From positions 31,280 to 95,279 of IMG/VR virus record IMGVR_UViG_2974515140_000001: 64,000 nucleotides of DNA; one strand, 5' to 3'. Shown here piece after piece: positions 1 to 64,000 of the stretch. Positions within the stretch are counted from its first letter, which is position 1, and the number at the start of each line of letters is the position of its first letter. The position numbers and the translations under genes were made by a program. The notes beneath the pieces are model-generated. The model was not told where the DNA came from and searched no databases. It was given only the letters and a program-made list of their open reading frames with translations. Source of the DNA: a virus (lineage: Duplodnaviria > Heunggongvirae > Uroviricota > Caudoviricetes > Ackermannviridae).

Positions 1-1174
1 AGGCGGGATCAAGAAATTGGTTATGCTTGATTCTCGTTGCATTCGTCCTGTCTATATTGTTGAGAAGGCGATGCGTGAAGGCGGTATTGAAGCAATAGAA
101 TCTGTAACATTGAAGTATTATTACAACCCGAATTATAATCGAAACCAATTCACTGGCCAATCTGGTACTTCCCAGAACTTCCAGCCTTCACAGCAAGAAC
201 TCGTATTCGATGACGAAAGCATTGTTTACATCGATAGTGGTGAAGAGCCATTGGCCAATGGTATTGTCCCAGGCCTTTTAAATCCTGCTATCCGTCCGTT
301 GAACAACCTGGTTACGACTGAAGATGCGACTGTAATTTATGCCATCACTCGCGCCCCTGAGAAACGCGCATTCTATCTTGACGTCGGTACTCTCGGTAAG
401 AAATCTGCTGAAGAATACATGACCATGATGATGGGTAAATTCAAAAACCGCAACGCATATGACCGCACCACTGGTAAGATAACAGGTAATGCCCATCTTA
501 TGGGTATTGCAGAGGATTATTGGTTGCCGCGCCGCGAAGGTCAGAATGCTACAGAGATTGCGACTGTTGGGGGTGGGAATCAATTGGGCGAAATGGATCA
601 CGTGAACTATTTCCGTGAAAAACTCTATGATGCTCTAATGATCCCTAAGAGCCGCCTCCAAGAGGAAGGATCTATTAACATTGGGGGTTCTAACCTTGCG
701 GAGATTACACAGGAAGAGCTGCGCTTCAGCAAGTTCTGTGCTGGGTTACGACGCCGTTACTCCCATTTCTTTATGGAATTCTTGCGCCGCCAGTTAATTT
801 TGAAAGGCGTTACGGATGAAAAGGATTGGAATGAGAAGATCAAACCGTTTATAAAGTTTGAATTCACATCCGATAGTTACATTCGTGAACAACAAGAAAA
901 CGCTATCTTGAATGATCGTCTGGCTTCATTGAACACTGTTGAGCCATTTGTTGGTTCCATTTTCTCCATAGACTACGTCATGAGAAATGTATTGCGTATG
1001 TCTGATGAAGAAGTTAAAGAACAACAAACGAAGATCGCGGAAGAGAAGAAGAAAGGTCTCTATCCGAAGGTTCAAGCAGATGAAACTGGCAATTATAGCG
1101 GTTCAGATGTTAGTCCGTTGAAGTTTAAACCTGAGACTATCCCATTCTCCGGTTCAACAGACGATAGTATTTAA
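1..1174 (+). CDS. 20: portal vertex protein gp20 (5' truncated by window edge)
   Basis: Open frame runs to base 1. It lies directly upstream of the gp67/68/21/22/23-like genes in T4 order. 385 aa are visible against about 524 for T4 gp20. Confidence 0.7.
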   Translation, partial: GGIKKLVMLDSRCIRPVYIVEKAMREGGIEAIESVTLKYYYNPNYNRNQFTGQSGTSQNFQPSQQELVFDDESIVYIDSGEEPLANGIVPGLLNPAIRPLNNLVTTEDATVIYAITRAPEKRAFYLDVGTLGKKSAEEYMTMMMGKFKNRNAYDRTTGKITGNAHLMGIAEDYWLPRREGQNATEIATVGGGNQLGEMDHVNYFREKLYDALMIPKSRLQEEGSINIGGSNLAEITQEELRFSKFCAGLRRRYSHFFMEFLRRQLILKGVTDEKDWNEKIKPFIKFEFTSDSYIREQQENAILNDRLASLNTVEPFVGSIFSIDYVMRNVLRMSDEEVKEQQTKIAEEKKKGLYPKVQADETGNYSGSDVSPLKFKPETIPFSGSTDDSI

Positions 1175-1215
1175 AGTTCAACTAAATATAGAAAATTAAT
1201 TCGGAGATCAAAATC

Positions 1216-1386
1216 ATGAGCGCAATTGATATCGTTCGTGCAGTAATTGACGGTGACACTGAAACTGCTGTTGCAGAATGCAACATGGAACTTGATGCAC
1301 GTAGTCAAGAACTATTAAACCAAGGCACAGCATATGTTCTGGATTCTATCGCAGCTGATATGAATTCAAACAACAACGGCCAGTAA
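1216..1386 (+). CDS. small acidic prohead core protein (gp67-like)
   Basis: 56-aa ORF between the portal and gp21-like genes with an RBS. Position matches T4 gene 67. Confidence 0.35.
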   Translation: MSAIDIVRAVIDGDTETAVAECNMELDARSQELLNQGTAYVLDSIAADMNSNNNGQ

Positions 1387-1394
1387 GGAGATGC

Positions 1395-1712
1395 ATGATG
1401 GAAATCACAGAGATCGCCACGTTCGCTGATTTCCTGGCCTCTCGTATGGACGAGCAGCGAGTCATCGATAAAGTGAACGCTCGTGGTAAACGCCGCCGCC
1501 GCTTGAAATGTGCCCCTGGGTTCAAATTGTCGGCTGATGGTTCACGTTGTGAAGTTATGGACGCCAGCGAACGTCGTGTTCGCAAGATCGGCAACCGCAA
1601 AGCCCTCCGCTCTAAAAAGCGTATGGGAATGGGCTATCAACGTAAAATCGAGCGCCGCAAGAAAAAGGCTATGAAGTTCCGCAAAATGATGGGACTGAGT
1701 AAGAACAAGTAA
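1395..1712 (+). CDS. basic prohead core protein (gp68-like)
   Basis: Arg/Lys-rich 105-aa ORF with RBS aaggag. Position matches T4 gene 68. Confidence 0.35.
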   Translation: MMEITEIATFADFLASRMDEQRVIDKVNARGKRRRRLKCAPGFKLSADGSRCEVMDASERRVRKIGNRKALRSKKRMGMGYQRKIERRKKKAMKFRKMMGLSKNK

Positions 1713-1719
1713 GGAGTTT

Positions 1720-2388
1720 ATGATGAAACTGTTGCGTGAGATCACAGCGATAGGGAAGGATCTTCAAATCGGTGAGGCCACAACCTCAACTGGTGGGAAG
1801 GCCATGTTCATCGAAGGTCCGTTTGTGATGTGTAACCAAGTCAACCGTAACGGGCGTAACTATGATCTGCAGAAAGTGGGTATTCCTGCTGTCGAAGCAT
1901 ACGACAAAGAGTATATCCAAGATCGTCGCGCAATCGGTGAAGTCACACATCCTGACTATCCTTTCCCTAATCTGGTGGAAGCTGCGCTCAAAACCGAATC
2001 CCTTCGCTGGGAAGGCACTAATGCCATCGGTCGGGCGCGAATTTTAAATACACCAAAAGGCCAAATCATACGTGCATTGGCCGAAGCAGACTTCAATCTG
2101 GCCGTGTCTACACGTGGCCTGGGTGAGACCAAGTCAGTAAACGGTTATGATGACGTTCAGCCTGGCTTTATGCTCACCGCTGTTGATGCAGTCGACCGTC
2201 CTTCTGGACAAGTTTGTTATGTTAAGGCTGTGAGTGAATCTGTTGAATGGCAGCTTGATGAGGCTTCGGGTATTTGGATGCCTCGTGATGTTAAAGGGAA
2301 AGTTGTAGACCAGTTGGTGAAAACCAATATCCAGGTTGAAGACGATTTCCTGCGCCGCCTTGATGCAGCATTGAATCATCTGGGCTGA
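1720..2388 (+). CDS. 21: prohead core protease gp21
   Basis: 222 aa. The GPFVMCNQVNRNGRNYD motif resembles the T4 gp21 family. It precedes the scaffold and capsid genes. Confidence 0.75.
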   Translation: MMKLLREITAIGKDLQIGEATTSTGGKAMFIEGPFVMCNQVNRNGRNYDLQKVGIPAVEAYDKEYIQDRRAIGEVTHPDYPFPNLVEAALKTESLRWEGTNAIGRARILNTPKGQIIRALAEADFNLAVSTRGLGETKSVNGYDDVQPGFMLTAVDAVDRPSGQVCYVKAVSESVEWQLDEASGIWMPRDVKGKVVDQLVKTNIQVEDDFLRRLDAALNHLG

Positions 2389-2434
2389 ATTTCAGCTCAC
2401 TAAATACTGAAAAATCGTTCAGAAGGAAACTATC

Positions 2435-3280
2435 ATGAAACCTGAATTGCAAAATCTGTTTGAAGGCGTTAACGGCATCAGCCCAGATTTCCTGGATAAA
2501 GTATCCAATTTGCTGGAATCGAAAGTTGAAGCGGCTCGTCTGAAAGCTATCCAAGAAACCGAAGCAGCTGGCAACGTCGAGCGCCTGAATTTGGTAGAAT
2601 CTCACCAGAAAGAAATCGCCGACCTGAAAGAAAATTTCATTCTGCAATTGGCTGGGAAAGTTGACTCATTCCTCAACGCGGTGGTTGAAGAATGGGCTAA
2701 CAAAAATGCCCCAGCTATTGACGCTCAGATCAAAACTGAAGCTGCTGAACGCTTCCTCACTGGTTTCTCCAACGTGCTGAAAGAAGCAGGTGTGAGTTTC
2801 GCTACTGACCCAGACGGTCAGATTGCTGCCCTCACCAGTCGCCTTGCTGAAGCAGAACAACGCGCCAGCATTGCCAATACTGAATTGGCTCAGCTCAAAG
2901 AAAGTGAAACCAAACGCCAGCGCAATGATGTCATTGATCGTATTTGTGAAGGTATGGTTGACACCAAGAAAGACACTGTTGTCAACCTGCTGGAAGGTAT
3001 TGAATTCCAGACCGAGTCTGAATTTGAATCCCGTGTGCGCACCTTCCGTAACCTGGTAGAAGGCAAAGATGACTTCTCTGATAAAGTCGGCAAAGACAAT
3101 GAAAAAGGCAAGCCGGATGGCGACAATTCTGAAAAAGACATCAAAGAAGGTAAAAAACCGAAGAAAGAAGGTGAAGCCGACGATGATGACGATGACGATG
3201 ATGATGATGACAAAGACGAAGTTGGCAAAGAAGTCAACGAATCCGTCCGTCGCCAGATCAGTGCTTTGCTGAACGGCTAA
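2435..3280 (+). CDS. 22: prohead core scaffold protein gp22
   Basis: Highly acidic coiled-coil protein with a C-terminal poly-Asp run. Sits between gp21 and gp23, preceded by CTAAATAC. Confidence 0.7.
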   Translation: MKPELQNLFEGVNGISPDFLDKVSNLLESKVEAARLKAIQETEAAGNVERLNLVESHQKEIADLKENFILQLAGKVDSFLNAVVEEWANKNAPAIDAQIKTEAAERFLTGFSNVLKEAGVSFATDPDGQIAALTSRLAEAEQRASIANTELAQLKESETKRQRNDVIDRICEGMVDTKKDTVVNLLEGIEFQTESEFESRVRTFRNLVEGKDDFSDKVGKDNEKGKPDGDNSEKDIKEGKKPKKEGEADDDDDDDDDDDKDEVGKEVNESVRRQISALLNG

Positions 3281-3371
3281 TTTTAGCAGCCACAGCCCTC
3301 GAAAGGGGGCTTGATTTTGAACTACTAAGTAATTTCAACTTAACTGAATATCAATGTAAGGAACGAGCATC

Positions 3372-4694
3372 ATGACTAAGAAACTTGTAACCGAAGAAAT
3401 GCGCAAACAGTGGCTGCCAGTTCTCCAAAAAGAATCTGAAGCCATCCAACCTCTGTCTGCCGAAAACGTAACCATCCGTCTGATGCAAAACCAGGCCGAG
3501 TGGAACGCTAAAAACCTGGGCGAATCCGACGCCCCTGGTTCTGTAAACAGCACTGTCGGTAAATGGCAGCCAGTCCTGATCGACATGGCAAAACGTCTGG
3601 CGCCGATCAACATCGCAATGGACTTCTTCGGCGTTCAGCCACTGTCTGGTCCTGACGGTCAGATCTTTGCGCTGCGTGCTCGCCAAGGTATTGGTGACGG
3701 TTCCACCACCGCACAGGCACGTAAAGAACTGTTCATGAACGAAGCCGATTCTGGCTACTCTGGTGATGGCACTGTACAGGCTGGTGACCCGTCAGGCTTC
3801 AGTCAGGCTGAGATCGAAGGTTCTGGCTCTGCTGTGACCACTATCGGTAAAGGTATGCCGTCATCCGACGCGGAACTGCTGGGTACTACCACCAATCCGT
3901 GGGCGCGTGTTGGTATCACCGTTCAGAAAGCGACCGTTACTGCCAAGTCTCGTGGTCTGTATGCTGATTACAGCCATGAACTGCGTCAGGATATGATGGC
4001 AATTCACGGCGAAGACGTGGATAATATCCTGTCTGACGTGATGGTAACTGAAATTCAGGCGGAAATGAACCGTGAATTCATCCGTACCATGAACTTCAGT
4101 GCTGTTCGCTTCAAAAAATTCGGCACCAACGGTGTTGTTGATATCGCGCAGGACATCTCTGGTCGTTGGGCGCTGGAAAAATGGAAGTTCCTGACTTTCA
4201 TGCTGGAAGTTGAAGCGAACGGTATCGGTGTTGACACCCGTCGTGGTAAAGGCAACCGTGTTCTGTGTTCTCCGAACGTGGCATCCGCTCTGGCGATGTC
4301 TGGCATGCTGGACTATGCTCCGGTTCTGCAGGAAAACACTAAACTGGCTGTTGACCCGACTGGCCAGACCTTCGCTGGTGTTCTGTCCAACGGTATGCGC
4401 GTCTATGTTGACCCGTATGCTGTAGCAGAATATATCACTCTGGCATACAAAGGCGCAACTGCGCTGGATGCCGGTATCTTCTTCGCGCCGTATGTGCCGC
4501 TGGAAATGTACCGCACCCAGGGTGAAACCACCTTCGCTCCGCGTATGGCGTTCAAAACCCGTTACGGCATCTGTGCTAACCCGTTCGTACAGATTCCGGC
4601 TAACCAAGACCCGCAGGTTTACGTGACTGCTGACGGTATTGCTCAAGACAGCAACCCGTATTTCCGCAAAGGTCTGATCAAATCTCTGTTCTAA
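3372..4694 (+). CDS. 23: major capsid protein gp23 (short form, 440 aa)
   Basis: DFFGVQPLSGPDGQIFALRA, NPW..G..V.K..V.AKSR and the C-terminal FKTRYGI..NPF blocks align with T4 gp23. A strong terminator follows. Confidence 0.9.
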   Translation: MTKKLVTEEMRKQWLPVLQKESEAIQPLSAENVTIRLMQNQAEWNAKNLGESDAPGSVNSTVGKWQPVLIDMAKRLAPINIAMDFFGVQPLSGPDGQIFALRARQGIGDGSTTAQARKELFMNEADSGYSGDGTVQAGDPSGFSQAEIEGSGSAVTTIGKGMPSSDAELLGTTTNPWARVGITVQKATVTAKSRGLYADYSHELRQDMMAIHGEDVDNILSDVMVTEIQAEMNREFIRTMNFSAVRFKKFGTNGVVDIAQDISGRWALEKWKFLTFMLEVEANGIGVDTRRGKGNRVLCSPNVASALAMSGMLDYAPVLQENTKLAVDPTGQTFAGVLSNGMRVYVDPYAVAEYITLAYKGATALDAGIFFAPYVPLEMYRTQGETTFAPRMAFKTRYGICANPFVQIPANQDPQVYVTADGIAQDSNPYFRKGLIKSLF

Positions 4695-4712
4695 TCGACA
4701 GGTTTTGATAAC

Positions 4713-4740
4713 AAACCCCGCCGAAGCGGGGTTTTTCTTT
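4713..4740 (+). terminator. rho-independent terminator after the major capsid gene
   Basis: aaaccccgccgaagcggggttt followed by ttcttt. Confidence 0.7.
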
Positions 4741-4788
4741 ATAGGGATATGTAAGATAATAAAGCCTCATTTATCAAAGGAGGTTAAA

Positions 4789-5025
4789 ATGTCTCATCAA
4801 TTATCTGGCGGTGCAGTCGATACTCTATTCGTTCTTTTCTGGTTTGGACCTCGTGAAGCTGGGGAAATACCTGCTAAATCTGGAGAAGCCGAATTGGCCT
4901 CCCTGGGGTTTTGTAAACGAGTTGATGTTAAAAACGTACCAAAAGGTCGAGATACACATCTGTGTGTACTCACCGAGGAAGGTTACAAATACGCATATCT
5001 GAAATATGTTTCTCAAAATGCGTGA
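4789..5025 (+). CDS. hypothetical protein
   Basis: ORF with RBS aaaggagg 8 nt upstream. Confidence 0.4.
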   Translation: MSHQLSGGAVDTLFVLFWFGPREAGEIPAKSGEAELASLGFCKRVDVKNVPKGRDTHLCVLTEEGYKYAYLKYVSQNA

Positions 5026-5112
5026 TTGTTTATCGTAACGATTTAATACGCGAATAGTTCAATAACAATTCCTGTTGTACGATATAACTTTCTTACAACA
5101 GGAGTATCAGTC

Positions 5113-5427
5113 ATGACAACCCGAAATATTACCTCTGAACAATCCGTGTCACAAATCCTCATTAATTCCCGCACCCAAAAAGAACGTCTTTTTGACATCC
5201 TCACTAATGTGATCAATATTCGTCGACAATTAGATGGTGAATTTCCCGAATCTGATTCTGAAGAAAAATCAACACACAATCCAGGTCTTGTTGGTGCTAT
5301 CCTTAACATACAAGGAGAGCAGGACGATATCATCGATAGAATCAATGCCCACATGGACGTCATCCATACTAAACTGGGAACGTTTTATCACCCAAATTGT
5401 GAAGACGAGTCTAAAGATAATTGTTAA
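5113..5427 (+). CDS. hypothetical protein
   Basis: ORF track entry of 104 aa. Confidence 0.35.
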   Translation: MTTRNITSEQSVSQILINSRTQKERLFDILTNVINIRRQLDGEFPESDSEEKSTHNPGLVGAILNIQGEQDDIIDRINAHMDVIHTKLGTFYHPNCEDESKDNC

Positions 5428-5489
5428 TGTTTTCAATAAATGGGTAATGAACCATCATTACCCAACTTTCACAATAGGAATACAACTCA

Positions 5490-5683
5490 TGGCAAAAGAA
5501 ACTCTTAACAATGAAAACTCCAACTTTGCAGAATGGCATACCGAATTAGAGCGCGTTGCCCGTTCTCAACATGGTTCTGCCGCTGATGCAGATGCTTGGC
5601 GTGAAGATTATGAATCTGGAAAAACTCCACGTCAGGCTTGGGAAGACGAATGGGGGTGGGATGATGCCGACTCTAATCCGTAA
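5490..5683 (+). CDS. hypothetical acidic Trp-rich protein
   Basis: In-frame ATG inside ORF 5234..5683. The upstream ggaatacaactcATG resembles the gp45 initiation region. Confidence 0.3.
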
Positions 5684-5894
5684 GATATATCTGGATAAGA
5701 ACTATTTGGAATCTAAAATCGAAGTTTTCACGGCTCAAAAAATATTTGAAGACGGTGAAACGAGATATTATCTGAATCCAGACCTTTATCTCCCAGGAAG
5801 TAATTTGAATCGCGACATATCCCAAATAGATGGCACAATCATTCGTTGGGAAATAGCGACGCAAGAAGACAACTGTCACAACATAACACTTTGA
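5661..5894 (+). CDS. hypothetical protein
   Basis: ATG overlapping the previous stop (ATGA-type coupling). Confidence 0.3.
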   Translation: MMPTLIRKIYLDKNYLESKIEVFTAQKIFEDGETRYYLNPDLYLPGSNLNRDISQIDGTIIRWEIATQEDNCHNITL

Positions 5895-5909
5895 AGAGAG
5901 AACTACATC

Positions 5910-6356
5910 ATGTCTAAACAAAATTATATCTTTATTAGTCCAGGACGTTCCCAGTTTTTTCGTAGCGACATCGATACACCTATCGAAGGTTTTCACATTT
6001 TCAAATGCTATAAATTGGCCAGCGGTGACATTGATTATCAAAGTCACGACAATGACCGCCAAGACTTGGTTGATAACGGTTGGGAAGAAATAGATTCTCC
6101 TCAATATCTGACCGTCAACCTTTATTATATGAAGGAAAGCGGTAAATATTATTCGACTGGGGAGTTGAAAATCCGAGTTTCAGAAGCCCAATCCAATCCA
6201 GCAAAAAGTTGGTATGACACGCAAGAGTTAGTGCGTGATCTCCTGAAGAAAGGCGAACTGCCTGGCTTGGTTAAAGGTTCCCGTTTTGATACCTTCATGT
6301 CCTGTGAACAACACCCGTGCTATGTTCCGACTTTATTTAAAATCAGCAACATGTGA
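5910..6356 (+). CDS. hypothetical protein
   Basis: 148-aa ORF with gagagaactacatcATG initiation region. Confidence 0.45.
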   Translation: MSKQNYIFISPGRSQFFRSDIDTPIEGFHIFKCYKLASGDIDYQSHDNDRQDLVDNGWEEIDSPQYLTVNLYYMKESGKYYSTGELKIRVSEAQSNPAKSWYDTQELVRDLLKKGELPGLVKGSRFDTFMSCEQHPCYVPTLFKISNM

Positions 6357-6367
6357 GAGATTAATAT

Positions 6368-6697
6368 ATGAGCAATTTACCACTGCTTCAAGTCGGCGAT
6401 GTGTTCGTTCTCACAGAAGAAATGACCATTGAAACTCAGGTGCCTAAGCATTTCTTGTACTCTAATTGCAAGGGAGATTGGCAAACGGACTCTGGTTATA
6501 TCACCCCTGAGGGATTCTTCGGTTACATGCAAGGGCATTATGTCGTTACCAAAACAGCTCTACAAGGAGGTAGCGCTGGTCACGACCCATACCCAGACGG
6601 TCATCATGTTTGGGCACAGCATACCGAAAATGAACGCATCAGGATCTGTTTTATCAGACAGGCAGCTTCAGAAACATGCACCGTAACGTTCCAGTAG
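6368..6697 (+). CDS. hypothetical protein
   Basis: 109-aa ORF. Confidence 0.4.
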   Translation: MSNLPLLQVGDVFVLTEEMTIETQVPKHFLYSNCKGDWQTDSGYITPEGFFGYMQGHYVVTKTALQGGSAGHDPYPDGHHVWAQHTENERIRICFIRQAASETCTVTFQ

Positions 6698-6737
6698 TCG
6701 GAAAAGCCAAGGCGCAAACATGGACTTGGGAGAAATT

Positions 6738-6974
6738 ATGAGAATCAAAAAGATTGGAGCAAGCCCGTTGACGGGCACTATCTTCCAGGGCACTCTGAAT
6801 ACTAAGACCAGCATGTGGGTCGGTGAGAAGACTGATGTGACTAACGACTGTGTAGCGGCTACGGCTGAACACATGCGCCACATCAAGAAAGACTACTGCT
6901 TCCCTACTAAAGACGGCAAGTTCCTGGTTCTGAGCGCTGAGGTTCACGACACTCTTCCTGATCGCTTCAAATAA
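6738..6974 (+). CDS. hypothetical protein
   Basis: ATG with RBS ggag within ORF 6720..6974. Confidence 0.35.
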   Translation: MRIKKIGASPLTGTIFQGTLNTKTSMWVGEKTDVTNDCVAATAEHMRHIKKDYCFPTKDGKFLVLSAEVHDTLPDRFK

Positions 6975-7000
6975 ATTTAAAATTTATTCAATAAACGGGG

Positions 7001-7028
7001 TTTACTTCTTCAATAAACCCCGTATACT
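7001..7028 (+). promoter_or_regulatory. T4-type early promoter (TTTACT-16-TATACT)
   Basis: -35 GGTTTACTTC and -10 TATACT with a 16-nt spacer, about 50 nt upstream of ATG 7078. The whole promoter and UTR is duplicated at 42609. Confidence 0.55.
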
Positions 7029-7077
7029 TCATTCCATAAGCAGCACAACACTGACTCTGAAATGAAGGAACTACACC

Positions 7078-7374
7078 ATGAACAACATGCCAACCACCAA
7101 AACTGCTCTGGAAATCGATTCTCGCTTTATCGTTGAAGCATGGGCCAACAGCCAAAACTCTTATGTGTATTCCCTTTATGTCGGTGACACTTATGTTTCT
7201 TGCCTCGGCATCGACGGCTCCAAGAACGAGCACGGCGTGAACGAGCGCTATACCAAAAAGCAGGCTATCGCTGATGCTACCAAATTCGCGACTGACATTC
7301 TGGGTCGCATCAATGCGGGTAAACCGTACAAACGCGGTGAAAAGGGCTATGTCACCCAATTGCTTGGTGCTTGA
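7078..7374 (+). CDS. hypothetical early protein
   Basis: Driven by the early promoter cassette. The N-terminus MNNMPTTKTAL contains IxE motifs. Confidence 0.5.
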   Translation: MNNMPTTKTALEIDSRFIVEAWANSQNSYVYSLYVGDTYVSCLGIDGSKNEHGVNERYTKKQAIADATKFATDILGRINAGKPYKRGEKGYVTQLLGA

Positions 7375-7443
7375 TTTGTTCTAAACCTTTGAACGGGGTA
7401 TGTTAACCGCATACCCTATCCCCTACAAATAGAGGACTTTACC

Positions 7444-7788
7444 ATGACAGTCGACACCAAACTGAATAATTCCGTGGAGATCCCCCACATCGTCAAATTC
7501 GAAAAGCCGAGCGAGCGTAAGCCACGCAAAACGCGCCGCCTGGTCACCAAGCTGGATCTTCTGAAACAGAAGTTCGGCGATCACAGTGTGTTCACTCGCA
7601 TCCGTAACGCATTAAAGGAAGGGCGAACCGAGTTGGAGCTATATCGTCCAAACGGTTCGACTCGTGCGTATCAGACCACCGACGGTTTGCTGGAACTGAT
7701 CCGCCTCTCGGGAATGAGCATAGAACCTCGTTCATCAGGGACTCCCTTGTGCAGCCTGTACGTCATCAGCAATCTTGGGGCGCTGTGA
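7444..7788 (+). CDS. hypothetical basic protein
   Basis: 114-aa ORF. Confidence 0.4.
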   Translation: MTVDTKLNNSVEIPHIVKFEKPSERKPRKTRRLVTKLDLLKQKFGDHSVFTRIRNALKEGRTELELYRPNGSTRAYQTTDGLLELIRLSGMSIEPRSSGTPLCSLYVISNLGAL

Positions 7789-7793
7789 GTTCT

Positions 7794-8216
7794 ATGAAGA
7801 AATATGTCGTGCTCATTACAGGTTCCCGCTCAATAACCGAGCGGGATAAAATCTTCGCCAAACTGGATGAACTGTTAGATCCCCACGAGATCGAAACTTT
7901 TATAGAAGGTGAAGCGGTTGGTGTGGACTTGATATCTCGTGATTGGTGTGAAATCAATTATGTTCATGTTACACCAATGGAGATCCCTAAGAATTATCAC
8001 ACGATATATGGGAAAGGCGCAGGAAACCAACGTAACAAAGATATGTTAGACAAAGCTACAACCCTGGCCAAACAAAAAGGTCTTGAGGTCTTTGGAATTG
8101 CATTATGGGATGGTTCGTCTACTGGGACGCAAGACATGATTACCCGCATGAAAAAAGCAGGTGTCAATGTCAATATCACTCTCATGGGCAAACCCAAAAC
8201 CAAACGATTGTTATAA
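7794..8216 (+). CDS. SLOG/DUF2493-like nucleotide-binding domain protein
   Basis: VVLITGSRSI...ETFIEGEAVGVDL matches the DprA/LOG-like SLOG signature. Confidence 0.35.
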   Translation: MKKYVVLITGSRSITERDKIFAKLDELLDPHEIETFIEGEAVGVDLISRDWCEINYVHVTPMEIPKNYHTIYGKGAGNQRNKDMLDKATTLAKQKGLEVFGIALWDGSSTGTQDMITRMKKAGVNVNITLMGKPKTKRLL

Positions 8217-8219
8217 ATA
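8212..8219 (+). promoter_or_regulatory. late promoter TATAAATA
   Basis: Exact T4 late consensus about 32 nt upstream of ATG 8251. Confidence 0.45.
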
Positions 8220-8250
8220 TGTTTGCCTTCACACCCATATGGAGTTAGCT

Positions 8251-8421
8251 ATGCTGCAATTAATTTTGATTCTTTGTGTCGCTTTTACCATGTACTTTCT
8301 GGCGCGAATCAGTTATATCACACTAAATGATCTGAAAGATACACCACGCGAACCTAAATTTATATTTCTAAAGAAATACACCAAAAAGTTCTGCGAGAAT
8401 TTTATCTATCATCTTCCGTGA
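8251..8421 (+). CDS. small hydrophobic membrane protein
   Basis: 56 aa with one TM helix. Follows a TATAAATA. Confidence 0.35.
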   Translation: MLQLILILCVAFTMYFLARISYITLNDLKDTPREPKFIFLKKYTKKFCENFIYHLP

Positions 8422-8422
8422 T

Positions 8423-8430
8423 TATAAATA
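8423..8430 (+). promoter_or_regulatory. late promoter TATAAATA
   Basis: Exact consensus 22 nt upstream of ATG 8452. A short hairpin (cccccaaaattggggg) sits in the leader. Confidence 0.45.
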
Positions 8431-8451
8431 CCCCCAAAATTGGGGGTATTT

Positions 8452-9180
8452 ATGAACGCACAAATCTACGATGTCCTTTCCTCTGGTAACGCATTTAGCA
8501 ACCCGCTTCCGTCCCTCTCCGGCCCCTCACAGGATTTAATCACCAGTGGTAGTACCAATATACCATTGATAACTGCCAACGCGACTCCGGAGATGCAGGC
8601 GGCTATGGCGGCTGGTGGACTAACACCAGAAAAACTCACAGCAGCCACCACCATGTATAGCACCGCCAACACGGGGATAACGACACTGAACACATATGGC
8701 GACCAAAGTATCAATGACGCGTATTCTCGCATCGGTACTTCCGTGTCATACAAATCAGGTCTGAAGGGTATATCACGAGAGCCAAACAATTGTGATTTGA
8801 TCAACAAGGCTTTTGGTGTTGTTCAGGATTTAGGACGCCAATGGCTGAATGCTATGGAAGGTGCTCTACAGACCGTAACAAACAAGATATCGGAATTGTA
8901 TGACATGATTATGGAAGGTGCCTCAGAAGGGATGGCAAAACTACAGCAATTGGCTGCTGAAGTAACAGGACATATCAATGAGGCAATAACCGCCGTCAAT
9001 GGAGTTATAAACGATATCACCGATGGGATAGCTGCAGAACTTGCTCATATTGAAAGTATGATCAAAGAATGTCTAAACTTCTCTTTTGCGAATGTTCTTG
9101 GAGAATGGGCTAAAGATCTCTGTGCTGGAGGCGTTATTGATAAAATAGGGACTCCAGAATTAAAAGAGTCCCTGAAATAA
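8452..9180 (+). CDS. hypothetical late protein
   Basis: 243 aa, Ser/Thr/Ala-rich N-terminus and coiled-coil C-terminus. Late promoter upstream. Confidence 0.45.
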   Translation: MNAQIYDVLSSGNAFSNPLPSLSGPSQDLITSGSTNIPLITANATPEMQAAMAAGGLTPEKLTAATTMYSTANTGITTLNTYGDQSINDAYSRIGTSVSYKSGLKGISREPNNCDLINKAFGVVQDLGRQWLNAMEGALQTVTNKISELYDMIMEGASEGMAKLQQLAAEVTGHINEAITAVNGVINDITDGIAAELAHIESMIKECLNFSFANVLGEWAKDLCAGGVIDKIGTPELKESLK

Positions 9181-9879
9181 TCAATGTCTAGCGGGGAGAA
9201 CTCCCACTGGTTCGATACCTTCCATCACCAGGGAGTTCACCCCAACATCACTCATTCGAATCCATACTTTACCGCCTGGTCTTATTTCATAGATGTTCAT
9301 TTCATTACCCACAGCAGATCCATTAACGAAAACACCCTGAGTGGCAATTCGTATCGGAGATTTGGTGTTATTAACTATCTGAAATGATATTGCAACGTCT
9401 CTGGTGATTTCTACGTCCCTTGCTTGAGTATTCCTTCTGAGTTTGTCAAAGAAAGAAGGGTTGAAAGTCGCTATGATGCTATTATTCTGAGAGTAATAAA
9501 TACTTGCGGATAGATATGGGATCTTTCCTTCGTCACCTTTCCTCAATAGGGGAATCGTGGTTTTCCAGTATGGTCTCAGTGACTGGTTGTTATCATCAAA
9601 ACAACCAACAGCTTGAAGAGTCTGGAAATTCTGAAAATCAGATACTACTTGATTCAGAATATTTTTATTGCATTTATCAATGTCGGCTGAGATGTTAACA
9701 GGTATGGTTCTGATTTCAGGATCCCAGAGGTCGGTTACAGAAATGACGGACGTGACAAAGATACGGCAACTTGTGAGTGCAAGCACCATTATCATCGTCA
9801 TGATCCATTTTCTGAATCCGCGTATCAGGAACACTAAAACGTTCTCCACAGCAAAGGTGCTAACATGACAGGTGTACAA
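9181..9879 (-). CDS. putative lipoprotein (minus strand)
   Basis: MTMIMVLALTSC reads as a signal peptide plus lipobox. Oriented against the flanking + genes. Confidence 0.4.
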   Translation of the reverse strand: MYTCHVSTFAVENVLVFLIRGFRKWIMTMIMVLALTSCRIFVTSVISVTDLWDPEIRTIPVNISADIDKCNKNILNQVVSDFQNFQTLQAVGCFDDNNQSLRPYWKTTIPLLRKGDEGKIPYLSASIYYSQNNSIIATFNPSFFDKLRRNTQARDVEITRDVAISFQIVNNTKSPIRIATQGVFVNGSAVGNEMNIYEIRPGGKVWIRMSDVGVNSLVMEGIEPVGVLPARH

Positions 9880-10362
9880 TTCAAAAACGAAAATCCTAAT
9901 TTCGCGGCTTCCGATAAATGGCGCTTAACTATCGGAGACCTAATATTGCTCACTCGTTCAATACATGACTTCAGTATTCCTGGAGTGTATTCTGAAGGTA
10001 TCGAGGGTCCATCCCCTGGCGATGTGCTCAACTCCATACCTTCAGAACGTCTCACGTATGACCCCATCGTATTTACGTTCGTTATCGATGAGAGTTGGTA
10101 CAACTGGGAACAGATTTACAATTGGATTGCGTCCAATGCTGGATCTGATTTAGCTGTTAGCCGTGACATCACCATCGACCTTCTTGATAACATGAATCGA
10201 CCTGTTGGTCTACAATTGTTGTTGGAAGAAGCCCGTCCCACAGCTTTGGATAACGTATTGGTGGATGTGGATGCTGCAGTTCCCCAACTGGTCACGACTG
10301 TTACGTTCAAATATTTGAAACTGACTCCGACTCGCGTCTCCCGCGAAATTGATAAACAATAA
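9865..10362 (+). CDS. hypothetical protein
   Basis: 165-aa ORF. Confidence 0.4.
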   Translation: MTGVQFKNENPNFAASDKWRLTIGDLILLTRSIHDFSIPGVYSEGIEGPSPGDVLNSIPSERLTYDPIVFTFVIDESWYNWEQIYNWIASNAGSDLAVSRDITIDLLDNMNRPVGLQLLLEEARPTALDNVLVDVDAAVPQLVTTVTFKYLKLTPTRVSREIDKQ

Positions 10363-10400
10363 GTTATAATACAGAGAGTTGAAACAGCAGGGAATAAATC

Positions 10401-10856
10401 ATGAGCGAAACAAAACTTGAAACGATGAAAACCGAAGATATAATGGCAGAATTGGAGCCTCTTATTTCGGTAAATCCTGAAGACATGAACTTAGACCAAA
10501 TGTCATTGAAAATTGGTCGTTCGTGGATGACTGTGCAACGCCATTATATTCGTGAAGGAAGATATCTGGAGTATCTAACTGGCAAATTCCGCCAAATAGA
10601 TCTCTATTTACGCCGATTTTATGCAGGGGAATTGCCGCCCAACGTTTATGTTGAACGCCCATTAAAAGTTCGACCCCTGAAATCTGATATAGACGTATGG
10701 GTAAAAGCAGATGATGATTATATCGAATTGTCTAGCATGCTTCAAGAGCAGAAAGCCAAAGTCAAGTTCATCGAAAGTTGCTTAGATCGTTTGAACAAAC
10801 TCGGATATGAAGTGAAGAATGCTATTGATTGGCGAAAATATTTGGATGGGATGTAA
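10401..10856 (+). CDS. hypothetical protein
   Basis: 151-aa ORF with aataaatcATG RBS. Confidence 0.45.
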   Translation: MSETKLETMKTEDIMAELEPLISVNPEDMNLDQMSLKIGRSWMTVQRHYIREGRYLEYLTGKFRQIDLYLRRFYAGELPPNVYVERPLKVRPLKSDIDVWVKADDDYIELSSMLQEQKAKVKFIESCLDRLNKLGYEVKNAIDWRKYLDGM

Positions 10857-11602
10857 TGGTTTCTCTACAGGCTTTGCGCAAACTTAATGACTTTGAAAAT
10901 CGTCATCATACATTTCAGCAATATTCCTTGCCGTTTAAGGAACTGACTTGCGTAACTACCGAAAATGGTCGTCACTATGTTTCCCCCACTGGAGTCAAAC
11001 TAACTTCAGTGACGACCATGTTAGGGCGTACTGGTGACCACACATGGTTAGAAGCCTGGCGGGACAAGTTGGGGCATGAAGCTGCTGATATAGAAACACA
11101 TCGTTGCGCAGACCGTGGGGAAAAACTTCATTTGGCTTGTGAGTTGTATCTCAAAAACAGACCAATGAAAGAAGTTCTGGAAGCTGCAGGGGAATACGTG
11201 TTTATGTTCAAACAGGTTTTCCCCTACCTTAACAAAATGAGCAAGATATATGCACAAGAGATTCCATTATATAGCGAAGTCCTGGGTCTTGCTGGTCGTG
11301 TTGACCTCATCGGGGTTTACGAAGGAATTCCAAGCATAATCGATTTCAAAACATCCAACACCCTAAAAACTCGAAGCATGATAGAAGATTATAGTATTCA
11401 ATTGTGTCTATACTCAGTCATGTTTCAACAAATGTTTAATGTCAAGATAGAGCGTTTAATCAATATTATATCCAACGAAAATGCCCTTGTTCCCACCATA
11501 ATCGAATTCGATCGCAAAGACGTTATTTCTAAAATGTTTGACCGTGTCCGTCTGTATCACAAAATGGATAAAGAACAGAAAGGAATCTGGGCGGATCGCT
11601 AA
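10856..11602 (+). CDS. PD-(D/E)xK exonuclease (RecB/YqaJ/Cas4-like nuclease fold)
   Basis: GRVDLIGVYEGIPSIIDFKTS fits the D..(D/E)xK active-site pattern. Start overlaps the previous stop (TAATG). Confidence 0.5.
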   Translation: MVSLQALRKLNDFENRHHTFQQYSLPFKELTCVTTENGRHYVSPTGVKLTSVTTMLGRTGDHTWLEAWRDKLGHEAADIETHRCADRGEKLHLACELYLKNRPMKEVLEAAGEYVFMFKQVFPYLNKMSKIYAQEIPLYSEVLGLAGRVDLIGVYEGIPSIIDFKTSNTLKTRSMIEDYSIQLCLYSVMFQQMFNVKIERLINIISNENALVPTIIEFDRKDVISKMFDRVRLYHKMDKEQKGIWADR

Positions 11603-11631
11603 ATACTCCATAATATTGGGGGAAATTAGTG

Positions 11632-13131
11632 ATGTCTGAGATCCAAATAGTCAAAGTGAACGAAGTTAGAATGCGGATCCTTGCCGAGGATTATATCCGT
11701 GAAGAACTCAACGATTACTTCAAATTTGAAGATCCTAATTTCCAACCGAATCCGTTCAGTAAATGGGACGGCGTAGTGCGGCTGTTCACAAAGAGTTCTG
11801 GGCTTATCGACATCGGCCTGTTATTTGAGGTGTTCAAATTCTGTAAGATGAACGGTTACACCATCAAATTAGATCCGGCCTTAAAATATATTCAAGATAT
11901 TCCGGATGAAGAAATTCATGCGTTCATCGATACATTGAATGCGGTGTACCGAGACGAAAACAAACAATATCAAAAAGCGATTGTCCGCGATTATCAATTT
12001 GATTCCGTTGCCACAGCAATACGCCAAAGCAGATGTGTCCTCGAAGCTGCCACGAGTGCTGGCAAATCCTTTATTTTGTACATCATGGCGCGTTACTACA
12101 GGCAACGCAGAGATGCCCTCGAAAGTAATCTGAGGACGTTAATCGTTGTACCATCCATTCATTTGGTGACTCAGTTGTATGACAACTTCGAAGAATATAG
12201 CCACGGGACAGAATGGAAGCCATTGATGAACGTCCAGACAATATACGAAGGGGCAACGAAAGAGATTTTCAAACCCATAGTTATTTCAACTTGGCAAGGT
12301 ATCCAGAACCAACCCAAAGAGTGGTTCCATCAATTTGGAGATATCGTCGTTGACGAAGTACATACATCAAAATCAGATAAATTGTCTTACATCTTGAACA
12401 ACTGTATTAACGCTGATCAGCGTTTGGGAGTAACCGGAACCCTGGCGAATACAAAGGTCGCAGGGTTACAAGTCGTTGCTCACTTTGGTGCATATCATAA
12501 AATTATTACAGCGCGCGATTTAATCGATCTAGGATATGCGGCAGACATCAATGTTAATATGATTGAAGTCATACATCCTATGGCAGACTGTATTGAAATG
12601 CACGGTGCTGAGTATCAAAAGGAAATAGAATTTCTCATTGCTAACGAACGCCGCAATGAATTGATAGCCCGAATGGCTCTATCTTTGAAAGGGAACGTCG
12701 CAGTCATGTTCGAACGTATCGATGCACACATGATGTTGGTTTATGAAATGCTATCGGCAGTCAAGAAAAACGTATTCGTCATCAACGGGGAAGTCAAGAC
12801 AGAAGTTCGTAAACAGATTCAAGCTGCTATGGAAGAAGGGGAAGATATAACACTGTTGGCATCATATGGTACTATGCAACAGGGCGTATCTATCAAAAAA
12901 CTCCATCATTTGATATTGGCCCATCCCAGCAAATCTTATATCCGTGTTATACAGACATTGGGGCGTTTGATGCGCCAGCATTCCTCTAAGGATGTTGCGC
13001 GAATCTGGGACCTGGTAGACAACCTGCGTTACAACGGTTCCTACAACCATGCTCTCAGGCATTCTCATGAGAGATATAAATTTTATCTTATGGAGCGCCA
13101 CCCTGTTAAAATGAAAAAAGTGGCGCTCTAA
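11632..13131 (+). CDS. uvsW: UvsW RNA-DNA and DNA-DNA helicase
   Basis: SF2 helicase motifs, Walker A ATSAGKSF and a DEVH-type box. Same domain architecture as T4 UvsW. Confidence 0.8.
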   Translation: MSEIQIVKVNEVRMRILAEDYIREELNDYFKFEDPNFQPNPFSKWDGVVRLFTKSSGLIDIGLLFEVFKFCKMNGYTIKLDPALKYIQDIPDEEIHAFIDTLNAVYRDENKQYQKAIVRDYQFDSVATAIRQSRCVLEAATSAGKSFILYIMARYYRQRRDALESNLRTLIVVPSIHLVTQLYDNFEEYSHGTEWKPLMNVQTIYEGATKEIFKPIVISTWQGIQNQPKEWFHQFGDIVVDEVHTSKSDKLSYILNNCINADQRLGVTGTLANTKVAGLQVVAHFGAYHKIITARDLIDLGYAADINVNMIEVIHPMADCIEMHGAEYQKEIEFLIANERRNELIARMALSLKGNVAVMFERIDAHMMLVYEMLSAVKKNVFVINGEVKTEVRKQIQAAMEEGEDITLLASYGTMQQGVSIKKLHHLILAHPSKSYIRVIQTLGRLMRQHSSKDVARIWDLVDNLRYNGSYNHALRHSHERYKFYLMERHPVKMKKVAL

Positions 13132-13136
13132 CCATT

Positions 13137-13502
13137 TCAAATATCTTGATTCACATAGGCGGGGGTTGCCTCGCCTTCTTTGTTGGAACCAAATAAACAG
13201 TCGATCGTGCCAATACATTGTTGTAGCACTTTCGGCTCAAGAATCTGAGAAAACAATTCTTCATTAGATGCCAGCAATGGAACAACTTTCACTTCCCGCG
13301 CCTGGCCTTGTTGAATAATGCCAACATACAGACCTTTGTTATTTGGGAGTAATGGTATCACCAACATCGGTGACACAATAAACCCCGATGTACAGAAAAG
13401 GCTTTGTAAATAAACGCCTTTTAATGACGAACGTTGTTCTGATATGGAAAGAATTGCTTCTTGGTCTTCCCCTACTGCGTATAAACCAACAAATTGCTTC
13501 AT
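13137..13502 (-). CDS. hypothetical protein (minus strand)
   Basis: 121-aa ORF convergent with uvsW. Confidence 0.35.
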   Translation of the reverse strand: MKQFVGLYAVGEDQEAILSISEQRSSLKGVYLQSLFCTSGFIVSPMLVIPLLPNNKGLYVGIIQQGQAREVKVVPLLASNEELFSQILEPKVLQQCIGTIDCLFGSNKEGEATPAYVNQDI

Positions 13503-13712
13503 ATATTATTTCTCACGTGTTAGCAAACTTGGCTACATAATAATGTCATGCTCTGTTTAGACCAAATAAAATATTTTACTTGTTGAATAAAAATCGCTTT
13601 CTTGTTGAACAATCCGTGCGTAATATACGAGTTGTGAGCTTTGCGAGCAACGAGTATTATCACGAGCGAAGCGAGTAGACTGATAAAGAAAGGTTTTATT
13701 AAAACAGAATAT

Positions 13713-13720
13713 TATAAATG
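13713..13720 (+). promoter_or_regulatory. late-promoter-like TATAAATG next to a palindrome
   Basis: Lies in the 340-bp gap upstream of gene 45, which in T4 also has a late promoter. One mismatch to consensus. Confidence 0.25.
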
Positions 13721-13841
13721 CCGTCAGGCATTTATTTATCGCGCGTAGGGCAATTTATCACTTGTTCTATAACTACAAACACGCGATACTAATTTGCGTC
13801 AAATATGACTTGAACCCCACTATATTTTGAGGATACAACTA

Positions 13842-14510
13842 ATGCAAGAGATCACTCTCTCCGAACGCACTTTACAACTGCTGGCTAACTTTGAAACCAT
13901 CTGCCCCTCTATCGTTTTGGCACCTGGTAAAAAGTTGCGCACTGTTAACGATTCCAGTACAGTTATCGCTATTGCCGACATCGACGAAGACTTCCCGTTC
14001 GAATTCCCGATTCTGGATCTGACCAAATTGCTGGCAATCCAGCGTCTGCCGAGTTTTAAAGGCGGTAAAATTGAAATGTCGGAAGACCACATTTTGCTGA
14101 AAGGTGAAAACTCCCAACTGCAATTCTGGCGTTCCGCTAAAGAACTGACTGTCGTTCCGGCAGACAGCATCGATCTTCCGTCTGTAGAATTTGAAGCAAC
14201 AGTCACTCCTGAAAAAATGAAAGAGCTGACCCGCGCCTGTTCTACTCTGGGCCACAAAACTGTACGTCTGGTTGCCAGCGGCGGTAAAACTCGTCTGGTG
14301 GGCACGACCACTACTATCGACAATTCCAACGATTACACTGTTGAGTTGGGTGAAACAACTCTGGGTGATTTTGCTATGCCTGTTGATGTGGTCAACCTGA
14401 AAATGATCGAAGGCAACTATGTGATCCGCGCCTGTGCCGAAATGCAACTGGTTAACTTCCAATCCGCAGATGGCACCATCAACTATTACGTCGGCATGCA
14501 GCTGGATTAA
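13842..14510 (+). CDS. 45: sliding clamp gp45
   Basis: About 223 aa, aligns with the T4 gp45 fold. ATG with RBS gagga. The track's TTG start at 13827 is less likely. Confidence 0.8.
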   Translation: MQEITLSERTLQLLANFETICPSIVLAPGKKLRTVNDSSTVIAIADIDEDFPFEFPILDLTKLLAIQRLPSFKGGKIEMSEDHILLKGENSQLQFWRSAKELTVVPADSIDLPSVEFEATVTPEKMKELTRACSTLGHKTVRLVASGGKTRLVGTTTTIDNSNDYTVELGETTLGDFAMPVDVVNLKMIEGNYVIRACAEMQLVNFQSADGTINYYVGMQLD

Positions 14511-14539
14511 TCAATAACGATTCGGCGCTTTATTATCGG

Positions 14540-14563
14540 TGGCGGGGTTTCCCCGCCCTTTGA
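14540..14563 (+). terminator. rho-independent terminator
   Basis: Hairpin ggcggggtttccccgcc followed by a T-rich tail. Confidence 0.5.
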
Positions 14564-14587
14564 AACGTTTTATCTAAAGAGGCTGCA

Positions 14588-15577
14588 ATGTCTAACATCA
14601 CTATCGTCACAGATCAATACGCGTGGGAAAACAAATATCGTCCTGACAATCTGGATGAGATCGTCCTCCCTTCAGACGTCCGTGCAAAAATCCATGGCTA
14701 TGTTACATCAGGCAATGGAAACATCCCCTCAATGCTGTTCTATTCCCCTCAGCCTGGTACGGGCAAGACTACTTCTGCTCTGGCTGTTTGCAACGAAATC
14801 GGTTGTATCAAACCGTTGATGATCAATGCGTCACTGGATAACAGCATTGATGTCATCCGTGACCGTGTTATTCAATACGCAACTGGCGTCAGTGTTTTCG
14901 GTGGCCGCAAAGTCGTTATCCTCGACGAAGTTGAGAGACTTTCCATGGCGGCGCAGGAATCCCTGAAAGGCATCGTAGAGAAAGTCTCCAAAAACTGCTC
15001 CTTCATCCTGACGACTAATGCGAAACAGCGCGTTAACGAACCTCTGCGTTCCCGCTGTCGTGAAATTGATTTTATCTGGTCTGAAAAGGAAGCAGATGAA
15101 GTTAAACTTCAATTCATGCGTCGTTGCGCAACTATCCTGACAGAGGAAGGCATTCCGTATGAAGCTGGTGTAATTGCTTCCATTGTGAAATCATATTTCC
15201 CAGATAATCGCAAAATTATGGGAACTCTTCAGGATAATGCCACCACGTTTGGTAAAATCGATGAACGCGCTCTGGCACAGGTTAAAGCAGGGGAATTCCA
15301 AGCGTTGGTGGATTTCCTAAAAACCAATGATTGGGCTGGGATGAAGCAGTGGGTGACCGACAACCAAAACTACATCACTGAAGATTTTTATTCCCGTTTC
15401 TTCCATTTCTGCGTTCCCCAGAACAAGGAAAAGACTCCTTTGATTCAAAACGAGTCAATCCCTGATCTGGTATGCGTCTGTGGTCAGTCTCAGATCGAAC
15501 ATCGTTCCGTCGGCGACGTCTGGTTACACGGCGTTTACTTCTTGACTAACGTCATGCTCAACATCAAATGGAAGTAA
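14588..15577 (+). CDS. 44: clamp loader large subunit gp44
   Basis: AAA+ Walker A SPQPGTGKTT (T4 gp44 has SPSPGTGKTT) and DE box ILDEVE. Confidence 0.85.
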   Translation: MSNITIVTDQYAWENKYRPDNLDEIVLPSDVRAKIHGYVTSGNGNIPSMLFYSPQPGTGKTTSALAVCNEIGCIKPLMINASLDNSIDVIRDRVIQYATGVSVFGGRKVVILDEVERLSMAAQESLKGIVEKVSKNCSFILTTNAKQRVNEPLRSRCREIDFIWSEKEADEVKLQFMRRCATILTEEGIPYEAGVIASIVKSYFPDNRKIMGTLQDNATTFGKIDERALAQVKAGEFQALVDFLKTNDWAGMKQWVTDNQNYITEDFYSRFFHFCVPQNKEKTPLIQNESIPDLVCVCGQSQIEHRSVGDVWLHGVYFLTNVMLNIKWK

Positions 15578-15581
15578 TATT

Positions 15582-16004
15582 ATGGCCGCTCCGTCACTGT
15601 TCGATTACCTCGGTGCGTTGAATAGCACCAAAGAGAATCTGTTGTTGACCGAAGACCCCGAAATCAGAAAGGCTTTTGATCCTTTCATGACTCGGCGCGG
15701 CCTTGCTCAGAGTAAAGACACGCTTGTGGTTGCTGAACAAATGAACCGCTTCCATGCCATTACTCCTTGGATGCAATGGAACCTGGCGTTTCATAGCATT
15801 CCGGCAAAACGTCGCTATGACAAGTGGTCTAAGAAGGGAGCTATGGATCCTGATGTGAAATTGATTTCTGAGTATTATTACATCAGTCCTGAAAAGGCTT
15901 CAGAATATGTTCGATTCCTGCCGAAAGAAGTCCTGGCTGAAATCAAGGCGAAGGTCGAACGTTCCAACAGCAACGAAAAAGCCAAACCGCGCAAGGCTAA
16001 GTAA
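15582..16004 (+). CDS. 62: clamp loader small subunit gp62
   Basis: Position and size fit the 45-44-62-regA cluster. Confidence 0.6.
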   Translation: MAAPSLFDYLGALNSTKENLLLTEDPEIRKAFDPFMTRRGLAQSKDTLVVAEQMNRFHAITPWMQWNLAFHSIPAKRRYDKWSKKGAMDPDVKLISEYYYISPEKASEYVRFLPKEVLAEIKAKVERSNSNEKAKPRKAK

Positions 16005-16033
16005 TTCAAATAATTGTTAAAGGGGTATGAGTC

Positions 16034-16498
16034 ATGGCGCGTAATACGCTGGACATCTTAAAACTTTCAGCTGTCAACGATGAGGCCAGCATTGTTGACT
16101 GTATGGTTGAAGTTCAATTGAACCAAGACAAACCAGGGATTTTCCTGGGTATCAAGGAAACGCTGAGTCGGATAGGGGTTAACACTCGTCAAGAGCCTAA
16201 CACCTTGTATCAAACGTGCCATATCCTGCATAAATTTGGCAGATATCACATCGTGCATTTCAAGCATTTGTTCATGCTAGATGGGCACTACAACGGCTTT
16301 ACGCGTGAAGATGTCCTGCGCATGAATCGGATTATACGGCTTCTGGAGCAATGGAATATGGTTAAGATCTTGCATCCGGAACAAATAACCGAAGTGGCTG
16401 ACATGTCTCGGATCAAAGTTGTAAAACATGACCAAGTTTCTGAGTGGAAACTGGTTCCAAAATACACCATTCGCCCAAGTCGGGCAAAAAGCGAATAA
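16034..16498 (+). CDS. regA: translational repressor RegA
   Basis: LYQTCHILHKFGRYHIVHFKHLFMLDG and the C-terminal EWKLVPKYTI match T4 RegA. Confidence 0.85.
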   Translation: MARNTLDILKLSAVNDEASIVDCMVEVQLNQDKPGIFLGIKETLSRIGVNTRQEPNTLYQTCHILHKFGRYHIVHFKHLFMLDGHYNGFTREDVLRMNRIIRLLEQWNMVKILHPEQITEVADMSRIKVVKHDQVSEWKLVPKYTIRPSRAKSE

Positions 16499-16513
16499 CT
16501 GGAGTCGCTATAT

Positions 16514-17378
16514 TATGACAACTACATTTAATAAAAACGTGAGATTGAATTTGGCTTTTGGTAATGCGGCTGGAGATATTACAGCCCCTGACTTCGGTAA
16601 AATTCGCAATCAGGCCAAACTGGTTCTGGAAGAGACCCGCGAATTACTGGAAGCGGCTTATTTCGATCATGACATCAAACTTGAGCTGGTGGCAACTCCA
16701 AAAGAAGACACCGATGATGTTGATATGGATAAAATCCTGAAAGCCATCATGGACGCTCAGGGTGATATCACAACTGTTAATGACGGCGTGGCCCATATCG
16801 CTGGTTTTAATGGTGATGAATGTTTACAACGTGTGTTTGCCTCTAACATGAGCAAATTTATTCGCTCAGAAGATGAAGTCGGTCCGGCACTGGAATATTA
16901 TTATTCACGCGGTTTCCCAGATGGCCAGTTACGCGTTGAAGGTGAATTCCCTCAGGCATGCATCAAAGTGAATGAGACTGTGATGTGGAATGGCAAAGAA
17001 TATCCGAAAGGAAAATTCCTGAAAAACATGGCTGTGTTCAAAGAGCCTGATTTCTCTGATATGCTGACGAATACCCCTTCCCGTCAGATCAATGACATCG
17101 TTGCCAGCATGGCAATTGAAGAAGGTCAGGTATTTGTTGATGATCTGAACGGCGTGGCGTTGGTATCTCCAAAAACGTTGGAAGTAATTCTTTCTATGGC
17201 AGTTGAAAAATCTTCTCGACCCGTAGATGTTAACGGCCAAATTGAAAGTTATGTGCCAGCGTATATCATTAACGATACCAATATGCCTAAGCTGTGTGGG
17301 GTGTGGGGTGCTAATGTTCGTGTATACGCGTGCGCACCTGTTCAAAACACTGTGACACACCTCTCTCGCTTCGATTAA
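16514..17378 (+). CDS. hypothetical protein (possible MazG-like all-alpha NTP pyrophosphohydrolase N-domain)
   Basis: EETRELLEA helix motif. Occupies the slot where T4 has gene 43. Weak. Confidence 0.3.
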
Positions 17379-17401
17379 TATAATCCGTTATTCACTAAAC
17401 A

Positions 17402-17430
17402 ACAGAGGCTATAATGGCCTCTGTTTTTGT
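17402..17430 (+). terminator. rho-independent terminator
   Basis: cagaggctataatggcctctg followed by ttttt. Confidence 0.6.
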
Positions 17431-17447
17431 ATTCTAGAGAGGATACC

Positions 17448-18653
17448 ATGAAAGATAAACCACATGACATCCCATATTGCGGTGTCCGTGAAACCAAAAT
17501 CAAATCAGCCCATCCTATGTTAAGTTCATTCCACCGCCAGCTGGCATATGAATGGATGAGGGATCGTTATGCGATACATGTCAAGAAGGACGTGCAATGC
17601 CTTCCAGCGCCATGGACGGATAATCCGGTATTACGCCAAGTCAAGTTTTGTAACGTGCGGAGAGAGCACGATAGGCAGTCTCGAAATTTGATCAATAATA
17701 TCATCCTCGATCAGGATCTCACGCTATCTGACAAAATGTTCAACTGTGTATTGTTCCGCATGTACAACATGTGGGAACCTATACAGGCTTTGGGTGGTCC
17801 ATGGACGATCGAAGAATTCGGAAACATAAATCTTGAATGGTGTCGAGATGTTCTTCAGGAATTCGAATCTAAAGGTGGCAAAGTTTTCACCAATGCGTTT
17901 AATACAGGCGGTCTGAAACAATGCCTGGCTTTCCCTGAACTAGTTGTCAACCACAAGGAGCAACGCTTTGGCGGCATGAAGGTAAAAGTCCATCGGGTTG
18001 GCGGTGTTATAGATGAAATGGATTACAAGGTTGCCAAGAAGCTGGCCGAAGATAATCCTGGTGAATACAAAATAGAAGGCTGGGAACCATACATGCCGAT
18101 GCGAGTCATCCGCTCTTTGAAGGCATTCGTCAACAAACACCCTCATTACTTTGATCGCCTCAGGGAATTTAGCCGTCCCGACTCTGTTTACCAGGCGATG
18201 TATGACGACATTGAGGGGCTTGGACCATTCTTGGCATACCAGATTTGGGTTGATTTTACATACATCGATGAATATCCATTCAGTGAAAACCACTTCACTA
18301 TCGCTGGTCCAGGTTGCCGTGCTGGTATCGATCTGTTATTTTTGGACAAGGACGGCATGACGCATGAAGAATGCATATTCTGGGTTCGTGATCATCAAGA
18401 TCAATTGTTCGCTCAGTACGGGTATAAACGTAATGAATTTTGGTCGGCAGAAGAACCGGAAGACCGTTGCATGAATGTTATGCAGTTGGAGAACATGTTC
18501 TGTGAACTTCAGAAATATACCCGCTGCGTTGAGGCGGTGATGCGCGGGGAGAAACCTCGAGGAAAGGTGGGGTATAATGGTGGTGAAGTTAATCAGCCAT
18601 TACAGAAGACTCCCGTTCGTTCTATTAATCTGTTAGAGAAGATGAAAAAATGA
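17448..18653 (+). CDS. hypothetical 401-aa protein
   Basis: RBS gagagga. No recognisable catalytic motif. Confidence 0.45.
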   Translation: MKDKPHDIPYCGVRETKIKSAHPMLSSFHRQLAYEWMRDRYAIHVKKDVQCLPAPWTDNPVLRQVKFCNVRREHDRQSRNLINNIILDQDLTLSDKMFNCVLFRMYNMWEPIQALGGPWTIEEFGNINLEWCRDVLQEFESKGGKVFTNAFNTGGLKQCLAFPELVVNHKEQRFGGMKVKVHRVGGVIDEMDYKVAKKLAEDNPGEYKIEGWEPYMPMRVIRSLKAFVNKHPHYFDRLREFSRPDSVYQAMYDDIEGLGPFLAYQIWVDFTYIDEYPFSENHFTIAGPGCRAGIDLLFLDKDGMTHEECIFWVRDHQDQLFAQYGYKRNEFWSAEEPEDRCMNVMQLENMFCELQKYTRCVEAVMRGEKPRGKVGYNGGEVNQPLQKTPVRSINLLEKMKK

Positions 18654-19057
18654 AACCCGTAAAACATCATCGTTCATGGAAAGTATGCCCAGCGTGTTCA
18701 AGTCGGGCGACAAAATTGTTCAACATGAATACTGGGAAATATGAATGTCAAGTCTGTCGGCATCATTATGATGATCCAAAATGTCGATCTTTGGTCGACA
18801 AAATTTATAAATTTATCATTTTGTTGGGTAATTGCGAGCAATATCAATATACCGTGTATGGTGATAGTTTAAGCCAGATCGATAAACATCTTTTGAAATT
18901 GATTTCGAAATACGATAAAGAAAGCAAGCGCCCTGTGCGCGTTGTGAGTACTCCAAAGGGTTATCCAAAGGGAACAAGATCAGTTACGGTTGTTGGTTAC
19001 ATCAGTTATGACGGGAAACGGTTCAGAAGTATTCGAGTAAACATGATTCCCGTTTAA
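18650..19057 (+). CDS. zinc-ribbon protein
   Basis: CPAC...CQVC N-terminal ribbon. ATGA overlap with the previous gene. Confidence 0.45.
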   Translation: MKPVKHHRSWKVCPACSSRATKLFNMNTGKYECQVCRHHYDDPKCRSLVDKIYKFIILLGNCEQYQYTVYGDSLSQIDKHLLKLISKYDKESKRPVRVVSTPKGYPKGTRSVTVVGYISYDGKRFRSIRVNMIPV

Positions 19058-19153
19058 ACTTTTCAATAAATCTTTTCAGCGTATATTGACCTCACTTTAA
19101 CGACGCGCCCCGATAAGGGCGCTCACTTTGAACTGAAACAGGAAGACTATACC

Positions 19154-21169
19154 ATGGCAGAATTCAAACCCTTCGCAACGGCAGTTAATAACAACGTGCT
19201 GGCGATGTCCGCAACTGGTCTGTTCATGACCAATATCGATAAAGATGCTCTTTGGGATCTGTATCTGGCATCTTTCCCTGCTGGTACTAACCCGCTGTAC
19301 CGCGAACGTACTGAACACGATTGCACCTGCTGTAAACAATTCATCCGTAACATCGGCGGTGTGGTCACCATCGACTCCGACCTGAACGTAATTTCCATCT
19401 GGGACGGTATTCAGTTGGGTAACGAATACGATGTTGTCGCTGCGGCGCTGTCGGCGTATGTCAAACAACACGCAATCGTCGATGTTTATTTTAACGATAC
19501 CAAGAAAGTCGGTGTTGAGTCGAATCACGAAATGAAAGACGGCAATGTCCGCACCTACAACCACTTTCACACCGACCTGCTGGGTAGCTATGTTCTGCGT
19601 CCGGACGCAATCGCTTCGAAAAAAGGTGAAATCCGCCAGGCTATTGAATTGTTTGAACGCGGTCTGCGTGAAATTACTCTGGAATCAGCTGAAATCGTTC
19701 TGGAACTGATTGACCAGAATTCTCTGTATCGCGGCGCAGAACACAAAGCAGCAGTGAAGGGATTTGTTGAAACCAAAAAGGCATATGAACAAGTCCCCGA
19801 ATCAGCCCGTTCTCTTTGGGCATGGCATACTGGATACCGTTCAAACAATCATGTTCCACACGGCATCCGTAACACAGTTATCGGCACTCTGCTGACAGAT
19901 ATCAGCGAAGGCGTGGAACTGGAAAAGGCTGTTAAATCGTTTGAATCCAAAGTTGCTCCGGCGAACTACAAACGTCCGACAGCGCTGGTTTCAAAATCCA
20001 TGATCGAAAACGCTCAGAAAGAAGTTATTGCTCTGGGTTTGGAAGACTCACTGGCGCGTCGTTATGCGGTTTATGATGATCTGACCATCAACAACGTTCT
20101 GTTTGCCGACCTGGCTGCTCAGAAAGCGATGGATCCGTTTGCTCAGCTGGCCGCCGAAGTGAAAACTCCGACCAAGTCCCTGGAAAAAGTTGAAGAGATC
20201 AGCGTTGATGATTTCCTGAGCAATGTTCTGCCAAAAGCGCATTCAATAGAAGTGCTTGTAGAGAATTCTCACACTAGCAACCTGATGTCCCTGGTTGCTC
20301 CGGCGAACCCAGATGCGCCTAACCTGTTCAAGTGGAACAACGGTTTCTCCTGGTCTTACAACGGTGAAGTGACCGATTCCATTAAAGAACGTGTAAAGGC
20401 TGCTGGCGGTAAAGTTGACGGGTATCTGCGCGTTTCCTTGGCGTGGCACAATAACGACGACCTCGATCTGCATATGTTCAACAACATGGAGCACGTTTAC
20501 TTCCGCGATCGCCGCTCTATGACAGGTGCCCATCTGGATATCGATATGAACGGTATGGATGGTATTGATCCAAACCGCGCTCCGGTGGAAAATATCATCT
20601 TTACAGATGAAAGCAAGCTGCGCGATGGTGAATACCGTTTCGAAATCCACAACTACAATCAACGTGAAAAAATCGACGAAGGGTTTGAAGTCGAAGTAGA
20701 ATACAAAGGCGCAACGCATCGTTTCAGCCATCCTGGCCTGAAAGATCAGGGGCGTATCACTGCAGTCATCCTGACTGTTAAAGACAAACAAGTTGTTGGC
20801 ATTAAGTCCGAACTGGCTAATGTTGATAAGTCTAAAGAAGTTTGGGGTATCAAGACTGCGACCTTCCAGAAAGTACAGCTGGTCCTGAATTCACCAAACC
20901 ATTGGGATGGGGAGCAAACTGGTAACAAGCACGTGTTCTTCATTCTTGAAGGCTGTGCTAATCCTGAAGGTACTCGTGGTTTCTACAACGAATATCTGAA
21001 GCCAGAACTGGATAAACATCGTAAGGTTTTTGAAATGTTGGGTAGTAAAATGAAAGTCCAGCCGAATGAAAACCAACTGTCCGGTCTGGGATTCTCAACG
21101 ACGCAACGCAACCACGTGTTCGTCAAAGTGTCCGGCGCGTTTAACCGTACTGTAAAAGTCATTTTCTAA
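19154..21169 (+). CDS. large hypothetical protein (671 aa)
   Basis: RBS aggaag. First gene of the accessory island. No family recognised by eye. Confidence 0.55.
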   Translation: MAEFKPFATAVNNNVLAMSATGLFMTNIDKDALWDLYLASFPAGTNPLYRERTEHDCTCCKQFIRNIGGVVTIDSDLNVISIWDGIQLGNEYDVVAAALSAYVKQHAIVDVYFNDTKKVGVESNHEMKDGNVRTYNHFHTDLLGSYVLRPDAIASKKGEIRQAIELFERGLREITLESAEIVLELIDQNSLYRGAEHKAAVKGFVETKKAYEQVPESARSLWAWHTGYRSNNHVPHGIRNTVIGTLLTDISEGVELEKAVKSFESKVAPANYKRPTALVSKSMIENAQKEVIALGLEDSLARRYAVYDDLTINNVLFADLAAQKAMDPFAQLAAEVKTPTKSLEKVEEISVDDFLSNVLPKAHSIEVLVENSHTSNLMSLVAPANPDAPNLFKWNNGFSWSYNGEVTDSIKERVKAAGGKVDGYLRVSLAWHNNDDLDLHMFNNMEHVYFRDRRSMTGAHLDIDMNGMDGIDPNRAPVENIIFTDESKLRDGEYRFEIHNYNQREKIDEGFEVEVEYKGATHRFSHPGLKDQGRITAVILTVKDKQVVGIKSELANVDKSKEVWGIKTATFQKVQLVLNSPNHWDGEQTGNKHVFFILEGCANPEGTRGFYNEYLKPELDKHRKVFEMLGSKMKVQPNENQLSGLGFSTTQRNHVFVKVSGAFNRTVKVIF

Positions 21170-21207
21170 TTGATTTTGACCACAAATTCGTAATAAGGAA
21201 CAATGAA

Positions 21208-21579
21208 ATGTTTGATCAAGCAACCCGTTTAAAACTGCGTTTCAACTCTAACAAAGGTCTGCTGTCTGTTGAGCAGGTTTGGGATCTGAACCTGAATGCC
21301 CTAAACGAACTGGCGAAAGACCTCAGCCGTCAGGTGAAGGAAGCCGCCAGCGATGAAGAAGATTTCATCGGCGTGAAAAGCGCAGTCGACTCTCAGTTAC
21401 AACTGCGTTTCGATATCGTGAAAGCGATCATCGGTGTTAAACTGAAAGAACGTGACGAAAGCGCAACCGCCGCCGAACGTAAAGCGAACAACCAGGCGAT
21501 CATGGAACTGATCCAGCGTAAGAAACAGCAGGAACTGGAAGGTCTCTCTGTTGAAGAACTGGAAAAACTCCTGAAATAA
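21208..21579 (+). CDS. hypothetical coiled-coil protein
   Basis: 123 aa with RBS aaggaa. A terminator follows. Confidence 0.45.
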   Translation: MFDQATRLKLRFNSNKGLLSVEQVWDLNLNALNELAKDLSRQVKEAASDEEDFIGVKSAVDSQLQLRFDIVKAIIGVKLKERDESATAAERKANNQAIMELIQRKKQQELEGLSVEELEKLLK

Positions 21580-21601
21580 TCTGTCGGCTCCGGCCTGAGC
21601 A

Positions 21602-21628
21602 ACCCCGCCGTGTGCGGGGTTTCTTTTA
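21602..21628 (+). terminator. rho-independent terminator
   Basis: ccccgccgtgtgcgggg followed by tttctttt. Confidence 0.6.
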
Positions 21629-21638
21629 GGTAAAGAAT

Positions 21639-22013
21639 ATGAAACCTGTCGTCTGTGATTACTGCGGTCAACCTCCTCAATACGTCGGGGGCGATGCTGT
21701 ATACCCCCACCGCCCAGACCTCCGCAATCTGAAGTTCTGGGTATGCACTCCATGTGACGCTCGTGTGGGTTGCCATACCCATGGGGATGGAAAGACCCCT
21801 CTGGGAAGGATGGCGAATGCCGCTCTCCGTGCTGCTAAGCAGGAAGCTCATAGGTCGTTTGACCCTATCTGGAAAAGTGGGCAGAGGAGCAGGAGTGATG
21901 CTTACAGCTGGCTGGCTCATAATCTGGGGATCAAGAAGCGCGATTGCCATATCGGCTTGTTCGATATCGTCATGTGCCGTAAAGTAGTGGAGGTCTGTAA
22001 ACAAATATCATAG
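21639..22013 (+). CDS. DUF3268-like zinc-finger domain protein
   Basis: CDYCG...CTPCDARVGCH...G.MAN..LR..K...H..FD..WKSG..SR..AY.WLA..LGI....CHIG.FD matches the phage zinc-finger-containing domain. Confidence 0.5.
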   Translation: MKPVVCDYCGQPPQYVGGDAVYPHRPDLRNLKFWVCTPCDARVGCHTHGDGKTPLGRMANAALRAAKQEAHRSFDPIWKSGQRSRSDAYSWLAHNLGIKKRDCHIGLFDIVMCRKVVEVCKQIS

Positions 22014-22021
22014 GATAACAC

Positions 22022-22894
22022 ATGACAACTCGTACTGGCATCAAACTCACTCCTGAAGTCCTGAAGTCACATATCGCTGAGGTGATTTACGAAGACCGCG
22101 AAGTCGGCGGTCACCGGGTTATCACTTGTCATTTCAAGATGGATAACGGCTTCGTCGTTCACGGCACCAAGCCCAGCACATCCATAGACCCGGCCAACTT
22201 CGATGAAGCCCTGGGCAAAGAGATTTCCTACAATAACACCTTCGACCAGCTGTGGCAGCTGGAGGCGTACCGGGCGCTTGTTGAACAAGATCTGTTGGCC
22301 AAAGCCACGGAAACGGCAGAGATCCGGATCGATCAATACGCTGTTGAACGTAGCGCCCTCTGCCCGGCCTATCACCTCGGCTTCAATGTGATGATTCAGG
22401 ACGTGATGTTCAGAGCGGAAAATGGCGAGCGCTTCTTGGCGTCTTTCGTTTGTGGGCCGGATGACATGGAACTTGTTGTTGACTCTCACAACGCCAAATC
22501 TCGTAAGGCTGTTAGTGATTTCCTGCGCGCCAACTCCAAACTCGATCTCACTTATTCGCCATTGGTTCTGCGCATCGCCAAGATTTGTCATGAAGCCAAC
22601 CGCGCATACTGCAAGTCTGTTGGTGACGACTCTCAACTGCCTTGGGAACAATCTCCGGCCTGGCAGCGTGAGAGCGCTTGCAAAGGTGTTATCTTCCATC
22701 TCACTGGTGATCGTAAGCCCAGAGAATCGCATGAGAGCTGGATGGCGGAGAAGGAGGCTGAGGGATGGGTGTATGGCCCAGTCAAAGACCCTCAGACCAA
22801 GCAACACCCTTGCATGGTTCCGTATGGAGAACTCCCGGTACAACAACGCTCCAAAGATTATATTTTCAAATCCATTGTAGACTCCTTTAAATAA
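22022..22894 (+). CDS. RyR (ryanodine-receptor) domain protein
   Basis: C-terminal WMAEKEAEGWVYGPVKD...KQHPCMVPYGELPVQQRSKD fits the RyR repeat consensus. Confidence 0.5.
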   Translation: MTTRTGIKLTPEVLKSHIAEVIYEDREVGGHRVITCHFKMDNGFVVHGTKPSTSIDPANFDEALGKEISYNNTFDQLWQLEAYRALVEQDLLAKATETAEIRIDQYAVERSALCPAYHLGFNVMIQDVMFRAENGERFLASFVCGPDDMELVVDSHNAKSRKAVSDFLRANSKLDLTYSPLVLRIAKICHEANRAYCKSVGDDSQLPWEQSPAWQRESACKGVIFHLTGDRKPRESHESWMAEKEAEGWVYGPVKDPQTKQHPCMVPYGELPVQQRSKDYIFKSIVDSFK

Positions 22895-22928
22895 GCTCTG
22901 AATAATATTTCAACCTGTCAATAATATA

Positions 22929-22960
22929 ATGCCCGGTTATATTCAATCGGGCATTTTTAT
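22929..22960 (+). terminator. rho-independent terminator
   Basis: tgcccggttatattcaatcgggca followed by ttttt. Confidence 0.55.
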
Positions 22961-23044
22961 TATATTAATTGGCATCAATACCGCCTGTCGTAATATAATA
23001 GTCCCATGTTGAAATAGTTGGGAAATATAACTCACGAGAGCCTG

Positions 23045-23221
23045 ATGACCGACAACAAATTAAAACGCGCCGGACTTGATTGTCTTGACAATTCATTCCG
23101 TCCCAGTGATGTTCTGGTCGCCCAAATGGAAAACAACCGGGATTTCATTGAAACTATGCTGGAGAACGCCGACGCGAACTCCAAACACTCCAAAGCCCAA
23201 AAAGGTCAAAACGATGATTGA
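23045..23221 (+). CDS. small hypothetical protein
   Basis: 59 aa. Its stop overlaps the start of the vWA gene. Confidence 0.3.
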   Translation: MTDNKLKRAGLDCLDNSFRPSDVLVAQMENNRDFIETMLENADANSKHSKAQKGQNDD

Positions 23222-25430
23222 ATCATTAACATTTAAGAATGCGGTTGCGACCGTCGCGCCGTCTAACCATGTAATCGTTGTAGATATCTCCGGTTCCATG
23301 TATCGTTCACTTCCAGAAGTCCGTAAGCATCTGAAGGAGAACCTGCCTTCCCTGGTGAAACCGGAAGATACTGTGAGCATCCTTTACTTTTCATCTCGCG
23401 GTGATTTCGGAACGGTATTTGCCGGACGTCAGATTAACAGTGCAACCGACCTCAGTGAGATCAATAATCTAATTGACCGTTTCCTGAAGCCTTCTGGTTG
23501 TACTGGTTTTGTTGAGCCGCTGAAACTGGCTGCGGAAACTGCCATTAGCCTGAATAAACCTGGTTATGTTAACAACCTGGCATTCATGACCGACGGATAT
23601 GACAACTGCTGGCGTTCTAATGAAATCCTGGATGCCGCTGAAGTACTGCCCAAAGCGTTTGATAACATTACCTTCATCGAATACGGTTGGTATTGTAATC
23701 GCGAACTGCTGGCGCTAATGGCAGAACGTTCTGGTGCGACCCACGTATTCGCCGAAGGCCAGAATGAATATCAGACCGAATTGGAAAACGTGCTGAAAAC
23801 TTCTTCACCGAAAGTTGTAGTCGATGTTCCTCTGGTTTATACCCATGCCATTTATGTTGAAAATGGCGTGGCGACTGTTTTAGCTGTGCATCCTGATGAA
23901 GAGCACCCTATTGGCCACGTCAGCATCCCTGAAAGCGTTTCTCAGCTGTGGGTTGTAAACCCCAACATGATCGACCAGCTGGACAATCTGGCCGACATCC
24001 AGGCGGCATACGTGCTGGCATTTTATGGCGTGTATACCATGGATGCCGATCTGGTTTGGGCTGCACTGAAGAAGACAGGAGACGTCCGCTTCATCAAACA
24101 GTACAGCAACTGTTTCACCAAGCAGGACTATTCCAACATCAAAGTTGACCTGACCCAGGCTATCGTGGATGAAACTTTGCGCGGCGTAGATGGTATCGAT
24201 TACAACATGGTTCCAGCTGAAGATGCGACGACCATTGTTGATGTCTTGACCTATCTGGCCGAAGCCGACGTCTCTGTTGTCACTAAGCATCCGTTGTTCT
24301 CTTACAACAGCATCGGTCGCGGAACTGTGCAGAAAGTTGATGACACAGAAGACAAGCTGGCTGAACAAATCGCCGAAGCCAAAACCAAAGCAGAGCGTAA
24401 AGCGCTGGCTCTTAAACTGGCCGAGCACGAAGATTGGACGCCGGAATTTACTCCGGTTGACGACAAAGGGATTGTCCCAATTAGCAATCTGGTCTACAAT
24501 TCAGAGCGCCCTAACATCAGCATTCAGACCGTTCAGCACGGGACGGTTGTTGTGCCGGAGTTCGTACAGAAGAAATATGAACTCCCTGAAGAACTGGGAA
24601 CCTGGCGTTATCGTAATTACACCATCGTCAAAGATGGCATCATCAACCTGAAGACGATGCCGATTACTGCTGAATCTCCGATTGTCCGAGCTAAGGTTGT
24701 CCAAGATTTGACTGCCATGGGCGTTAATGTATTTGGTGGTCCGGAAATCTTCATCGTTAATTTAGAAAGCGTTCCAATGGTCAACCGCGCCATGACCAAG
24801 AACATCAGTGCTGCCGAATTCTTCGCTGACAACGTTCGTCGCGAAGCGCTGAAGGCAAAACAGAAAGTTCTGAAATTCTATCGTGATGAACTGGTTGGCA
24901 AAGGTAATGCAACAGGCCTGGCGTCTAAATATGGTAAAGACGCCGCCGATTTCTTGTCAGCAAATGGTATTCGAGACTACGGGTTCTCGCCGAAAACTAC
25001 TTCTGTGGAATCAACCGACGTCTACATGAGTCGTGAACTGAACGTGAAAATCAAAGGTGCTTCGTCGCTGCCGAGTATTGCGTCTGTTGTTAAAAAGCAA
25101 GCAGACGGTAAAAAACTGAATGTCGCTGATCAGTTGATTGCTAATGCTCTGGCCGAATACAACGCTTTTGTTAAATCTCCAATGATCACCAGCGTACCTG
25201 AAGAGACTCAGAAAAAGCTGATTGAAAGTTGGATTGGCGACGCAGCAAAAGCAGCCATCAACGAAGTCCGCGCCCTGAACAAAACGCTGTCTAAAGTAGT
25301 TTACGGCATCGTCGCTGGTCATGGTTGGTTCACTGATTTGGATCTGGAAGAGTCTACGATGGATGTAGAAGTTGATGGGGTGAAATACACCGTCACTGCC
25401 GAACTGGCCGAAAAAGAAATCAAGATCTAA
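23214..25430 (+). CDS. von Willebrand factor A domain protein (739 aa)
   Basis: MIDAS residues VVDISGSM, then T, then MTDGYDN at the N-terminus, followed by about 500 aa of unknown extension. Confidence 0.65.
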   Translation: MIESLTFKNAVATVAPSNHVIVVDISGSMYRSLPEVRKHLKENLPSLVKPEDTVSILYFSSRGDFGTVFAGRQINSATDLSEINNLIDRFLKPSGCTGFVEPLKLAAETAISLNKPGYVNNLAFMTDGYDNCWRSNEILDAAEVLPKAFDNITFIEYGWYCNRELLALMAERSGATHVFAEGQNEYQTELENVLKTSSPKVVVDVPLVYTHAIYVENGVATVLAVHPDEEHPIGHVSIPESVSQLWVVNPNMIDQLDNLADIQAAYVLAFYGVYTMDADLVWAALKKTGDVRFIKQYSNCFTKQDYSNIKVDLTQAIVDETLRGVDGIDYNMVPAEDATTIVDVLTYLAEADVSVVTKHPLFSYNSIGRGTVQKVDDTEDKLAEQIAEAKTKAERKALALKLAEHEDWTPEFTPVDDKGIVPISNLVYNSERPNISIQTVQHGTVVVPEFVQKKYELPEELGTWRYRNYTIVKDGIINLKTMPITAESPIVRAKVVQDLTAMGVNVFGGPEIFIVNLESVPMVNRAMTKNISAAEFFADNVRREALKAKQKVLKFYRDELVGKGNATGLASKYGKDAADFLSANGIRDYGFSPKTTSVESTDVYMSRELNVKIKGASSLPSIASVVKKQADGKKLNVADQLIANALAEYNAFVKSPMITSVPEETQKKLIESWIGDAAKAAINEVRALNKTLSKVVYGIVAGHGWFTDLDLEESTMDVEVDGVKYTVTAELAEKEIKI

Positions 25431-25468
25431 ATCTAATTGGCGGGGCCAACCCGCCTTACTTTCAGGAA

Positions 25469-25786
25469 ATGAATATGAGCAACAAACCGACTTATGTTGA
25501 TGTAATGCGCGTTTTGGCCCAATACGCGTGTGACAATCTAAACATGGAAACTTGGCGCAACGGCGACCATAAAGAAAAGTTCGATAATATCGACGACAAC
25601 ATTGATGCGTTGGCTCCTCTTCGGGCCAAGAGCGATCTTGGTGGTGATGATCTTGACATGATTGAACTCATCATGGAAGTTGAAGAACAATATGATGTTG
25701 AAATCAGCGATGAATGGGTAGGTAAACATGGTGATGACCCCACGCTCGGCGCATTGGCTGAATTGGTAGTTGCCCTCAGTAAGTAA
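25469..25786 (+). CDS. acyl-carrier-protein-like acidic protein lacking the phosphopantetheine Ser
   Basis: DLGGDDLDMIELIMEVEEQYDVEI parallels the ACP [20 protein letters not shown] helix II, but Asp replaces the Ser. Confidence 0.4.
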   Translation: MNMSNKPTYVDVMRVLAQYACDNLNMETWRNGDHKEKFDNIDDNIDALAPLRAKSDLGGDDLDMIELIMEVEEQYDVEISDEWVGKHGDDPTLGALAELVVALSK

Positions 25787-25794
25787 CCAAAAGA

Positions 25795-25821
25795 ATCCCC
25801 AATAAAATATTGGGGATTTTT
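25795..25821 (+). terminator. rho-independent terminator
   Basis: atccccaataaaatattggggat followed by ttttt. Confidence 0.6.
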
Positions 25822-25832
25822 ACTTTTAGGGG

Positions 25833-25861
25833 TTTACTTCCTCTAAAGAATGTCCTATTAT
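25833..25861 (+). promoter_or_regulatory. T4-type early promoter (TTTACT-17-TATTAT)
   Basis: GGTTTACTTCC then 17 nt then TATTAT. A second TTTACT lies 14 nt upstream. Confidence 0.5.
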
Positions 25862-25907
25862 TCAATAACTGGCTAACGTGGGGTTGGCTAGAAAAAGGAG
25901 ATACAAA

Positions 25908-26043
25908 ATGAAACTACCAGGTCACATTGAAGTTTATATGCGGTTATACAAAGAAGGTAACGCCGCTGCTAAAGAACTACACGAACTGATTTTGTCATAC
26001 GGCGTTAAGTCCGTTACAGGAGTAAAGAACAAAAAAAAATAGA
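25908..26043 (+). CDS. small ORF ending at an A9 tract, possibly fused by -1 slippage to the frame ending at 26148
   Basis: Strong RBS aaaaggagatacaaaATG. A stop follows A9 immediately. The -1 frame continues as a coherent peptide (IDGEYVSINGRGLKTNPTYFVGVHLDTGKEVVEIVA). Confidence 0.4.
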
Positions 26044-26148
26044 CGGCGAATATGTGTCAATCAATGGGCGTGGTCTGAAAACCAACCCAACATATTTTGT
26101 GGGTGTCCATTTAGACACAGGGAAAGAAGTCGTGGAGATCGTGGCATA

Positions 26149-26388
26149 ATGTCTAATAAGAAAGTTGAAACGACGGTAGAAATTGATCGTAATTGGGGAT
26201 TACTCCGCGCTAAAGGTTTTCGTCGCGTTTATATGACCAAGGAAGTTTATGTTCAGCGTCGTGACGTTATTATCAGCAAGAAAGGTAAAGACTGGGTTGC
26301 CGAAGAAGTCGATGTTGAGACTGGCGTCGTCGGCAAGGTGAAGGCCAAGGCCGCGATCCTCTTCGCTCTTCTGAAGCATATCAATTAA
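26149..26388 (+). CDS. hypothetical protein
   Basis: 79-aa ORF whose ATG overlaps the preceding stop. Confidence 0.45.
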   Translation: MSNKKVETTVEIDRNWGLLRAKGFRRVYMTKEVYVQRRDVIISKKGKDWVAEEVDVETGVVGKVKAKAAILFALLKHIN

Positions 26389-26401
26389 TTCTATAATTTA
26401 C

Positions 26402-26428
26402 GGCGGGGTATGATTACCCCGCCTATTT
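26402..26428 (+). terminator. rho-independent terminator
   Basis: ggcggggtatgattaccccgcc followed by tattt. Confidence 0.55.
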
Positions 26429-26448
26429 GAAATTGCAGGAACTATATC

Positions 26449-26955
26449 ATGACCGACCAACAAATTCAAAATTTATTTTATCTTGTCCATGATAAGTCCC
26501 ACGTCATGCGTCCTGGCACCGTTTCCCCCACTATCCGTGATCTGGTAAAAGATTTACGTGTACCCCAGACCACCTCACTTTATCGAGGGTTGCCCAGGGA
26601 GGACGTTGCGCGCTTGGAATCTATGCTCGAGCGGGGTGATATGTTTCAAACATGGGATTCATGCCTGAGTTTCAGTGAGTTCAAACATGTCGCGAAAAAA
26701 TTTGCTAGAGCGTATGGGACAAACGCTGTTCTCCGCGTTTGTTTCAATCACAGGAAGCAACTTCCGGAGGGGCTTAATGTCTTTGGTTCTTTAGATAAAT
26801 TCGTAAATAAACAAGACGAATCAGAAATGGATATGTTGGTCTTAGCATCTATAGAAAAAGAATGGATATTTTGCCAACCTCGTGTAATGCCTGTTTCAAG
26901 AAAAATCCAGGTAGACGGGACAACCGTTTTTACTGTGTCGCTCGTTACTCTATAA
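26449..26955 (+). CDS. hypothetical protein
   Basis: 168 aa, starts MTDQ. Preceded by a duplicated about 40-nt leader. Confidence 0.5.
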   Translation: MTDQQIQNLFYLVHDKSHVMRPGTVSPTIRDLVKDLRVPQTTSLYRGLPREDVARLESMLERGDMFQTWDSCLSFSEFKHVAKKFARAYGTNAVLRVCFNHRKQLPEGLNVFGSLDKFVNKQDESEMDMLVLASIEKEWIFCQPRVMPVSRKIQVDGTTVFTVSLVTL

Positions 26956-27007
26956 CCACAGGTGAGGTAATCATACCCCGCCTATTTGAAATTGCAGGAA
27001 CTATATC

Positions 27008-27286
27008 ATGACAGATCAAAGAAGTATTGCTCGTTCGGAAATCAAAGATATTATACAGAGCAAGACCAACGAAACTCATGCTCAATCCAGAATGCTATCT
27101 CGATTTGTTGAAATTAAGTTCGACATTGAAGAGAATAACAATCGGAGAGCGCTGGAGGGGATGTTGGCGATTATCTTGCGCCACGTCACCGATTCAACAT
27201 ATGATATGGATGATTTAACTCGTTTGTTGAACGCCCAGAATATCGTTGGGACTTCTGTTCGTGAATTGCTGTTTAAGTCTGAATGA
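27008..27286 (+). CDS. hypothetical protein
   Basis: 92 aa, starts MTDQ. Preceded by the second copy of the leader. Confidence 0.5.
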   Translation: MTDQRSIARSEIKDIIQSKTNETHAQSRMLSRFVEIKFDIEENNNRRALEGMLAIILRHVTDSTYDMDDLTRLLNAQNIVGTSVRELLFKSE

Positions 27287-27323
27287 ACTAACTAAGGGAT
27301 AACCCTATATCCCGAGGTGTATC

Positions 27324-27773
27324 ATGTTTCTTACATCCTTTATTGACTGGATGAATATCATAAATGGCCTGAGGATTCCTGTTGGGAATCTCGGGCTTTC
27401 GCGTTCTTCTATGCCACAAATCGATGCCGATAAACAAGAAGATTTTCACAAATATCTTGAAGATAATGGCGTGTCCATAGATGCCGCACAAGTGCCCATC
27501 AAAATGCTTCGTCTTACCCAGAATGAAATCAATAAAATGAAGGTCTGGAAGATCATGAAGCAAATCAGAAATAAGAAACCCATGGGTCGAGTTTGGGTGT
27601 CTTCTGACAATTACGTTGTTGACGGTTCTCACCGATTTGTCGCTGCGTTGAACATGGATGGTAAACAGCGAATGAAGGTCTACAAAGTTGATTTACCCGC
27701 GATGGAATTCGTAAAACTCGCCAAACAATTTCAGGGTGTGCGGTACAGAACGGTCTCAGATTCGAGATACTAA
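27324..27773 (+). CDS. ParB/Srx-fold nuclease-like domain protein
   Basis: The VVDGSHRFVAA motif (DGxHR) is typical of the ParB N-terminal domain. Confidence 0.35.
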   Translation: MFLTSFIDWMNIINGLRIPVGNLGLSRSSMPQIDADKQEDFHKYLEDNGVSIDAAQVPIKMLRLTQNEINKMKVWKIMKQIRNKKPMGRVWVSSDNYVVDGSHRFVAALNMDGKQRMKVYKVDLPAMEFVKLAKQFQGVRYRTVSDSRY

Positions 27774-27860
27774 GTTTCTGAATACGATAGTTTATTGAAA
27801 CCCTTTACTCAACATGGTGAGCCGACTATCATTTTATCCAATGAAATAAGGAGAATCACC

Positions 27861-28550
27861 ATGAAACGTTTAATCCTCGGGGTTGTGCTGGCAGGTCTGG
27901 CATTACCCGCCGCCGCCAAGCTGAACTCCACAGGTGAGAAACTGTGGTCTGATCTTTCCTACTGTGCTGGGTTCTCCCAGGCGGTCGCTATCGACAAGTC
28001 CGGTTCCATAGAGAACTTTGCTGAACTTTGGAACACGGGAAACGTCTCCACTGCCGTTGTTAATGCTGGGATTGAGTTCAACCGTTACAAACAGGGAGCC
28101 TACAACTTGAAAGGCTACCTGAATGACGATGAATTTAACCGAGGAGGCATGGAGGCTGGCGATCTCATCATGACTGGCCGTATGGGCACACAAGGCCGTA
28201 TGACTGTAAGGCAATGCCGTTCTCTCCCTTCTCCAGCATTACAGAAGGGTGTGCAAATCGGGCGTCGGCATCTGGATTTGATTAATGATGGCAACCAATG
28301 CATCAAGGTATTTGAATATAGTGCGGACCAAGAATCGGATCGACGTTTGAAAAAGGAATGGCGGACTCGTGCCCTTGGATTGAGATCATGGCTCGTAGAA
28401 AACGATTATTACTACGAGGATCGTGTTCAGAACGGATTGAAAGATCTTTCCACTAATTTGTCTGTCAATCTCGACGATCCAAGGCTTTCTCTTGAACTTA
28501 AACAAACAAGGATTGACTGCGATAATATGATGAAGGAGAATGAAAAATGA
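27861..28550 (+). CDS. exported protein with Sec signal peptide
   Basis: MKRLILGVVLAGLALPAAAKLN signal sequence. About 229 aa. Confidence 0.5.
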   Translation: MKRLILGVVLAGLALPAAAKLNSTGEKLWSDLSYCAGFSQAVAIDKSGSIENFAELWNTGNVSTAVVNAGIEFNRYKQGAYNLKGYLNDDEFNRGGMEAGDLIMTGRMGTQGRMTVRQCRSLPSPALQKGVQIGRRHLDLINDGNQCIKVFEYSADQESDRRLKKEWRTRALGLRSWLVENDYYYEDRVQNGLKDLSTNLSVNLDDPRLSLELKQTRIDCDNMMKENEK

Positions 28551-28867
28551 GAAACGTGTTGTTCTTGTTATTCTTTTCTGTTCTGGTATCATTCCAAGTT
28601 ATGGCAACTCCGGCTAGCAAATTGAATATTTGCGCGGCCTGGTTGTCCACTTATCAACAATTTCACCCTGACGATAAGGATACATCTATCCTTTTATCGG
28701 ATTATGAAGGCGAGTTGAAACGCCTTGATCTCTACAGCGTGGATCAAATAGAGAATGCTTTAGATTTGCCAATGATGGAGTCCGCTGCCGATAATAGCAA
28801 ACAGACGATCAAAGATCTGACTATGTGTCGGGAAATAGCGACTAATTTCGTTGGAAATCAAAGATAA
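28547..28867 (+). CDS. exported protein with signal peptide
   Basis: MRNVLFLLFFSVLVSFQVMATPAS signal. ATGA coupling with the upstream gene. Confidence 0.45.
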   Translation: MRNVLFLLFFSVLVSFQVMATPASKLNICAAWLSTYQQFHPDDKDTSILLSDYEGELKRLDLYSVDQIENALDLPMMESAADNSKQTIKDLTMCREIATNFVGNQR

Positions 28868-28917
28868 TTTTCAGGTTAAAATTTAACTTCCATTGAACTG
28901 AAAGGAAATACTTCGTG

Positions 28918-29724
28918 ATGATTATTACTAAAAAGATCGCCGAATCGATCGTTGAAAAGAATAAGATGTTCGCACCCAACAAAGCAAAGGTCATTCTGAT
29001 TCACGAAGACGGGCGCGTCATCTTCGCTGAAAAGTTCGAGCAGGGTTGTGCTTTCTGGTTCGCAGATACTATGCGCGAAAGCAAGCTGCAGGGCATCATC
29101 TATAAATTAACCCTGGTTGCCAAGCGCAATGATCAGGGTGATTGGGTCACAGTTTGCGATTTCAGCTCTAAGGTTGAAACTAAACCCAAAACTCGCCAAG
29201 AAAGGATTTTAGAGGCTCAGGAAAAACTTCGGGTCGCCCGCACATCATCCACAGAGAAGCCCGAAATCAAACCAGCCGTTATGCCTGCCACCAATAATCC
29301 GCTCCCACCTGTGGGTCAAAAGGCTTTCGAACAATACGTCGAAAAGCGAAAAGAAGAATCTATGAAGACTCCAGTAGAAAATAATGATGAGTCTGAATTC
29401 ATTTCAATACGACAGTTGTGCCCGCAAGAACAACGTTATTCTTCTCCAAATGATTTATTTGTGTCATTCAGATGCAACGGGAAGATCATCCTGTGTAAAA
29501 CTCTGCGTGAACAACTACCATGGCCGAACATCAATATGATGGTGAGTCGCAATTTTAAACGATTTGCTATTAGTGAAGGGAACGATTATCCCGTAAACAA
29601 GAGCGGAACGTATGCCAACAAACATATGTGCGGTAAATTGTCTTTCCCTAACGATTCCGGAACCATCCGTGTTCGTTTAGAATGGGATGAAACCCTGAAC
29701 ATGTATGTTGGTGATATAAAATAA
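28918..29724 (+). CDS. hypothetical protein
   Basis: About 268 aa. Confidence 0.45.
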   Translation: MIITKKIAESIVEKNKMFAPNKAKVILIHEDGRVIFAEKFEQGCAFWFADTMRESKLQGIIYKLTLVAKRNDQGDWVTVCDFSSKVETKPKTRQERILEAQEKLRVARTSSTEKPEIKPAVMPATNNPLPPVGQKAFEQYVEKRKEESMKTPVENNDESEFISIRQLCPQEQRYSSPNDLFVSFRCNGKIILCKTLREQLPWPNINMMVSRNFKRFAISEGNDYPVNKSGTYANKHMCGKLSFPNDSGTIRVRLEWDETLNMYVGDIK

Positions 29725-29781
29725 TTCAATAACATTAAGGCGGTTATTATTAAACCGCCTTTTATTTGAGAGACCTATATC

Positions 29782-30453
29782 ATGGACAAATCTTATCCTA
29801 TCATCCTTGGTGCAGACCAAGGGAACCTGCGATTCTCTGAACCTTCCTATATTGCTTACGCCCGTGTTGGAGGGGCCAAATACGTGTATTGCCAACATGA
29901 CCATGGGCGTGGTACAGGCATTCTTCATTATACGGTGAATGACACGATGATGGTCTCTCTGAAGCCAGAAGACGTTGTGTTGGCGAGGCGGGTTTACATC
30001 GACTTTAACGCGATGCACAATAATGAAATTGACGCGCGTTATCATGCCATGAAAGGTATGGAAGGTCATGGGATTATCTATCGCGTTGATCACTTCGATG
30101 ATTTCACTCAATCGATCGATTGGTTCGTTTCTGACAAAGTGATGGGCGAGCGGATCGTCACGACTCCTTGGGCACATGCAGAACAACTCAGGGTTTCCAC
30201 TGTTGCTTATGGAGAAGTAGACGCGTTGTGTCATAAATTCCGCATTTCGGTGTCTTGTAATGAAGACCTTGGTGAAGAGATCCAATGGACCGCTGAATCA
30301 CCACATTTTCGCGGACTTGAGATGCGTTCCGAAAGTCGTTCCCGTGCCGTAGTTCAATTGGTCCTGTGGGCGTTCTACCAGCGAACCCCGTTCTCTTACA
30401 TGGGACAGAAAGGAATTGATGAACTACTTAAATCCCACTCAGTGGAGGTGTGA
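29782..30453 (+). CDS. hypothetical protein
   Basis: 223 aa with gagagacctatatcATG initiation region. Confidence 0.45.
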   Translation: MDKSYPIILGADQGNLRFSEPSYIAYARVGGAKYVYCQHDHGRGTGILHYTVNDTMMVSLKPEDVVLARRVYIDFNAMHNNEIDARYHAMKGMEGHGIIYRVDHFDDFTQSIDWFVSDKVMGERIVTTPWAHAEQLRVSTVAYGEVDALCHKFRISVSCNEDLGEEIQWTAESPHFRGLEMRSESRSRAVVQLVLWAFYQRTPFSYMGQKGIDELLKSHSVEV

Positions 30454-30454
30454 T

Positions 30455-30742
30455 ATGTCCGGCGTATGGTGTGATGTATTATTAGTGAGATTTTCAAACG
30501 GGATGGATAATCAGATTATTTCATTCTTTTATCCTGTTCCCTTTTCTTCTATGGGTCTGACTGTCAAGCGCGTTCTTGACATAGAAGAAAAACTCAACGC
30601 CATGCCGTATATGGCGCGACCACACGTGCTGGGTTGTGAATTGTTAAACGAAATGATGATCGACGAGGATCTTGTTGAAACAGTCATCACACGTGATCAG
30701 ATGAAAACCATACTTGCTCAGGAAGAACCTCATGTCGAATAA
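30455..30742 (+). CDS. hypothetical protein
   Basis: In-frame ATG in ORF 30416..30742. Confidence 0.3.
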   Translation: MSGVWCDVLLVRFSNGMDNQIISFFYPVPFSSMGLTVKRVLDIEEKLNAMPYMARPHVLGCELLNEMMIDEDLVETVITRDQMKTILAQEEPHVE

Positions 30743-31052
30743 ACCGTTTGAACTTAAATTTCGCGTTTGGCATATTCCCCAGGTTCCTGGGGTCGCTTTT
30801 CATGTTGGGGTTCCAACATTTGAAGAAGCACAGCGCCTGAAGAATGCTCTGGCTGATTATGATTTGTTCCAGTTCAACAACAATATCAAGCCGGATTATT
30901 GTAACGCTTCGGGCATTCAGATTTATCAACATGATCTGACTGATGATGATCTTAATGACATGGGTCTAGATGATCGTTGGGTTGATATGGAAGATGTTGA
31001 CGAACTCGAAGATTATTTCGAGCATCTGCGCAGTACAGGGTGGGAAATATGA
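30732..31052 (+). CDS. hypothetical acidic protein
   Basis: In-frame ATG in ORF 30714..31052. Confidence 0.3.
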   Translation: MSNKPFELKFRVWHIPQVPGVAFHVGVPTFEEAQRLKNALADYDLFQFNNNIKPDYCNASGIQIYQHDLTDDDLNDMGLDDRWVDMEDVDELEDYFEHLRSTGWEI

Positions 31053-31357
31053 TTTCAAAATATATTGTAAAGCCTGGGGATACCCTGTCCAGCATCGCTC
31101 TAAAATTATATGGTGATGCCCAACAGTATATCAAATTATCCAGATTCAACAATATCCAAAACCCAGACCATATCACGGTTGGTCAGGTTATTTGTTTACC
31201 CACACCTGTTGAAGACAAAGAACACATTATGATTCCGGTTCAACCGACTCAGAAGTGTTTGGATGCGATAGCTGGTTTATTTCGACCAGGTTTTTGTGAC
31301 GGAACCATTGAACGTCACATTTATCAAGCGATTGTGGAAAACGCAGGTGTAAAATGA
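31049..31357 (+). CDS. LysM domain protein
   Basis: YIVKPGDTLSSIALKLYGDAQQYIKLSRFNNIQNPDHITVGQVICLP is a canonical LysM. Confidence 0.7.
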   Translation: MISKYIVKPGDTLSSIALKLYGDAQQYIKLSRFNNIQNPDHITVGQVICLPTPVEDKEHIMIPVQPTQKCLDAIAGLFRPGFCDGTIERHIYQAIVENAGVK

Positions 31358-31563
31358 TCGGATTAATTCGTTACCTGTTCATATTCGTAATTTCAACATT
31401 CATTTTATTTTTCTTTTTCAAATACTTGAAAGAGACTAAAATCTACCGAAGTAAACGTTGGCGCAAACGGGTGAGAGTAACTTTCCTGCTGCTGATTTCT
31501 TCGGTTACAATAACCGCACTCACATTGGGTGCATATATCTACATTTTTGAAGGGGTACATTGA
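31354..31563 (+). CDS. small membrane protein (2 TM)
   Basis: Hydrophobic 69 aa. ATGA overlaps on both sides. Confidence 0.45.
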   Translation: MIGLIRYLFIFVISTFILFFFFKYLKETKIYRSKRWRKRVRVTFLLLISSVTITALTLGAYIYIFEGVH

Positions 31564-32329
31564 TGTTCAAGAAATTGGTGTTCGGTGCAATTATGGTTCT
31601 GGCTGCAAGTCTACTTTCTGGTTGTGGTGGCGTTATCGATGAAGGTAACGTCGGCGTTCGTACCCAATGGGGTGAAGTAGACATGAACCCTGTAACGGCG
31701 GCGTGGATGTTTACACGACCAAAGAAGCCGTTGTGAGTCTGACTAAAATGACTCCAAAGGCGAAAGACAACCTGACTCTGGAAGACTTGGATGTAGATGT
31801 TTATTATACACCCAACGTCGCAAAGGTTCCGTGGTTCCATACCAAATTTGCTGGCCAGAGCGCCGAACTCGATGATGGCACGATAGCGGTGGGTTTCAAT
31901 CTAGTTAAAACTGCTGCAGCATCTTCTTCGATGGACGCCGTTTCTTCTCTTGATTCTATGACAATTCACACCCAACGGGCTGAGTTAGAAAAGATGATTA
32001 AAGATCGCACTCAGCAACAATTAGAAACTGCTGCGCCTGGCATGTTCACAATTACACGCGTGTTAGTGAAAAAGGCGCTGACAGATCCTTCTATCGAGCA
32101 GTCTATCCGTGATAATGTTATGGCGGACAAACGATTGGATACGGCGAGAAAGAACGTTGAAATTCGCGAGCAAGAAGCCCAAGCGAACCAAAAACTGACC
32201 ACCTCACTGACGCCTGAATATCTACAACATGAATATAACATGGTGTTACAATCATGCGCCAACAGTGGAAAATGTACTCTGATCGTTGACGGTTCCGGCT
32301 CAGGTAAAATGCTGAACGTCGGCAAATAA
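31563..32329 (+). pseudogene. SPFH/band-7 (HflK/C-like) lipoprotein interrupted by a -1 frameshift
   Basis: An N-terminal lipoprotein signal (MFKKLVFGAIMVLAASLLSGC) and the start of an SPFH domain stop at about 31736. The SPFH body continues in the -1 frame (track ORF 31703..32329). Confidence 0.45.
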
Positions 32330-32412
32330 ACGCTTTATTCAATAATATTTGTTAGGTAAGCTGTAGTCCTCTTGTAGTGAAACATTGTAAACAACTAACT
32401 GGAGTAATCCGA

Positions 32413-32691
32413 ATGAACCGTACTGATTTTATCGCTCACATCGCCCAAACTCAGGGTGTGACCAAAGGCGAAGCAGAGAAGATCGTAGCATCCTTTATCA
32501 ACGGCGTAAAAACTGCAGTCGCAGCTGGTCAATCTATCCAATTCGTCGGCTTCGGCGCGTTTGAAGTTAAACACCAGGAAGCGCGCACTGGTCGCAACCC
32601 GCTGAATGGGCAAGCGATTCAGATCGAAGCGAAAAACGTTGTTAAATTTAAAGTCGGCGAAGGTCTGAAAGCTGCTGCCAACGGTCAGTAA
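32413..32691 (+). CDS. HU/IHF-family DNA-binding protein
   Basis: MNRTDFIAHIA...VGFGAFEVKHQEARTGRNPLNGQAIQIEAKNVVKFKVG aligns closely with bacterial HU. Confidence 0.85.
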   Translation: MNRTDFIAHIAQTQGVTKGEAEKIVASFINGVKTAVAAGQSIQFVGFGAFEVKHQEARTGRNPLNGQAIQIEAKNVVKFKVGEGLKAAANGQ

Positions 32692-32738
32692 TCACGTCCA
32701 GCGCGGTGCGTCTATCACAGCGTGTTAGGCTAAAAGAG

Positions 32739-32768
32739 AAAGCCGAGGTATTAACCTCGGCTTTTTCG
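32739..32768 (+). terminator. rho-independent terminator
   Basis: aaagccgaggtattaacctcggcttt followed by ttcg. Confidence 0.6.
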
Positions 32769-32815
32769 TTGCTGGAATTCGGGTAAACTATAACAGAACC
32801 CAAAGGAGGAACAAC

Positions 32816-34537
32816 GTGACAGCATTTAATCAATACCGAAAGGCGATTGACGCCATAGGCCGTAAGGTTCCTATAGAAGAAATACAAAGCCTTGCCAAAA
32901 ACGAATTTCCATATGACAAGGCGAACCCAGGTCAGATGGAATGTATCGTTGAAGCTGTTGATGCACTGGTCAACAAAAAGATCAAACATGTGATCATCGA
33001 AGCCCCAACTGGCGTGGGGAAATCTTTGATCGGCACAACGATTCATAAAGTTATTCGCCATTTGGTTTTACATGCCGATCCTTATGGGCAATTCCGCACG
33101 TCTATCAGTACGCCCACCAAAGGTCTACAAGACCAATATGCTGCTGAAAAGGCGGTGGCGATAGACATCCTGAAAGGCAAGAAGAACTATCGTTGCCACG
33201 TGCACCCAGATGTGTATTACAACGCTGTGCAATGCCGTATAGCATGCCGAGACGGGCATTGTAGTAAACGCCGTTGTCCATATGTACAAGCACGTAATTT
33301 GTGGACGGACATTTCGTCATTGCGTTGCACTAATGCAGCTATGATGATTGAAATGTGCACCACCATATGTATGAAGCCTGAAAACCGCTCCGACATGCTG
33401 ATCTTAGACGAGTGCCATAAGATGCCCTCCACGCTCCTAGAGCACACGATAATGGAATACAATACAAAGGCTGTGGATGGGTTGCGAACTATCCCCGAAG
33501 GGAAGGAGATAGTCTCTATCATCGGCGATATTGTAGAACGAACTAAAGACTATGTCTTGGGCAAGTTGTATTCCTTGTCCGGTGAAATGCATTCAATGTT
33601 TGAAGACCTCCATCTTAAAGTGGAGTCTTTGTTGGAAGTTCTTGAAGAATTGGTTGAAGATGACCGCCTGAGTGAAAGCCAGGTGATGAAACTCGCCGAC
33701 ATTATAGATGTGCTACACAATCTGAGTGATTATTGTGGTATTATGTCTCAGACAAAGGCCAGCACCTTTATCGTACAGGAAAAGGGAGATGACTTTATCC
33801 GGTTCAAACCCGTCATGCCTTCTGATGTAAGTGAATTTGGTTTGTTCAGGAAAGCTGATTACCACGTTCATATGTCGGCAACAATCTGTGGGATCGATTC
33901 ATATGCTCGTTCCTTGGGTATCCGTCAGGGGGATTATCATTCCATTCAGATCGGCAACCCTATCCCGATTGAAAACAGAAAAGTCAACTATATGCCCATC
34001 GTTAAGATGACCAACAACATGGGTGATTATGAAATGAAAAGGCTGACGGAATACATTGATGAAATAATCGCATTCCATCCAGGGCAATCTGGCATCATAC
34101 ATACAGTGAGCTATGATCGCGCATTAGCAATACAAAAATTCAGCAAATACCAGAACTTTATCCATGTTCCGCGCACCCGAAAGGCGTTGATGGATATTAT
34201 GGAAAATGCCTTCAGGACAAAAACACCTTGTGTTATTGCCAGTCCGGCCATGGAAGAAGGTTATGATTTCAAAGGGGATTACAGCCGATTCCAAATACTG
34301 ATCAAAGTCCCTTATGATTATCTGGGCGATCCACTGATAGCACATATCAATTCAGTGGATCCGTCGGCATATTTCCGCAACGCAGTATTGCGCATTGTTC
34401 AGATGTGCGGACGTTCGGTCAGGGGTGTGGATGACTGGGCTGCAACATACATAATCGATTCTTCCTTTGAATCTCTTATGATGCGCAACCCAGAGTTCTT
34501 CCCAACCTGGTTCACCGATGCAGTATTTGAAGTTTAA
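32816..34537 (+). CDS. DinG/XPD(Rad3)-like SF2 helicase with Fe-S cluster cysteines
   Basis: Walker A EAPTGVGKSL and a four-Cys cluster (CRIACRDGHCSKRRCPY). GTG start with RBS aaaggagg. Confidence 0.6.
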   Translation: MTAFNQYRKAIDAIGRKVPIEEIQSLAKNEFPYDKANPGQMECIVEAVDALVNKKIKHVIIEAPTGVGKSLIGTTIHKVIRHLVLHADPYGQFRTSISTPTKGLQDQYAAEKAVAIDILKGKKNYRCHVHPDVYYNAVQCRIACRDGHCSKRRCPYVQARNLWTDISSLRCTNAAMMIEMCTTICMKPENRSDMLILDECHKMPSTLLEHTIMEYNTKAVDGLRTIPEGKEIVSIIGDIVERTKDYVLGKLYSLSGEMHSMFEDLHLKVESLLEVLEELVEDDRLSESQVMKLADIIDVLHNLSDYCGIMSQTKASTFIVQEKGDDFIRFKPVMPSDVSEFGLFRKADYHVHMSATICGIDSYARSLGIRQGDYHSIQIGNPIPIENRKVNYMPIVKMTNNMGDYEMKRLTEYIDEIIAFHPGQSGIIHTVSYDRALAIQKFSKYQNFIHVPRTRKALMDIMENAFRTKTPCVIASPAMEEGYDFKGDYSRFQILIKVPYDYLGDPLIAHINSVDPSAYFRNAVLRIVQMCGRSVRGVDDWAATYIIDSSFESLMMRNPEFFPTWFTDAVFEV

Positions 34538-35301
34538 TAACCTGCAATAAACGATAAATGGCACTTGATATTTGGTTCAAGTGTCGTTATCGTGATGATC
34601 ATATTATCCACATCTTGACTAAAAGATATATTTGCTATTGGTTTAGTCTGAACGTGGTTGTACAGGCTGTATATCAAATCTTCACCACGATAACCGATTT
34701 TGCCATCAGTGTCCTGCCAATGACCGAGGGTAGACTCTCGAGCGTGTACTCGGAATTCGACCATATGAAACAATGCTTTTGGGATGGTCTTCAGTATGCT
34801 GGTCCCAACAACCGGAATATCAATAGAAGAGTCGTTGGAGTTTCCTTCATAAACAGATTCCCAACCAAATATTGGATCACCTCCTGCCACAGGAGTTCTT
34901 TTCCAGTATTGGAATTCTGGGTTGCCCGAAGCGTTCTTTTGTAGGAGGATTACTTCACCGCCTTCAAAATTGGAAGTGTCTATATCGTCCCTTGCTAATA
35001 AATCTGCCGGAGAACCAATAAATTTCCAAGTTTCGCGATCTAAAATAGACTTATAATAATCGGTGAATACGTTGCTGTCGTTAGCTGCATTGATTGCGTC
35101 TTTAAGACCTTCACCTGTGACCATCTCATTAAGTTTTAGCCACATGTTTTTGACAGCTGACGCAGCTGCGACTTGACCTTCAGTCCCACCCGCCGTGTAG
35201 TCATAAATGATGTCCAGCTTTTGTATGGAATCATTTATAGACAAGAGCAAACGCTCAATTTCTGGGGCGGTCAGACTGAAACGATATGCGCGTTCTGACA
35301 T
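34534..35301 (-). CDS. hypothetical protein (minus strand)
   Basis: 255-aa ORF convergent with the helicase gene. Confidence 0.4.
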   Translation of the reverse strand: MSERAYRFSLTAPEIERLLLSINDSIQKLDIIYDYTAGGTEGQVAAASAVKNMWLKLNEMVTGEGLKDAINAANDSNVFTDYYKSILDRETWKFIGSPADLLARDDIDTSNFEGGEVILLQKNASGNPEFQYWKRTPVAGGDPIFGWESVYEGNSNDSSIDIPVVGTSILKTIPKALFHMVEFRVHARESTLGHWQDTDGKIGYRGEDLIYSLYNHVQTKPIANISFSQDVDNMIITITTLEPNIKCHLSFIAGY

Positions 35302-35343
35302 GATTCGTTCCTCATCGATAAAACCAGTTTGGGATACTTATAC

Positions 35344-35871
35344 ATGATTGAAATATACACTGACGGGGCATCATCCCCTCAGAAGACACGAGCCGCTGGT
35401 TGGGCATTTGCCATCAGTCCAATCACTGGAGAGCAATGGAAAGTGTTTTATGGGTATTTACCCCCGCCGTCAACGAACAATATAGCTGAGTTACTCGGGG
35501 TTATAAACGCGATGAAGATCCTATGGAAATTCTCTAATTGCGGTGAACGCTGCATTCCCTCAGCCCGCATTATATCCGACAGCCAATATGTTATCAATAG
35601 CGTTTTGGAGTGGCGTCGTAAATGGGAATATGAAGGAATGCCGCCTAAGAACACAGAACTTCTGCTCGAGTTGTTCGATTATTATGACAAAGTTTGTTCA
35701 ATTTGTGAACTTGAATTAAAATGGGTGAAAGGTCATGCAGGAACGATGGGCAACGAAATTGCGGATCAGTGGAGCGTTAGAGCCAAAGAAGATAGTTCAA
35801 TGGTTCTTGAAAATAACCGTTTCTCGGTCAAGAAAGTCGTTGGTTCTTTCAATGAATTCATTGGTATTTGA
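35344..35871 (+). CDS. rnhA: RNase HI (bacterial RnhA type)
   Basis: TDGA, NN.AEL, SDSQYV and KWVKGHAG..NE.AD motifs are all present in E. coli order. Confidence 0.85.
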   Translation: MIEIYTDGASSPQKTRAAGWAFAISPITGEQWKVFYGYLPPPSTNNIAELLGVINAMKILWKFSNCGERCIPSARIISDSQYVINSVLEWRRKWEYEGMPPKNTELLLELFDYYDKVCSICELELKWVKGHAGTMGNEIADQWSVRAKEDSSMVLENNRFSVKKVVGSFNEFIGI

Positions 35872-35882
35872 GGATTATCACG

Positions 35883-36674
35883 ATGGGTATGAATTTTGTA
35901 GACAGGGGTGATAACGTCACCAAATATTTCACAGACGAAGATAATGACCGTGTTGTTGGAATATTGAGAGATTGGATTCCGGCTCGCAAAAAGGCTTTGG
36001 CCGAAGGAACACCCCTACCAAGAATCCCCAATTATGTGGCCATGAATGTTCAGATGATTATTAAGAACATGAGTATGCGCTACAACTATCGTGATTATCC
36101 ATACCGCGAAGACATGGTCAGTGAGGCCGTTGTTAACATCCTTCGTTACCTCCATACATTTGACGTCAGTCATATCGGCAAGAAAGGAAAAATCAATTTC
36201 TTCTCTTGGGTAACGATGTGCGCCGATCGTTCATTCGCCAAGAAACTCACCAGTGAAGAAGAACACAATTATATCAAGTTGCGTTCATTTGAAGAAGCAG
36301 GTGGTTTCGCTGCATTATCAGATGACCCAGACTTCCAGCAACAGACATTCGTAGACAGCACTGGTATAACAATGGACTTTCGTGAGCGTATCGGAAATTT
36401 TGAAACTAAGAAAGAAGCCCAGCGCGAAAAGGAACGCCAAAAGCAAATCGCCATCAAAGAAGAGGAAAAGAATAAGAAAATTCCTCGCGGTATACTTCAA
36501 TGTCTCACAAAGAGTGAAAATACCATTACCGCCGACGCCGAAGATAATTCAGACTATGACTTCGGCTCTACTCAATTCAATCTGGAAGACGAAATATGTT
36601 CTATGGAACCAGATTGGGAAGAAGCAAAGAAACGAGCATTAGAACGGGAGCAACAAAATAATGGCGATTGCTAA
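35883..36674 (+). CDS. 55: late transcription sigma factor gp55
   Basis: Lies immediately upstream of 47-46 as in T4. The N-terminal region shows the gp55-like pattern. Confidence 0.55.
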   Translation: MGMNFVDRGDNVTKYFTDEDNDRVVGILRDWIPARKKALAEGTPLPRIPNYVAMNVQMIIKNMSMRYNYRDYPYREDMVSEAVVNILRYLHTFDVSHIGKKGKINFFSWVTMCADRSFAKKLTSEEEHNYIKLRSFEEAGGFAALSDDPDFQQQTFVDSTGITMDFRERIGNFETKKEAQREKERQKQIAIKEEEKNKKIPRGILQCLTKSENTITADAEDNSDYDFGSTQFNLEDEICSMEPDWEEAKKRALEREQQNNGDC

Positions 36675-37776
36675 AATTGGCGATTTACATATCGGGAGCC
36701 GTAATGGTTCCCGTTACGTTCGAGAATTCATAAAGAATTATCTCATCAATTATTTTATTCCAGAATTGGTTGACGCCGATATTAAAGAAGTGTGGCAATT
36801 TGGTGATACGTTTGATGTTCGCAAATTCATGTATGGGCGCGATAAAGATTGGTTGAAAGATGAATTGACGCCAGCGCTGCGCAAAGCAGGTATTAAATGG
36901 AATGGCATCGTCGGCAACCATGATATCACGTTAGAAGAGTCCAATCGCATTAACTGGCCTTCTTATCTTAATGAATTGGCACCAGATGTTTATCATTATT
37001 ACAGCGAACCAACTGAAGTAATGATTGAAGGTGTCAAGACCCTCCTACTGCCGTGGATTAACAAAGAGAACTATGATGCGTCCATTAAAGCGATACAAGA
37101 TACAGACGCCAAGTACTGTTTTGCGCATCTGGAGTTGGCAGGGTTCAAAATGTATCAGTCCTCTGTATGTGATAAAGGTCAGATCGACTTGGCGCTCCTT
37201 TCGAAATTCGAGCGCGTGGATACCGGACATTTCCATACCCGTTCGATGGAAGGTAACATTCAGTATATTGGGACTCCTTATCATCTTACCTGGGAAGACC
37301 ACAAAGACGGGACGAACCGAGGATTCTATGTAGACGACATGAATGGCGGGGAATTGTTTATCCCCAACAACGAACAACAAACGTTGTTCCGGTTCGTGGA
37401 ATACGACTACACACAAATGTCTTCTGATACTGAAGGAAACTGGATTGACCCAGATTGGCTAAACAATGGTTTGGGTATTGAAGGGCAAATCGTTAAGGTG
37501 ATTGTACAGAACCGTGACAATGCCAAGCATTATGAAAAGTTCTGTGACGCATTGAAGCGCTGTAAATGCATCGATTACAACTTCATCGATCGGACGATTA
37601 CTGTTGCTTCCGAGAAGGTAGAAGTCACTGAAGAGATGGTGGCGACTGATGCTGTGGAAGTCCTGAAGAAAGATATCCGCGCCGCCAATAATATCCAGCG
37701 CCCTGAAAATGTTTGCAAATTAGCAGAACAATTCTATAATGCTGCCCAACAACGCCTGAACACATTGGATGCATAA
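36661..37776 (+). CDS. 47: recombination endonuclease subunit gp47 (Mre11/SbcD-like)
   Basis: Phosphoesterase motifs GDLHIG, GD..D and GNHD. Confidence 0.85.
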   Translation: MAIAKIGDLHIGSRNGSRYVREFIKNYLINYFIPELVDADIKEVWQFGDTFDVRKFMYGRDKDWLKDELTPALRKAGIKWNGIVGNHDITLEESNRINWPSYLNELAPDVYHYYSEPTEVMIEGVKTLLLPWINKENYDASIKAIQDTDAKYCFAHLELAGFKMYQSSVCDKGQIDLALLSKFERVDTGHFHTRSMEGNIQYIGTPYHLTWEDHKDGTNRGFYVDDMNGGELFIPNNEQQTLFRFVEYDYTQMSSDTEGNWIDPDWLNNGLGIEGQIVKVIVQNRDNAKHYEKFCDALKRCKCIDYNFIDRTITVASEKVEVTEEMVATDAVEVLKKDIRAANNIQRPENVCKLAEQFYNAAQQRLNTLDA

Positions 37777-37778
37777 TA

Positions 37779-40112
37779 ATGAGCAATGTAGACCTATTAT
37801 CAAAATTTGGTTCGCTGTTGAGAGAAGCGGACACTCCTGTTTCTGTTGAAGCACCATTTGAAATCCGTGGGGAAATTACCCACAAACTGACTTTCCATCG
37901 CGGTCGCGCTAAAAACTTCCGTTCCATCGGTAATGAATTCATGGAAATTGATTACCAACGCAACCCTGCAACCCTAGTCACATCTGATGACAATGGGGCG
38001 GGTAAATCTACAATGCTTGTTTGGCTGTTGTTCTTCGTTCTGTATAATGACACATATAGCAAGAAAGAAAAGAAAGCCGGATTAGTCAATTCCCAAAACA
38101 AAAAGGAATGCGTGGGTGAAGTTGAGTTCTCCACTCGAGGAAGTGAATGGAAAGTCCGTCGTGGTATCAAACCTGATTTCGTAGAAGTCTATCAGATGGT
38201 AGACGGTGAGTGGAAGCAGGTCGTGAATGATGCGGCCAAAGCCGACATGAACAAATATATTGTGAACCTGATTGGCGTAGACCAGAAGATGTTTGAGAAC
38301 TCCCTGGTTCTAGGCAAAGAGAAGTTCATCCCATTCACGGAAATGTACACTGCCGACCGTCGCGCTATGGTAGAGACAATCTGGGATTTGGGGTTCTTCA
38401 GTCTGATGAATGAAGATGTAAAAGCATCTATCAAGACAGTAACAAATGAACTCACGACGGTCACCAATGATTACGCCTTTCATGATGTAAATTTAAAAGG
38501 CCAGCAAGCGCAGTTGGAACAGATCAATAATTCCAATGCGATGATCCAGCAACAATCTGCTGATATCCTTGTCCAAGAGAAGGAACGTCTGAATAGTTTG
38601 AATTCAGATATCGGCGCAGTGCAGGAACAACTGACAGAGTCCCGTGCTCAAAACTCTAAATTGGAATCAGAATTATCAGAAGTCCGTAATCGCCTGAATG
38701 CCGAAATGAAAGGGGATATCGATGCCATCAATGAAGAGTATGCGGCCAAAATCCAAGCAGTTCAGGATGAAGCCGATACCAAGGCTGAAGATTATGAACG
38801 CATAGAAGTATCCGACGGCGAAAGGTCGTTACAAGAAATCCGCGAAAGAATGGCGGTGGTCGCAGAACGCAAAAACGAACTAGTCGGTCAGAGGAATGCT
38901 AATCTCGACGAACTGAACAAAGCGTTGGCGCGGCGTCAACAGGGAGAGAACTTCCGTTTCAAATTCGTCACAGAAATGGAAGGCCATGAATCTGCCATCA
39001 AACGTTTTCACGAAATGGGGACTTGTCCGACTTGCACACAATTAGTGTCTGACGACACCAAGTCTCGTATTGAAAGTCAATATTATCCGCAAATCAGTGA
39101 ATTGCAGGATAAGATTCTTCAAGTTGACACAGCCCTTGAAGAAGTGAACTCACTCATTGAAAATTACAATGTCAAAGATTCAGAATTATCTTCCCAAGTT
39201 TCTGTTGTTGACAAAGAATTGGAATCCATACGCAATGAAGCCCGTGAAGCAGAAACCGCCATCGCGGCATTAAAGCGCGATATCCAGGGGTTCTACGAAG
39301 TTGCGGCGGTTGAGAAAGCATCTTTACAGCGAGAACAACAATCTAAAGTTAATGATATCCTCAGAGCAGTAGATGTCCGTTATGAAGATATCACAACTTC
39401 TATTCGCCAAGCCCGTGAGCAGCTCTCTAAGAGCATCAATGACACTGCTGATAAACTCACGAGCATGAAATCGCGTCGTGCTCCTCTGGAGGCATCTATT
39501 GCCGATTTAGAGCGTAAATTGTCTATTAAGCCGACGCCTACCGATGCTCTCGAAGAAGAGATCACCCGCATCACGGAGTTAATGGATGGCTTGAACACAA
39601 GACGTGTCGAATTGGATGAAAAATTGCAAGATCTGAACCATCTGTTGTTCTTCTTGAAAGATGACCAGACCAAAGCGCGTATTATCAGTCTGTACTTGCC
39701 TTTCCTCAATAGTAAGATAAACGAGTATCTTGAAGCACTCAATATGTTCTTGGATATTGCGGTTGATGATACATTTGAAATCACTATGAGCGCTGCTGGT
39801 CGTAAAGGGCAAAGCATATTCTCCCTGTCTACAGGACAACGCAGCCGACTCAATCTGGCTGTGACATTAGCCCTACGGGACGTCGCTAACCTGAAGGCGT
39901 CTGTACAATGTAACCTCTTCGTGTTGGATGAGATACTCGAAAACATGAGTGAGCGAGGGGTTCAAGAATCCGTCGAGATGTTGAAACATAAATTTGGTGG
40001 GAACAATCTGTTTGTCATCAGTCAGCGTGAACAGGAGTTCCAAGAATATTTCCAACATAACATTCGTTATGGTCTGCGTAATGGCATGACCGAAGTGATT
40101 AAGAAGGATTGA
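37779..40112 (+). CDS. 46: recombination endonuclease subunit gp46 (Rad50/SbcC-like ATPase)
   Basis: Walker A NGAGKST, a long coiled coil, a CPTC zinc hook, and signature and D-loop at the C-terminus. Confidence 0.85.
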   Translation: MSNVDLLSKFGSLLREADTPVSVEAPFEIRGEITHKLTFHRGRAKNFRSIGNEFMEIDYQRNPATLVTSDDNGAGKSTMLVWLLFFVLYNDTYSKKEKKAGLVNSQNKKECVGEVEFSTRGSEWKVRRGIKPDFVEVYQMVDGEWKQVVNDAAKADMNKYIVNLIGVDQKMFENSLVLGKEKFIPFTEMYTADRRAMVETIWDLGFFSLMNEDVKASIKTVTNELTTVTNDYAFHDVNLKGQQAQLEQINNSNAMIQQQSADILVQEKERLNSLNSDIGAVQEQLTESRAQNSKLESELSEVRNRLNAEMKGDIDAINEEYAAKIQAVQDEADTKAEDYERIEVSDGERSLQEIRERMAVVAERKNELVGQRNANLDELNKALARRQQGENFRFKFVTEMEGHESAIKRFHEMGTCPTCTQLVSDDTKSRIESQYYPQISELQDKILQVDTALEEVNSLIENYNVKDSELSSQVSVVDKELESIRNEAREAETAIAALKRDIQGFYEVAAVEKASLQREQQSKVNDILRAVDVRYEDITTSIRQAREQLSKSINDTADKLTSMKSRRAPLEASIADLERKLSIKPTPTDALEEEITRITELMDGLNTRRVELDEKLQDLNHLLFFLKDDQTKARIISLYLPFLNSKINEYLEALNMFLDIAVDDTFEITMSAAGRKGQSIFSLSTGQRSRLNLAVTLALRDVANLKASVQCNLFVLDEILENMSERGVQESVEMLKHKFGGNNLFVISQREQEFQEYFQHNIRYGLRNGMTEVIKKD

Positions 40113-40114
40113 AC

Positions 40115-40288
40115 ATGAACTGGGATCATCTGTGGTTGGCTATCAGTGTCTTTATGTTCTTTGATGCGTTGTTGGGAACGTACGAGATGAGTAGGGAGTC
40201 CAGAGTCGGGGTGATGGTTTGTTGTTCCCTTATCGGCGTGGTATCCCTTTATTTCGCGATTGGGTTTGCCGCAGAGATCTTCAAATGA
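40115..40288 (+). CDS. small membrane protein
   Basis: 57 aa, two hydrophobic helices, overlapping both neighbours. Confidence 0.3.
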   Translation: MNWDHLWLAISVFMFFDALLGTYEMSRESRVGVMVCCSLIGVVSLYFAIGFAAEIFK

Positions 40289-40620
40289 AAGTCGTCCACT
40301 TCAAGAAGGAACCATACGATATCTACATTGGTCGTCCTGGCAAATGGGGGAACCCGTTCGAGGTTAAAGACCACGGGCGGGGAAACTGTATTGAGTTGTT
40401 TGAAGACGACTTGTATGTGCGCCTGATTGAAGGGGATATCACCGAAGATGAACTCCTTGAATTAGATGGAAAGACCTTGGGATGCTGGTGTAAGCCGCGC
40501 CCATGTCATGGAGATGTTTATGTCAAAGTGATCGGTCGTATTAAACTATTCCGCAAGTTGGGTAAATCTTTTACTGAATATTTGAGGCAAACATATGCGA
40601 AAAGTTCTTGTAAAACTTGA
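40285..40620 (+). CDS. DUF4326 domain protein
   Basis: MKVVHFKKEPYDIYIGRP..WGNPF....CWCKP..CHGDV is the DUF4326 signature. Confidence 0.6.
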   Translation: MKVVHFKKEPYDIYIGRPGKWGNPFEVKDHGRGNCIELFEDDLYVRLIEGDITEDELLELDGKTLGCWCKPRPCHGDVYVKVIGRIKLFRKLGKSFTEYLRQTYAKSSCKT

Positions 40621-40963
40621 TTGCCATCCATATTTCCCAGACATTTGGTTCACTAACAGTCGCATACTCTTTTTACAACAATTATCTAAAATAAGGGATG
40701 AAGGTATCATACATGATTTAGAAGATACTATCGGTATGGTTAGTTCCGATGAAAGTCGTGGAAAGATGGTGGTCGGAGTATTCATTTCAGATTCAGGTGT
40801 GTTGGTACATGAACTGAGCCATGCGGTAATAAACATATTTGAAGCCGTCAATATGGTAGCTAACACTCACACCACGGAAGCATTTGCCTACCTGTTAGAG
40901 AGTCTGTATAACCAATGTAATCACCATCTGAACTTATGGAGTTCTTTTGATGAGCCGAGATGA
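40595..40963 (+). CDS. hypothetical protein
   Basis: 122-aa ORF. Confidence 0.35.
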   Translation: MRKVLVKLDCHPYFPDIWFTNSRILFLQQLSKIRDEGIIHDLEDTIGMVSSDESRGKMVVGVFISDSGVLVHELSHAVINIFEAVNMVANTHTTEAFAYLLESLYNQCNHHLNLWSSFDEPR

Positions 40964-41228
40964 AATTCAGATTGCTTGTGATATCGCTGTCGAGTTATGG
41001 AATCAGCGAAACAAACATTATCAGGTGACGTTGACCCCAAAGCGTTATCTAGAGCAAGGTGGCTTAATAGTCGTTGATGCCGTGTTAGGTTTCAACAAAT
41101 ATACTGACATGCAAATCTTGGACGGGAATTTCACTATTGCTTCCAATACAGCTTGGGATGATCCTATGGAATTTGTCTACGGTTGGTTGGAATGCATCGA
41201 GGAATCATACCATCTGATCTACGAATAA
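40947..41228 (+). CDS. hypothetical protein
   Basis: 93-aa ORF followed by a terminator. Confidence 0.4.
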   Translation: MMSRDEIQIACDIAVELWNQRNKHYQVTLTPKRYLEQGGLIVVDAVLGFNKYTDMQILDGNFTIASNTAWDDPMEFVYGWLECIEESYHLIYE

Positions 41229-41233
41229 GGTGA

Positions 41234-41266
41234 AGGGCACTAAATATCACGTGCCCTTTATCTTTT
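41234..41266 (+). terminator. rho-independent terminator
   Basis: aagggcactaaatatcacgtgccctt followed by tatctttt. Confidence 0.55.
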
Positions 41267-41324
41267 AACCCTGTCAGGAGGCTCCAGCGAGCTGCAAGTC
41301 GACAAACACATAAGGAACGCCATC

Positions 41325-41942
41325 ATGACGATGACAACGTTGAAGGCCATGGCCTTGTCCGTGACCTTTACCATTGCCAGCGGGAGTGTGCACGCTTCCC
41401 AAAGTACCACCCAATGTGATTATGAGTTTTCTGATCAACAACTTTCAACCATGGCCACAGCCTATCACGTGGGCAAACAACAAGACCTTGGTTTCACCCT
41501 CGCAGCAATATCATGGAGGGAAAGCCGCGCCGGAGAAGATGTTGTATCCATGCGGAATAACCTCAAATCGGCTAATATGGGGGCATTTCAAAATCGCGTC
41601 CAAACCGTCGGGAAACGGGAGGGATGCAAAACACAGAAGTGTTACGCCAATGTCGCGATCAAATTACTGGTCAATCAAGAATATGCTGCCAATGCTGCCC
41701 TTGATGAAATGAATTTCTGGCTAGAATATCATAACCAAAACATCCGCAAATCCCTTTCCTCTTACAATGCTGGGTTCAATCGTAACCAGAAATCCAATTC
41801 TTATGCAGTCGACGTCGTGAAGAAGGCTAAATATCTTCAACGATGTGTGTCTTTCAAAGGCATGGCAATAAACCCAAAGGTCGACCCAGGAGTGATCGCC
41901 ATGAATAAGCGCACGATTGAGAAACTCAAGAGGACCAGATAA
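41325..41942 (+). CDS. exported soluble lytic transglycosylase (SLT domain)
   Basis: Signal peptide, then AISWRESRAGEDVVSMRNNLKSANMGAFQ, which is the E-S...G.MQ SLT motif. Confidence 0.5.
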   Translation: MTMTTLKAMALSVTFTIASGSVHASQSTTQCDYEFSDQQLSTMATAYHVGKQQDLGFTLAAISWRESRAGEDVVSMRNNLKSANMGAFQNRVQTVGKREGCKTQKCYANVAIKLLVNQEYAANAALDEMNFWLEYHNQNIRKSLSSYNAGFNRNQKSNSYAVDVVKKAKYLQRCVSFKGMAINPKVDPGVIAMNKRTIEKLKRTR

Positions 41943-42580
41943 TGAATATCACTCCATCTCAGACCGGATATGAACACATAATGGTGTTTCTGGCTATTCA
42001 GGGCGCGAAGGAAGGGATCATTACTTCAGAATATTCCGGTACAATGCGCCTTGCGGATTATGTCGCGCCGGAAGCATTCATCAAGAAATGCATTGACGCT
42101 TGGTGCCTTTATGCACTCGGCACGTATCCATCCCCTCCTGCTGGTGAGTTATTGTTTACCATACCGACTCTGGCAACTGGTGACACAGACGCGATATTCG
42201 CCGATATGCTGGCAAAGGGTTATCTGACATATGACAGTGCTCACGGCGTGTATGATTTTTCTGCGCTGAATCGTATCTTCGGATTCACCATAACTTCTGA
42301 AGCCAATATTCCTGATTATGGAATACTAGCATGGGGCGTCGACGGTTTGGGGGCAACATATGCATCTTCGGATGTCGGTCCTGTGTTGATAGACCCAGGG
42401 GTGACAATGGAGCAATACATGTCACAATTCCCTCAACATAATGTAACCGGAAGCGACATCATTATTGTCTATCCTGGTTCTAATGCGCTACCCCGTTTGG
42501 TCACGGGTTGGCAGCCACAATTGAAGGACATTGTCTCTGGGATCAGGTTCCATATTCCCGTTGTCAATCCAACACCTTAA
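41942..42580 (+). CDS. hypothetical protein
   Basis: 212 aa, ATGA-coupled to the previous gene. Confidence 0.45.
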   Translation: MNITPSQTGYEHIMVFLAIQGAKEGIITSEYSGTMRLADYVAPEAFIKKCIDAWCLYALGTYPSPPAGELLFTIPTLATGDTDAIFADMLAKGYLTYDSAHGVYDFSALNRIFGFTITSEANIPDYGILAWGVDGLGATYASSDVGPVLIDPGVTMEQYMSQFPQHNVTGSDIIIVYPGSNALPRLVTGWQPQLKDIVSGIRFHIPVVNPTP

Positions 42581-42592
42581 ATTATTCAATAA

Positions 42593-42610
42593 AAGGGGCA
42601 AAAGCCCCTT
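42593..42610 (+). terminator. rho-independent terminator
   Basis: aaggggcaaaagcccctt. It overlaps the -35 of the following promoter. Confidence 0.55.
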
Positions 42611-42636
42611 TACTTCTTCAATAACCCACGTATAAT
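42609..42636 (+). promoter_or_regulatory. T4-type early promoter (TTTACT-16-TATAAT)
   Basis: Copy of the 7001 promoter. The downstream leader is about 85% identical through the start codon. Confidence 0.55.
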
Positions 42637-42684
42637 TCTAAACATAAGCAGTACGACACCAACTTGAAACGAAGGAACTATATC

Positions 42685-43056
42685 ATGAACGCGATCAAAA
42701 CAGATTTCACCAAACCAGAAATGTCTATCCTTGAATCCCTTGGCTTCGGCGTTGTAACCCTCGAAGGTCAGATTGTTGACCGTGGTTTAGCAGACAACGT
42801 TGAAATGGGCATCACGACAAACGGCGATCGCGACGCTACGATGAAAGCAGTCCACGCAAAATTCTTGGCTGAAGGTTGGAATTTCAAGAATTCCCCTGTC
42901 AACGGCAAACCTGTCAACCACATGCACCACACAATCTTCCTGAAAGACGGATTCCAGATCGGTTTCTATTCCATGGACGCTATCGTCAAGTCCGGCAAAA
43001 ATCTGGTCGAGTCCAAAAATCATTACCTGTCCGTAAGCAAATCCACATGGGCGTGA
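42685..43056 (+). CDS. hypothetical early protein
   Basis: 123 aa behind the early promoter cassette. Confidence 0.5.
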   Translation: MNAIKTDFTKPEMSILESLGFGVVTLEGQIVDRGLADNVEMGITTNGDRDATMKAVHAKFLAEGWNFKNSPVNGKPVNHMHHTIFLKDGFQIGFYSMDAIVKSGKNLVESKNHYLSVSKSTWA

Positions 43057-43135
43057 CCCACCAGGGGGCTTCGGCTCCCTTTTGGTTTCGCTAATTAAGG
43101 GAAACCGCACCGATTTTATAATCAGGAGAATTATA

Positions 43136-45523
43136 ATGGCCATCCCATCTTTCTTGAACTTTCTTGAAGAGTCTAAACAATTAGACGAAGCGTTTAACTC
43201 ATCCCCGTATGAATTGACATTCGGCAAGAAGAACGCTGGCGACATTTTCTTCACATTTGTTGATGAAGACGAAAAAGAATTCCGTATTCAATTCTATACC
43301 CCACAAGGTCTAGGCAAGAATGTTCGCCAAGTCTTTATCGGTCAGAAGCGTGGTTCCACATATCCCGATGCCATCGGTCGTTTCAAGAATCCGATGCGCG
43401 TTATCGCATCCATGATTGAAGCAACAAAGCAATTCATGGCGACGCCTTTGGGGAAAACCATTGACGGCTTTGCAATTAACTTCTCCAAGAAAGCATTGGA
43501 ACGTGGTGTTACCCTCCTGCCGAAGATTATCCGTCAGTCCGGCCTGAAGCAAAAGCTCAATGTCATGGACCTGACGTATACCCCTATCCCTGATCGTGCA
43601 TTCGTATGGGTTGTGCGTAAAGGCAAGGATCCTGCTCAGGTATTCGATGGTCCGAAAATGAAAGGTGTCACATGGGATGATCCGGACAAAGTCGGTGACG
43701 TTCCTGACCAGGCTGCTCGTGACGCCGCACTACAAGGTGACATGGATGATTTGAGCCAAGCCATAAATGCCGATTCTCGCTGGATTCTGACCAAAGCTGA
43801 TCATACTCAGCCTATGCTGGTCTGGTCTGGTAAAGAACGTGGGCGGACTATTACCGCCAATATCGCACCTCACGCGAATGAACCTGGTGTGTATGCTGGT
43901 AGTATCATGAACGAGAAACGGATCCGCGCTCAATCCCCAGACGCTATTGTACGCCAACTGGGATTACCGCAGATCCCTGTGAATATTCTGAATGATTTCA
44001 CCAAGCAGTCGTCCATCTTCTGGAAAGAGATGACGGGAGATTCTGGAAAAATAGACATGCAGACTTTGCCAAAAACAGGATCTGTGGATGACTTACGAAA
44101 TCAGGGTTATATTGCTCGCCTTCTGGGGATTGTAGACACATATGCTCCACAACAGGTCGGTATGTATGCAGGTGAGAAACTAACACGAATCGGCGCGGGC
44201 AAATATCGTACTTCGGGTGGTCTGGACATTCAGGTTTATTTCTGGGGAATTGTCAAAGGAAAACTTTCTGTAGAAGTGGTTTCTGATTTATCTGGCAATG
44301 AACAGCTGATGCTGGAAGGCGACGTGAAAAACGCTGCTTTTGAAATCGTCAGTGCGATATCCCGTGCTGCTGATTCTCAGTTCAACGGTGAAGTGGAATG
44401 TCGTGTTGTTCCGATCAACGGTGCCCCATACCCGATTCAAAAGGTTTCCCGTTCTCAGGGTTATTCTTATGTCGATTGTATTTCGTTTACTTTGAAGATC
44501 GCCGATGCATTGTTAAATCGATTTACTCTGGGTAAGGCAGTCAAACTCGATCTGATAAAAGAGTTCCCTCGAACGACGTTTATTGTTCGTTATGACTGGC
44601 GCAGCAAAGATACTCTGATGGTCCAGTCTTCTGATGGGAAGACTATCTTCGGCGAAATCAACACAAATTCCAGTGATAACGCTGTCATCACTGCGAACCT
44701 GAAAGCCCCAAGCAATGCGAAGATATTTGGTGAAACCGTTCATGGGTTCTCTGTGGCTTGGGACTTCCAGTTCCCTGCGGGTAGCCAGCTGCAAGCCGCA
44801 CGGTTCGTTACGAACGTGACTTACGACTTCGATCGTAATAAGGCCAACATCACGACCATGCTGACAGAAAATGGCCGAAATGTAGTCAATAGCAGCGGAT
44901 ATGACATTCAGTTATCTGTCAAGTCTGTGCAAGATGCATTGAATGAGACTTCACAACGCCTGAAAGACGCTGCGGCTCAATTGAGCCATCTCAGTTCATC
45001 AAACTATAACCCGAACAAGCTGTTCCTGAATGATATCACCGTCAGTAAGTTTGGTGCAATTATGTTCCAAGACAAAGATCTGGCACAGTCCAAAAACCGC
45101 ACGGCAGTCATTGATGCTTTGGCTCGGGCGAAAGATCAGGTCGCTGGTGGTAAGAATGCAGGCGATCTGGCCACCTATGCCGGATCCATTCGTGATAGCG
45201 CTCCTAATGGACGAGATCTGGATTGGCAGGTATACACAGCCAGTAATGGTACAGTTCTGAATGTTGCCTGGGATATCACTTTCCGTCGCAATACGACCGA
45301 AGGAGCATATCGTGAATTCAAGGATCAGATCAACCGTGCCAACCAATACCTGCAAACGGTATACAACGACGCGAAATCTAAAGGCTATAATCCTACCGAG
45401 CCAAATCTCATGACTCTTGAACGCGCTCGCCAATCCGACGAATGGGCTATGAGTAATGGTGATAGTGCATACAGTGAATATGAACAATCGCTGGGTGGTA
45501 ATCTCCAGATCCGTCTGAAATAA
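43136..45523 (+). CDS. large hypothetical protein (795 aa), possibly virion-packaged
   Basis: The N-terminus MAIPSFLNFLEE resembles T4 capsid-targeting sequences. No enzymatic motif recognised. Confidence 0.45.
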   Translation: MAIPSFLNFLEESKQLDEAFNSSPYELTFGKKNAGDIFFTFVDEDEKEFRIQFYTPQGLGKNVRQVFIGQKRGSTYPDAIGRFKNPMRVIASMIEATKQFMATPLGKTIDGFAINFSKKALERGVTLLPKIIRQSGLKQKLNVMDLTYTPIPDRAFVWVVRKGKDPAQVFDGPKMKGVTWDDPDKVGDVPDQAARDAALQGDMDDLSQAINADSRWILTKADHTQPMLVWSGKERGRTITANIAPHANEPGVYAGSIMNEKRIRAQSPDAIVRQLGLPQIPVNILNDFTKQSSIFWKEMTGDSGKIDMQTLPKTGSVDDLRNQGYIARLLGIVDTYAPQQVGMYAGEKLTRIGAGKYRTSGGLDIQVYFWGIVKGKLSVEVVSDLSGNEQLMLEGDVKNAAFEIVSAISRAADSQFNGEVECRVVPINGAPYPIQKVSRSQGYSYVDCISFTLKIADALLNRFTLGKAVKLDLIKEFPRTTFIVRYDWRSKDTLMVQSSDGKTIFGEINTNSSDNAVITANLKAPSNAKIFGETVHGFSVAWDFQFPAGSQLQAARFVTNVTYDFDRNKANITTMLTENGRNVVNSSGYDIQLSVKSVQDALNETSQRLKDAAAQLSHLSSSNYNPNKLFLNDITVSKFGAIMFQDKDLAQSKNRTAVIDALARAKDQVAGGKNAGDLATYAGSIRDSAPNGRDLDWQVYTASNGTVLNVAWDITFRRNTTEGAYREFKDQINRANQYLQTVYNDAKSKGYNPTEPNLMTLERARQSDEWAMSNGDSAYSEYEQSLGGNLQIRLK

Positions 45524-45542
45524 ACCATAGCCTCTTCGGGGG

Positions 45543-45550
45543 CTAAATAC
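45543..45550 (+). promoter_or_regulatory. late-promoter variant CTAAATAC
   Basis: 24 nt upstream of ATG 45575. The same octamer sits 26 nt upstream of gene 22 (2401-2408). Confidence 0.35.
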
Positions 45551-45574
45551 ATCAAAATCCTTAGGAGATCCACG

Positions 45575-46120
45575 ATGAAACCGTTTATCGAATATTTTAA
45601 AGAACAAGCTCAACAACCGCAAACTCATGGCGGCATACAAGGCAAAAGTGTAACCATCACCAAACAGGCCGACGGAACCCAATGGTGTACTGGTGCCACC
45701 GTGACCCAGATCACTCCAGATAATCAGGCCGACATCTATAATCTGGAATTGACTAATGGCAACACCATCAAAGTGAAGCTAACTCCAGACCAGACCCACG
45801 GCATTACCCAAGGCCAAGAAGTCGTTGCCGTCCATGATGGTTTTGAATTTTTCTTCGGCAAGTCATCTGACAAAGGTCAGGTTACTGAAGCGGAAGGCTG
45901 GCGTTTCGTCGGTGACCGTGGCGCTCATATTCTGATGTATGACGCAAAAGTTGGCGGTGCCTCCACTATCCTTCGCAGTCCAACAGATCGAACCAAATTT
46001 GTTGGTGGTCTCATCAACGGTAGAAAAATTTTGGGTAATTCCCCAGAAGAACTGGCGGCAAAATTAGGTCTTCCAAAAATTCCTGATAATTTATTAAAAT
46101 CGTTTTTTGGTAAAAAGTGA
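45575..46120 (+). CDS. internal-head-protein-like protein with CTS-like N-terminus
   Basis: MKPFIEYFKE against the T4 IP leader MKTYQEFIAE. A late-type promoter lies upstream. Confidence 0.35.
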   Translation: MKPFIEYFKEQAQQPQTHGGIQGKSVTITKQADGTQWCTGATVTQITPDNQADIYNLELTNGNTIKVKLTPDQTHGITQGQEVVAVHDGFEFFFGKSSDKGQVTEAEGWRFVGDRGAHILMYDAKVGGASTILRSPTDRTKFVGGLINGRKILGNSPEELAAKLGLPKIPDNLLKSFFGKK

Positions 46121-46132
46121 TTATAAAATACA

Positions 46133-46163
46133 ATCCCCCTAAATACAGGGGGATTTTCTTTTT
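46133..46163 (+). terminator. rho-independent terminator
   Basis: atccccctaaatacagggggat followed by tttcttttt. Confidence 0.6.
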
Positions 46164-46176
46164 AGGGGTAAATATC

Positions 46177-46530
46177 ATGGTCAATGCGAGTATATTCATC
46201 AACCGTGGACTGCTTGCTATAGCCCACTCTCATGCCCTCCACTTCGTTACAACGTCCTATGCCAAGCACAAGGCACTCGGGGAGTTCTACGGGGAACTGG
46301 AGGACTTGCTGGACACCTTTACGGAAGCGTATATTGGTGCGGGTGGTATATACATTCCAGGATTCGAAAACATCAAATTATACAATCCTGAACCGATATC
46401 GTATATCAACAGCGTGGTCATCGACGTTAATGGGATCTACAATCAGTGTGATAGCCATTTACAAAACACGCTTGACGAAATCAAGACTCTGTGCTATCAA
46501 ACGATTTACAAACTGAAGCAATTGTCCTAA
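46177..46530 (+). CDS. hypothetical protein
   Basis: In-frame ATG in ORF 46117..46530. Confidence 0.35.
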   Translation: MVNASIFINRGLLAIAHSHALHFVTTSYAKHKALGEFYGELEDLLDTFTEAYIGAGGIYIPGFENIKLYNPEPISYINSVVIDVNGIYNQCDSHLQNTLDEIKTLCYQTIYKLKQLS

Positions 46531-46592
46531 CTCAATAGGATCATCGTCAGGTTATAATTTTGCCCATTCGTCATCAATAGGATACAGATAAC

Positions 46593-47210
46593 ATGGGCAA
46601 AATCTTTATACCTTCTCACTCAGAAGGTTGTCAAATCGCTGCAAAATTTCTACACAAACAAATGAATTGTGGTGCTGTGTTCGTAGAACCAAATTCATTC
46701 GATAATCGTGAATCCCCTGACGCCATCGGGTTCAGACCTGGGGGTTGTTCTATATTAATGGAAGTTAAAGTCTCCCGCGCCGACTTCCTGACAGACAAAA
46801 AGAAACCTCATCGCATGAATCCTTCCATAGGCATGGGAGCATATCGTTTCTATGTTTGCCCAGCAGATGTTATTAAAATTGAAGACCTCCCTCCCAAGTG
46901 GGGTTTGTTGTACTTCACCCCTAGAAAATCTTTGAAGCCCGTTCACGTTCCGAATATGCAATATTCCTCTTTGTCTTCACCGGAACATTATGCATCATAT
47001 TTGTCTAAATCTTTGGGCAAAAGAAGACCTACAGATATCCCTCCTTATCTATTAGGGTACAAACAGATGCTGGAAGAATTCGCCCACTTTGAACGCAATC
47101 ATGTTGCGGAACAAAATATTCTGTATGGGGCTTGGCGACAGCTTTGCATAGCTCAAAGTCGCGGGGTGGATTATAATGTGACAGAAGTGTTCCAGAGGCC
47201 AAATATCTAA
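46593..47210 (+). CDS. PD-(D/E)xK-fold nuclease-like protein
   Basis: PDAIGF...ILMEVKVSRADF gives a D...E-x-K arrangement. Confidence 0.3.
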   Translation: MGKIFIPSHSEGCQIAAKFLHKQMNCGAVFVEPNSFDNRESPDAIGFRPGGCSILMEVKVSRADFLTDKKKPHRMNPSIGMGAYRFYVCPADVIKIEDLPPKWGLLYFTPRKSLKPVHVPNMQYSSLSSPEHYASYLSKSLGKRRPTDIPPYLLGYKQMLEEFAHFERNHVAEQNILYGAWRQLCIAQSRGVDYNVTEVFQRPNI

Positions 47211-48274
47211 TGAAATTCTTGGACGAACAATACATCAATTTTCTCGCCCCCCGACTTGATAAATTCAGTTGGGAACGTGTTGGCGCTGTCGCCAAATTTC
47301 GTTGCCCATTATGTGGGGATTCTAAGAAGAGTGCCAACAAGCGTCGTGGTCACTTCTTTTATGATCGTGATGACGATGTGTTTCGTTTCAAGTGCCACAA
47401 CTGTAATGAAATGAGCGGTTGGGCGTTTGAATTCTGGTTGAAGAAGTTTGACGAGCGTCTGTATAATGAATACAACCTTGAAAAATTCAGGATCATGGGG
47501 GATACCAGTTCCCGCCCGTTACAAAAACTCAAACCACTACAGCGCCTGACCCAGACAGCGCGTATCGGTTCTCAGGTCGCCAAACGGGATGAAGAGCACC
47601 TTGGGAATATGATACGCCTTGATCTTCTTGACCGTGATCATATCGCCCGTCGTTACGTTGAAGGCAGGGGAATGCCGGAGAGCACGTTATCTTTGTTATA
47701 TTACAGCAGAAATTTTCGTCAAGATCTTCTGAGTTTCGAAACGGATGTTGAGAAGCAGAAGAAGATACCCGAAGATGAGCGGCTGGTAATCCCATTCTGG
47801 ACCCAAGACGGGCGCATGAAGATAGTTCAGGGGCGCGCATTCGGCGATAACCTTCCTGATGGGGTATTACGGTATGCCACTGTCAAGCCTAAGAACGAAG
47901 ACACTAAAATCTACGGGGAAGAGCGCATCATTTGGAACAAAACAAAGTTGGTAGTAGAAGGTCCAATTGATAGCTTGTTTCTACCTAATTGTCTTGCGAC
48001 TGCCGATGCCGACTTATTAAGTGCTAAGGGAGACATCTATATCCCCGATAACCAATACAGGAACAAACAAGTTTGTGACGGTATACAGAAGATGATAGAC
48101 AGCGGAGTCAAAGTCGTTCTGTTTCCACCGGAAATACCGTGGAAGGATATCAATGATATGGTTCGCCCCGACAAGGGAAATATCCCGATACGTGATCTGC
48201 TTCAGATCATAGCCAAGAACGTATATCAGGGACTGTCGGCGTCCTTACGATTTTCTGACTTGAGGAAGATATGA
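47210..48274 (+). CDS. 61: DNA primase gp61
   Basis: N-terminal zinc ribbon CPLCGDS...CHNC and Toprim EGPIDSLFL. Confidence 0.8.
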   Translation: MKFLDEQYINFLAPRLDKFSWERVGAVAKFRCPLCGDSKKSANKRRGHFFYDRDDDVFRFKCHNCNEMSGWAFEFWLKKFDERLYNEYNLEKFRIMGDTSSRPLQKLKPLQRLTQTARIGSQVAKRDEEHLGNMIRLDLLDRDHIARRYVEGRGMPESTLSLLYYSRNFRQDLLSFETDVEKQKKIPEDERLVIPFWTQDGRMKIVQGRAFGDNLPDGVLRYATVKPKNEDTKIYGEERIIWNKTKLVVEGPIDSLFLPNCLATADADLLSAKGDIYIPDNQYRNKQVCDGIQKMIDSGVKVVLFPPEIPWKDINDMVRPDKGNIPIRDLLQIIAKNVYQGLSASLRFSDLRKI

Positions 48275-48480
48275 TGGATTTGAAAGAACTGAATAGTATG
48301 GACGATGAAGAGATTCTTCGCGGGTATATGCAAGCCCGTGAAGGATATGTCCTATCTGGTTTAGAATCTAAGAGTTTCATCCATGGTTGGAGGAACGGAA
48401 TGGTGGACTTCGGCGGTTGTCCTATCACTGAAGAACAAATGAATTTGGCTCGCCAGTATTTGAAAAAGAAGCCGACCTAA
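48271..48480 (+). CDS. hypothetical protein
   Basis: 69 aa, ATGA-coupled to primase. Confidence 0.4.
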   Translation: MMDLKELNSMDDEEILRGYMQAREGYVLSGLESKSFIHGWRNGMVDFGGCPITEEQMNLARQYLKKKPT

Positions 48481-48508
48481 AACTTTTTAACTCAAAAACC
48501 TTCTCTCT

Positions 48509-48534
48509 AGGCCTCATTCTACGAGGCCTTTTAA
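48509..48534 (+). terminator. rho-independent terminator
   Basis: aggcctcattctacgaggcct followed by tttaaaat. Confidence 0.5.
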
Positions 48535-48573
48535 AATACTTCAAAAATAATTTAAAAATTTATTGAAAAAGAC

Positions 48574-48602
48574 TTTACTCTTCAATAATCATGCACTATT
48601 AT
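48574..48602 (+). promoter_or_regulatory. T4-type early promoter (TTTACT-17-TATTAT)
   Basis: ACTTTACTCT then 17 nt then TATTAT. The leader is related to the 7001 and 42609 cassettes. Confidence 0.5.
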
Positions 48603-48679
48603 AGTTCACATAGGGCGGTACACAACACCCCGCCGAATGAAAAGTGAAACGACCCAACTACATTATGAGGAATTACATC

Positions 48680-49168
48680 ATGGCTACTACCAAAACTCTG
48701 ATCACCAACGGCACCATCTCTTTTGAGCTGAACACCGAAGTTGCAAAAGTTGAGATGTTCCGCATCGCTCAGGCAGCTGGCTTCACTGGTGGCAAAACTT
48801 CCTTCATGAATCTGCTGAACGGCAAAGTGAAAGCGACCAACGGCTTCACCCTGGTAGAGCAGGTTGTCGTAGACAAAGCCGTGGTTGCCAAAACTGCTGA
48901 CAAGGTTGGCATGCTGAAAGACCTGGGCCATGACATCCACGTTGTCGAAGCGAATACCGAAACTTACGGCACCATCGTAGTCGGTAAAGGTCGCATTCAG
49001 CTGAACCCGCTGAACAACGGAACCTTCTCCGTGATGGTATTCCCGAAAAAGGGTTATGACAACAGTGATATCGTGAAAGCCGCTGGCGGTGAAGCGAAAT
49101 CCCAGTATGTCAAAATGGGTAAACTGAGCGCCGACGCAGTAGAAACTCTGGTGAACAAACTGGCTTAA
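48680..49168 (+). CDS. hypothetical highly expressed early protein
   Basis: MATTKTLITNG..., bracketed by the promoter above and a strong terminator below. Confidence 0.5.
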   Translation: MATTKTLITNGTISFELNTEVAKVEMFRIAQAAGFTGGKTSFMNLLNGKVKATNGFTLVEQVVVDKAVVAKTADKVGMLKDLGHDIHVVEANTETYGTIVVGKGRIQLNPLNNGTFSVMVFPKKGYDNSDIVKAAGGEAKSQYVKMGKLSADAVETLVNKLA

Positions 49169-49172
49169 CCGC

Positions 49173-49200
49173 AAGGGGGAAACCTCCCCCTTTCAAAGTT
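49173..49200 (+). terminator. rho-independent terminator
   Basis: agggggaaacctccccct followed by ttcaaagtttt. Confidence 0.6.
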
Positions 49201-49218
49201 TTGGTAGGAGAATGAGAC

Positions 49219-49407
49219 ATGAGTAGAGCAATTATCCAAGCCTCTCCTGGCGCTCTATGGGTTGCCGACCGAATTCCCAACGCGCACTTTCCTCAGTTCC
49301 AAGAGGAACTGGAACAAGCGATGTTGAAAATATTTGAAAAATATGGGTATGATTCCGAAGTTAGGACTTCCTTCAAAGAAATCATGCCTGTCGTCGTAGT
49401 CAGATAA
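49219..49407 (+). CDS. hypothetical protein
   Basis: 62 aa with RBS aggagaatgagacATG. Confidence 0.4.
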   Translation: MSRAIIQASPGALWVADRIPNAHFPQFQEELEQAMLKIFEKYGYDSEVRTSFKEIMPVVVVR

Positions 49408-49476
49408 TCGACACTAAATCCTCAAGTTCGACTTTCACTTTAAATACCTTCGCATACATTGCGGAGGTATTTTCTT

Positions 49477-50271
49477 ATGGCCATTCTAAAACTTGGCAAC
49501 CGAGGTTCTGAAGTCAAAGCACTTCAACAAAGCCTCAACAAAATCGGTTTCTCTCTTACAGCCGATGGCATATTTGGTAAGGCAACAGAGAATGCTGTCA
49601 AATCCGTTCAGGCAGGTGCTGGATTGGTTATTGATGGTATTGCTGGGCCAAAGACCTTCTATGCTATCCGCAACGCTGGAGACGCTCATCAGGAACATCT
49701 GACCGAAGCGGACTTGGTTGACGCAGCACGTGAACTTGGTGTTGAGCTGGCCAGTATGAAAGCTGTGAATCAGGTAGAATCCCGTGGCACGGGTTTTACC
49801 AAAACTGGCAAGATCAAAACTCTGTTTGAGCGCCACATCATGTACAAAAAGGTGACGGCCAAATTCGGGCAAGCAAGAGCCAATGCTCTGTACCAACTCT
49901 ATCCAACATTGGTTAACCCCAATTCTGGCGGGTATATCGGCGGAGACGCGGAGTTGGAACGCCTTCAGGGTGCAATCGCCCTTGACGAGGACTGCGCTTA
50001 CGAGAGTGCTTCCTACGGCCTATTCCAGATCATGGGGTTCAACTGCCAAATCTGTGGATATCCAAATGCCAAAGAGATGTTCACTGATTTCCTGACTGGT
50101 GAACGCGCTCATCTTCTGGCATTTGTCAAGTTCATCAAGGCTGATGCCAATATGTGGAAAGCCCTGAAGGACAAGAATTGGGCCGAGTTTGCTCGTCGGT
50201 ACAATGGTCCGGCATATGCGAAAAACCAGTATGATACTAAACTGGCGGCAGCATACAAGAGTTTCTGCTAA
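49477..50271 (+). CDS. endolysin: PG_binding_1 domain plus N-acetylmuramidase (DUF3380/GH108-like)
   Basis: N-terminal LGNRGSEVKALQQ.L...G......DGIFG..T..AVK.FQ. The C-terminus has YGLFQIMG and ARRYNGP.Y..N.Y..KL. Confidence 0.75.
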   Translation: MAILKLGNRGSEVKALQQSLNKIGFSLTADGIFGKATENAVKSVQAGAGLVIDGIAGPKTFYAIRNAGDAHQEHLTEADLVDAARELGVELASMKAVNQVESRGTGFTKTGKIKTLFERHIMYKKVTAKFGQARANALYQLYPTLVNPNSGGYIGGDAELERLQGAIALDEDCAYESASYGLFQIMGFNCQICGYPNAKEMFTDFLTGERAHLLAFVKFIKADANMWKALKDKNWAEFARRYNGPAYAKNQYDTKLAAAYKSFC

Positions 50272-50277
50272 TTCTCA

Positions 50278-50301
50278 AGGCCGGAAACGGCCTTTTTCTT
50301 T
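50278..50301 (+). terminator. rho-independent terminator
   Basis: aaggccggaaacggcctt followed by tttctttat. Confidence 0.6.
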
Positions 50302-50378
50302 ATCTGACATACAGGTATGCTGGGCGTGTCGCTTAATTAAAGGTGTCGACAACCCCTGTAGATATAGGAAGGTTCAAC

Positions 50379-51218
50379 ATGCAATCTGCGTCTAAAGTTG
50401 TATCCATGAAGCCAGCGAAGACAAAATCTGCTCGTAAGAAAGACACCATCCAGAAGGAAGAAGACTGGATGAAGTTTTCCAAAGGCGATTTCAAAATTGC
50501 TCCGTTCAATGGCCTCTCAGAAAATCAGAACCTCGCATATCAATCCGCACTCAATGAACATCTCACTATCGCTATCGGTCCGGCAGGTACAGGCAAATCC
50601 TATTGTGGTGCATCTGCTGCAGCAAAACATCTGATTGACAAAACCATCAACAAGATTATCATCACGCGTTCTCCCCTTCCAACTGGCACCACAGCAGGGT
50701 TCCGGCCTGGTGACACATATGAAAAGCTGATGCCTTATTTGATGCCGCTCATACAGACATTCAAAAAGGTTCTCAAAACAGATACGGGTTCCGACGGTTT
50801 CTTCAACTATCTGTGGGAGAAACGCATCATAGAAATTCAAGACCTTGAAACTGTAAAAGGGATGACTTTCGATGATTGTTTCCTGATTATCGAAGAGGCG
50901 CAGGAATGCGATATGGAGCAGCTGAAGAACTTACTGACCCGTGCTTCAGATTCTTCGTACATCTTCGTGAATGGAGATATCAAACAGTCTAACAAGCGAC
51001 TGCGTGATAGTGCGTTACAGACGTATGTGGATTCCTTTAAAGACTTCAACAACAAGCTGGAAACAGGTTCCTTGCAAATTGACGGCGTAGAAATCGGAGA
51101 TGAATATCCAGAGTGGGTTCAACCATTCAGCATCATCGAATTCGATAAGTCTGATCGTAATGGTCGCGGCAACTTCACCCGCCTGATGTTAGAAATTAAC
51201 GACCTGTACAACATTTAA
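50379..51218 (+). CDS. phoH: PhoH-family ATPase
   Basis: Walker A GPAGTGKSY and the overall PhoH layout common in T4-like phages. Confidence 0.7.
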   Translation: MQSASKVVSMKPAKTKSARKKDTIQKEEDWMKFSKGDFKIAPFNGLSENQNLAYQSALNEHLTIAIGPAGTGKSYCGASAAAKHLIDKTINKIIITRSPLPTGTTAGFRPGDTYEKLMPYLMPLIQTFKKVLKTDTGSDGFFNYLWEKRIIEIQDLETVKGMTFDDCFLIIEEAQECDMEQLKNLLTRASDSSYIFVNGDIKQSNKRLRDSALQTYVDSFKDFNNKLETGSLQIDGVEIGDEYPEWVQPFSIIEFDKSDRNGRGNFTRLMLEINDLYNI

Positions 51219-51302
51219 ATACCACACGAACTTCCCCGTCGCCTTCAATCCATGGAGGCGACGTATAATAACAGCCTGCATTAACACAAACCGAGGATCG
51301 CT

Positions 51303-53579
51303 ATGATTAACATCATAAAGCGGGACGGATCTTCTGTCCCCTTTGACATTGAAAAACTCCACACTGTTCTTGAACGTGCATGTGAAGGTTTAGAAGGAGT
51401 TTCAGTGTCTGAGGTAGAAGCAGCATCGAAGATTCAGTTCACAGACAATATGAAAACCGAACGCATTCAGGATATTATCATCCAAGCGGCGGCTACATTG
51501 ATTTCCGTAGAAAAACCCAACTACCAATATGTTGCTGCCCGCCTGAAGTCGTATGACCTGCGCAAGGTTGTCTATGGGCGGTACAAACCACCTCATTTGC
51601 TTGATATCTTCGCTAAAAACATCAAGCAGGGAGTTTATGATCGTGAATTCCTCGAACTTTACTCTAAACAAGAATTCGAAGAACTTAACACAGTCATCAA
51701 CCACAAACGCGACAAGAATTTCACTTGGGCAGCAATGGGCCAGCTGACTCAAAAATATCTTTTGCGTGATCGTTCTTCTGACAGCAAAGTGTATTATGAA
51801 ACCCCTCAAGTCATGTACATGGCAATCGCTATGGCATTATTCTCAGCGTGGGATAAAGAAAGCAGACTGACAATGGTGAAGAAGTTCTATGAATACGCCA
51901 GTACAGGCAAATTCAGTCTTCCAACACCTATTATGTCCGGCGTCCGCACCCCGACCCGACAGTTCAGCTCTTGTGTATTGATCAAAACTGGTGATACATT
52001 GGACTCAATTAATGCCACTGCGAAAAGCATCGTGGATTATGTTTCCAAACGTGCTGGCATCGGATTCGATGTTGGGGCAATTCGTGGCATCGGTAGCCCT
52101 ATCCGTAAAGGGGAAATGGTCCATACAGGTCTGGTTCCATTCATCAAGTATTTGACTGGTGCCCTGAAGTCTTGCTCTCAAGGCGGTATCCGTGGTGGAT
52201 CGGCAACATGCTATGTTCCCATCTGGCATTATCAATTTGATGATGTCGTTGTTCTCAAAAACAACCGTGGATTGGAAGAGAACCGTGAACGCCGTATCGA
52301 CTATGGGATTCAGATTAACCGCGTCATGTTCGAGCGCCTGGTGAACAAACAGCCTCTATACCTGTTTGATCCAAAAGACAACCGCGAAATGTATGAAGCA
52401 TTTTTCTCAGACGTCAATAAATTCCGCGAAATGTACGACAATATGATCAAGGCTGCCGACGCCGGATTATGTCGTTCCAAAAAGCTGCAAGCTGAAGAAG
52501 TGTTCCAAATGCTACTAGACCAGCGTTCTGACACTGGCCGGATCTACATCGCATTCGTTGATCACATGAACGAGTATAGTCCGTTCAATTTGGACACGAT
52601 TTATAGCTCTAATCTATGTTTAGAAATCGCGCTCCCGACTCGTGAGTTCCAACAGTATGATGATGAAGATGGTCGCATTGCCCTGTGTACACTCGCATCA
52701 TTTAACCTGACGGCATTTGAAGATCCAACAGAAATGGAAGATGTTGCTTTCGTTCTGGTTTCAGCTTTGGATATGTTGTTGGAATATCAGGACTACCCAG
52801 CTCGCCAAGCCCGTTTGGCCGTAGAAGAATATCGTCCTCTGGGTATCGGTATCGTCAACGTCGCACATTTCCTGGCCAAGAATTTCACGGGTTATGGATC
52901 GCCTATCGGATTAGAACTTCTAGACAAGTGGATGGCGCATCTTCATTTCTACTTGGTCAAAGCGTCCAACCGTCTGGCCATGCGTTTCGGATCTTGTAAG
53001 AAGTCAACTATCCATGATTCCGGATTTGTGACAGCCGACCTTCAGCCTCTCCCGCTGGACATCCTACCCAATGGCAAAAAGCCTGTTGGGCAAGCCTATG
53101 GTCTTGACTGGGAAGGTCTTAAGCAGAACCTATCCGAGTATGGGATCCGTAACGCCACGTTGTTAGCCGTAGCACCAACTGAAAGCTCCTCTCAGGTGCT
53201 GAACGCAACGAACGGTATAGAGCCACCAAAAGGTCTCATCAGTATCAAAGGCAGCAAGGATGGCGTCTACAAGCAGATCGTTCCGGACGTTGAAACCCTT
53301 GGTCCTCTATATGACCTGAAATGGAATCTGGATTGTATTGAATACCTGAAGACGGCTGCGGTCATACAACGTTGGGTAGATCAATCTATCAGTACCAACA
53401 CATGGTATGACCCAGAGAAATATCCAGAAGGCAAGATCCCGCGCTCTCTTATGATGCAGGATATTCTGTCTTTCTACATGTGGGGTGGTAAAACTCTGTA
53501 TTACAACACCAACAAAGACTCCAAGGAAGATGAAGAGTTGAAACAAGTTGAAGAAATTTGTGATACCTGTGTTGTTTGA
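51303..53579 (+). CDS. nrdA: aerobic ribonucleotide reductase alpha subunit
   Basis: ATP-cone N-terminus, active-site SNLCLEIALP, and a C-terminal redox Cys pair. Confidence 0.9.
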   Translation: MINIIKRDGSSVPFDIEKLHTVLERACEGLEGVSVSEVEAASKIQFTDNMKTERIQDIIIQAAATLISVEKPNYQYVAARLKSYDLRKVVYGRYKPPHLLDIFAKNIKQGVYDREFLELYSKQEFEELNTVINHKRDKNFTWAAMGQLTQKYLLRDRSSDSKVYYETPQVMYMAIAMALFSAWDKESRLTMVKKFYEYASTGKFSLPTPIMSGVRTPTRQFSSCVLIKTGDTLDSINATAKSIVDYVSKRAGIGFDVGAIRGIGSPIRKGEMVHTGLVPFIKYLTGALKSCSQGGIRGGSATCYVPIWHYQFDDVVVLKNNRGLEENRERRIDYGIQINRVMFERLVNKQPLYLFDPKDNREMYEAFFSDVNKFREMYDNMIKAADAGLCRSKKLQAEEVFQMLLDQRSDTGRIYIAFVDHMNEYSPFNLDTIYSSNLCLEIALPTREFQQYDDEDGRIALCTLASFNLTAFEDPTEMEDVAFVLVSALDMLLEYQDYPARQARLAVEEYRPLGIGIVNVAHFLAKNFTGYGSPIGLELLDKWMAHLHFYLVKASNRLAMRFGSCKKSTIHDSGFVTADLQPLPLDILPNGKKPVGQAYGLDWEGLKQNLSEYGIRNATLLAVAPTESSSQVLNATNGIEPPKGLISIKGSKDGVYKQIVPDVETLGPLYDLKWNLDCIEYLKTAAVIQRWVDQSISTNTWYDPEKYPEGKIPRSLMMQDILSFYMWGGKTLYYNTNKDSKEDEELKQVEEICDTCVV

Positions 53580-53649
53580 TTAGGTCTATACAACACAAAC
53601 GTTTAATATCAGGGGTGATTCGTCACCCCTTATTCATCAGGAAAGAAAC

Positions 53650-54753
53650 ATGAACGAACAAAAGCAATTTTCAGTATTTGACCCATCTTCAGATAATACA
53701 GGACTGCCGTTCTTTGGCGACCCTGTGAGCATTCAGCGCTATGACATCGTGGCATGGCCTTTTGTACAGAAGTGGTATGAGAAAGGTCTCAGCCAGTTCT
53801 GGCGTCCGGAAGAAGTGGATGTCACCAAAGACAAAGCAGACTTTGCCACTCTATCCGCTGCGGAACAACACATCTACTTCAGCAACCTGAAACGCCAAAC
53901 CATGCTGGACTCTATTCAGGGCGCTGCTCCGTTCGAAGCGTTTGGCCCATGGGCATCAACTCCGGAAATCCAATTTGCTATTCTGGAGTGGACGCGCCAA
54001 GAAGCCATCCACTCACTATCTTACACGCATATCCTTCGTAACACAGTGAATGATCCTGGTATCGTTTTTGACCATGTTCTGGACGTTCAGGAGATCGTCG
54101 ATTGCGCCGGACAGATCAGCGTGTACTACGACGACATGGTGCGTTACAGCGGGATGCGTATGGCTGGACGCGCGTTCACCCGTGAAGACATCATGAACGC
54201 CAAGCGTGCATTCTGGCGTGCTCTGTTTGCTGCTAACTCCCTCGAAGGCGTTCGTTTCTATGTTTCATTTGCGTGTTCTTGGGCATTCATGCAATTCCTC
54301 AACAAAATGGAAGGCAACGCTAAAATCATCCGTCAGATTGCTCGTGATGAGCAAGATCACCTCATCCTGACCCAGACTTTCCTGAACCGTCTGCCGCTGT
54401 TGGACCCTGATTTTGCCATTATTAGAGAAGAACTGCGCGGCGAAATGACCCAGATGTATGTCGACGTTGTCAACCAAGAAAAAGAATGGGCGAATTATCT
54501 GTTCAAAGACGGCTCAATGCTGGGACTGAATGCCAATATCCTTCATCAAATGGTGGACTGGTTGGCAACACATCGTATGGGGGCTATTGGCCACCCATAC
54601 CCAGGACAAGCCCGTAAAGACAATCCGGTGCCATGGATAAATGAGTGGCTAGATAATAAAACAATGCAATATGCATTACAGGAAGCGGAAGCTCCTGATT
54701 ATCTGACTGGTGTCCTTACTGGATCAGTCTCCGACGGTCTGAAATTTGCCTAA
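53650..54753 (+). CDS. nrdB: ribonucleotide reductase beta subunit
   Basis: Ferritin-like di-iron motifs (EAIHS, E..H) and a C-terminal alpha-binding tail. Confidence 0.9.
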   Translation: MNEQKQFSVFDPSSDNTGLPFFGDPVSIQRYDIVAWPFVQKWYEKGLSQFWRPEEVDVTKDKADFATLSAAEQHIYFSNLKRQTMLDSIQGAAPFEAFGPWASTPEIQFAILEWTRQEAIHSLSYTHILRNTVNDPGIVFDHVLDVQEIVDCAGQISVYYDDMVRYSGMRMAGRAFTREDIMNAKRAFWRALFAANSLEGVRFYVSFACSWAFMQFLNKMEGNAKIIRQIARDEQDHLILTQTFLNRLPLLDPDFAIIREELRGEMTQMYVDVVNQEKEWANYLFKDGSMLGLNANILHQMVDWLATHRMGAIGHPYPGQARKDNPVPWINEWLDNKTMQYALQEAEAPDYLTGVLTGSVSDGLKFA

Positions 54754-54762
54754 AGGTGAGAA

Positions 54763-54987
54763 ATGATTACGATTTATTCCAAACAAGGTTGTGCGCAATG
54801 TTTACAAGCTGAAAACATCTGTCGCATTCGCGGTATTGAACACCAAATTCTGAAGCTAGACAAAGACTACAAGCTGGAAGAATTACAGAAAATCACTGGT
54901 AAGCAACGCATGTCTATGCCCGTGATTGTTCTGGCTGACCAAACCGTGACCGACGTTACTGGACTCGCCGCAAGTTTGAAACGCTGA
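54763..54987 (+). CDS. NrdH/glutaredoxin-like redoxin
   Basis: IYSKQGCAQCLQA CxxC motif. 74 aa. Directly downstream of nrdB. Confidence 0.6.
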   Translation: MITIYSKQGCAQCLQAENICRIRGIEHQILKLDKDYKLEELQKITGKQRMSMPVIVLADQTVTDVTGLAASLKR

Positions 54988-54995
54988 TCTTTCAA

Positions 54996-55015
54996 AGCCC
55001 CTCATTGAGGGGCTT
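54996..55015 (+). terminator. rho-independent terminator
   Basis: agcccctcattgaggggct, overlapping the next -35. Confidence 0.55.
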
Positions 55016-55042
55016 TACTTTTGAAACCTTTCCGCCTATACT
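55014..55042 (+). promoter_or_regulatory. T4-type early promoter (TTTACT-17-TATACT)
   Basis: GCTTTACTTT then 17 nt then TATACT. The leader ends AGGAACTATATCATGAC as at 26449 and 27008. Confidence 0.5.
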
Positions 55043-55093
55043 TCCCAGTAATTCATTGGCAAACGCCACAAATTGAATAGCAGGAACTATATC

Positions 55094-55327
55094 ATGACCA
55101 ACTCTGAAATATATCATGCTTCTATGCATTATCACGACCTACGCGCCCGTCCAGGACACGCCAAACAAAAAGCATTCTGGGTGGCAGAACTCAGATTACG
55201 CCGTGCTGTCGTTAACCACCAAATAATCATGAATCGGAAAAACGACAAATCACCGTTGTTGGCAGATTCTTATCTTGAACTCCGCACAGCCTATGAACAA
55301 GCCAAACAGCACGTAATAGGAGCATAA
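55094..55327 (+). CDS. hypothetical protein
   Basis: 77 aa starting MTNSEIYH behind the early promoter. The track's TTG start at 55073 is unlikely. Confidence 0.45.
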   Translation: MTNSEIYHASMHYHDLRARPGHAKQKAFWVAELRLRRAVVNHQIIMNRKNDKSPLLADSYLELRTAYEQAKQHVIGA

Positions 55328-55328
55328 T

Positions 55329-55790
55329 ATGTCCAACAAATTACTCACCAACCCCCGCCACAACTTTGGTTATATCCAATTACCAGAAGTGATAGACACG
55401 TTGTTTGCTGAAGACAAGGAAGAAGTTTGTTGGGCACCAGCGACCCTTATTGAACGCGAAATTTTCAAATCTGAAGTAGACGTGATGTTCCGCATCGGTT
55501 CATCCGGAGACCTCCATTATTTGGGGAAAGTGACCGAGTTAAAGACCTGCCATGCTCAAAGATTTTTGCGCATTGACACCACTCAATGTGAAGACTTTTC
55601 ATTCATCATTCTGCGTGAATATGTTCAGGTCAACCGTCCTGTGTATCAACACCGTCCTTATTTGACGTCGATGCATATAGACAATTATATTTCTGACATT
55701 CATTTACGTGCATCAACTATCCATGAAGAAGATTCTGGTGTCGCGGTTGATACGGTACTCAACATGATTGTGATTACGTTGGTGCCATGA
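55329..55790 (+). CDS. hypothetical protein
   Basis: 153 aa, coupled (TAATATG). Confidence 0.45.
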   Translation: MSNKLLTNPRHNFGYIQLPEVIDTLFAEDKEEVCWAPATLIEREIFKSEVDVMFRIGSSGDLHYLGKVTELKTCHAQRFLRIDTTQCEDFSFIILREYVQVNRPVYQHRPYLTSMHIDNYISDIHLRASTIHEEDSGVAVDTVLNMIVITLVP

Positions 55791-55791
55791 T

Positions 55792-56130
55792 ATGTATAAA
55801 TTCCCGATATTAGAGACGGTGTATTCCGTCAATAACAAAGAAGAACCTTTATTTGAAAATTTAGATACCCTGTTAAAGGAAAGCGCACATGTTCCTCTTG
55901 TCCTCAAAGGGAAAGAAATAGGGTACAGCCATGACTGTCAAATAATGCGTTCTGAAGGCAGTGATATCCTTCGCATTCGTTTAACATTTGTGTTGACGGG
56001 GAGACTAGATGGTATGGTGGTTAACCTAAAGCCAACCACCATAGTCCATAGAATAGGTGGGAAATTACTGTACCGTTTACTGACGCATTTTGAAATAATT
56101 ACCAACCGCTCCAATACCAACGCACCTTAA
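55792..56130 (+). CDS. hypothetical protein
   Basis: 112 aa, coupled (TGATATG). Confidence 0.4.
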   Translation: MYKFPILETVYSVNNKEEPLFENLDTLLKESAHVPLVLKGKEIGYSHDCQIMRSEGSDILRIRLTFVLTGRLDGMVVNLKPTTIVHRIGGKLLYRLLTHFEIITNRSNTNAP

Positions 56131-56511
56131 TCAGTTTGTGCGTTTTAACCATATGGTGTCTGTTATCGGCTCTGGGTTGTTGACCACATAGAACGTGATG
56201 GTTACGCCCAGAGAATGATAATCGTCCGACAATGATACATCAACAGATTGCAATTCAGCTCTTGGCTCAAAAAGAGCAATGGCATCTTCAACTTTGTTCT
56301 TCACGTCGACCTGTATCGTGGGATTTGTGTTTTCCCCCAACATGGTATACAACCCTGCCCCAATACTCGGATACGTCGGCCAATCACCTACCGTCGACAT
56401 CACTATATTACGCACAGATTGTAGTACAGCATAAATGCCTGTTTTCTTAGTGACATCTTTGGTGACCGGATGCATGCCAAACTTCAGGTCAATGTCCTTG
56501 TACTCTTTCAT
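56131..56511 (-). CDS. 25: baseplate wedge subunit gp25 (GPW/lysozyme-like fold)
   Basis: MKEYKDIDLKFGMHP...GDWPTYPSIGAGL...EPR aligns with the T4 gp25 family. Confidence 0.65.
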   Translation of the reverse strand: MKEYKDIDLKFGMHPVTKDVTKKTGIYAVLQSVRNIVMSTVGDWPTYPSIGAGLYTMLGENTNPTIQVDVKNKVEDAIALFEPRAELQSVDVSLSDDYHSLGVTITFYVVNNPEPITDTIWLKRTN

Positions 56512-56575
56512 GTTAAACCCCTTTGGATATTGCCTCTCCAGCACGAGAGGGCATTATCTGCCCTCACCAGTGTAA

Positions 56576-58201
56576 TCATGCGCCTTTACCACCAAAATTG
56601 CCACCGTTATCCTCTAACTCCGGTTTTATATCAATTGGACCTGGGCCTGTAGTTGTTACAGGAGTTGCCCCCGCACGTGAGGCGGCGCGACCAGCGCCTT
56701 CAGCATATTTGATGTTGCCTTCAATAGTCTGCGCCACCGACAACTTATCACAAACTATTTCACTAGCCAGTATTTTAGGCACTTTCAAAGTATTGGAAAC
56801 TTCCAACATTTCACAGATGAGACGCAACACGTTCTGTGCCTGTATCTCTGCCAATTGGGAAAATTTCATCAACGCCGTGCCAGCGACCACATTGGAGTAG
56901 TTAGAAGAGTGCAAGTGGTAAACTTCTCCTGTCTTACGCTGTACTTCAGTCCCGCCGATAGTCAGGTTATGATCGCGCCCCACATAATAACGTTTGTCAA
57001 ACATCGTCAGATCATAATGATCTTTGACTGATTTATTGACCACGTCCCCGTCAGGAAGCATCTGCTTATAAGACCCCGAGGAGTGCATCCAATGGAGACG
57101 TTCCCCGCCTGGAGTGTCATCAACCTCCATAATATGCCCCGACCGAGATGCCATGACATTGTTGTAAGGATAACGAGACCCGCCAGCAGAAGGAACCGAC
57201 ACCTCTCCTGTGTTATCAATATCTTGAACACGCCCAGAAGGAGGCGGAGTTTCCTGAACTTTTGGTGTACGATCAGGGATTGGCTCAGACCATTTACCAT
57301 TTTGTTGCGCAGGAGCCGCCGATGCTGTCGTAGCAGGACCAGGCCAACGATAACCCAACACAGATGAGCGGCTGAAGCGACTCACCTTCACAGAATCGGA
57401 TTGGTTTCCCCCGATACACCAAACGTAGTTGGCGTCAAATTTCTGAACGAATGCAACGTGACCGAATGTCGGGTTGTTCCCGCGCCGGAACACTACAACA
57501 GCGCCGTAACGTGGTTCTGACAGAGGAGATCCCCATTGTAGATATGAACGAGCCAAAGCAGAACGCGTTGATGTATATCCGGCCTGTATCAGAACCCATC
57601 CGACAAACGACGCACACCAACTAACTTCATCTTCTGAAGCCCCCAGGGAAGTTGTCTTATGATATTCCAATATCCTTGGGTTGTTATTGAATTTGCCAGA
57701 ATATTCTTTGACACCTAATTCACCACGAGCCACTGTCATCCATTTCTCAGGATCATAACCGTCCACAGGCGGTTGAGGTTCTGGTTGTGGGTCGTCTTCA
57801 ATCTTAACAGGAACATTCTCGACGGCATTATACTTCTGCCTTTCTATAGATTGAACGACCTGACCCAGCGCCAATGGGTTTGTATCTGACCCATCTGTTG
57901 GTGTTGCTGCTGGCCATACCCATGCAATACGGATGTTCTGATATGCTTCATCCAAAGCAAACCCCATAACGTCAGAGCCGACAGTGATACCCGTCGGAGA
58001 CCAGCCTAAACCTGCCGAGGAGGCGTTAGATGCTGGCATAAGCATTTTACCCCAAGGCAATAATTCTGTAGGCAGGAGAGTGGTATCCTCCGTGTGTACC
58101 CCATAGATGCGTACTGCGACGCGCCCGTTTTGATCGGGATCATTCACGTCTTCAACGCGCCCGTAAAACCAACGCAAGTTGTCTAACATATTGAAACCCA
58201 T
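56576..58201 (-). CDS. gp5-like baseplate hub / cell-puncturing protein with CHAP peptidase domain
   Basis: N-terminal gp5 OB-fold (GRVEDVNDPDQNGRVAVRIYGVH). A central CHAP domain (SWCASFVGWVL...GHVAFV) replaces the T4 lysozyme domain. Confidence 0.5.
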   Translation of the reverse strand: MGFNMLDNLRWFYGRVEDVNDPDQNGRVAVRIYGVHTEDTTLLPTELLPWGKMLMPASNASSAGLGWSPTGITVGSDVMGFALDEAYQNIRIAWVWPAATPTDGSDTNPLALGQVVQSIERQKYNAVENVPVKIEDDPQPEPQPPVDGYDPEKWMTVARGELGVKEYSGKFNNNPRILEYHKTTSLGASEDEVSWCASFVGWVLIQAGYTSTRSALARSYLQWGSPLSEPRYGAVVVFRRGNNPTFGHVAFVQKFDANYVWCIGGNQSDSVKVSRFSRSSVLGYRWPGPATTASAAPAQQNGKWSEPIPDRTPKVQETPPPSGRVQDIDNTGEVSVPSAGGSRYPYNNVMASRSGHIMEVDDTPGGERLHWMHSSGSYKQMLPDGDVVNKSVKDHYDLTMFDKRYYVGRDHNLTIGGTEVQRKTGEVYHLHSSNYSNVVAGTALMKFSQLAEIQAQNVLRLICEMLEVSNTLKVPKILASEIVCDKLSVAQTIEGNIKYAEGAGRAASRAGATPVTTTGPGPIDIKPELEDNGGNFGGKGA

Positions 58202-58221
58202 TAGTCAATTAGAATCATGTG

Positions 58222-58230
58222 ATATTTATG
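58222..58230 (-). promoter_or_regulatory. late-promoter-like CATAAATAT (minus strand)
   Basis: About 21 nt upstream of the gp5-like start on the minus strand. Only the ATAAATA core is matched. Confidence 0.3.
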
Positions 58231-58537
58231 GCGGGGATTTGAAATCTGTCGAATAATATATTATAGGAAGCTCTGCTTCCGTTCAACCTTTATTCTTTTC
58301 GTTCCTACTCGCTGAAGCTCGTAACACCGCCTTGACAGGCAGTCCCATTCCAATGCCATGGAGGCATAAAGGCGAGGAAAATACTGTACACCTCAGAACA
58401 TGCGTAGAAAAGCATTATTTTTGTTTCAAAACAAATTCAAAACAGATTTACACAACATTCACATCAGGAACAATTGTGTTATAGCAATTTCGGGTTAAAC
58501 AATCCTTTCTTAAACGGTAATACAGGTAAGCAAAGAA

Positions 58538-58568
58538 AACCCCACATTACGTGGGGTTGGAAGATTTC
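58538..58568 (-). terminator. rho-independent terminator (minus strand)
   Basis: Minus-strand reading ccccacgtaatgtgggg followed by ttttcttt, downstream of gene 58708..59514. Confidence 0.5.
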
Positions 58569-58707
58569 TTAGACAATCTAATTTTCAGTGTCTCGGTAAG
58601 CAAATCAAGATGCCACGGCATCGATTCACTGATTTCAAATATGCTATAGCCGTGTGCCTTTAATTCGTCACACATCACAAAATAGGAGAGTAAATCAATT
58701 TCAAAAA

Positions 58708-59514
58708 TTAAATGAAAATCTCGGTGACACTGTTAAATTTGACTTCGTGTTCTTTCCCACACGAAGGGCATTTAATTTTTGTCGCGTAACGAATACGCGG
58801 AATCTTTTTAAAGAAATCATTCGAAATGTCCTGAACAATCTCAGATTCAATATTGTCCCCGACCCATTTGACAAATTCATCCTTAATGCGTTGGCGTTCT
58901 TTAGCAACTTCTGGATCGATACCAGGTTCAGCCGGATTTTCCACCTTCCAAACCTGACCATCGTCGTCATACAAACAATCGATAAAGGTGGCAATCATTT
59001 GTTCAACAGAGGATGCTTCATTAAGCACTGAGGCATCCGAGAAGGACGGCTGGCGCATCTTTATATGATAACCACCTGGTAGATCAAACGTCTCCCTGAA
59101 GCCTTCTGGGGACACGCATTTTACCTGATTGAGCGGGATCGGTAACACAAGCTCTTGACCACAATCTTTAAGGCCAGAAACTGGTTCTTCACCACCTTCA
59201 TTGGTTTCGGCTTGAACTTTGTTATTACATTTGTAACGTATCTTCATGACCTCGCCGATAGATATACAGCGCATCTTTAAAAATACTTCTTCAGTAACAC
59301 CGATTGGCAGTTTACTAAAGGGAACGCCAGCATCAACACAACTGTCAAATAGTTGCTCCAATGTTGCCACGCGCTCACTCATAGGAGTGTTCGGATCAGC
59401 AACCTGAAGTAACATGGTCTGTTGCCCTGCTGTAAAGGCGCGGTATTTGATCACAGTCGGCCAGAAATCACTTTTATGTGTTCTCTCAGTTTTGGGCAAT
59501 GATGGTAAATTCAT
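58708..59514 (-). CDS. baseplate hub subunit-like protein (gp26/gp51 region) with C-terminal zinc ribbon
   Basis: Sits in the 25-26-51 block. C-terminal CPSCGKEH. An exact late promoter lies upstream. Confidence 0.35.
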   Translation of the reverse strand: MNLPSLPKTERTHKSDFWPTVIKYRAFTAGQQTMLLQVADPNTPMSERVATLEQLFDSCVDAGVPFSKLPIGVTEEVFLKMRCISIGEVMKIRYKCNNKVQAETNEGGEEPVSGLKDCGQELVLPIPLNQVKCVSPEGFRETFDLPGGYHIKMRQPSFSDASVLNEASSVEQMIATFIDCLYDDDGQVWKVENPAEPGIDPEVAKERQRIKDEFVKWVGDNIESEIVQDISNDFFKKIPRIRYATKIKCPSCGKEHEVKFNSVTEIFI

Positions 59515-59542
59515 AATGTATCTCCACGGTATATTGTAATTG

Positions 59543-59550
59543 TATTTATA
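59543..59550 (-). promoter_or_regulatory. late promoter TATAAATA (minus strand)
   Basis: Plus-strand tatttata reads TATAAATA on the minus strand, 29 nt upstream of ATG at 59514. Confidence 0.5.
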
Positions 59551-59563
59551 ACGAGGACTGAAA

Positions 59564-60088
59564 ATGCACGCGTTCTGTTTCAGTAAAGTGGGGGAGCAAC
59601 TCGCAATTAATTATCCGGATGCAAACACGGACTTTTTTGTATTACTCACAGATTTTGCAAATAAATTGGGGATAAAGAATGTCGCCATGACCGTGTCCGA
59701 TATGAAATTCGGGTGGCTGGGAGTTAAAGATTTATTGAATTATGGATTCAATGTGATTATCGTTGATCCAACGTACAGCCCAATTGAAGAGGATGATGTT
59801 ATTCCGGTTTGGGTGCAACGAGACATAAACACTCTGGATAAGCATTATCCCGATTGTGTCATCATTGGCGAATTAATACCATATTTTCATAAACGTCGTC
59901 GCCTTGAAACAATTAAAAGTTATTTTCAAGATAATGATTGTGGATATAAAATGGATGTCCTTACGAGCGGTTGGGTTGTGAAGAATACCACAGGCAATGC
60001 CGACCGAATTACTTCTCGTCTTTATGAATATGTTAAAGAACGGGATTATGAACTGGAGAACAATAATGCCAAACGTAGAACGCGCTGA
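59564..60088 (+). CDS. hypothetical protein
   Basis: 174 aa, divergent from the baseplate block. Confidence 0.45.
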   Translation: MHAFCFSKVGEQLAINYPDANTDFFVLLTDFANKLGIKNVAMTVSDMKFGWLGVKDLLNYGFNVIIVDPTYSPIEEDDVIPVWVQRDINTLDKHYPDCVIIGELIPYFHKRRRLETIKSYFQDNDCGYKMDVLTSGWVVKNTTGNADRITSRLYEYVKERDYELENNNAKRRTR

Positions 60089-60551
60089 TATTCAGCAGGT
60101 ACAAGACGTCATCCTTCAACGCCTTCGCGCTGTGATCACAAATGAAAAGGGAGAAATTGCGCCAGGGTTTGAAGGCGCATTCGACGGTTTCGTTGCTGAT
60201 GATCAGGGGAACCCCGTTGTACAAACGATCGCTGGCATGATTATGCTGAATAGCGAATTTATGGCTGATGGTAAAATCCATTATTCGCCCAATCTCAGTG
60301 TTGACGGAGAATCTTTGGCTTCCGAAGTGGTTGATTTAACGGTTGCCGTTGGTGAGTTGGGTTATGTTTTGATGGTTTGCACCGCGCATTATGTGGACGC
60401 CAACGGCCATGTGTCATATGGTGATGAAGCGCGGGGGATCAAACGTCATGTGGACACTTCTGCATTACTGCAACAGATACGTCAGATGCAAGAAGAAATG
60501 GACTCCAAACCTCGCCTGATTTTACCGGAAAGCAAAATCGTCACCAGATAA
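60066..60551 (+). CDS. hypothetical protein
   Basis: In-frame ATG in ORF 59997..60551 (MPNVERADIQQ). Confidence 0.4.
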   Translation: MPNVERADIQQVQDVILQRLRAVITNEKGEIAPGFEGAFDGFVADDQGNPVVQTIAGMIMLNSEFMADGKIHYSPNLSVDGESLASEVVDLTVAVGELGYVLMVCTAHYVDANGHVSYGDEARGIKRHVDTSALLQQIRQMQEEMDSKPRLILPESKIVTR

Positions 60552-60600
60552 TCCGGTCTAAATACCCATAACACGATGAAACTTCGTTATGGGTATTTTT

Positions 60601-61200
60601 ATGAAATTTTGCGGAATCGACTATTCTTACGGCTGTCCAGCCATGTGCTTCTGGGACGACAAAGATCCTCTGGATTTTGATCATCTTCATTTCTATGCAC
60701 ATCATACCGTTGAGAAGCACTGTCGTCAAGTGCGACACAATATTCTTATTTTACGTCAACCCAAATATGAATCCCCCGAAGAACGGTTTTATAACATTTC
60801 CAAATGGGCTGAAGCCGTACTTCTTACAGAGAAGCCGGATTTCATCACCCTAGAAGGCTATGCTATGGGGAATTCAAAAAACTCCAACAACATATGCCAA
60901 ACCGCCGAGAACACATCTCTATTGAAACAAGCGATGCGCCGTAACAATATGGAATTTCAGATTGTTACCCCGTCTTTTGTTAAGAAACATTTTTGTGGTA
61001 AAGGAAATGCCGACAAATTGGTCATGATAGATCACTTTGAGAAGCTGTTCAACGTTAAGATGCGCGGTATAATGGACATGTTGGATGTGAAGGATCCAAA
61101 GCCAATCGATGACCTCGTGGATTCGTTTGCAAATATGGTTTCTGGTCCTTACTTCATAGAAAATTATCCTGATTTCAATAGAGGTGTAAGAAATGATTAA
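60601..61200 (+). CDS. RuvC/YqgF-fold Holliday-junction-resolvase-like nuclease
   Basis: KFCGIDYSYG supplies the first catalytic Asp in the GID context. ITLEGYA and KGNADKL give further acidic positions. Confidence 0.35.
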   Translation: MKFCGIDYSYGCPAMCFWDDKDPLDFDHLHFYAHHTVEKHCRQVRHNILILRQPKYESPEERFYNISKWAEAVLLTEKPDFITLEGYAMGNSKNSNNICQTAENTSLLKQAMRRNNMEFQIVTPSFVKKHFCGKGNADKLVMIDHFEKLFNVKMRGIMDMLDVKDPKPIDDLVDSFANMVSGPYFIENYPDFNRGVRND

Positions 61201-61489
61201 CTACTGGCTGCTGGCAGATATACTGCTTTTCGCCTTGCTGTTGATGACGGCGTTTGTTTGGATTAAGGGATTCTTGACATTCCTTCATTCATTAAGTGCC
61301 ATGGTATCTTTCTATGCGGTTTCACCACATAGTGACGTCAATGTAAGAGCTGCAAATCAATCTGATATGTTGGCCGAATATGTTTTGCTGCGTGATAAAG
61401 CAAGCAGGATTGTCCTGTTTTCTACGCTGGTGGGAGCAGTTATTATATTTCTACGACACGTATTGGAGGCGATTCATGCCGTTTTATGA
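61193..61489 (+). CDS. small membrane protein
   Basis: Two or three predicted TM helices. Confidence 0.4.
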   Translation: MINYWLLADILLFALLLMTAFVWIKGFLTFLHSLSAMVSFYAVSPHSDVNVRAANQSDMLAEYVLLRDKASRIVLFSTLVGAVIIFLRHVLEAIHAVL

Positions 61490-61721
61490 TTATGCCTGTA
61501 CAGGTTGTGGAAATTCGTTTAGTGCTCGAAAATCTTGTGCTGAACGTCACACGCCTGAATTAGAGCCATGTTCTGAATGTGGCGGCGAAATAAAAATGAT
61601 TATCGGAGCACCAAAGATCGTATCTGGTGTTCGTGGTCCTCAGTCCGCGCCTGATGGCTTCAAAGACGTTTTGCGTCATATTAAGAAGCAATCAGGGAAG
61701 GGGAATACAATCGATGTCTGA
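61476..61721 (+). CDS. FmdB-family zinc-ribbon protein
   Basis: MPFYDYACTGCG...CSECGG matches the FmdB consensus MP.YEY.C..CG...C..CGG. Confidence 0.6.
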   Translation: MPFYDYACTGCGNSFSARKSCAERHTPELEPCSECGGEIKMIIGAPKIVSGVRGPQSAPDGFKDVLRHIKKQSGKGNTIDV

Positions 61722-61956
61722 TCAACAAATAGCACAAGTGCTCACACCAGATTCTTTTTCTGAATTGGTGTTGATGAGAGCAAGCCAACGCAAGGAATCA
61801 ATCCTTGAAACGATGGCCAGTGTTTGTGAAGAGTATGACATCGAAGAAGCAAAGGTCAAAAAATTGATCACGCCTCCTCTTCTGTCAAGGCTAACAGCTG
61901 AATGTTCTGATGCTCGGTTGTTGAAGGGTGAATTGAAATCTAAAAAACTCATTTAA
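61714..61956 (+). CDS. late transcription accessory protein gp33-like
   Basis: 80 aa. Its C-terminal half tracks the T4 gp33 pattern. Sits next to gene 32 as T4 gene 33 does. Weak. Confidence 0.35.
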   Translation: MSDQQIAQVLTPDSFSELVLMRASQRKESILETMASVCEEYDIEEAKVKKLITPPLLSRLTAECSDARLLKGELKSKKLI

Positions 61957-61965
61957 GGTTGTAAC

Positions 61966-62205
61966 ATGAGCAAAGAGCAAATCTATAAAATGTTGAAGGC
62001 GCAAGAGTATCTGCCAGGTTCTATCCGCTGGCGTCACGGTAGCCTCAATGAACATGCTGATGATATGGATCGTGTACGTTACACGACGCCGGAAGGTAAA
62101 TCCTATGTCATCGAATACCATACATTCTTGGAAGGACACAAAACCTTCTCAGATGTGTACGACATTATTGAAATAGACCCAGCAAAACAAATGATTGCAG
62201 GTTAA
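61966..62205 (+). CDS. hypothetical protein
   Basis: 79-aa ORF. Confidence 0.4.
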   Translation: MSKEQIYKMLKAQEYLPGSIRWRHGSLNEHADDMDRVRYTTPEGKSYVIEYHTFLEGHKTFSDVYDIIEIDPAKQMIAG

Positions 62206-62300
62206 CTCAATAGCAAACGCAGTATAATTACACCGTCGGAATAATTGACAAATACATTTACAGAATAGCCCGAAGGGGCGGATTATAGAGGAATATTAAA

Positions 62301-63332
62301 ATGGGTAATTTATTTGATCGTCTTAAACAATCTCGTGGCCAACAAGCCGAAGCTATGCAACAGCGACTCGCTCAGCAAGGCCAGCGTGTTGGTGGCGGTC
62401 GTGACCCACGCATCTGGAAGTGGACCTGGAATGATAAGGGTACTTCTGAAAACATCATTCGTTTCCTGCCGATCCCTTTGGTGGACATGAAGGCTCAAGA
62501 AGAAGGCACCATCCCTGAAGATGCTGTGTTAACTCCGTGTGCCATGATCATGAAACACGCATTCCAGGGCGCTGGCGGCTGGTATATCGAAAACTCTCCG
62601 CAGACTTTCGGTAACGATGATCCTGTTCGTGACCATGACCGTCCTCTGTGGGCACAACAGAAAGAAACGAATGATGAAAAGCTGAAAACAGTTCTCAAAA
62701 AACGTCTGCCGGACACCAAATACTACGCCAACATCCTGGTGATCAAAGATGGCAACAATCCGGAAAACAACGGCAAGGTCTTCTTGCTTGAGTTCGGTAA
62801 TGCCGTCAAGAAAATCCTGGATTCGGCTCAGAATCCTAAGTTCTCAACTGACCCTAAATTCGACCCGTTCGATATGTGGGAAGGCGCGAACCTGATTCTG
62901 AACCTCTTTGGCGAAGAGAAAGAGTTCGGCAACTGGAAAGGTCTGGTGGCCAACTTCACCAATGTGAAGTGGGATACTCCGGCACCTTTGGGGACAGACG
63001 AATACATTGAAGAGATCTGGGAAAAAGAACACAGTCTGTTTGAGTTCTTTAATCCGGCCAACTTCAAATCGTACGAAGATCTGGAAAAACGTTTGCGCAA
63101 AGTTCTGGCCATCCCTGATAATCAGCCTCTGGTTGAAGGTGGTGCTTCTACTATGGCACATGCGCCTACCCAGTCTCAGGAACCCCAGCGCCCAACAGCG
63201 CAGGAAAGTCTGAACCAACAACAATCTCAGCCTTCTAATGCACAGCAATCTGTTCCAGCCAATAATGGTGGTGCCGATGCGAAACAGACGGCTTCCATTG
63301 ATGAGTTCGAGCAGTTCCTGAAGCAAGACTAA
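62301..63332 (+). CDS. 32: single-stranded DNA-binding protein gp32
   Basis: IRFLP, GKVF..F and PWEGANL blocks plus an acidic C-terminal tail as in T4 gp32. Confidence 0.85.
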   Translation: MGNLFDRLKQSRGQQAEAMQQRLAQQGQRVGGGRDPRIWKWTWNDKGTSENIIRFLPIPLVDMKAQEEGTIPEDAVLTPCAMIMKHAFQGAGGWYIENSPQTFGNDDPVRDHDRPLWAQQKETNDEKLKTVLKKRLPDTKYYANILVIKDGNNPENNGKVFLLEFGNAVKKILDSAQNPKFSTDPKFDPFDMWEGANLILNLFGEEKEFGNWKGLVANFTNVKWDTPAPLGTDEYIEEIWEKEHSLFEFFNPANFKSYEDLEKRLRKVLAIPDNQPLVEGGASTMAHAPTQSQEPQRPTAQESLNQQQSQPSNAQQSVPANNGGADAKQTASIDEFEQFLKQD

Positions 63333-63338
63333 TTTCGC

Positions 63339-63368
63339 TAAAGCCCCTTCGGGGGCTTTTTAGTTTTT
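63339..63368. terminator. bidirectional rho-independent terminator (UUCG loop)
   Basis: aaagccccttcgggggcttt flanked by T-runs. It lies between convergent gene 32 and the minus-strand ORF. Confidence 0.65.
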
Positions 63369-64000
63369 AACGACGTCCTGCAACAATCCGAGTAAACTAC
63401 TCTTCTCAGACGCCGTCAGGTTATCATTGCCTAATATATCCCTCTGGATGCCGATAGAGATCCTTTCGAAATCAGCCAAGCTGATACCAGCCAGATTGTT
63501 TACAAGCTGATCGAGTTGCTTATAAGCCAGCAGGGCTTCACCTGTGAAGTTTCCTTCTTTGATCTTTTTATACAGCTGTCCGGCTTTTGACGCAGCGGTT
63601 TCCCAGTCTCCGGAAGCAAGAGCATCAGTAATACCCAAAGGAAGAAAATCGCTGGCGAGGCTGCGCGTTTCATATTCAGTCTCCGATAATACTTTGTTAT
63701 AAGAAAAGGAAATGTTGTACTGATTAAATTGATCGGCGGCGCTTTTATCCAGATCTATAGAACTGAAGTTGATGGGGTGAGCCTCAGTCACATAAACGCG
63801 ATGAACAACCTGATCTTCTGTATCCATTTGCTCTATACAAATATCGGTCACGAAATCTTCATAATAACCCATCTTGGTTGTGTATGGGTCGAATATCAGA
63901 TTCTTCCATTTGTCCATGACCGACTTTTCATAATAATCGTTGGCGAGGAGGAACGACAACTCCAGATCAATGTTCGTCTTGTTGTTCGGCATTTTAATGT
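63360..64000 (-). CDS. hypothetical protein (minus strand, probably extends beyond window)
   Basis: ORF 63360..63992 with no in-frame stop before the window edge. Confidence 0.4.
   Translation of the reverse strand, partial: IKMPNNKTNIDLELSFLLANDYYEKSVMDKWKNLIFDPYTTKMGYYEDFVTDICIEQMDTEDQVVHRVYVTEAHPINFSSIDLDKSAADQFNQYNISFSYNKVLSETEYETRSLASDFLPLGITDALASGDWETAASKAGQLYKKIKEGNFTGEALLAYKQLDQLVNNLAGISLADFERISIGIQRDILGNDNLTASEKSSLLGLLQDVVKN

What the first reader, a model, noticed from the sequence alone, without database searches (positions are those of the whole stretch)
19154..25786. Terminator-bounded accessory island: 671-aa unknown, DUF3268 Zn-finger, RyR-domain, vWA and ACP-like proteins
A 6.6-kb block lies between terminators at 19.1 kb and 25.8 kb, wedged between the regA-region genes and the early small-gene island. 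It has no counterpart in the T4 gene order. It combines a 671-aa protein of unrecognised family and a 739-aa protein whose N-terminal 230 aa form a complete vWA/MIDAS domain (DxSxS...T...D). With them sit a DUF3268-like zinc-finger protein, a RyR-domain protein and an acidic ACP-like protein. vWA, RyR and zinc-finger modules recur in bacterial and phage conflict or signalling systems. Their co-occurrence here as one transcription unit with its own internal terminators suggests a phage accessory system rather than replication or structural genes. The partner of the vWA protein (the 671-aa ORF) carries no recognisable ATPase motif. I could not recognise this exact combination from memory.
Basis: partly seen in the sequence, partly recalled or inferred. 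Interest (0 to 1): 0.75.

Follow-up and report, generated by a model that had tools for sequence, protein, structure and literature searches.

The report
Mosaic phage block with anti-Thoeris gene
This 6.6-kb stretch of a Salmonella phage is not one new system but several unrelated gene modules that sit side by side in this phage family; one is a recently described family of proteins that disarm the bacterial Thoeris defence, and another is a very widespread two-gene pair whose function is still unknown.

Summary
The window is Salmonella phage bering (Kuttervirus, Ackermannviridae). The block is genes bering_53 to bering_59. The ORFs and domain calls are real, and the gene order is kept across Ackermannviridae, so it is a family-wide syntenic segment rather than a strain-specific island.

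It is a mosaic, not one system:
[quoted passage not shown] It keeps H237, W240, H262 and D279. Sister phages carry the NARP1 NAD+-rebuilding genes directly downstream.
- **738-aa vWA protein.** Its MIDAS motif is complete and conserved. It is a stand-alone gene in T4-like, pf16-like and jumbo phages.
- **ACP-like protein.** It lacks the phosphopantetheine serine (Asp or Glu across its clade).

No PADLOC, ATPase, CobT, rII or Alt match was found. Interest is moderate.

The parts
19102..19124 (+). GC-rich hairpin between the upstream Zn-ribbon gene and the 671-aa gene; a weak terminator candidate with no U-tract
   Evidence: Folds at -13.6 kcal/mol, z -3.2. Not called by the terminator scan. Sequence read.
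19154..21169 (+). bering_53, 671 aa, DUF8224 (PF26675) / PHROG 1735. Multidomain: N-terminal alpha/beta region with invariant D56, C57, C60 and H137; a helical region; a beta-rich C-terminal half with invariant D436, D438, D462, D464, E479 and N480
21208..21579 (+). bering_54, 123 aa, PHROG 2018; the obligate neighbour of DUF8224
   Evidence: A homologue lies adjacent and on the same strand in 84/85 loci by phmmer. The 85th, BCP12, has it split into two ORFs. 37% identity to phiCbK gp047. No Pfam or PDB hit.
21601..21621 (+). Internal hairpin with a short U-tract after the 123-aa gene
   Evidence: Terminator scan. Folds at -16.5 kcal/mol.
21639..22013 (+). bering_55, 124 aa, DUF3268 zinc-finger protein (8 Cys, pI 9.2); a variable member of the block
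   Evidence: PF11672 E 7e-38. Absent in Serratia phage Kevin and in some Kuttervirus and Taipeivirus-like loci. No Rfam DUF3268 RNA motif upstream.
22022..22894 (+). bering_56, 290 aa. N-terminal PF13876 (N4 gp49 / Sf6 gp66) domain plus a C-terminal RyR R12-like domain. [quoted passage not shown]
   Evidence: Pfam hits. PDB RyR repeats, E 1e-19. 287/290 identical to homologue H6 of PMC13232231. H237, W240, H262 and D279 align with RyDEP H75, W78, H100 and D117, and A219 stands in place of Q54.
22928..22955 (+). Intrinsic terminator ending the first unit
   Evidence: 11-bp stem followed by UUUUUAUUAU. Folds at -16.9 kcal/mol, z -4.6.
22969..22996 (+). Sigma-70-like promoter candidate (TTGGCA, 16 nt spacer, TAATAT) for the second unit. 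The junction 22.9-23.0 kb is where relatives carry NARP1-type genes
   Evidence: Promoter scan. Prs-like plus Nampt-like genes sit here in SenASZ3, and a Nampt-like gene in Ag3.
23045..23221 (+). bering_57, 58 aa, acidic, PHROG 11447. Its stop overlaps the vWA start codon (ATGATTGA), which suggests translational coupling
   Evidence: Homologue in Ag3. Found only in Ackermannviridae-type loci.
23214..25430 (+). bering_58, 738 aa. N-terminal vWA domain with a complete MIDAS motif, then a beta-sandwich, then about 440 aa of unidentified fold. PHROG 2426
25439..25455 (+). Short GC hairpin between the vWA and ACP-like genes
   Evidence: Folds at -13.7 kcal/mol.
25469..25786 (+). bering_59, 105 aa, pI 4.1. 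ACP-fold protein that lacks the phosphopantetheine-attachment serine (Asp60)
   Evidence: PF00550. HMMER alignment to B. subtilis ACP shows DSLD replaced by DDLD. Asp or Glu at this position in all close relatives, Ser only in distant hits.
25794..25818 (+). Strong intrinsic terminator closing the block, followed by a promoter-like site at 25833-25861
   Evidence: Folds at -17.1 kcal/mol, z -4.3.

Best explanation
The block is a conserved, co-directional stretch of non-structural genes in Ackermannviridae. It lies between the clamp-loader / regA / MazG / thymidine-hypermodification genes and a run of small genes. It is a mosaic of independently inherited modules arranged in two promoter- and terminator-bounded units. 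It is not one multi-protein machine.

Module A is DUF8224 (671 aa) plus its 123-aa partner. This is a tightly linked two-gene cassette found in thousands of virulent phages. I infer that the two proteins work together as a complex. The strong purifying selection and the frequent DNA ligase, DNA polymerase and DnaB neighbours suggest an enzymatic or nucleic-acid-related housekeeping role rather than a fast-evolving inhibitor. The biochemical activity is unknown.

Module B is the 290-aa RyR-domain protein, accompanied in some phages by the DUF3268 zinc-finger protein. The RyR protein is a RyDEP-family immune-evasion protein. On the published model, the C-terminal R12-like domain dimerises and captures the TIR-made Thoeris signals 3'cADPR and 2'cADPR in a pocket lined by H237, W240, H262 and D279. 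This would keep the ThsA-type effector switched off. It most likely acts as a sponge rather than a glycosidase. In sister phages the NARP1 genes, inserted immediately downstream, add NAD+ reconstitution.

Module C is the 58-aa ORF plus the stand-alone vWA protein. I infer that the vWA protein uses its MIDAS metal site to bind an acidic residue of an unknown host or phage protein.

Module D is an ACP-fold protein that cannot carry a prosthetic group. I infer that it acts as a decoy or adaptor through the conserved acidic helix II.

Shown: the anatomy, the family memberships, the linkage statistics and the identity to a tested RyDEP homologue. Inferred: every biochemical activity in this phage.
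For: - **Identity and synteny.**
- **Two units.**
- **Module A linkage.** 85/85 loci keep the pair, mostly with 9-60 nt between the genes. No other gene family is shared by more than 10 of 68 non-Ackermannviridae loci. The commonest neighbours are a DNA ligase-like protein, DNA polymerases and DnaB.
- **Module A conservation.** 44-52% identity across phiCbK, phiRSL1, Bacillus, N4-like and Vequintavirinae-like phages, with 79 invariant columns.
- **Module B.** PF02026 hit. 287/290 identity to H6, with one substitution in the cloned R12 part. Residue mapping. 59% identity to H7, a validated nanomolar sponge with anti-Thoeris activity in vivo. RyDEP itself sits inside a NARP1 operon. Prs-like plus Nampt-like genes lie directly after the RyR gene in SenASZ3, and a Nampt-like gene in Ag3.
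- **Module C.** MIDAS motif and fold. The gene stands alone, flanked by annotated promoter and/or terminator features, in Miro and pf16, and has no shared neighbours in Goe21. It has no conserved neighbour in 54 loci.
- **Module D.** Ser replaced by Asp or Glu across the clade.
Against: - The H6-specific binding result is only in a figure that I could not read. Two of the eight tested homologues did not bind, so H6 may be one of them.
- The paper tested only residues 179-290. The N-terminal 178 aa may give the full protein a different role.
- Gene order is conserved across a whole phage family, which could still reflect functional coupling that phylogenetic profiles cannot exclude within that family.
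- The sampled loci were the 80 best matches per search, so more distant relatives might show other linkages.
- No expression data were examined.
- For modules A, C and D there is no functional evidence at all.
Confidence: 0.7

Rival explanations
1. The seven genes form one accessory conflict or signalling system, in which the vWA protein and the 671-aa protein are partners and the zinc-finger, RyR and ACP-like proteins are accessory subunits.
For: The genes are co-directional and tightly packed, and their order is conserved in Ackermannviridae. The vWA, RyR and zinc-finger modules do occur in conflict systems, and the RyR protein is a conflict protein.
Against: Outside Ackermannviridae the components never co-occur. 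0 of 68 DUF8224 loci have the vWA, ACP-like or p58 genes, and 0 of 54 vWA loci have the DUF8224, p123, RyR or ACP-like genes. A strong terminator and a promoter-like site split the block, and relatives insert other genes there. DUF3268 is missing in some family members. There is no PADLOC hit and no ATPase.
Confidence: 0.06
2. The whole block is an anti-defence island. Each module independently counters a different host immune system, and the modules have gathered around the RyDEP / NARP1 hot spot.
For: The RyDEP-family gene and the NARP1 insertions in relatives lie at the centre of the block. Counter-defence genes tend to cluster (general knowledge). The vWA gene behaves like a moron, flanked by annotated promoter and/or terminator features in other phages. 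A serine-less ACP mimic looks like a decoy.
Against: DUF8224 and p123 are far more conserved (about 45-50% identity across phage families) and more widespread than typical anti-defence genes. They usually sit among replication genes. No member other than the RyR protein matches any described anti-defence family. My literature searches found nothing for the vWA, ACP-like or DUF8224 proteins.
Confidence: 0.17
3. The block belongs functionally to the thymidine-hypermodification pathway encoded just upstream (the MazG-like and HMUDK_hel genes). The ACP-like, vWA or DUF8224 proteins would then serve as carriers or scaffolds for DNA modification.
For: The block directly follows the HMUDK_hel gene (E 1.7e-83) in all Ackermannviridae examined. 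DUF8224 commonly neighbours DNA-metabolism genes. phiRSL1 has both DUF8224 and an HMUDK homologue (annotation notes).
Against: HMUDK homologues occur mainly in Vibrio, Microbacterium and Pseudomonas phages. DUF8224 is found in Bacillus, Caulobacter, Xanthomonas and N4-like phages. 0 of 68 non-Ackermannviridae DUF8224 loci have an HMUDK or MazG homologue within 8 kb. The ACP-like protein cannot carry a thioester-linked group.
Confidence: 0.07

Closest known systems
RyDEP family (phage RyR R12-domain defence-evasion proteins; Lopez Rivera et al., bioRxiv 2026, PMC13232231)
   Same: PF02026 domain. 99% identical to the tested homologue H6. 59% identical to the validated sponge H7 and 66% to H8 over the R12 part. 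All four ligand or catalytic residues are kept. NARP1 genes lie next to it in sister phages, as for RyDEP in DyoEdafos.
   Different: It carries an extra 178-aa N-terminal part (PF13876 domain plus linker) that was not studied. Ala stands in place of RyDEP Q54, as in the six tested homologues that could be aligned (H1, H4-H8); the paper reports that none of H1-H8 cleaves. No NARP1 genes lie next to it in this phage.
DUF8224 (Pfam PF26675) / PHROG 1735 with PHROG 2018
   Same: The 671-aa protein is a full-length member, and the 123-aa partner is adjacent as everywhere else.
   Different: Nothing functional is known for the family, and no paper mentions it. The pairing with the 123-aa protein and the TerD-like fold are my observations.
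TerD / TerD-domain tellurite-resistance proteins (2kxt, 2qz7)
   Different: No sequence-level signal was found (no Pfam hit; the hhalign test was negative). It is one domain of a 671-aa protein, with no ter operon context. The vWA protein nearby is not a TerY-type partner, because the two genes do not co-occur elsewhere.
vWA plus beta-sandwich proteins (4fx5, ITIH heavy chains, archaeal ArnB / Sec23-24 trunk); MoxR-vWA and CobS-CobT pairs
   Different: There is no AAA+ (MoxR, CobS or BchI type) partner. The gene stands alone, and its 440-aa C-terminal region has no identified fold. It is not the N4 gp24/gp25 pair: in an N4-like phage those are an AAA ATPase plus a DUF2201 protein.
Acyl carrier protein (PF00550; E. 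coli AcpP, B. subtilis AcpA)
   Same: ACP sequence signature around helix II (DLGxDxLDxxELxMxxEEE), small size and very acidic.
   Different: The prosthetic-group serine is Asp here, and Asp or Glu throughout the phage clade. It has a longer N-terminus and a clade-specific GDDPT(L/I)G motif. It therefore cannot be a carrier.

Membership tests
RyDEP / RyR R12-domain (PF02026) | Significant match to the RyR-domain profile | tested here: met
   PF02026 41.4 bits against a cut-off of 27.4. PDB RyR repeats E 1e-19. A 139-aa chain, 35tm, named 'Ryr domain-containing protein', E 4e-11.
RyDEP / RyR R12-domain (PF02026) | Ligand-binding and catalytic residues H75, W78, H100 and D117 of DyoEdafos RyDEP | tested here: met
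   They align with H237, W240, H262 and D279 at identical spacing.
RyDEP / RyR R12-domain (PF02026) | Q54, a residue mutated in the paper and present in the only glycosidase-active member | tested here: not met
   Ala219 here. H1 and H4-H8, none of which cleaves according to the paper, have Ala, Ile or Ser at this position. This argues for a sponge rather than an enzyme.
RyDEP / RyR R12-domain (PF02026) | Binding of 2'cADPR or 3'cADPR and rescue from Thoeris defence | not testable with these tools
   H6, which is 99% identical, was assayed, but the result is only in Fig. 4f. The text says 6 of 8 homologues bind and that none of H1-H8 cleaves.
RyDEP / RyR R12-domain (PF02026) | Genomic association with NARP1 (Adps plus Namat) | tested here: inconclusive
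   Absent in the window. Present immediately downstream in Kuttervirus SenASZ3, and the Nampt-like gene alone in Ag3. The assignment to NARP1 rests on annotation and gene order only.
vWA / MIDAS proteins | DxSxS...T...D MIDAS motif and vWA fold | tested here: met
MoxR-vWA / CobS-CobT / BchI-BchD type pairs | Adjacent AAA+ ATPase partner | tested here: not met
   No Walker A motif in any block protein. No conserved neighbour of the vWA gene in 54 loci. No CobT, CobS or BchD Pfam or NCBIfam hit.
Acyl carrier protein (PF00550) | Profile match | tested here: met
   29.2 bits against a cut-off of 20.8. PDB ACPs at E 3e-7. All NCBIfam ACP models score below their cut-offs.
Acyl carrier protein (PF00550) | Conserved Ser of the DSL motif that receives 4'-phosphopantetheine | tested here: not met
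   Asp60 here. Asp or Glu in Ag3, Kevin and 11 further close relatives, Ser only in distant hits.
DUF8224 (PF26675) | Full-length homology to family members | tested here: met
   Homologues at 49-95% identity over 100% of the length all carry PF26675, which is named DUF8224. The model is absent from the local Pfam copy, so the window protein itself was not scanned against it. PHROG 1735 matches residues 1-671.
TerD domain (tellurite resistance) | TerD beta-sandwich fold | tested here: inconclusive
TerD domain (tellurite resistance) | Sequence-profile membership | tested here: not met
   No Pfam hit even at E 10 on the isolated segments. No PDB profile hit.
N4 gp24 / gp25 core pair | Homology of the 671-aa and vWA proteins to gp24 and gp25 | tested here: not met
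   In N4-like Piffle the genes at the gp24/gp25 position are an AAA ATPase and a DUF2201 vWA-like protein. The DUF8224 homologue is a different gene, gp34.
Known anti-phage defence systems (PADLOC) | Match to any defence-system protein model | tested here: not met
   0 hits for all seven proteins.
   No such Pfam, PHROG or NCBIfam hit.

The most novel reading that the evidence does not exclude
DUF8224 and its 120-140-aa partner form a previously undescribed two-protein phage machine that is kept in thousands of unrelated virulent phages. It has a Cys2-His-Asp metal site and a TerD-like Ca2+-binding sandwich. Its activity, whether in nucleic-acid or nucleotide metabolism or as a broadly acting counter-defence, has no homologue among characterised systems. 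In Ackermannviridae it would sit with a serine-less ACP decoy and a stand-alone MIDAS protein in a counter-defence neighbourhood anchored by RyDEP and NARP1.
Probability: 0.25. Interest if true: 0.7.

Novelty: new member of a known kind. Interest (0 to 1): 0.35.

Why it matters
- **Annotation.** The work re-annotates a "hypothetical" region found in hundreds of Ackermannviridae genomes, many of which are candidates for therapy or biocontrol. One gene is a near-identical copy of a tested RyDEP-family homologue and a predicted anti-Thoeris protein. The junction beside it is where sister phages plug in NAD+-reconstitution genes. This bears on predicting host range against Thoeris and NAD+-depleting defences.
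- **A target for experiments.** The DUF8224 / 123-aa cassette is one of the most conserved and widespread phage gene pairs with no known function.
- **A possible decoy.** A clade of ACP-fold proteins that cannot be phosphopantetheinylated may be a host-protein mimic.
- **A caution.** Co-linear domain combinations within one phage family can look like a "system" when they are not.

Tried and rejected
- **N4 gp24/gp25.** I recalled that gp24 (unknown) and gp25 (vWFA) are core N4 genes, and the literature confirmed it. The Piffle annotation shows those are an AAA ATPase and a DUF2201 protein, so they are unrelated to this block.
- **TerD membership by sequence.** Negative.
- **Function from structure.**
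  - The BFVD search returned only uncharacterised phage and giant-virus proteins.
  - The afdb50 library was not available.
- **The 123-aa protein.** A PDB search with its profile found nothing.
- **Rfam.** No family was found in the window, and no DUF3268 RNA motif lies upstream of the DUF3268 gene.
- **Late promoter.** The T4-type motif TATAAATA does not occur in the block.
- **Link to thymidine hypermodification.** The distributions do not match.
- **NARP3.** It consists of PnuC and NadR and is unrelated.
- **Literature searches.**
  - Nothing relevant turned up for vWA or ACP anti-defence roles, or for DUF8224.
  - A search on Ackermannviridae transcriptomes was uninformative.
Full report
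**Identity of the window.** Bases 19000-26000 are 100% identical to Salmonella phage bering, MT074472.1 (Kuttervirus, Cvivirinae, Ackermannviridae). A window coordinate equals the record coordinate minus 31278. The block corresponds to bering_53 to bering_59. Upstream lie the sliding clamp, the clamp loader, a regA-like repressor and a MazG-like pyrophosphatase (16428-17378). Next comes a 408-aa protein with the Pfam HMUDK_hel domain (E 1.7e-83), which is a thymidine-hypermodification enzyme family, and then a 135-aa zinc-ribbon protein. Downstream is a run of small genes.

**Check of the observation.** The listed ORFs and domain calls are all real.
- DUF3268 scores 130 bits.
- The 290-aa protein has an N-terminal PF13876 (N4 gp49 / Sf6 gp66) domain and a single RyR repeat at residues 230-280. 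The repeat matches animal and bacterial RyR repeat structures at E 1e-19.
- No protein in the block has a Walker A motif.

One is the 123-aa gene at 21208-21579. The other is the 58-aa gene at 23045-23221, whose stop codon overlaps the vWA start.

The hairpins at 21601, 22928, 25439 and 25794 fold well, and the ones at 22928 and 25794 are textbook terminators. The hairpin at 19.1 kb has no U-tract. A terminator at 22928-22955 followed by a promoter-like site at 22969-22996 divides the block into two units.

**The block is a family-wide syntenic segment.** The order is:

MazG, HMUDK_hel, (Zn-ribbon), 671 aa, 123 aa, (DUF3268), RyR, [insert], p58, vWA, [inserts], ACP-like.

It recurs in Kuttervirus, Agtrevirus Ag3, Miltonvirus (Serratia phage Kevin) and Taipeivirus-like genomes. 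The bracketed members are variable. Composition is only slightly different from the flanks.

**The components have independent histories.**
- The 671-aa protein has more than 7,700 homologues, all carrying Pfam PF26675, which is DUF8224. tblastn finds it in 560 phage records. These include phiCbK, phiRSL1, Bacillus Tsarbombavirus, N4-like Schitoviridae, Vequintavirinae-like phages, Alteromonas and Vibrio phages, Microcystis phages and Cellulophaga phages. Identity is 31-52% over the full length.
- I fetched 80 IMG/VR loci and five GenBank loci with 8-kb flanks and searched all ORFs. The 123-aa protein has a homologue in 84 of 85 loci. It is always on the same strand, usually 9-60 nt downstream and in three loci immediately upstream. 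In the 85th locus (BCP12) it is present but split into two ORFs.
- In the 68 non-Ackermannviridae loci no vWA, ACP-like, p58, HMUDK or MazG homologue lies within 8 kb. DUF3268 occurs in three of them and a RyR protein in one. No other gene family is shared by more than 10 loci. The commonest neighbours are a DNA ligase-like protein, DNA polymerases and DnaB.
- Conversely, I examined 75 loci anchored on the vWA protein. The 54 that are not Ackermannviridae are Slopekvirus and Karamvirus-type T4-like phages, pf16-like phages and contigs of 300-510 kb. None of them has any of the other block genes except one DUF3268, and none has a conserved neighbour.
- In Miro and pf16 the vWA gene is flanked by annotated promoter and/or terminator features. 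In Goe21 it shares no neighbours with the block.

The proposed 671-aa plus vWA partnership is therefore not supported. The true two-gene module is DUF8224 plus the 123-aa protein.

**The RyR-domain protein.** A literature search on the NAMPT-type genes seen in relatives led to a May 2026 preprint (PMC13232231). Its main findings are:
- It defines RyDEP, a mycobacteriophage PF02026 protein inserted in a NARP1 operon.
- Six of eight other phage homologues bind these signals, and none cleaves them.
- H4 and H7 are nanomolar sponges that rescue phages from Thoeris in vivo.

Supplementary Table 1 gives the sequences. Homologue H6 (UniProt A0A0C5PQF8, Salmonella) is 287/290 identical to the window protein, with one substitution in the cloned part, residues 179-290. 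RyDEP H75, W78, H100 and D117 align with H237, W240, H262 and D279. RyDEP Q54 is Ala219 here, and Ala, Ile or Ser in H1 and H4-H8, none of which cleaves.

The gene is therefore a RyDEP-family member, most likely of the sponge type. Whether H6 itself was among the six binders is shown only in a figure that I could not read.

In Kuttervirus SenASZ3 a Prs-like gene followed by a Nampt-like gene lies directly after the RyR gene. This is the NARP1 layout described in bioRxiv 10.1101/2024.02.11.579819. The pair sits exactly at the terminator/promoter junction. Ag3 has the Nampt-like gene there, and bering has neither.

**DUF8224.**
- Its model (pLDDT 82.5, pTM 0.50) has an N-terminal alpha/beta region, a helical region and a beta-rich C-terminal half.
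- Sequence methods do not see TerD.
- The N-terminal region has invariant D56, C57, C60 and H137, which is a possible metal site.
- BFVD gave only uncharacterised relatives, and no paper mentions DUF8224.

I infer that DUF8224 and the 123-aa protein act together, and that the strong conservation and the replication-gene neighbourhoods favour a housekeeping enzymatic role. This is a weak inference.

**The ACP-like protein.** It passes the PF00550 threshold, but every NCBIfam ACP model scores below its cut-off. HMMER alignment to B. subtilis ACP and MAFFT alignment to E. coli AcpP both put Asp60 where the phosphopantetheine serine should be. I searched 1.8 billion representative proteins and aligned a selection of the hits. 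The close clade all have Asp or Glu there: P0241-P0246, P0248, P0252, P0254, P0258 and P0260, together with the Ag3 and Kevin proteins aligned. Only distant hits have Ser. It cannot be a carrier. I infer a decoy or adaptor role through the retained acidic helix II.

**Other checks.** PADLOC gave no hits. Rfam gave none, including no DUF3268 RNA motif. No rII, Alt or CobT assignment was found. The N4 gp24/gp25 idea was tested and rejected. A link to the upstream hypermodification gene is not supported by the distributions.

**Verdict.** The interpretation as one new accessory system is not. The region is a mosaic, and one module belongs to a family that has already been characterised. The DUF8224 / 123-aa cassette and the serine-less ACP clade are the parts that remain open.

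Noticed in passing
window 17427-18653 (+), with 16428-17378 upstream: A 408-aa protein with the Pfam HMUDK_hel domain (5-hmdU DNA kinase helical domain, E 1.7e-83). One relative annotates it as aGPT-Pplase1. It is preceded by a MazG-like pyrophosphatase. These are thymidine-hypermodification genes directly upstream of the block.
   Followed up: partly
L091 (Salmonella phage SenASZ3) 4335-6850; L009 (Shigella phage Ag3) 6878-8521; the equivalent site is window 22.9-23.0 kb: Sister phages carry a Prs-like plus Nampt-like pair (the NARP1 layout), or the Nampt-like gene alone, inserted exactly between the RyR gene's terminator and the p58/vWA promoter. Phage bering lacks them. The junction is an insertion hot spot for NAD+-related counter-defence genes.
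   Followed up: partly
window 25469-25786: The ACP-like protein and its whole phage clade have Asp or Glu instead of the phosphopantetheine-attachment serine. They also share a GDDPT(L/I)G motif near the C-terminus.
   Followed up: yes
window 19154-21169; GenBank records MH523359.1 and MW006476.1: Some deposited annotations call the DUF8224 protein a "DNA-directed RNA polymerase". No profile or fold search supports this, so it looks like a propagated mis-annotation.
   Followed up: partly
L004 (Bacillus phage BCP12) 10134-10453: The homologue of the 123-aa partner is split into two overlapping ORFs, which is probably a frameshift or a sequencing error in that record.
   Followed up: yes
window 18650-19057: A 135-aa basic zinc-ribbon protein (PHROG 16119) between the HMUDK_hel gene and DUF8224. 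It is present in only some Ackermannviridae loci (7 of 85 DUF8224 loci).
   Followed up: no
L122, L130, L133, L137, L141 and other IMG/VR loci: Homologues of the stand-alone vWA protein occur on viral contigs of 300-510 kb (jumbo phages) at about 33-35% identity.
   Followed up: no
window 22022-22555 (residues 1-178 of the RyR protein): The R12 domain is fused to a PF13876 (N4 gp49 / Sf6 gp66) domain and a linker that the RyDEP study did not test. PHROG hits show the two halves also occur separately in other phage proteins.
   Followed up: no

Follow-up and report, generated by a model that had tools for sequence, protein, structure and literature searches.

Gene organization at the locus

The window analysed here is the whole stretch of 64,000 nucleotides from a virus of the Ackermannviridae. 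The region discussed matches Salmonella phage bering (NC_049502.1; Kuttervirus, Ackermannviridae) with 100% identity, and a window coordinate equals the NC_049502.1 coordinate minus 31279. It holds gp059, a small gene whose GenBank product name is 'acyl carrier protein' (ACP). The original prediction described this gene as a 105-aa acidic open reading frame at 25469-25786. The list of open reading frames and the translation show this frame on the plus strand with a product of that length, and the product is very acidic indeed, with a pI of 4.14 (E. coli AcpP, 4.05) and a net charge of -15. The frame therefore stands, but its start is probably to be moved. A second ATG (MSNK...) lies two codons after the first, at 25475, and is the start given in GenBank; an AGGAA box is found 7-8 nt before it, and MS.KP.Y forms the N-terminus of all homologues in the family alignment. 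Since the spacing of the ribosome-binding site (RBS), the annotation and the alignment agree, position 25475 is the likelier start and the protein probably has 103 aa.

On the whole, gp059 is the last gene of a transcription unit that runs from an upstream terminator and a promoter through gp057, the vWA-domain gene gp058 and a hairpin to gp059 itself and a strong terminator (Table 1). An ORF of 55-70 aa is found at the position of gp057 in divergent lineages as well. The hairpin lies in the 44-nt spacer between the vWA gene and gp059, and a GC hairpin with a T-rich tail is kept in about 20 distinct spacers of 38-44 nt, with compensatory changes in the stem; its probable role is in leaky termination or in RNA stability. 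Because the spacer leaves no room for a promoter, the gp059-type gene would be read through from the vWA transcript. The stem behind gp059 is assigned to the minus strand by the terminator scan and is kept in most lineages. The timing of gp059 expression we infer from the consensus promoter match alone; the gene lies among early-type genes and adjoins a predicted RNA polymerase ADP-ribosylase.

Table 1. Features in and around the gp059 transcription unit, in window coordinates
Feature	Position	Strand	Basis and remarks
5-hmdU DNA kinase gp051	17448..18653	+	PF18723, 1.6e-83; eight genes upstream of gp059
Predicted intrinsic terminator	22928-22955	+	Consensus scan and sequence; upstream boundary of the unit
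Putative sigma-70-like promoter, TTGGCA-16-TAATAT	22969-22996	+	Consensus match alone
gp057, 58-aa ORF	23045..23221	+	Annotation; phrog_11447; first gene of the unit, overlaps the vWA start
gp058, 738-aa vWA-domain protein	23214..25430	+	Directly upstream of gp059
MIDAS motif D24-x-S26-x-S28 of gp058	23283-23297
Hairpin GGCGGG-GCCAA-CCCGCC with T-rich tail	25439..25455	+	Terminator scan
ACP-like gene gp059	25475..25786	+	103 aa; NC_049502.1 CDS 56754-57065
PP-binding profile region (residues 55-100)	25631..25768	+	Pfam coordinates; helix II ('recognition helix'), III and IV
Motif DLGGDDLD of gp059	25634-25657
Asp61 codon GAT	25649..25651	+	Position of the phosphopantetheinylated serine; numbered from 25469
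Predicted strong intrinsic terminator AATCCCCAATA...TATTGGGGATTTTT	25794..25818	+	Sequence; closes the transcription unit

Homologues of gp059 occur in more than 270 phage records, many of them named 'acyl carrier protein'. The same name is carried by phrog_4154, which aligns its profile positions 1-108 with gp059 residues 3-105 (E=8.7e-55) and belongs to the category of host takeover and auxiliary metabolism; this family name is an annotation, not a function tested by experiment. Our literature search on phage ACPs without the serine, on Kuttervirus transcriptomes and on the vWA protein found nothing specific, and the papers found neither comment on the lost serine of gp059 nor propose a function for it. 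Thus the gene and its ACP annotation are already known, while the loss of the serine has apparently not been remarked on in those papers.

An ACP fold without the attachment serine

The protein matches the PP-binding profile PF00550 with 29.2 bits (E=1.1e-6), significantly above the gathering cutoff of 20.8, and carries the helix II signature of ACPs that the original prediction had recognised. The match is limited to residues 55-100, since the N-terminal helix and a long loop are specific to the family; by the family alignments the matched region also includes a family-specific W..GDDPT insertion. PF14573 scores 24.8, under its cutoff of 32, and no families other than those of ACPs are matched in PHROG and Pfam. 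Against the AcpP equivalog models, gp059 reaches 34.1 bits for TIGR00517 (cutoff 70.45) and 34.0 bits for NF002148, one of NF002148-51 (cutoff 71). With about 34 bits against cutoffs near 70, gp059 is therefore a member of the superfamily and not an AcpP equivalog.

A search of the PDB with gp059 returns 115 ACP chains at E<10, with B. subtilis ACP as the best (3.4e-7). The AlphaFold2 model built from the family alignment has a pLDDT of 76.8 and is predicted to be ACP-like, as had been anticipated: its best 15 PDB neighbours are all ACPs, with target-normalised TM-scores of 0.65-0.73 and probabilities of 0.95-0.99. The Foldseek E-values of the model against ACPs are weak, about 0.1, which we ascribe to the domain being small. 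Neither of the two outcomes that the original prediction had named as refuting it, the lack of a significant hit to the PP-binding profile and a predicted fold other than the ACP bundle, is thus observed.

The central claim of the original prediction, that an aspartate replaces the serine of phosphopantetheine attachment, is borne out by two alignments. The HMMER/MAFFT alignment sets D-L-G-G-D60-D61-L-D of gp059 opposite D-L-G-A-D35-S36-L-D of E. coli AcpP, so that D60 is the equivalent of D35 and Asp61 stands opposite Ser36; the alignment with B. subtilis ACP (PDB 2x2b/1hy8) likewise sets Asp61 opposite the modified serine. The protein thus lacks the DSL-motif serine required of a functional ACP (TIGR00517 / NF002148-51), and its motif contains no Ser or Thr at all. 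In the annotation of the 156-kb bering genome we find no PPTase and no Fab, Lpx or other acyl-ACP enzyme. The earlier reasoning that acylation of gp059 at the canonical site is not possible holds up, and it gains strength from three findings: every relative has Asp or Glu at this position, the motif offers no Ser or Thr, and neither a PPTase nor an acyl-ACP enzyme is annotated. Modification at other residues is presumably absent too. We are confident that gp059 is a non-acylated, protein-binding ACP fold, and 'acyl carrier protein' almost certainly names a function that it cannot perform, so the annotation carried by many of the more than 270 records is to be corrected.

The acidity of gp059 had also raised the idea of a DNA mimic. 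More broadly, gp059 might be an anti-restriction or anti-defence protein whose acidic surface blocks a host DNA-binding defence or chromosome-organising protein, including the AcpP-dependent MukBEF. Its small size, its charge, its place beside the predicted ADP-ribosylase and the fast evolution and exchange of its gene (see below) would suit such a role; in addition, MukBEF is a known phage target via an acidic mimic (PMC7617805), and MukB binds apo-AcpP (PMC8602292). However, gp059 is not more acidic than an ordinary AcpP, and its model, which has the fold of an ACP, finds Ocr as the sole match of this kind, with a TM-score of 0.21 at rank 43. The PADLOC library gives no match to gp059, a result of little weight because the library consists of defence and not anti-defence proteins. 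A DNA mimic of the Ocr, ArdA or Arn type has no support from fold or family, and we consider this whole explanation quite improbable.

Conservation and selection in the family

All 18 close homologues have D or E at the position of the serine. An exhaustive profile search of 1.84 billion representatives yields only about ten full-length clusters of the family, and all of these have D or E in the column (GDELD, CDELD, GDDLD, CDDLD and ADELD). In addition, a shorter version of 90 aa with DLWFDELD occurs in Serratia phages phiMAM1 and 3M, the motif reads HFAMDELD in an ORF of Erwinia phage Bue1 that is not called as a gene, and the lineage L117 has ELDGDDLD. A metagenome scan for divergent relatives adds one full-length member only, on another Ackermannviridae contig. 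Among 25 distinct family genes, which come from every lineage sampled and go down to about 32% identity, the codons in the column are GAA (12), GAG (3), GAT (8) and GAC (2), with no others. Around it, the same 25 genes show no variation at D(-1), L(+1), D(+2), I(+4) or E(+5).

On the whole, about a dozen residues are invariant in the family down to about 32% identity. They include the equivalents of AcpP D35, L37, D38, E41, M44, E47 and D56, which in ACP-enzyme complexes belong to the partner-docking face of helices II and III, and also the family-specific K4, Y7 and W..GDDP(T/S) loop. The median pairwise dN/dS is 0.17. Judged from these alignments, the loss of the serine is ancestral and the acidic replacement is held by selection.

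This bears on the thought that gp059 is the decaying remnant of a former phage ACP with no present function, for which one could cite the lost serine and the absence of partner enzymes from the annotation of the bering genome. However, more than 270 phage records have the gene in intact form, the RBS and the terminator of the gp059-type gene are conserved, and one peptide of a gp059-type protein was detected in the Sajous1 proteome (PMC10892097). As D or E is kept, the invariant residues persist and dN/dS is 0.17, the gene is not decaying; a pseudogene is ruled out by the latter two results, and a remnant is extremely improbable.

Serine-less ACP-like proteins in general

In an alignment of 180 ACP domains of representative hits to the profile, the serine column has S in 116, E in 29, D in 20, T in 5 and G in 2, with A, P, F and W once each and 4 gaps. 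Among the serine-less domains, 29 with E and 20 with D thus stand against 11 with all other residues combined, a census biased slightly toward D and E because the query profile has D or E at that column. Most other phage ACPs retain the serine, including ICP1 ORF97. About 20 other serine-less ACP-like genes with D or E, on viral and metagenomic contigs, have no neighbour of the vWA family. The replacement of Ser by Asp or Glu in unrelated contigs without a vWA gene points to a general 'ACP mimic' solution. This amounts to a testable rule on how ACP-fold proteins bind partners without the prosthetic group, namely that the lost serine turns overwhelmingly into Asp or Glu.

The pattern suggests that the acidic residue mimics the charge of the holo-ACP phosphodiester at the docking site, or steadies the N-terminus of helix II, or both. 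Since helix N-termini by their nature favour acidic residues, D or E could also reflect stability alone, which counts against the decoy proposed below. Going further, one may picture 'locked' mimics of this kind as recurrent, independently evolved effectors of phages and mobile elements, which would copy the charge of holo-ACP while lacking its arm, so as to block or commandeer ACP-dependent systems of the host, for instance lipid synthesis, lipid A synthesis or MukBEF. The Ackermannviridae protein would then be the first large conserved family among them, perhaps delivered to, or regulated via, the MIDAS site of the vWA protein. We regard this wide generalization as rather unlikely in its full extent.

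The neighbouring vWA gene

The fold of gp058 is recognised for the N-terminal vWA domain and a beta-sandwich, and not for the C-terminal half. Its MIDAS motif is completed by T97 and D127, and all five residues (D24, S26, S28, T97 and D127) are invariant in 43 vWA homologues. It is well known that acidic residues of integrin ligands complete the metal coordination of a MIDAS. By analogy, gp059 could be a dedicated accessory or ligand of gp058, in which the exposed Asp or Glu at the serine site completes the coordination and thereby regulates or adapts a conserved scaffold.

Several observations speak for such a partnership. The vWA gene lies 37-52 nt upstream of the ACP-like gene in 28 loci, including those of five divergent metagenomic lineages, Bue1 and L117, and including lineages whose ACP-like protein is only 32-45% identical; the context of the divergent members is taken from exact-sequence look-ups. 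The spacer, besides leaving no room for a separate promoter, carries the covarying hairpin, the MIDAS residues are intact, and the predicted model of gp058 resembles the protein-interaction scaffolds ArnB, ITIH and TFIIH p44. Known MIDAS ligands, moreover, use D and E interchangeably.

However, the vWA family is far wider than the ACP-like family. Genes for vWA proteins have no ACP-like gene in their flanks in T4-like (L092-L099, L103), Aeromonas-type (L104, L110), jumbo (L106) and other loci (L111-L113), while the serine-less ACP-like genes of the previous section have no vWA neighbour; in phiMAM1 and 3M, three small genes lie between the two. The divergence of the two genes is also decoupled. 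In contig L016, compared with bering, the vWA protein is 96.5% identical and the ACP-like protein 61%, and the nucleotide identity falls at the boundary between the two genes and recovers downstream, as for a recombination boundary. The corresponding vWA/ACP-like identities in other lineages are 82/44, 79/37 and 72/36. Hence the ACP-like gene behaves, in these comparisons, like a fast-evolving, exchangeable cassette behind a core vWA gene, and the adjacency within one collinear virus family may be mere inheritance. With vWA genes lacking the ACP-like gene, ACP-like genes lacking vWA and divergence decoupled, an obligate MIDAS partnership of gp058 and gp059 is downgraded; gp059 as a ligand of gp058 is a doubtful, though still serious, possibility.

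The DNA hypermodification genes

A 5-hmdU DNA kinase, gp051, is encoded about 7 kb upstream of gp059 on the same strand. This brings in the possibility that gp059 assists the hypermodification of thymidine (5-hmdU) in DNA, for instance by scaffolding or regulating the kinase or a transferase. A second case is found in the unrelated viral contig L043, where an independently serine-less ACP-like gene (DLGADDLD) is flanked by genes for an FkbM methyltransferase and a radical SAM/SPASM enzyme and directly adjoins a 5-hmdU DNA kinase and a glycosyltransferase. As the kinase is rare, this second co-occurrence is unlikely to be due to chance.

Nevertheless, in about 30 other loci of diverse kinds no ACP-like gene lies within 10 kb of the kinase, and among 41 kinase loci such a gene occurs only in the Ackermannviridae and L043. 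Other loci with serine-less ACP-like genes, in turn, have no kinase within about 6 kb. The 5-NeOmdU pathway of phage Vi01 has been reconstituted in vitro, where the kinase, gp247 and gp226 make the modification from free serine and no carrier takes part (PMC8989533). The link to hypermodification is thus mostly rejected, on the rarity of ACP-like genes at kinase loci and the use of free serine in Vi01. An accessory role of this kind has a low probability, and a direct chemical role of gp059 in the hypermodification of Ackermannviridae is unlikely.

A possible decoy for clients of the host ACP

ACP is among the most abundant proteins of E. coli, with 0.25% of the soluble protein (PMC3896788). 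The host protein docks many enzymes as well as MukB and SpoT. We tentatively retain, as the most likely role, the idea of the original prediction that gp059 is a decoy for the clients of host AcpP. The protein is best read as a pseudo-ACP that keeps the four-helix fold and the acidic docking face of helix II and has permanently lost the phosphopantetheine serine; the loss of the serine would therefore make it unable to carry acyl groups. With Asp or Glu in its place, a carboxylate would sit at the start of helix II, close to the position of the phosphodiester in holo-ACP. Expression of gp059 would depend on read-through from the vWA gene, with transcription apparently beginning at a promoter of the host type (sigma-70-like), and the protein would work solely by binding other proteins. 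Its likeliest partner would be at least one host enzyme that docks AcpP, whose ACP site gp059 would fill as a dead-end competitor. The prime candidate is the glycerol-3-phosphate acyltransferase PlsB, because unmodified ACP is known to inhibit PlsB and to stop growth: apo-ACP inhibits the acyltransferase more than holo-ACP does, and it also halts growth (PMC3896788). As a result, the membrane-lipid metabolism of the host may be diverted or shut down in infection. Binding through helix II and the identity of the partner are both points that we infer.

Binding of partners without the prosthetic group has precedents. MukB is activated by apo-AcpP as well as by holo-AcpP, and is thus a prosthetic-group-independent partner (PMC8602292), and the Plasmodium ACP that lacks Ppant is retained purely for binding Isd11-Nfs1 (PMC8547962). 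SpoT, which the original prediction named among the targets of a decoy, is by contrast a poor candidate, since according to a review it does not bind apo-ACP (PMC3896788).

The equivalents of the helix II docking residues are invariant, and the loss of the serine is ancestral and maintained; both count in favour of the decoy. The conservation of helix II does not prove docking to host proteins, however, because the same residues are needed for the ACP fold. We take the fast evolution of the gene, and its exchange independent of the slow vWA neighbour, as typical of genes for host interaction, and this fast modular evolution and the putative host-type promoter fit a host-directed factor. Against the decoy, gp059 does not resemble enterobacterial AcpP more than it does other ACPs, its best PDB match being from B. 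subtilis; two conserved parts specific to the family, the N-terminal helix (K..Y) and the W..GDDPT loop, imply an interface absent from AcpP; and the strict linkage to the vWA/MIDAS gene and co-transcription with it could mean that the partner is encoded by the phage. Our literature search found no reports on the binding or the phenotype of gp059.

What is new here is an ACP-fold protein that appears locked in an acidic, non-modifiable state and is conserved across a phage family, with a plausible, here proposed, role in host takeover. A viral ACP locked in this way throughout a whole family may serve as a natural probe of ACP interactions, and would represent a new route of host takeover if the role holds. 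Members of the phage family are candidates for therapy and biocontrol, their targets being Salmonella, E. coli O157, Klebsiella and Dickeya.

Comparison with known ACPs

The closest known relatives are AcpP and AcpA of type II fatty-acid synthesis (PF00550). They share with gp059 the four-helix fold, a pI of about 4.1, the DxEI motif of helix III and the helix II signature DLGxD-x-LD..E(L/I)(V/I)M..EE, and B. subtilis ACP is about 45-50% identical to gp059 over 43 aligned residues. Unlike them, every member of the gp059 family has Asp or Glu in place of the serine. Compared with AcpP, gp059 also carries an additional 25 aa or so of N-terminal sequence and loop, together with the insertion before helix IV, scores well under the NCBIfam equivalog cutoff (34.1 against 70.45 bits), and has no cognate synthase or acyl-transfer enzymes annotated in the bering genome.

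In the mACP of Plasmodium falciparum, the substitution at the attachment site is hydrophobic, not acidic. This protein is a partial analogue, an ACP fold that has lost Ppant attachment and is retained by selection for protein binding independent of fatty-acid synthesis (PMC8547962). It differs from gp059 in being eukaryotic and organellar and in that its partner is known, namely the LYR protein Isd11, whereas the analysis of gp059 identified no protein of the LYR type. E. coli apo-AcpP offers another analogy, as an unmodified ACP fold that binds partners with strong physiological effects (PMC3896788, PMC8602292). It is, however, a transient precursor made holo by AcpS, whereas gp059 would be locked in the non-modifiable state with a carboxylate.

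Finally, the phage ACPs that contain the serine, such as ICP1 ORF97, that of Brevundimonas phage Bajun and those of many viral contigs (phrog_5934), are likewise small and acidic; they come from large lytic phages, and their annotations class them with auxiliary or host-takeover genes. In contrast to gp059, they keep the DSLD serine, show no linkage to a vWA gene and may be genuine carriers.

Sequence elements around the ACP-like gene

The vWA gene (gp058) and the ACP-like gene (gp059) are separated by a spacer of 38-44 nt, and every spacer compared, in the window and in its equivalents at loci L002-L075, carries a GC hairpin with a stem of 6-8 bp and a T-rich tail directly 3' of it. The stem changes in a compensatory manner across lineages, being GGCGGG/CCCGCC, GCCGGG/CCCGGC, GGGGGCG/CGCCCCC or GGGGGC/GCCCCC. 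The hairpin is probably a conserved attenuator or RNA-stability element, which would set the ratio of vWA to ACP-like expression.

Features of the vWA/ACP-like region and of a related phage
Feature	Sequence	Position	Remarks
vWA protein gp058	window	23214-25430	738 aa; phrog_2426
Spacer hairpin	window	25439-25455	between vWA and ACP-like genes
gp062	window	26449-26955	168 aa; annotated 'RNA polymerase ADP-ribosylase'; three genes downstream of ACP-like gene
ACP-like ORF	Erwinia phage vB_EamM-Bue1 (MG973030.1; L109)	12316-12612	motif HFAMDELD; immediately 3' of vWA gene

Just 3' of the terminator (25794-25818), nearly all lineages also present a box, ACTTTTAGGGGTTTACTTC (window ~25820-25861), with a TATTAT -10-like element downstream of it; the box may be a phage-specific promoter motif, possibly of middle type, serving the next gene.

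The viral record L016 (also L080; IMGVR_UViG_2974516482_000001) was compared with window 23214-25786. At the protein level its vWA is 96.5% identical to that of bering while the adjoining ACP-like protein is only 61% identical, forming a sharp mosaic boundary, and nucleotide identity is back at ~95% some ~400 nt further downstream. This pattern indicates that, within Kuttervirus, one allele of the ACP-like cassette has been replaced by another.

Gene neighbourhood and the vWA family

For gp062, no match is found in the local Pfam copy and phrog_832 is matched weakly; a homologue in locus L071 has a precomputed match to PF26816 (Mod_ADP_RT). This supports the view that the neighbourhood is one of early host takeover.

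The vWA family, phrog_2426, is large (240 hits at E<1e-10), uncharacterised and conserved over its full length with an invariant MIDAS site, and is common to Ackermannviridae, RB43/KP15-type T4-like phages and jumbo phages. The C-terminal ~350 residues of gp058 have no match among solved structures. A DUF8224 protein frequently co-occurs with the family, as in bering (gp053) and loci L109, L110, L112 and L117.

ACP-like genes in other records

The ACP-like ORF of phage Bue1 is not among the recorded gene calls of its contig. The 35 kb viral contig L043 (also L118; IMGVR_UViG_3300032105_000035) is unrelated to bering; its compact cluster (4081-8261) encodes a 5-hmdU DNA kinase, an FkbM methyltransferase, an ACP-like protein with the serine-less motif DLGADDLD, a radical SAM/SPASM protein and a glycosyltransferase 61. 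This cluster may represent a new pathway of thymidine hypermodification with a role for the pseudo-ACP. In addition, the ACP-like protein of bering recurs with 100% identity in OR844942.1, a 111 kb record labelled 'Enterococcus phage Efm 3-10'. That a gene of Kuttervirus should stand in a Gram-positive phage record suggests that this entry is mislabelled or contaminated.
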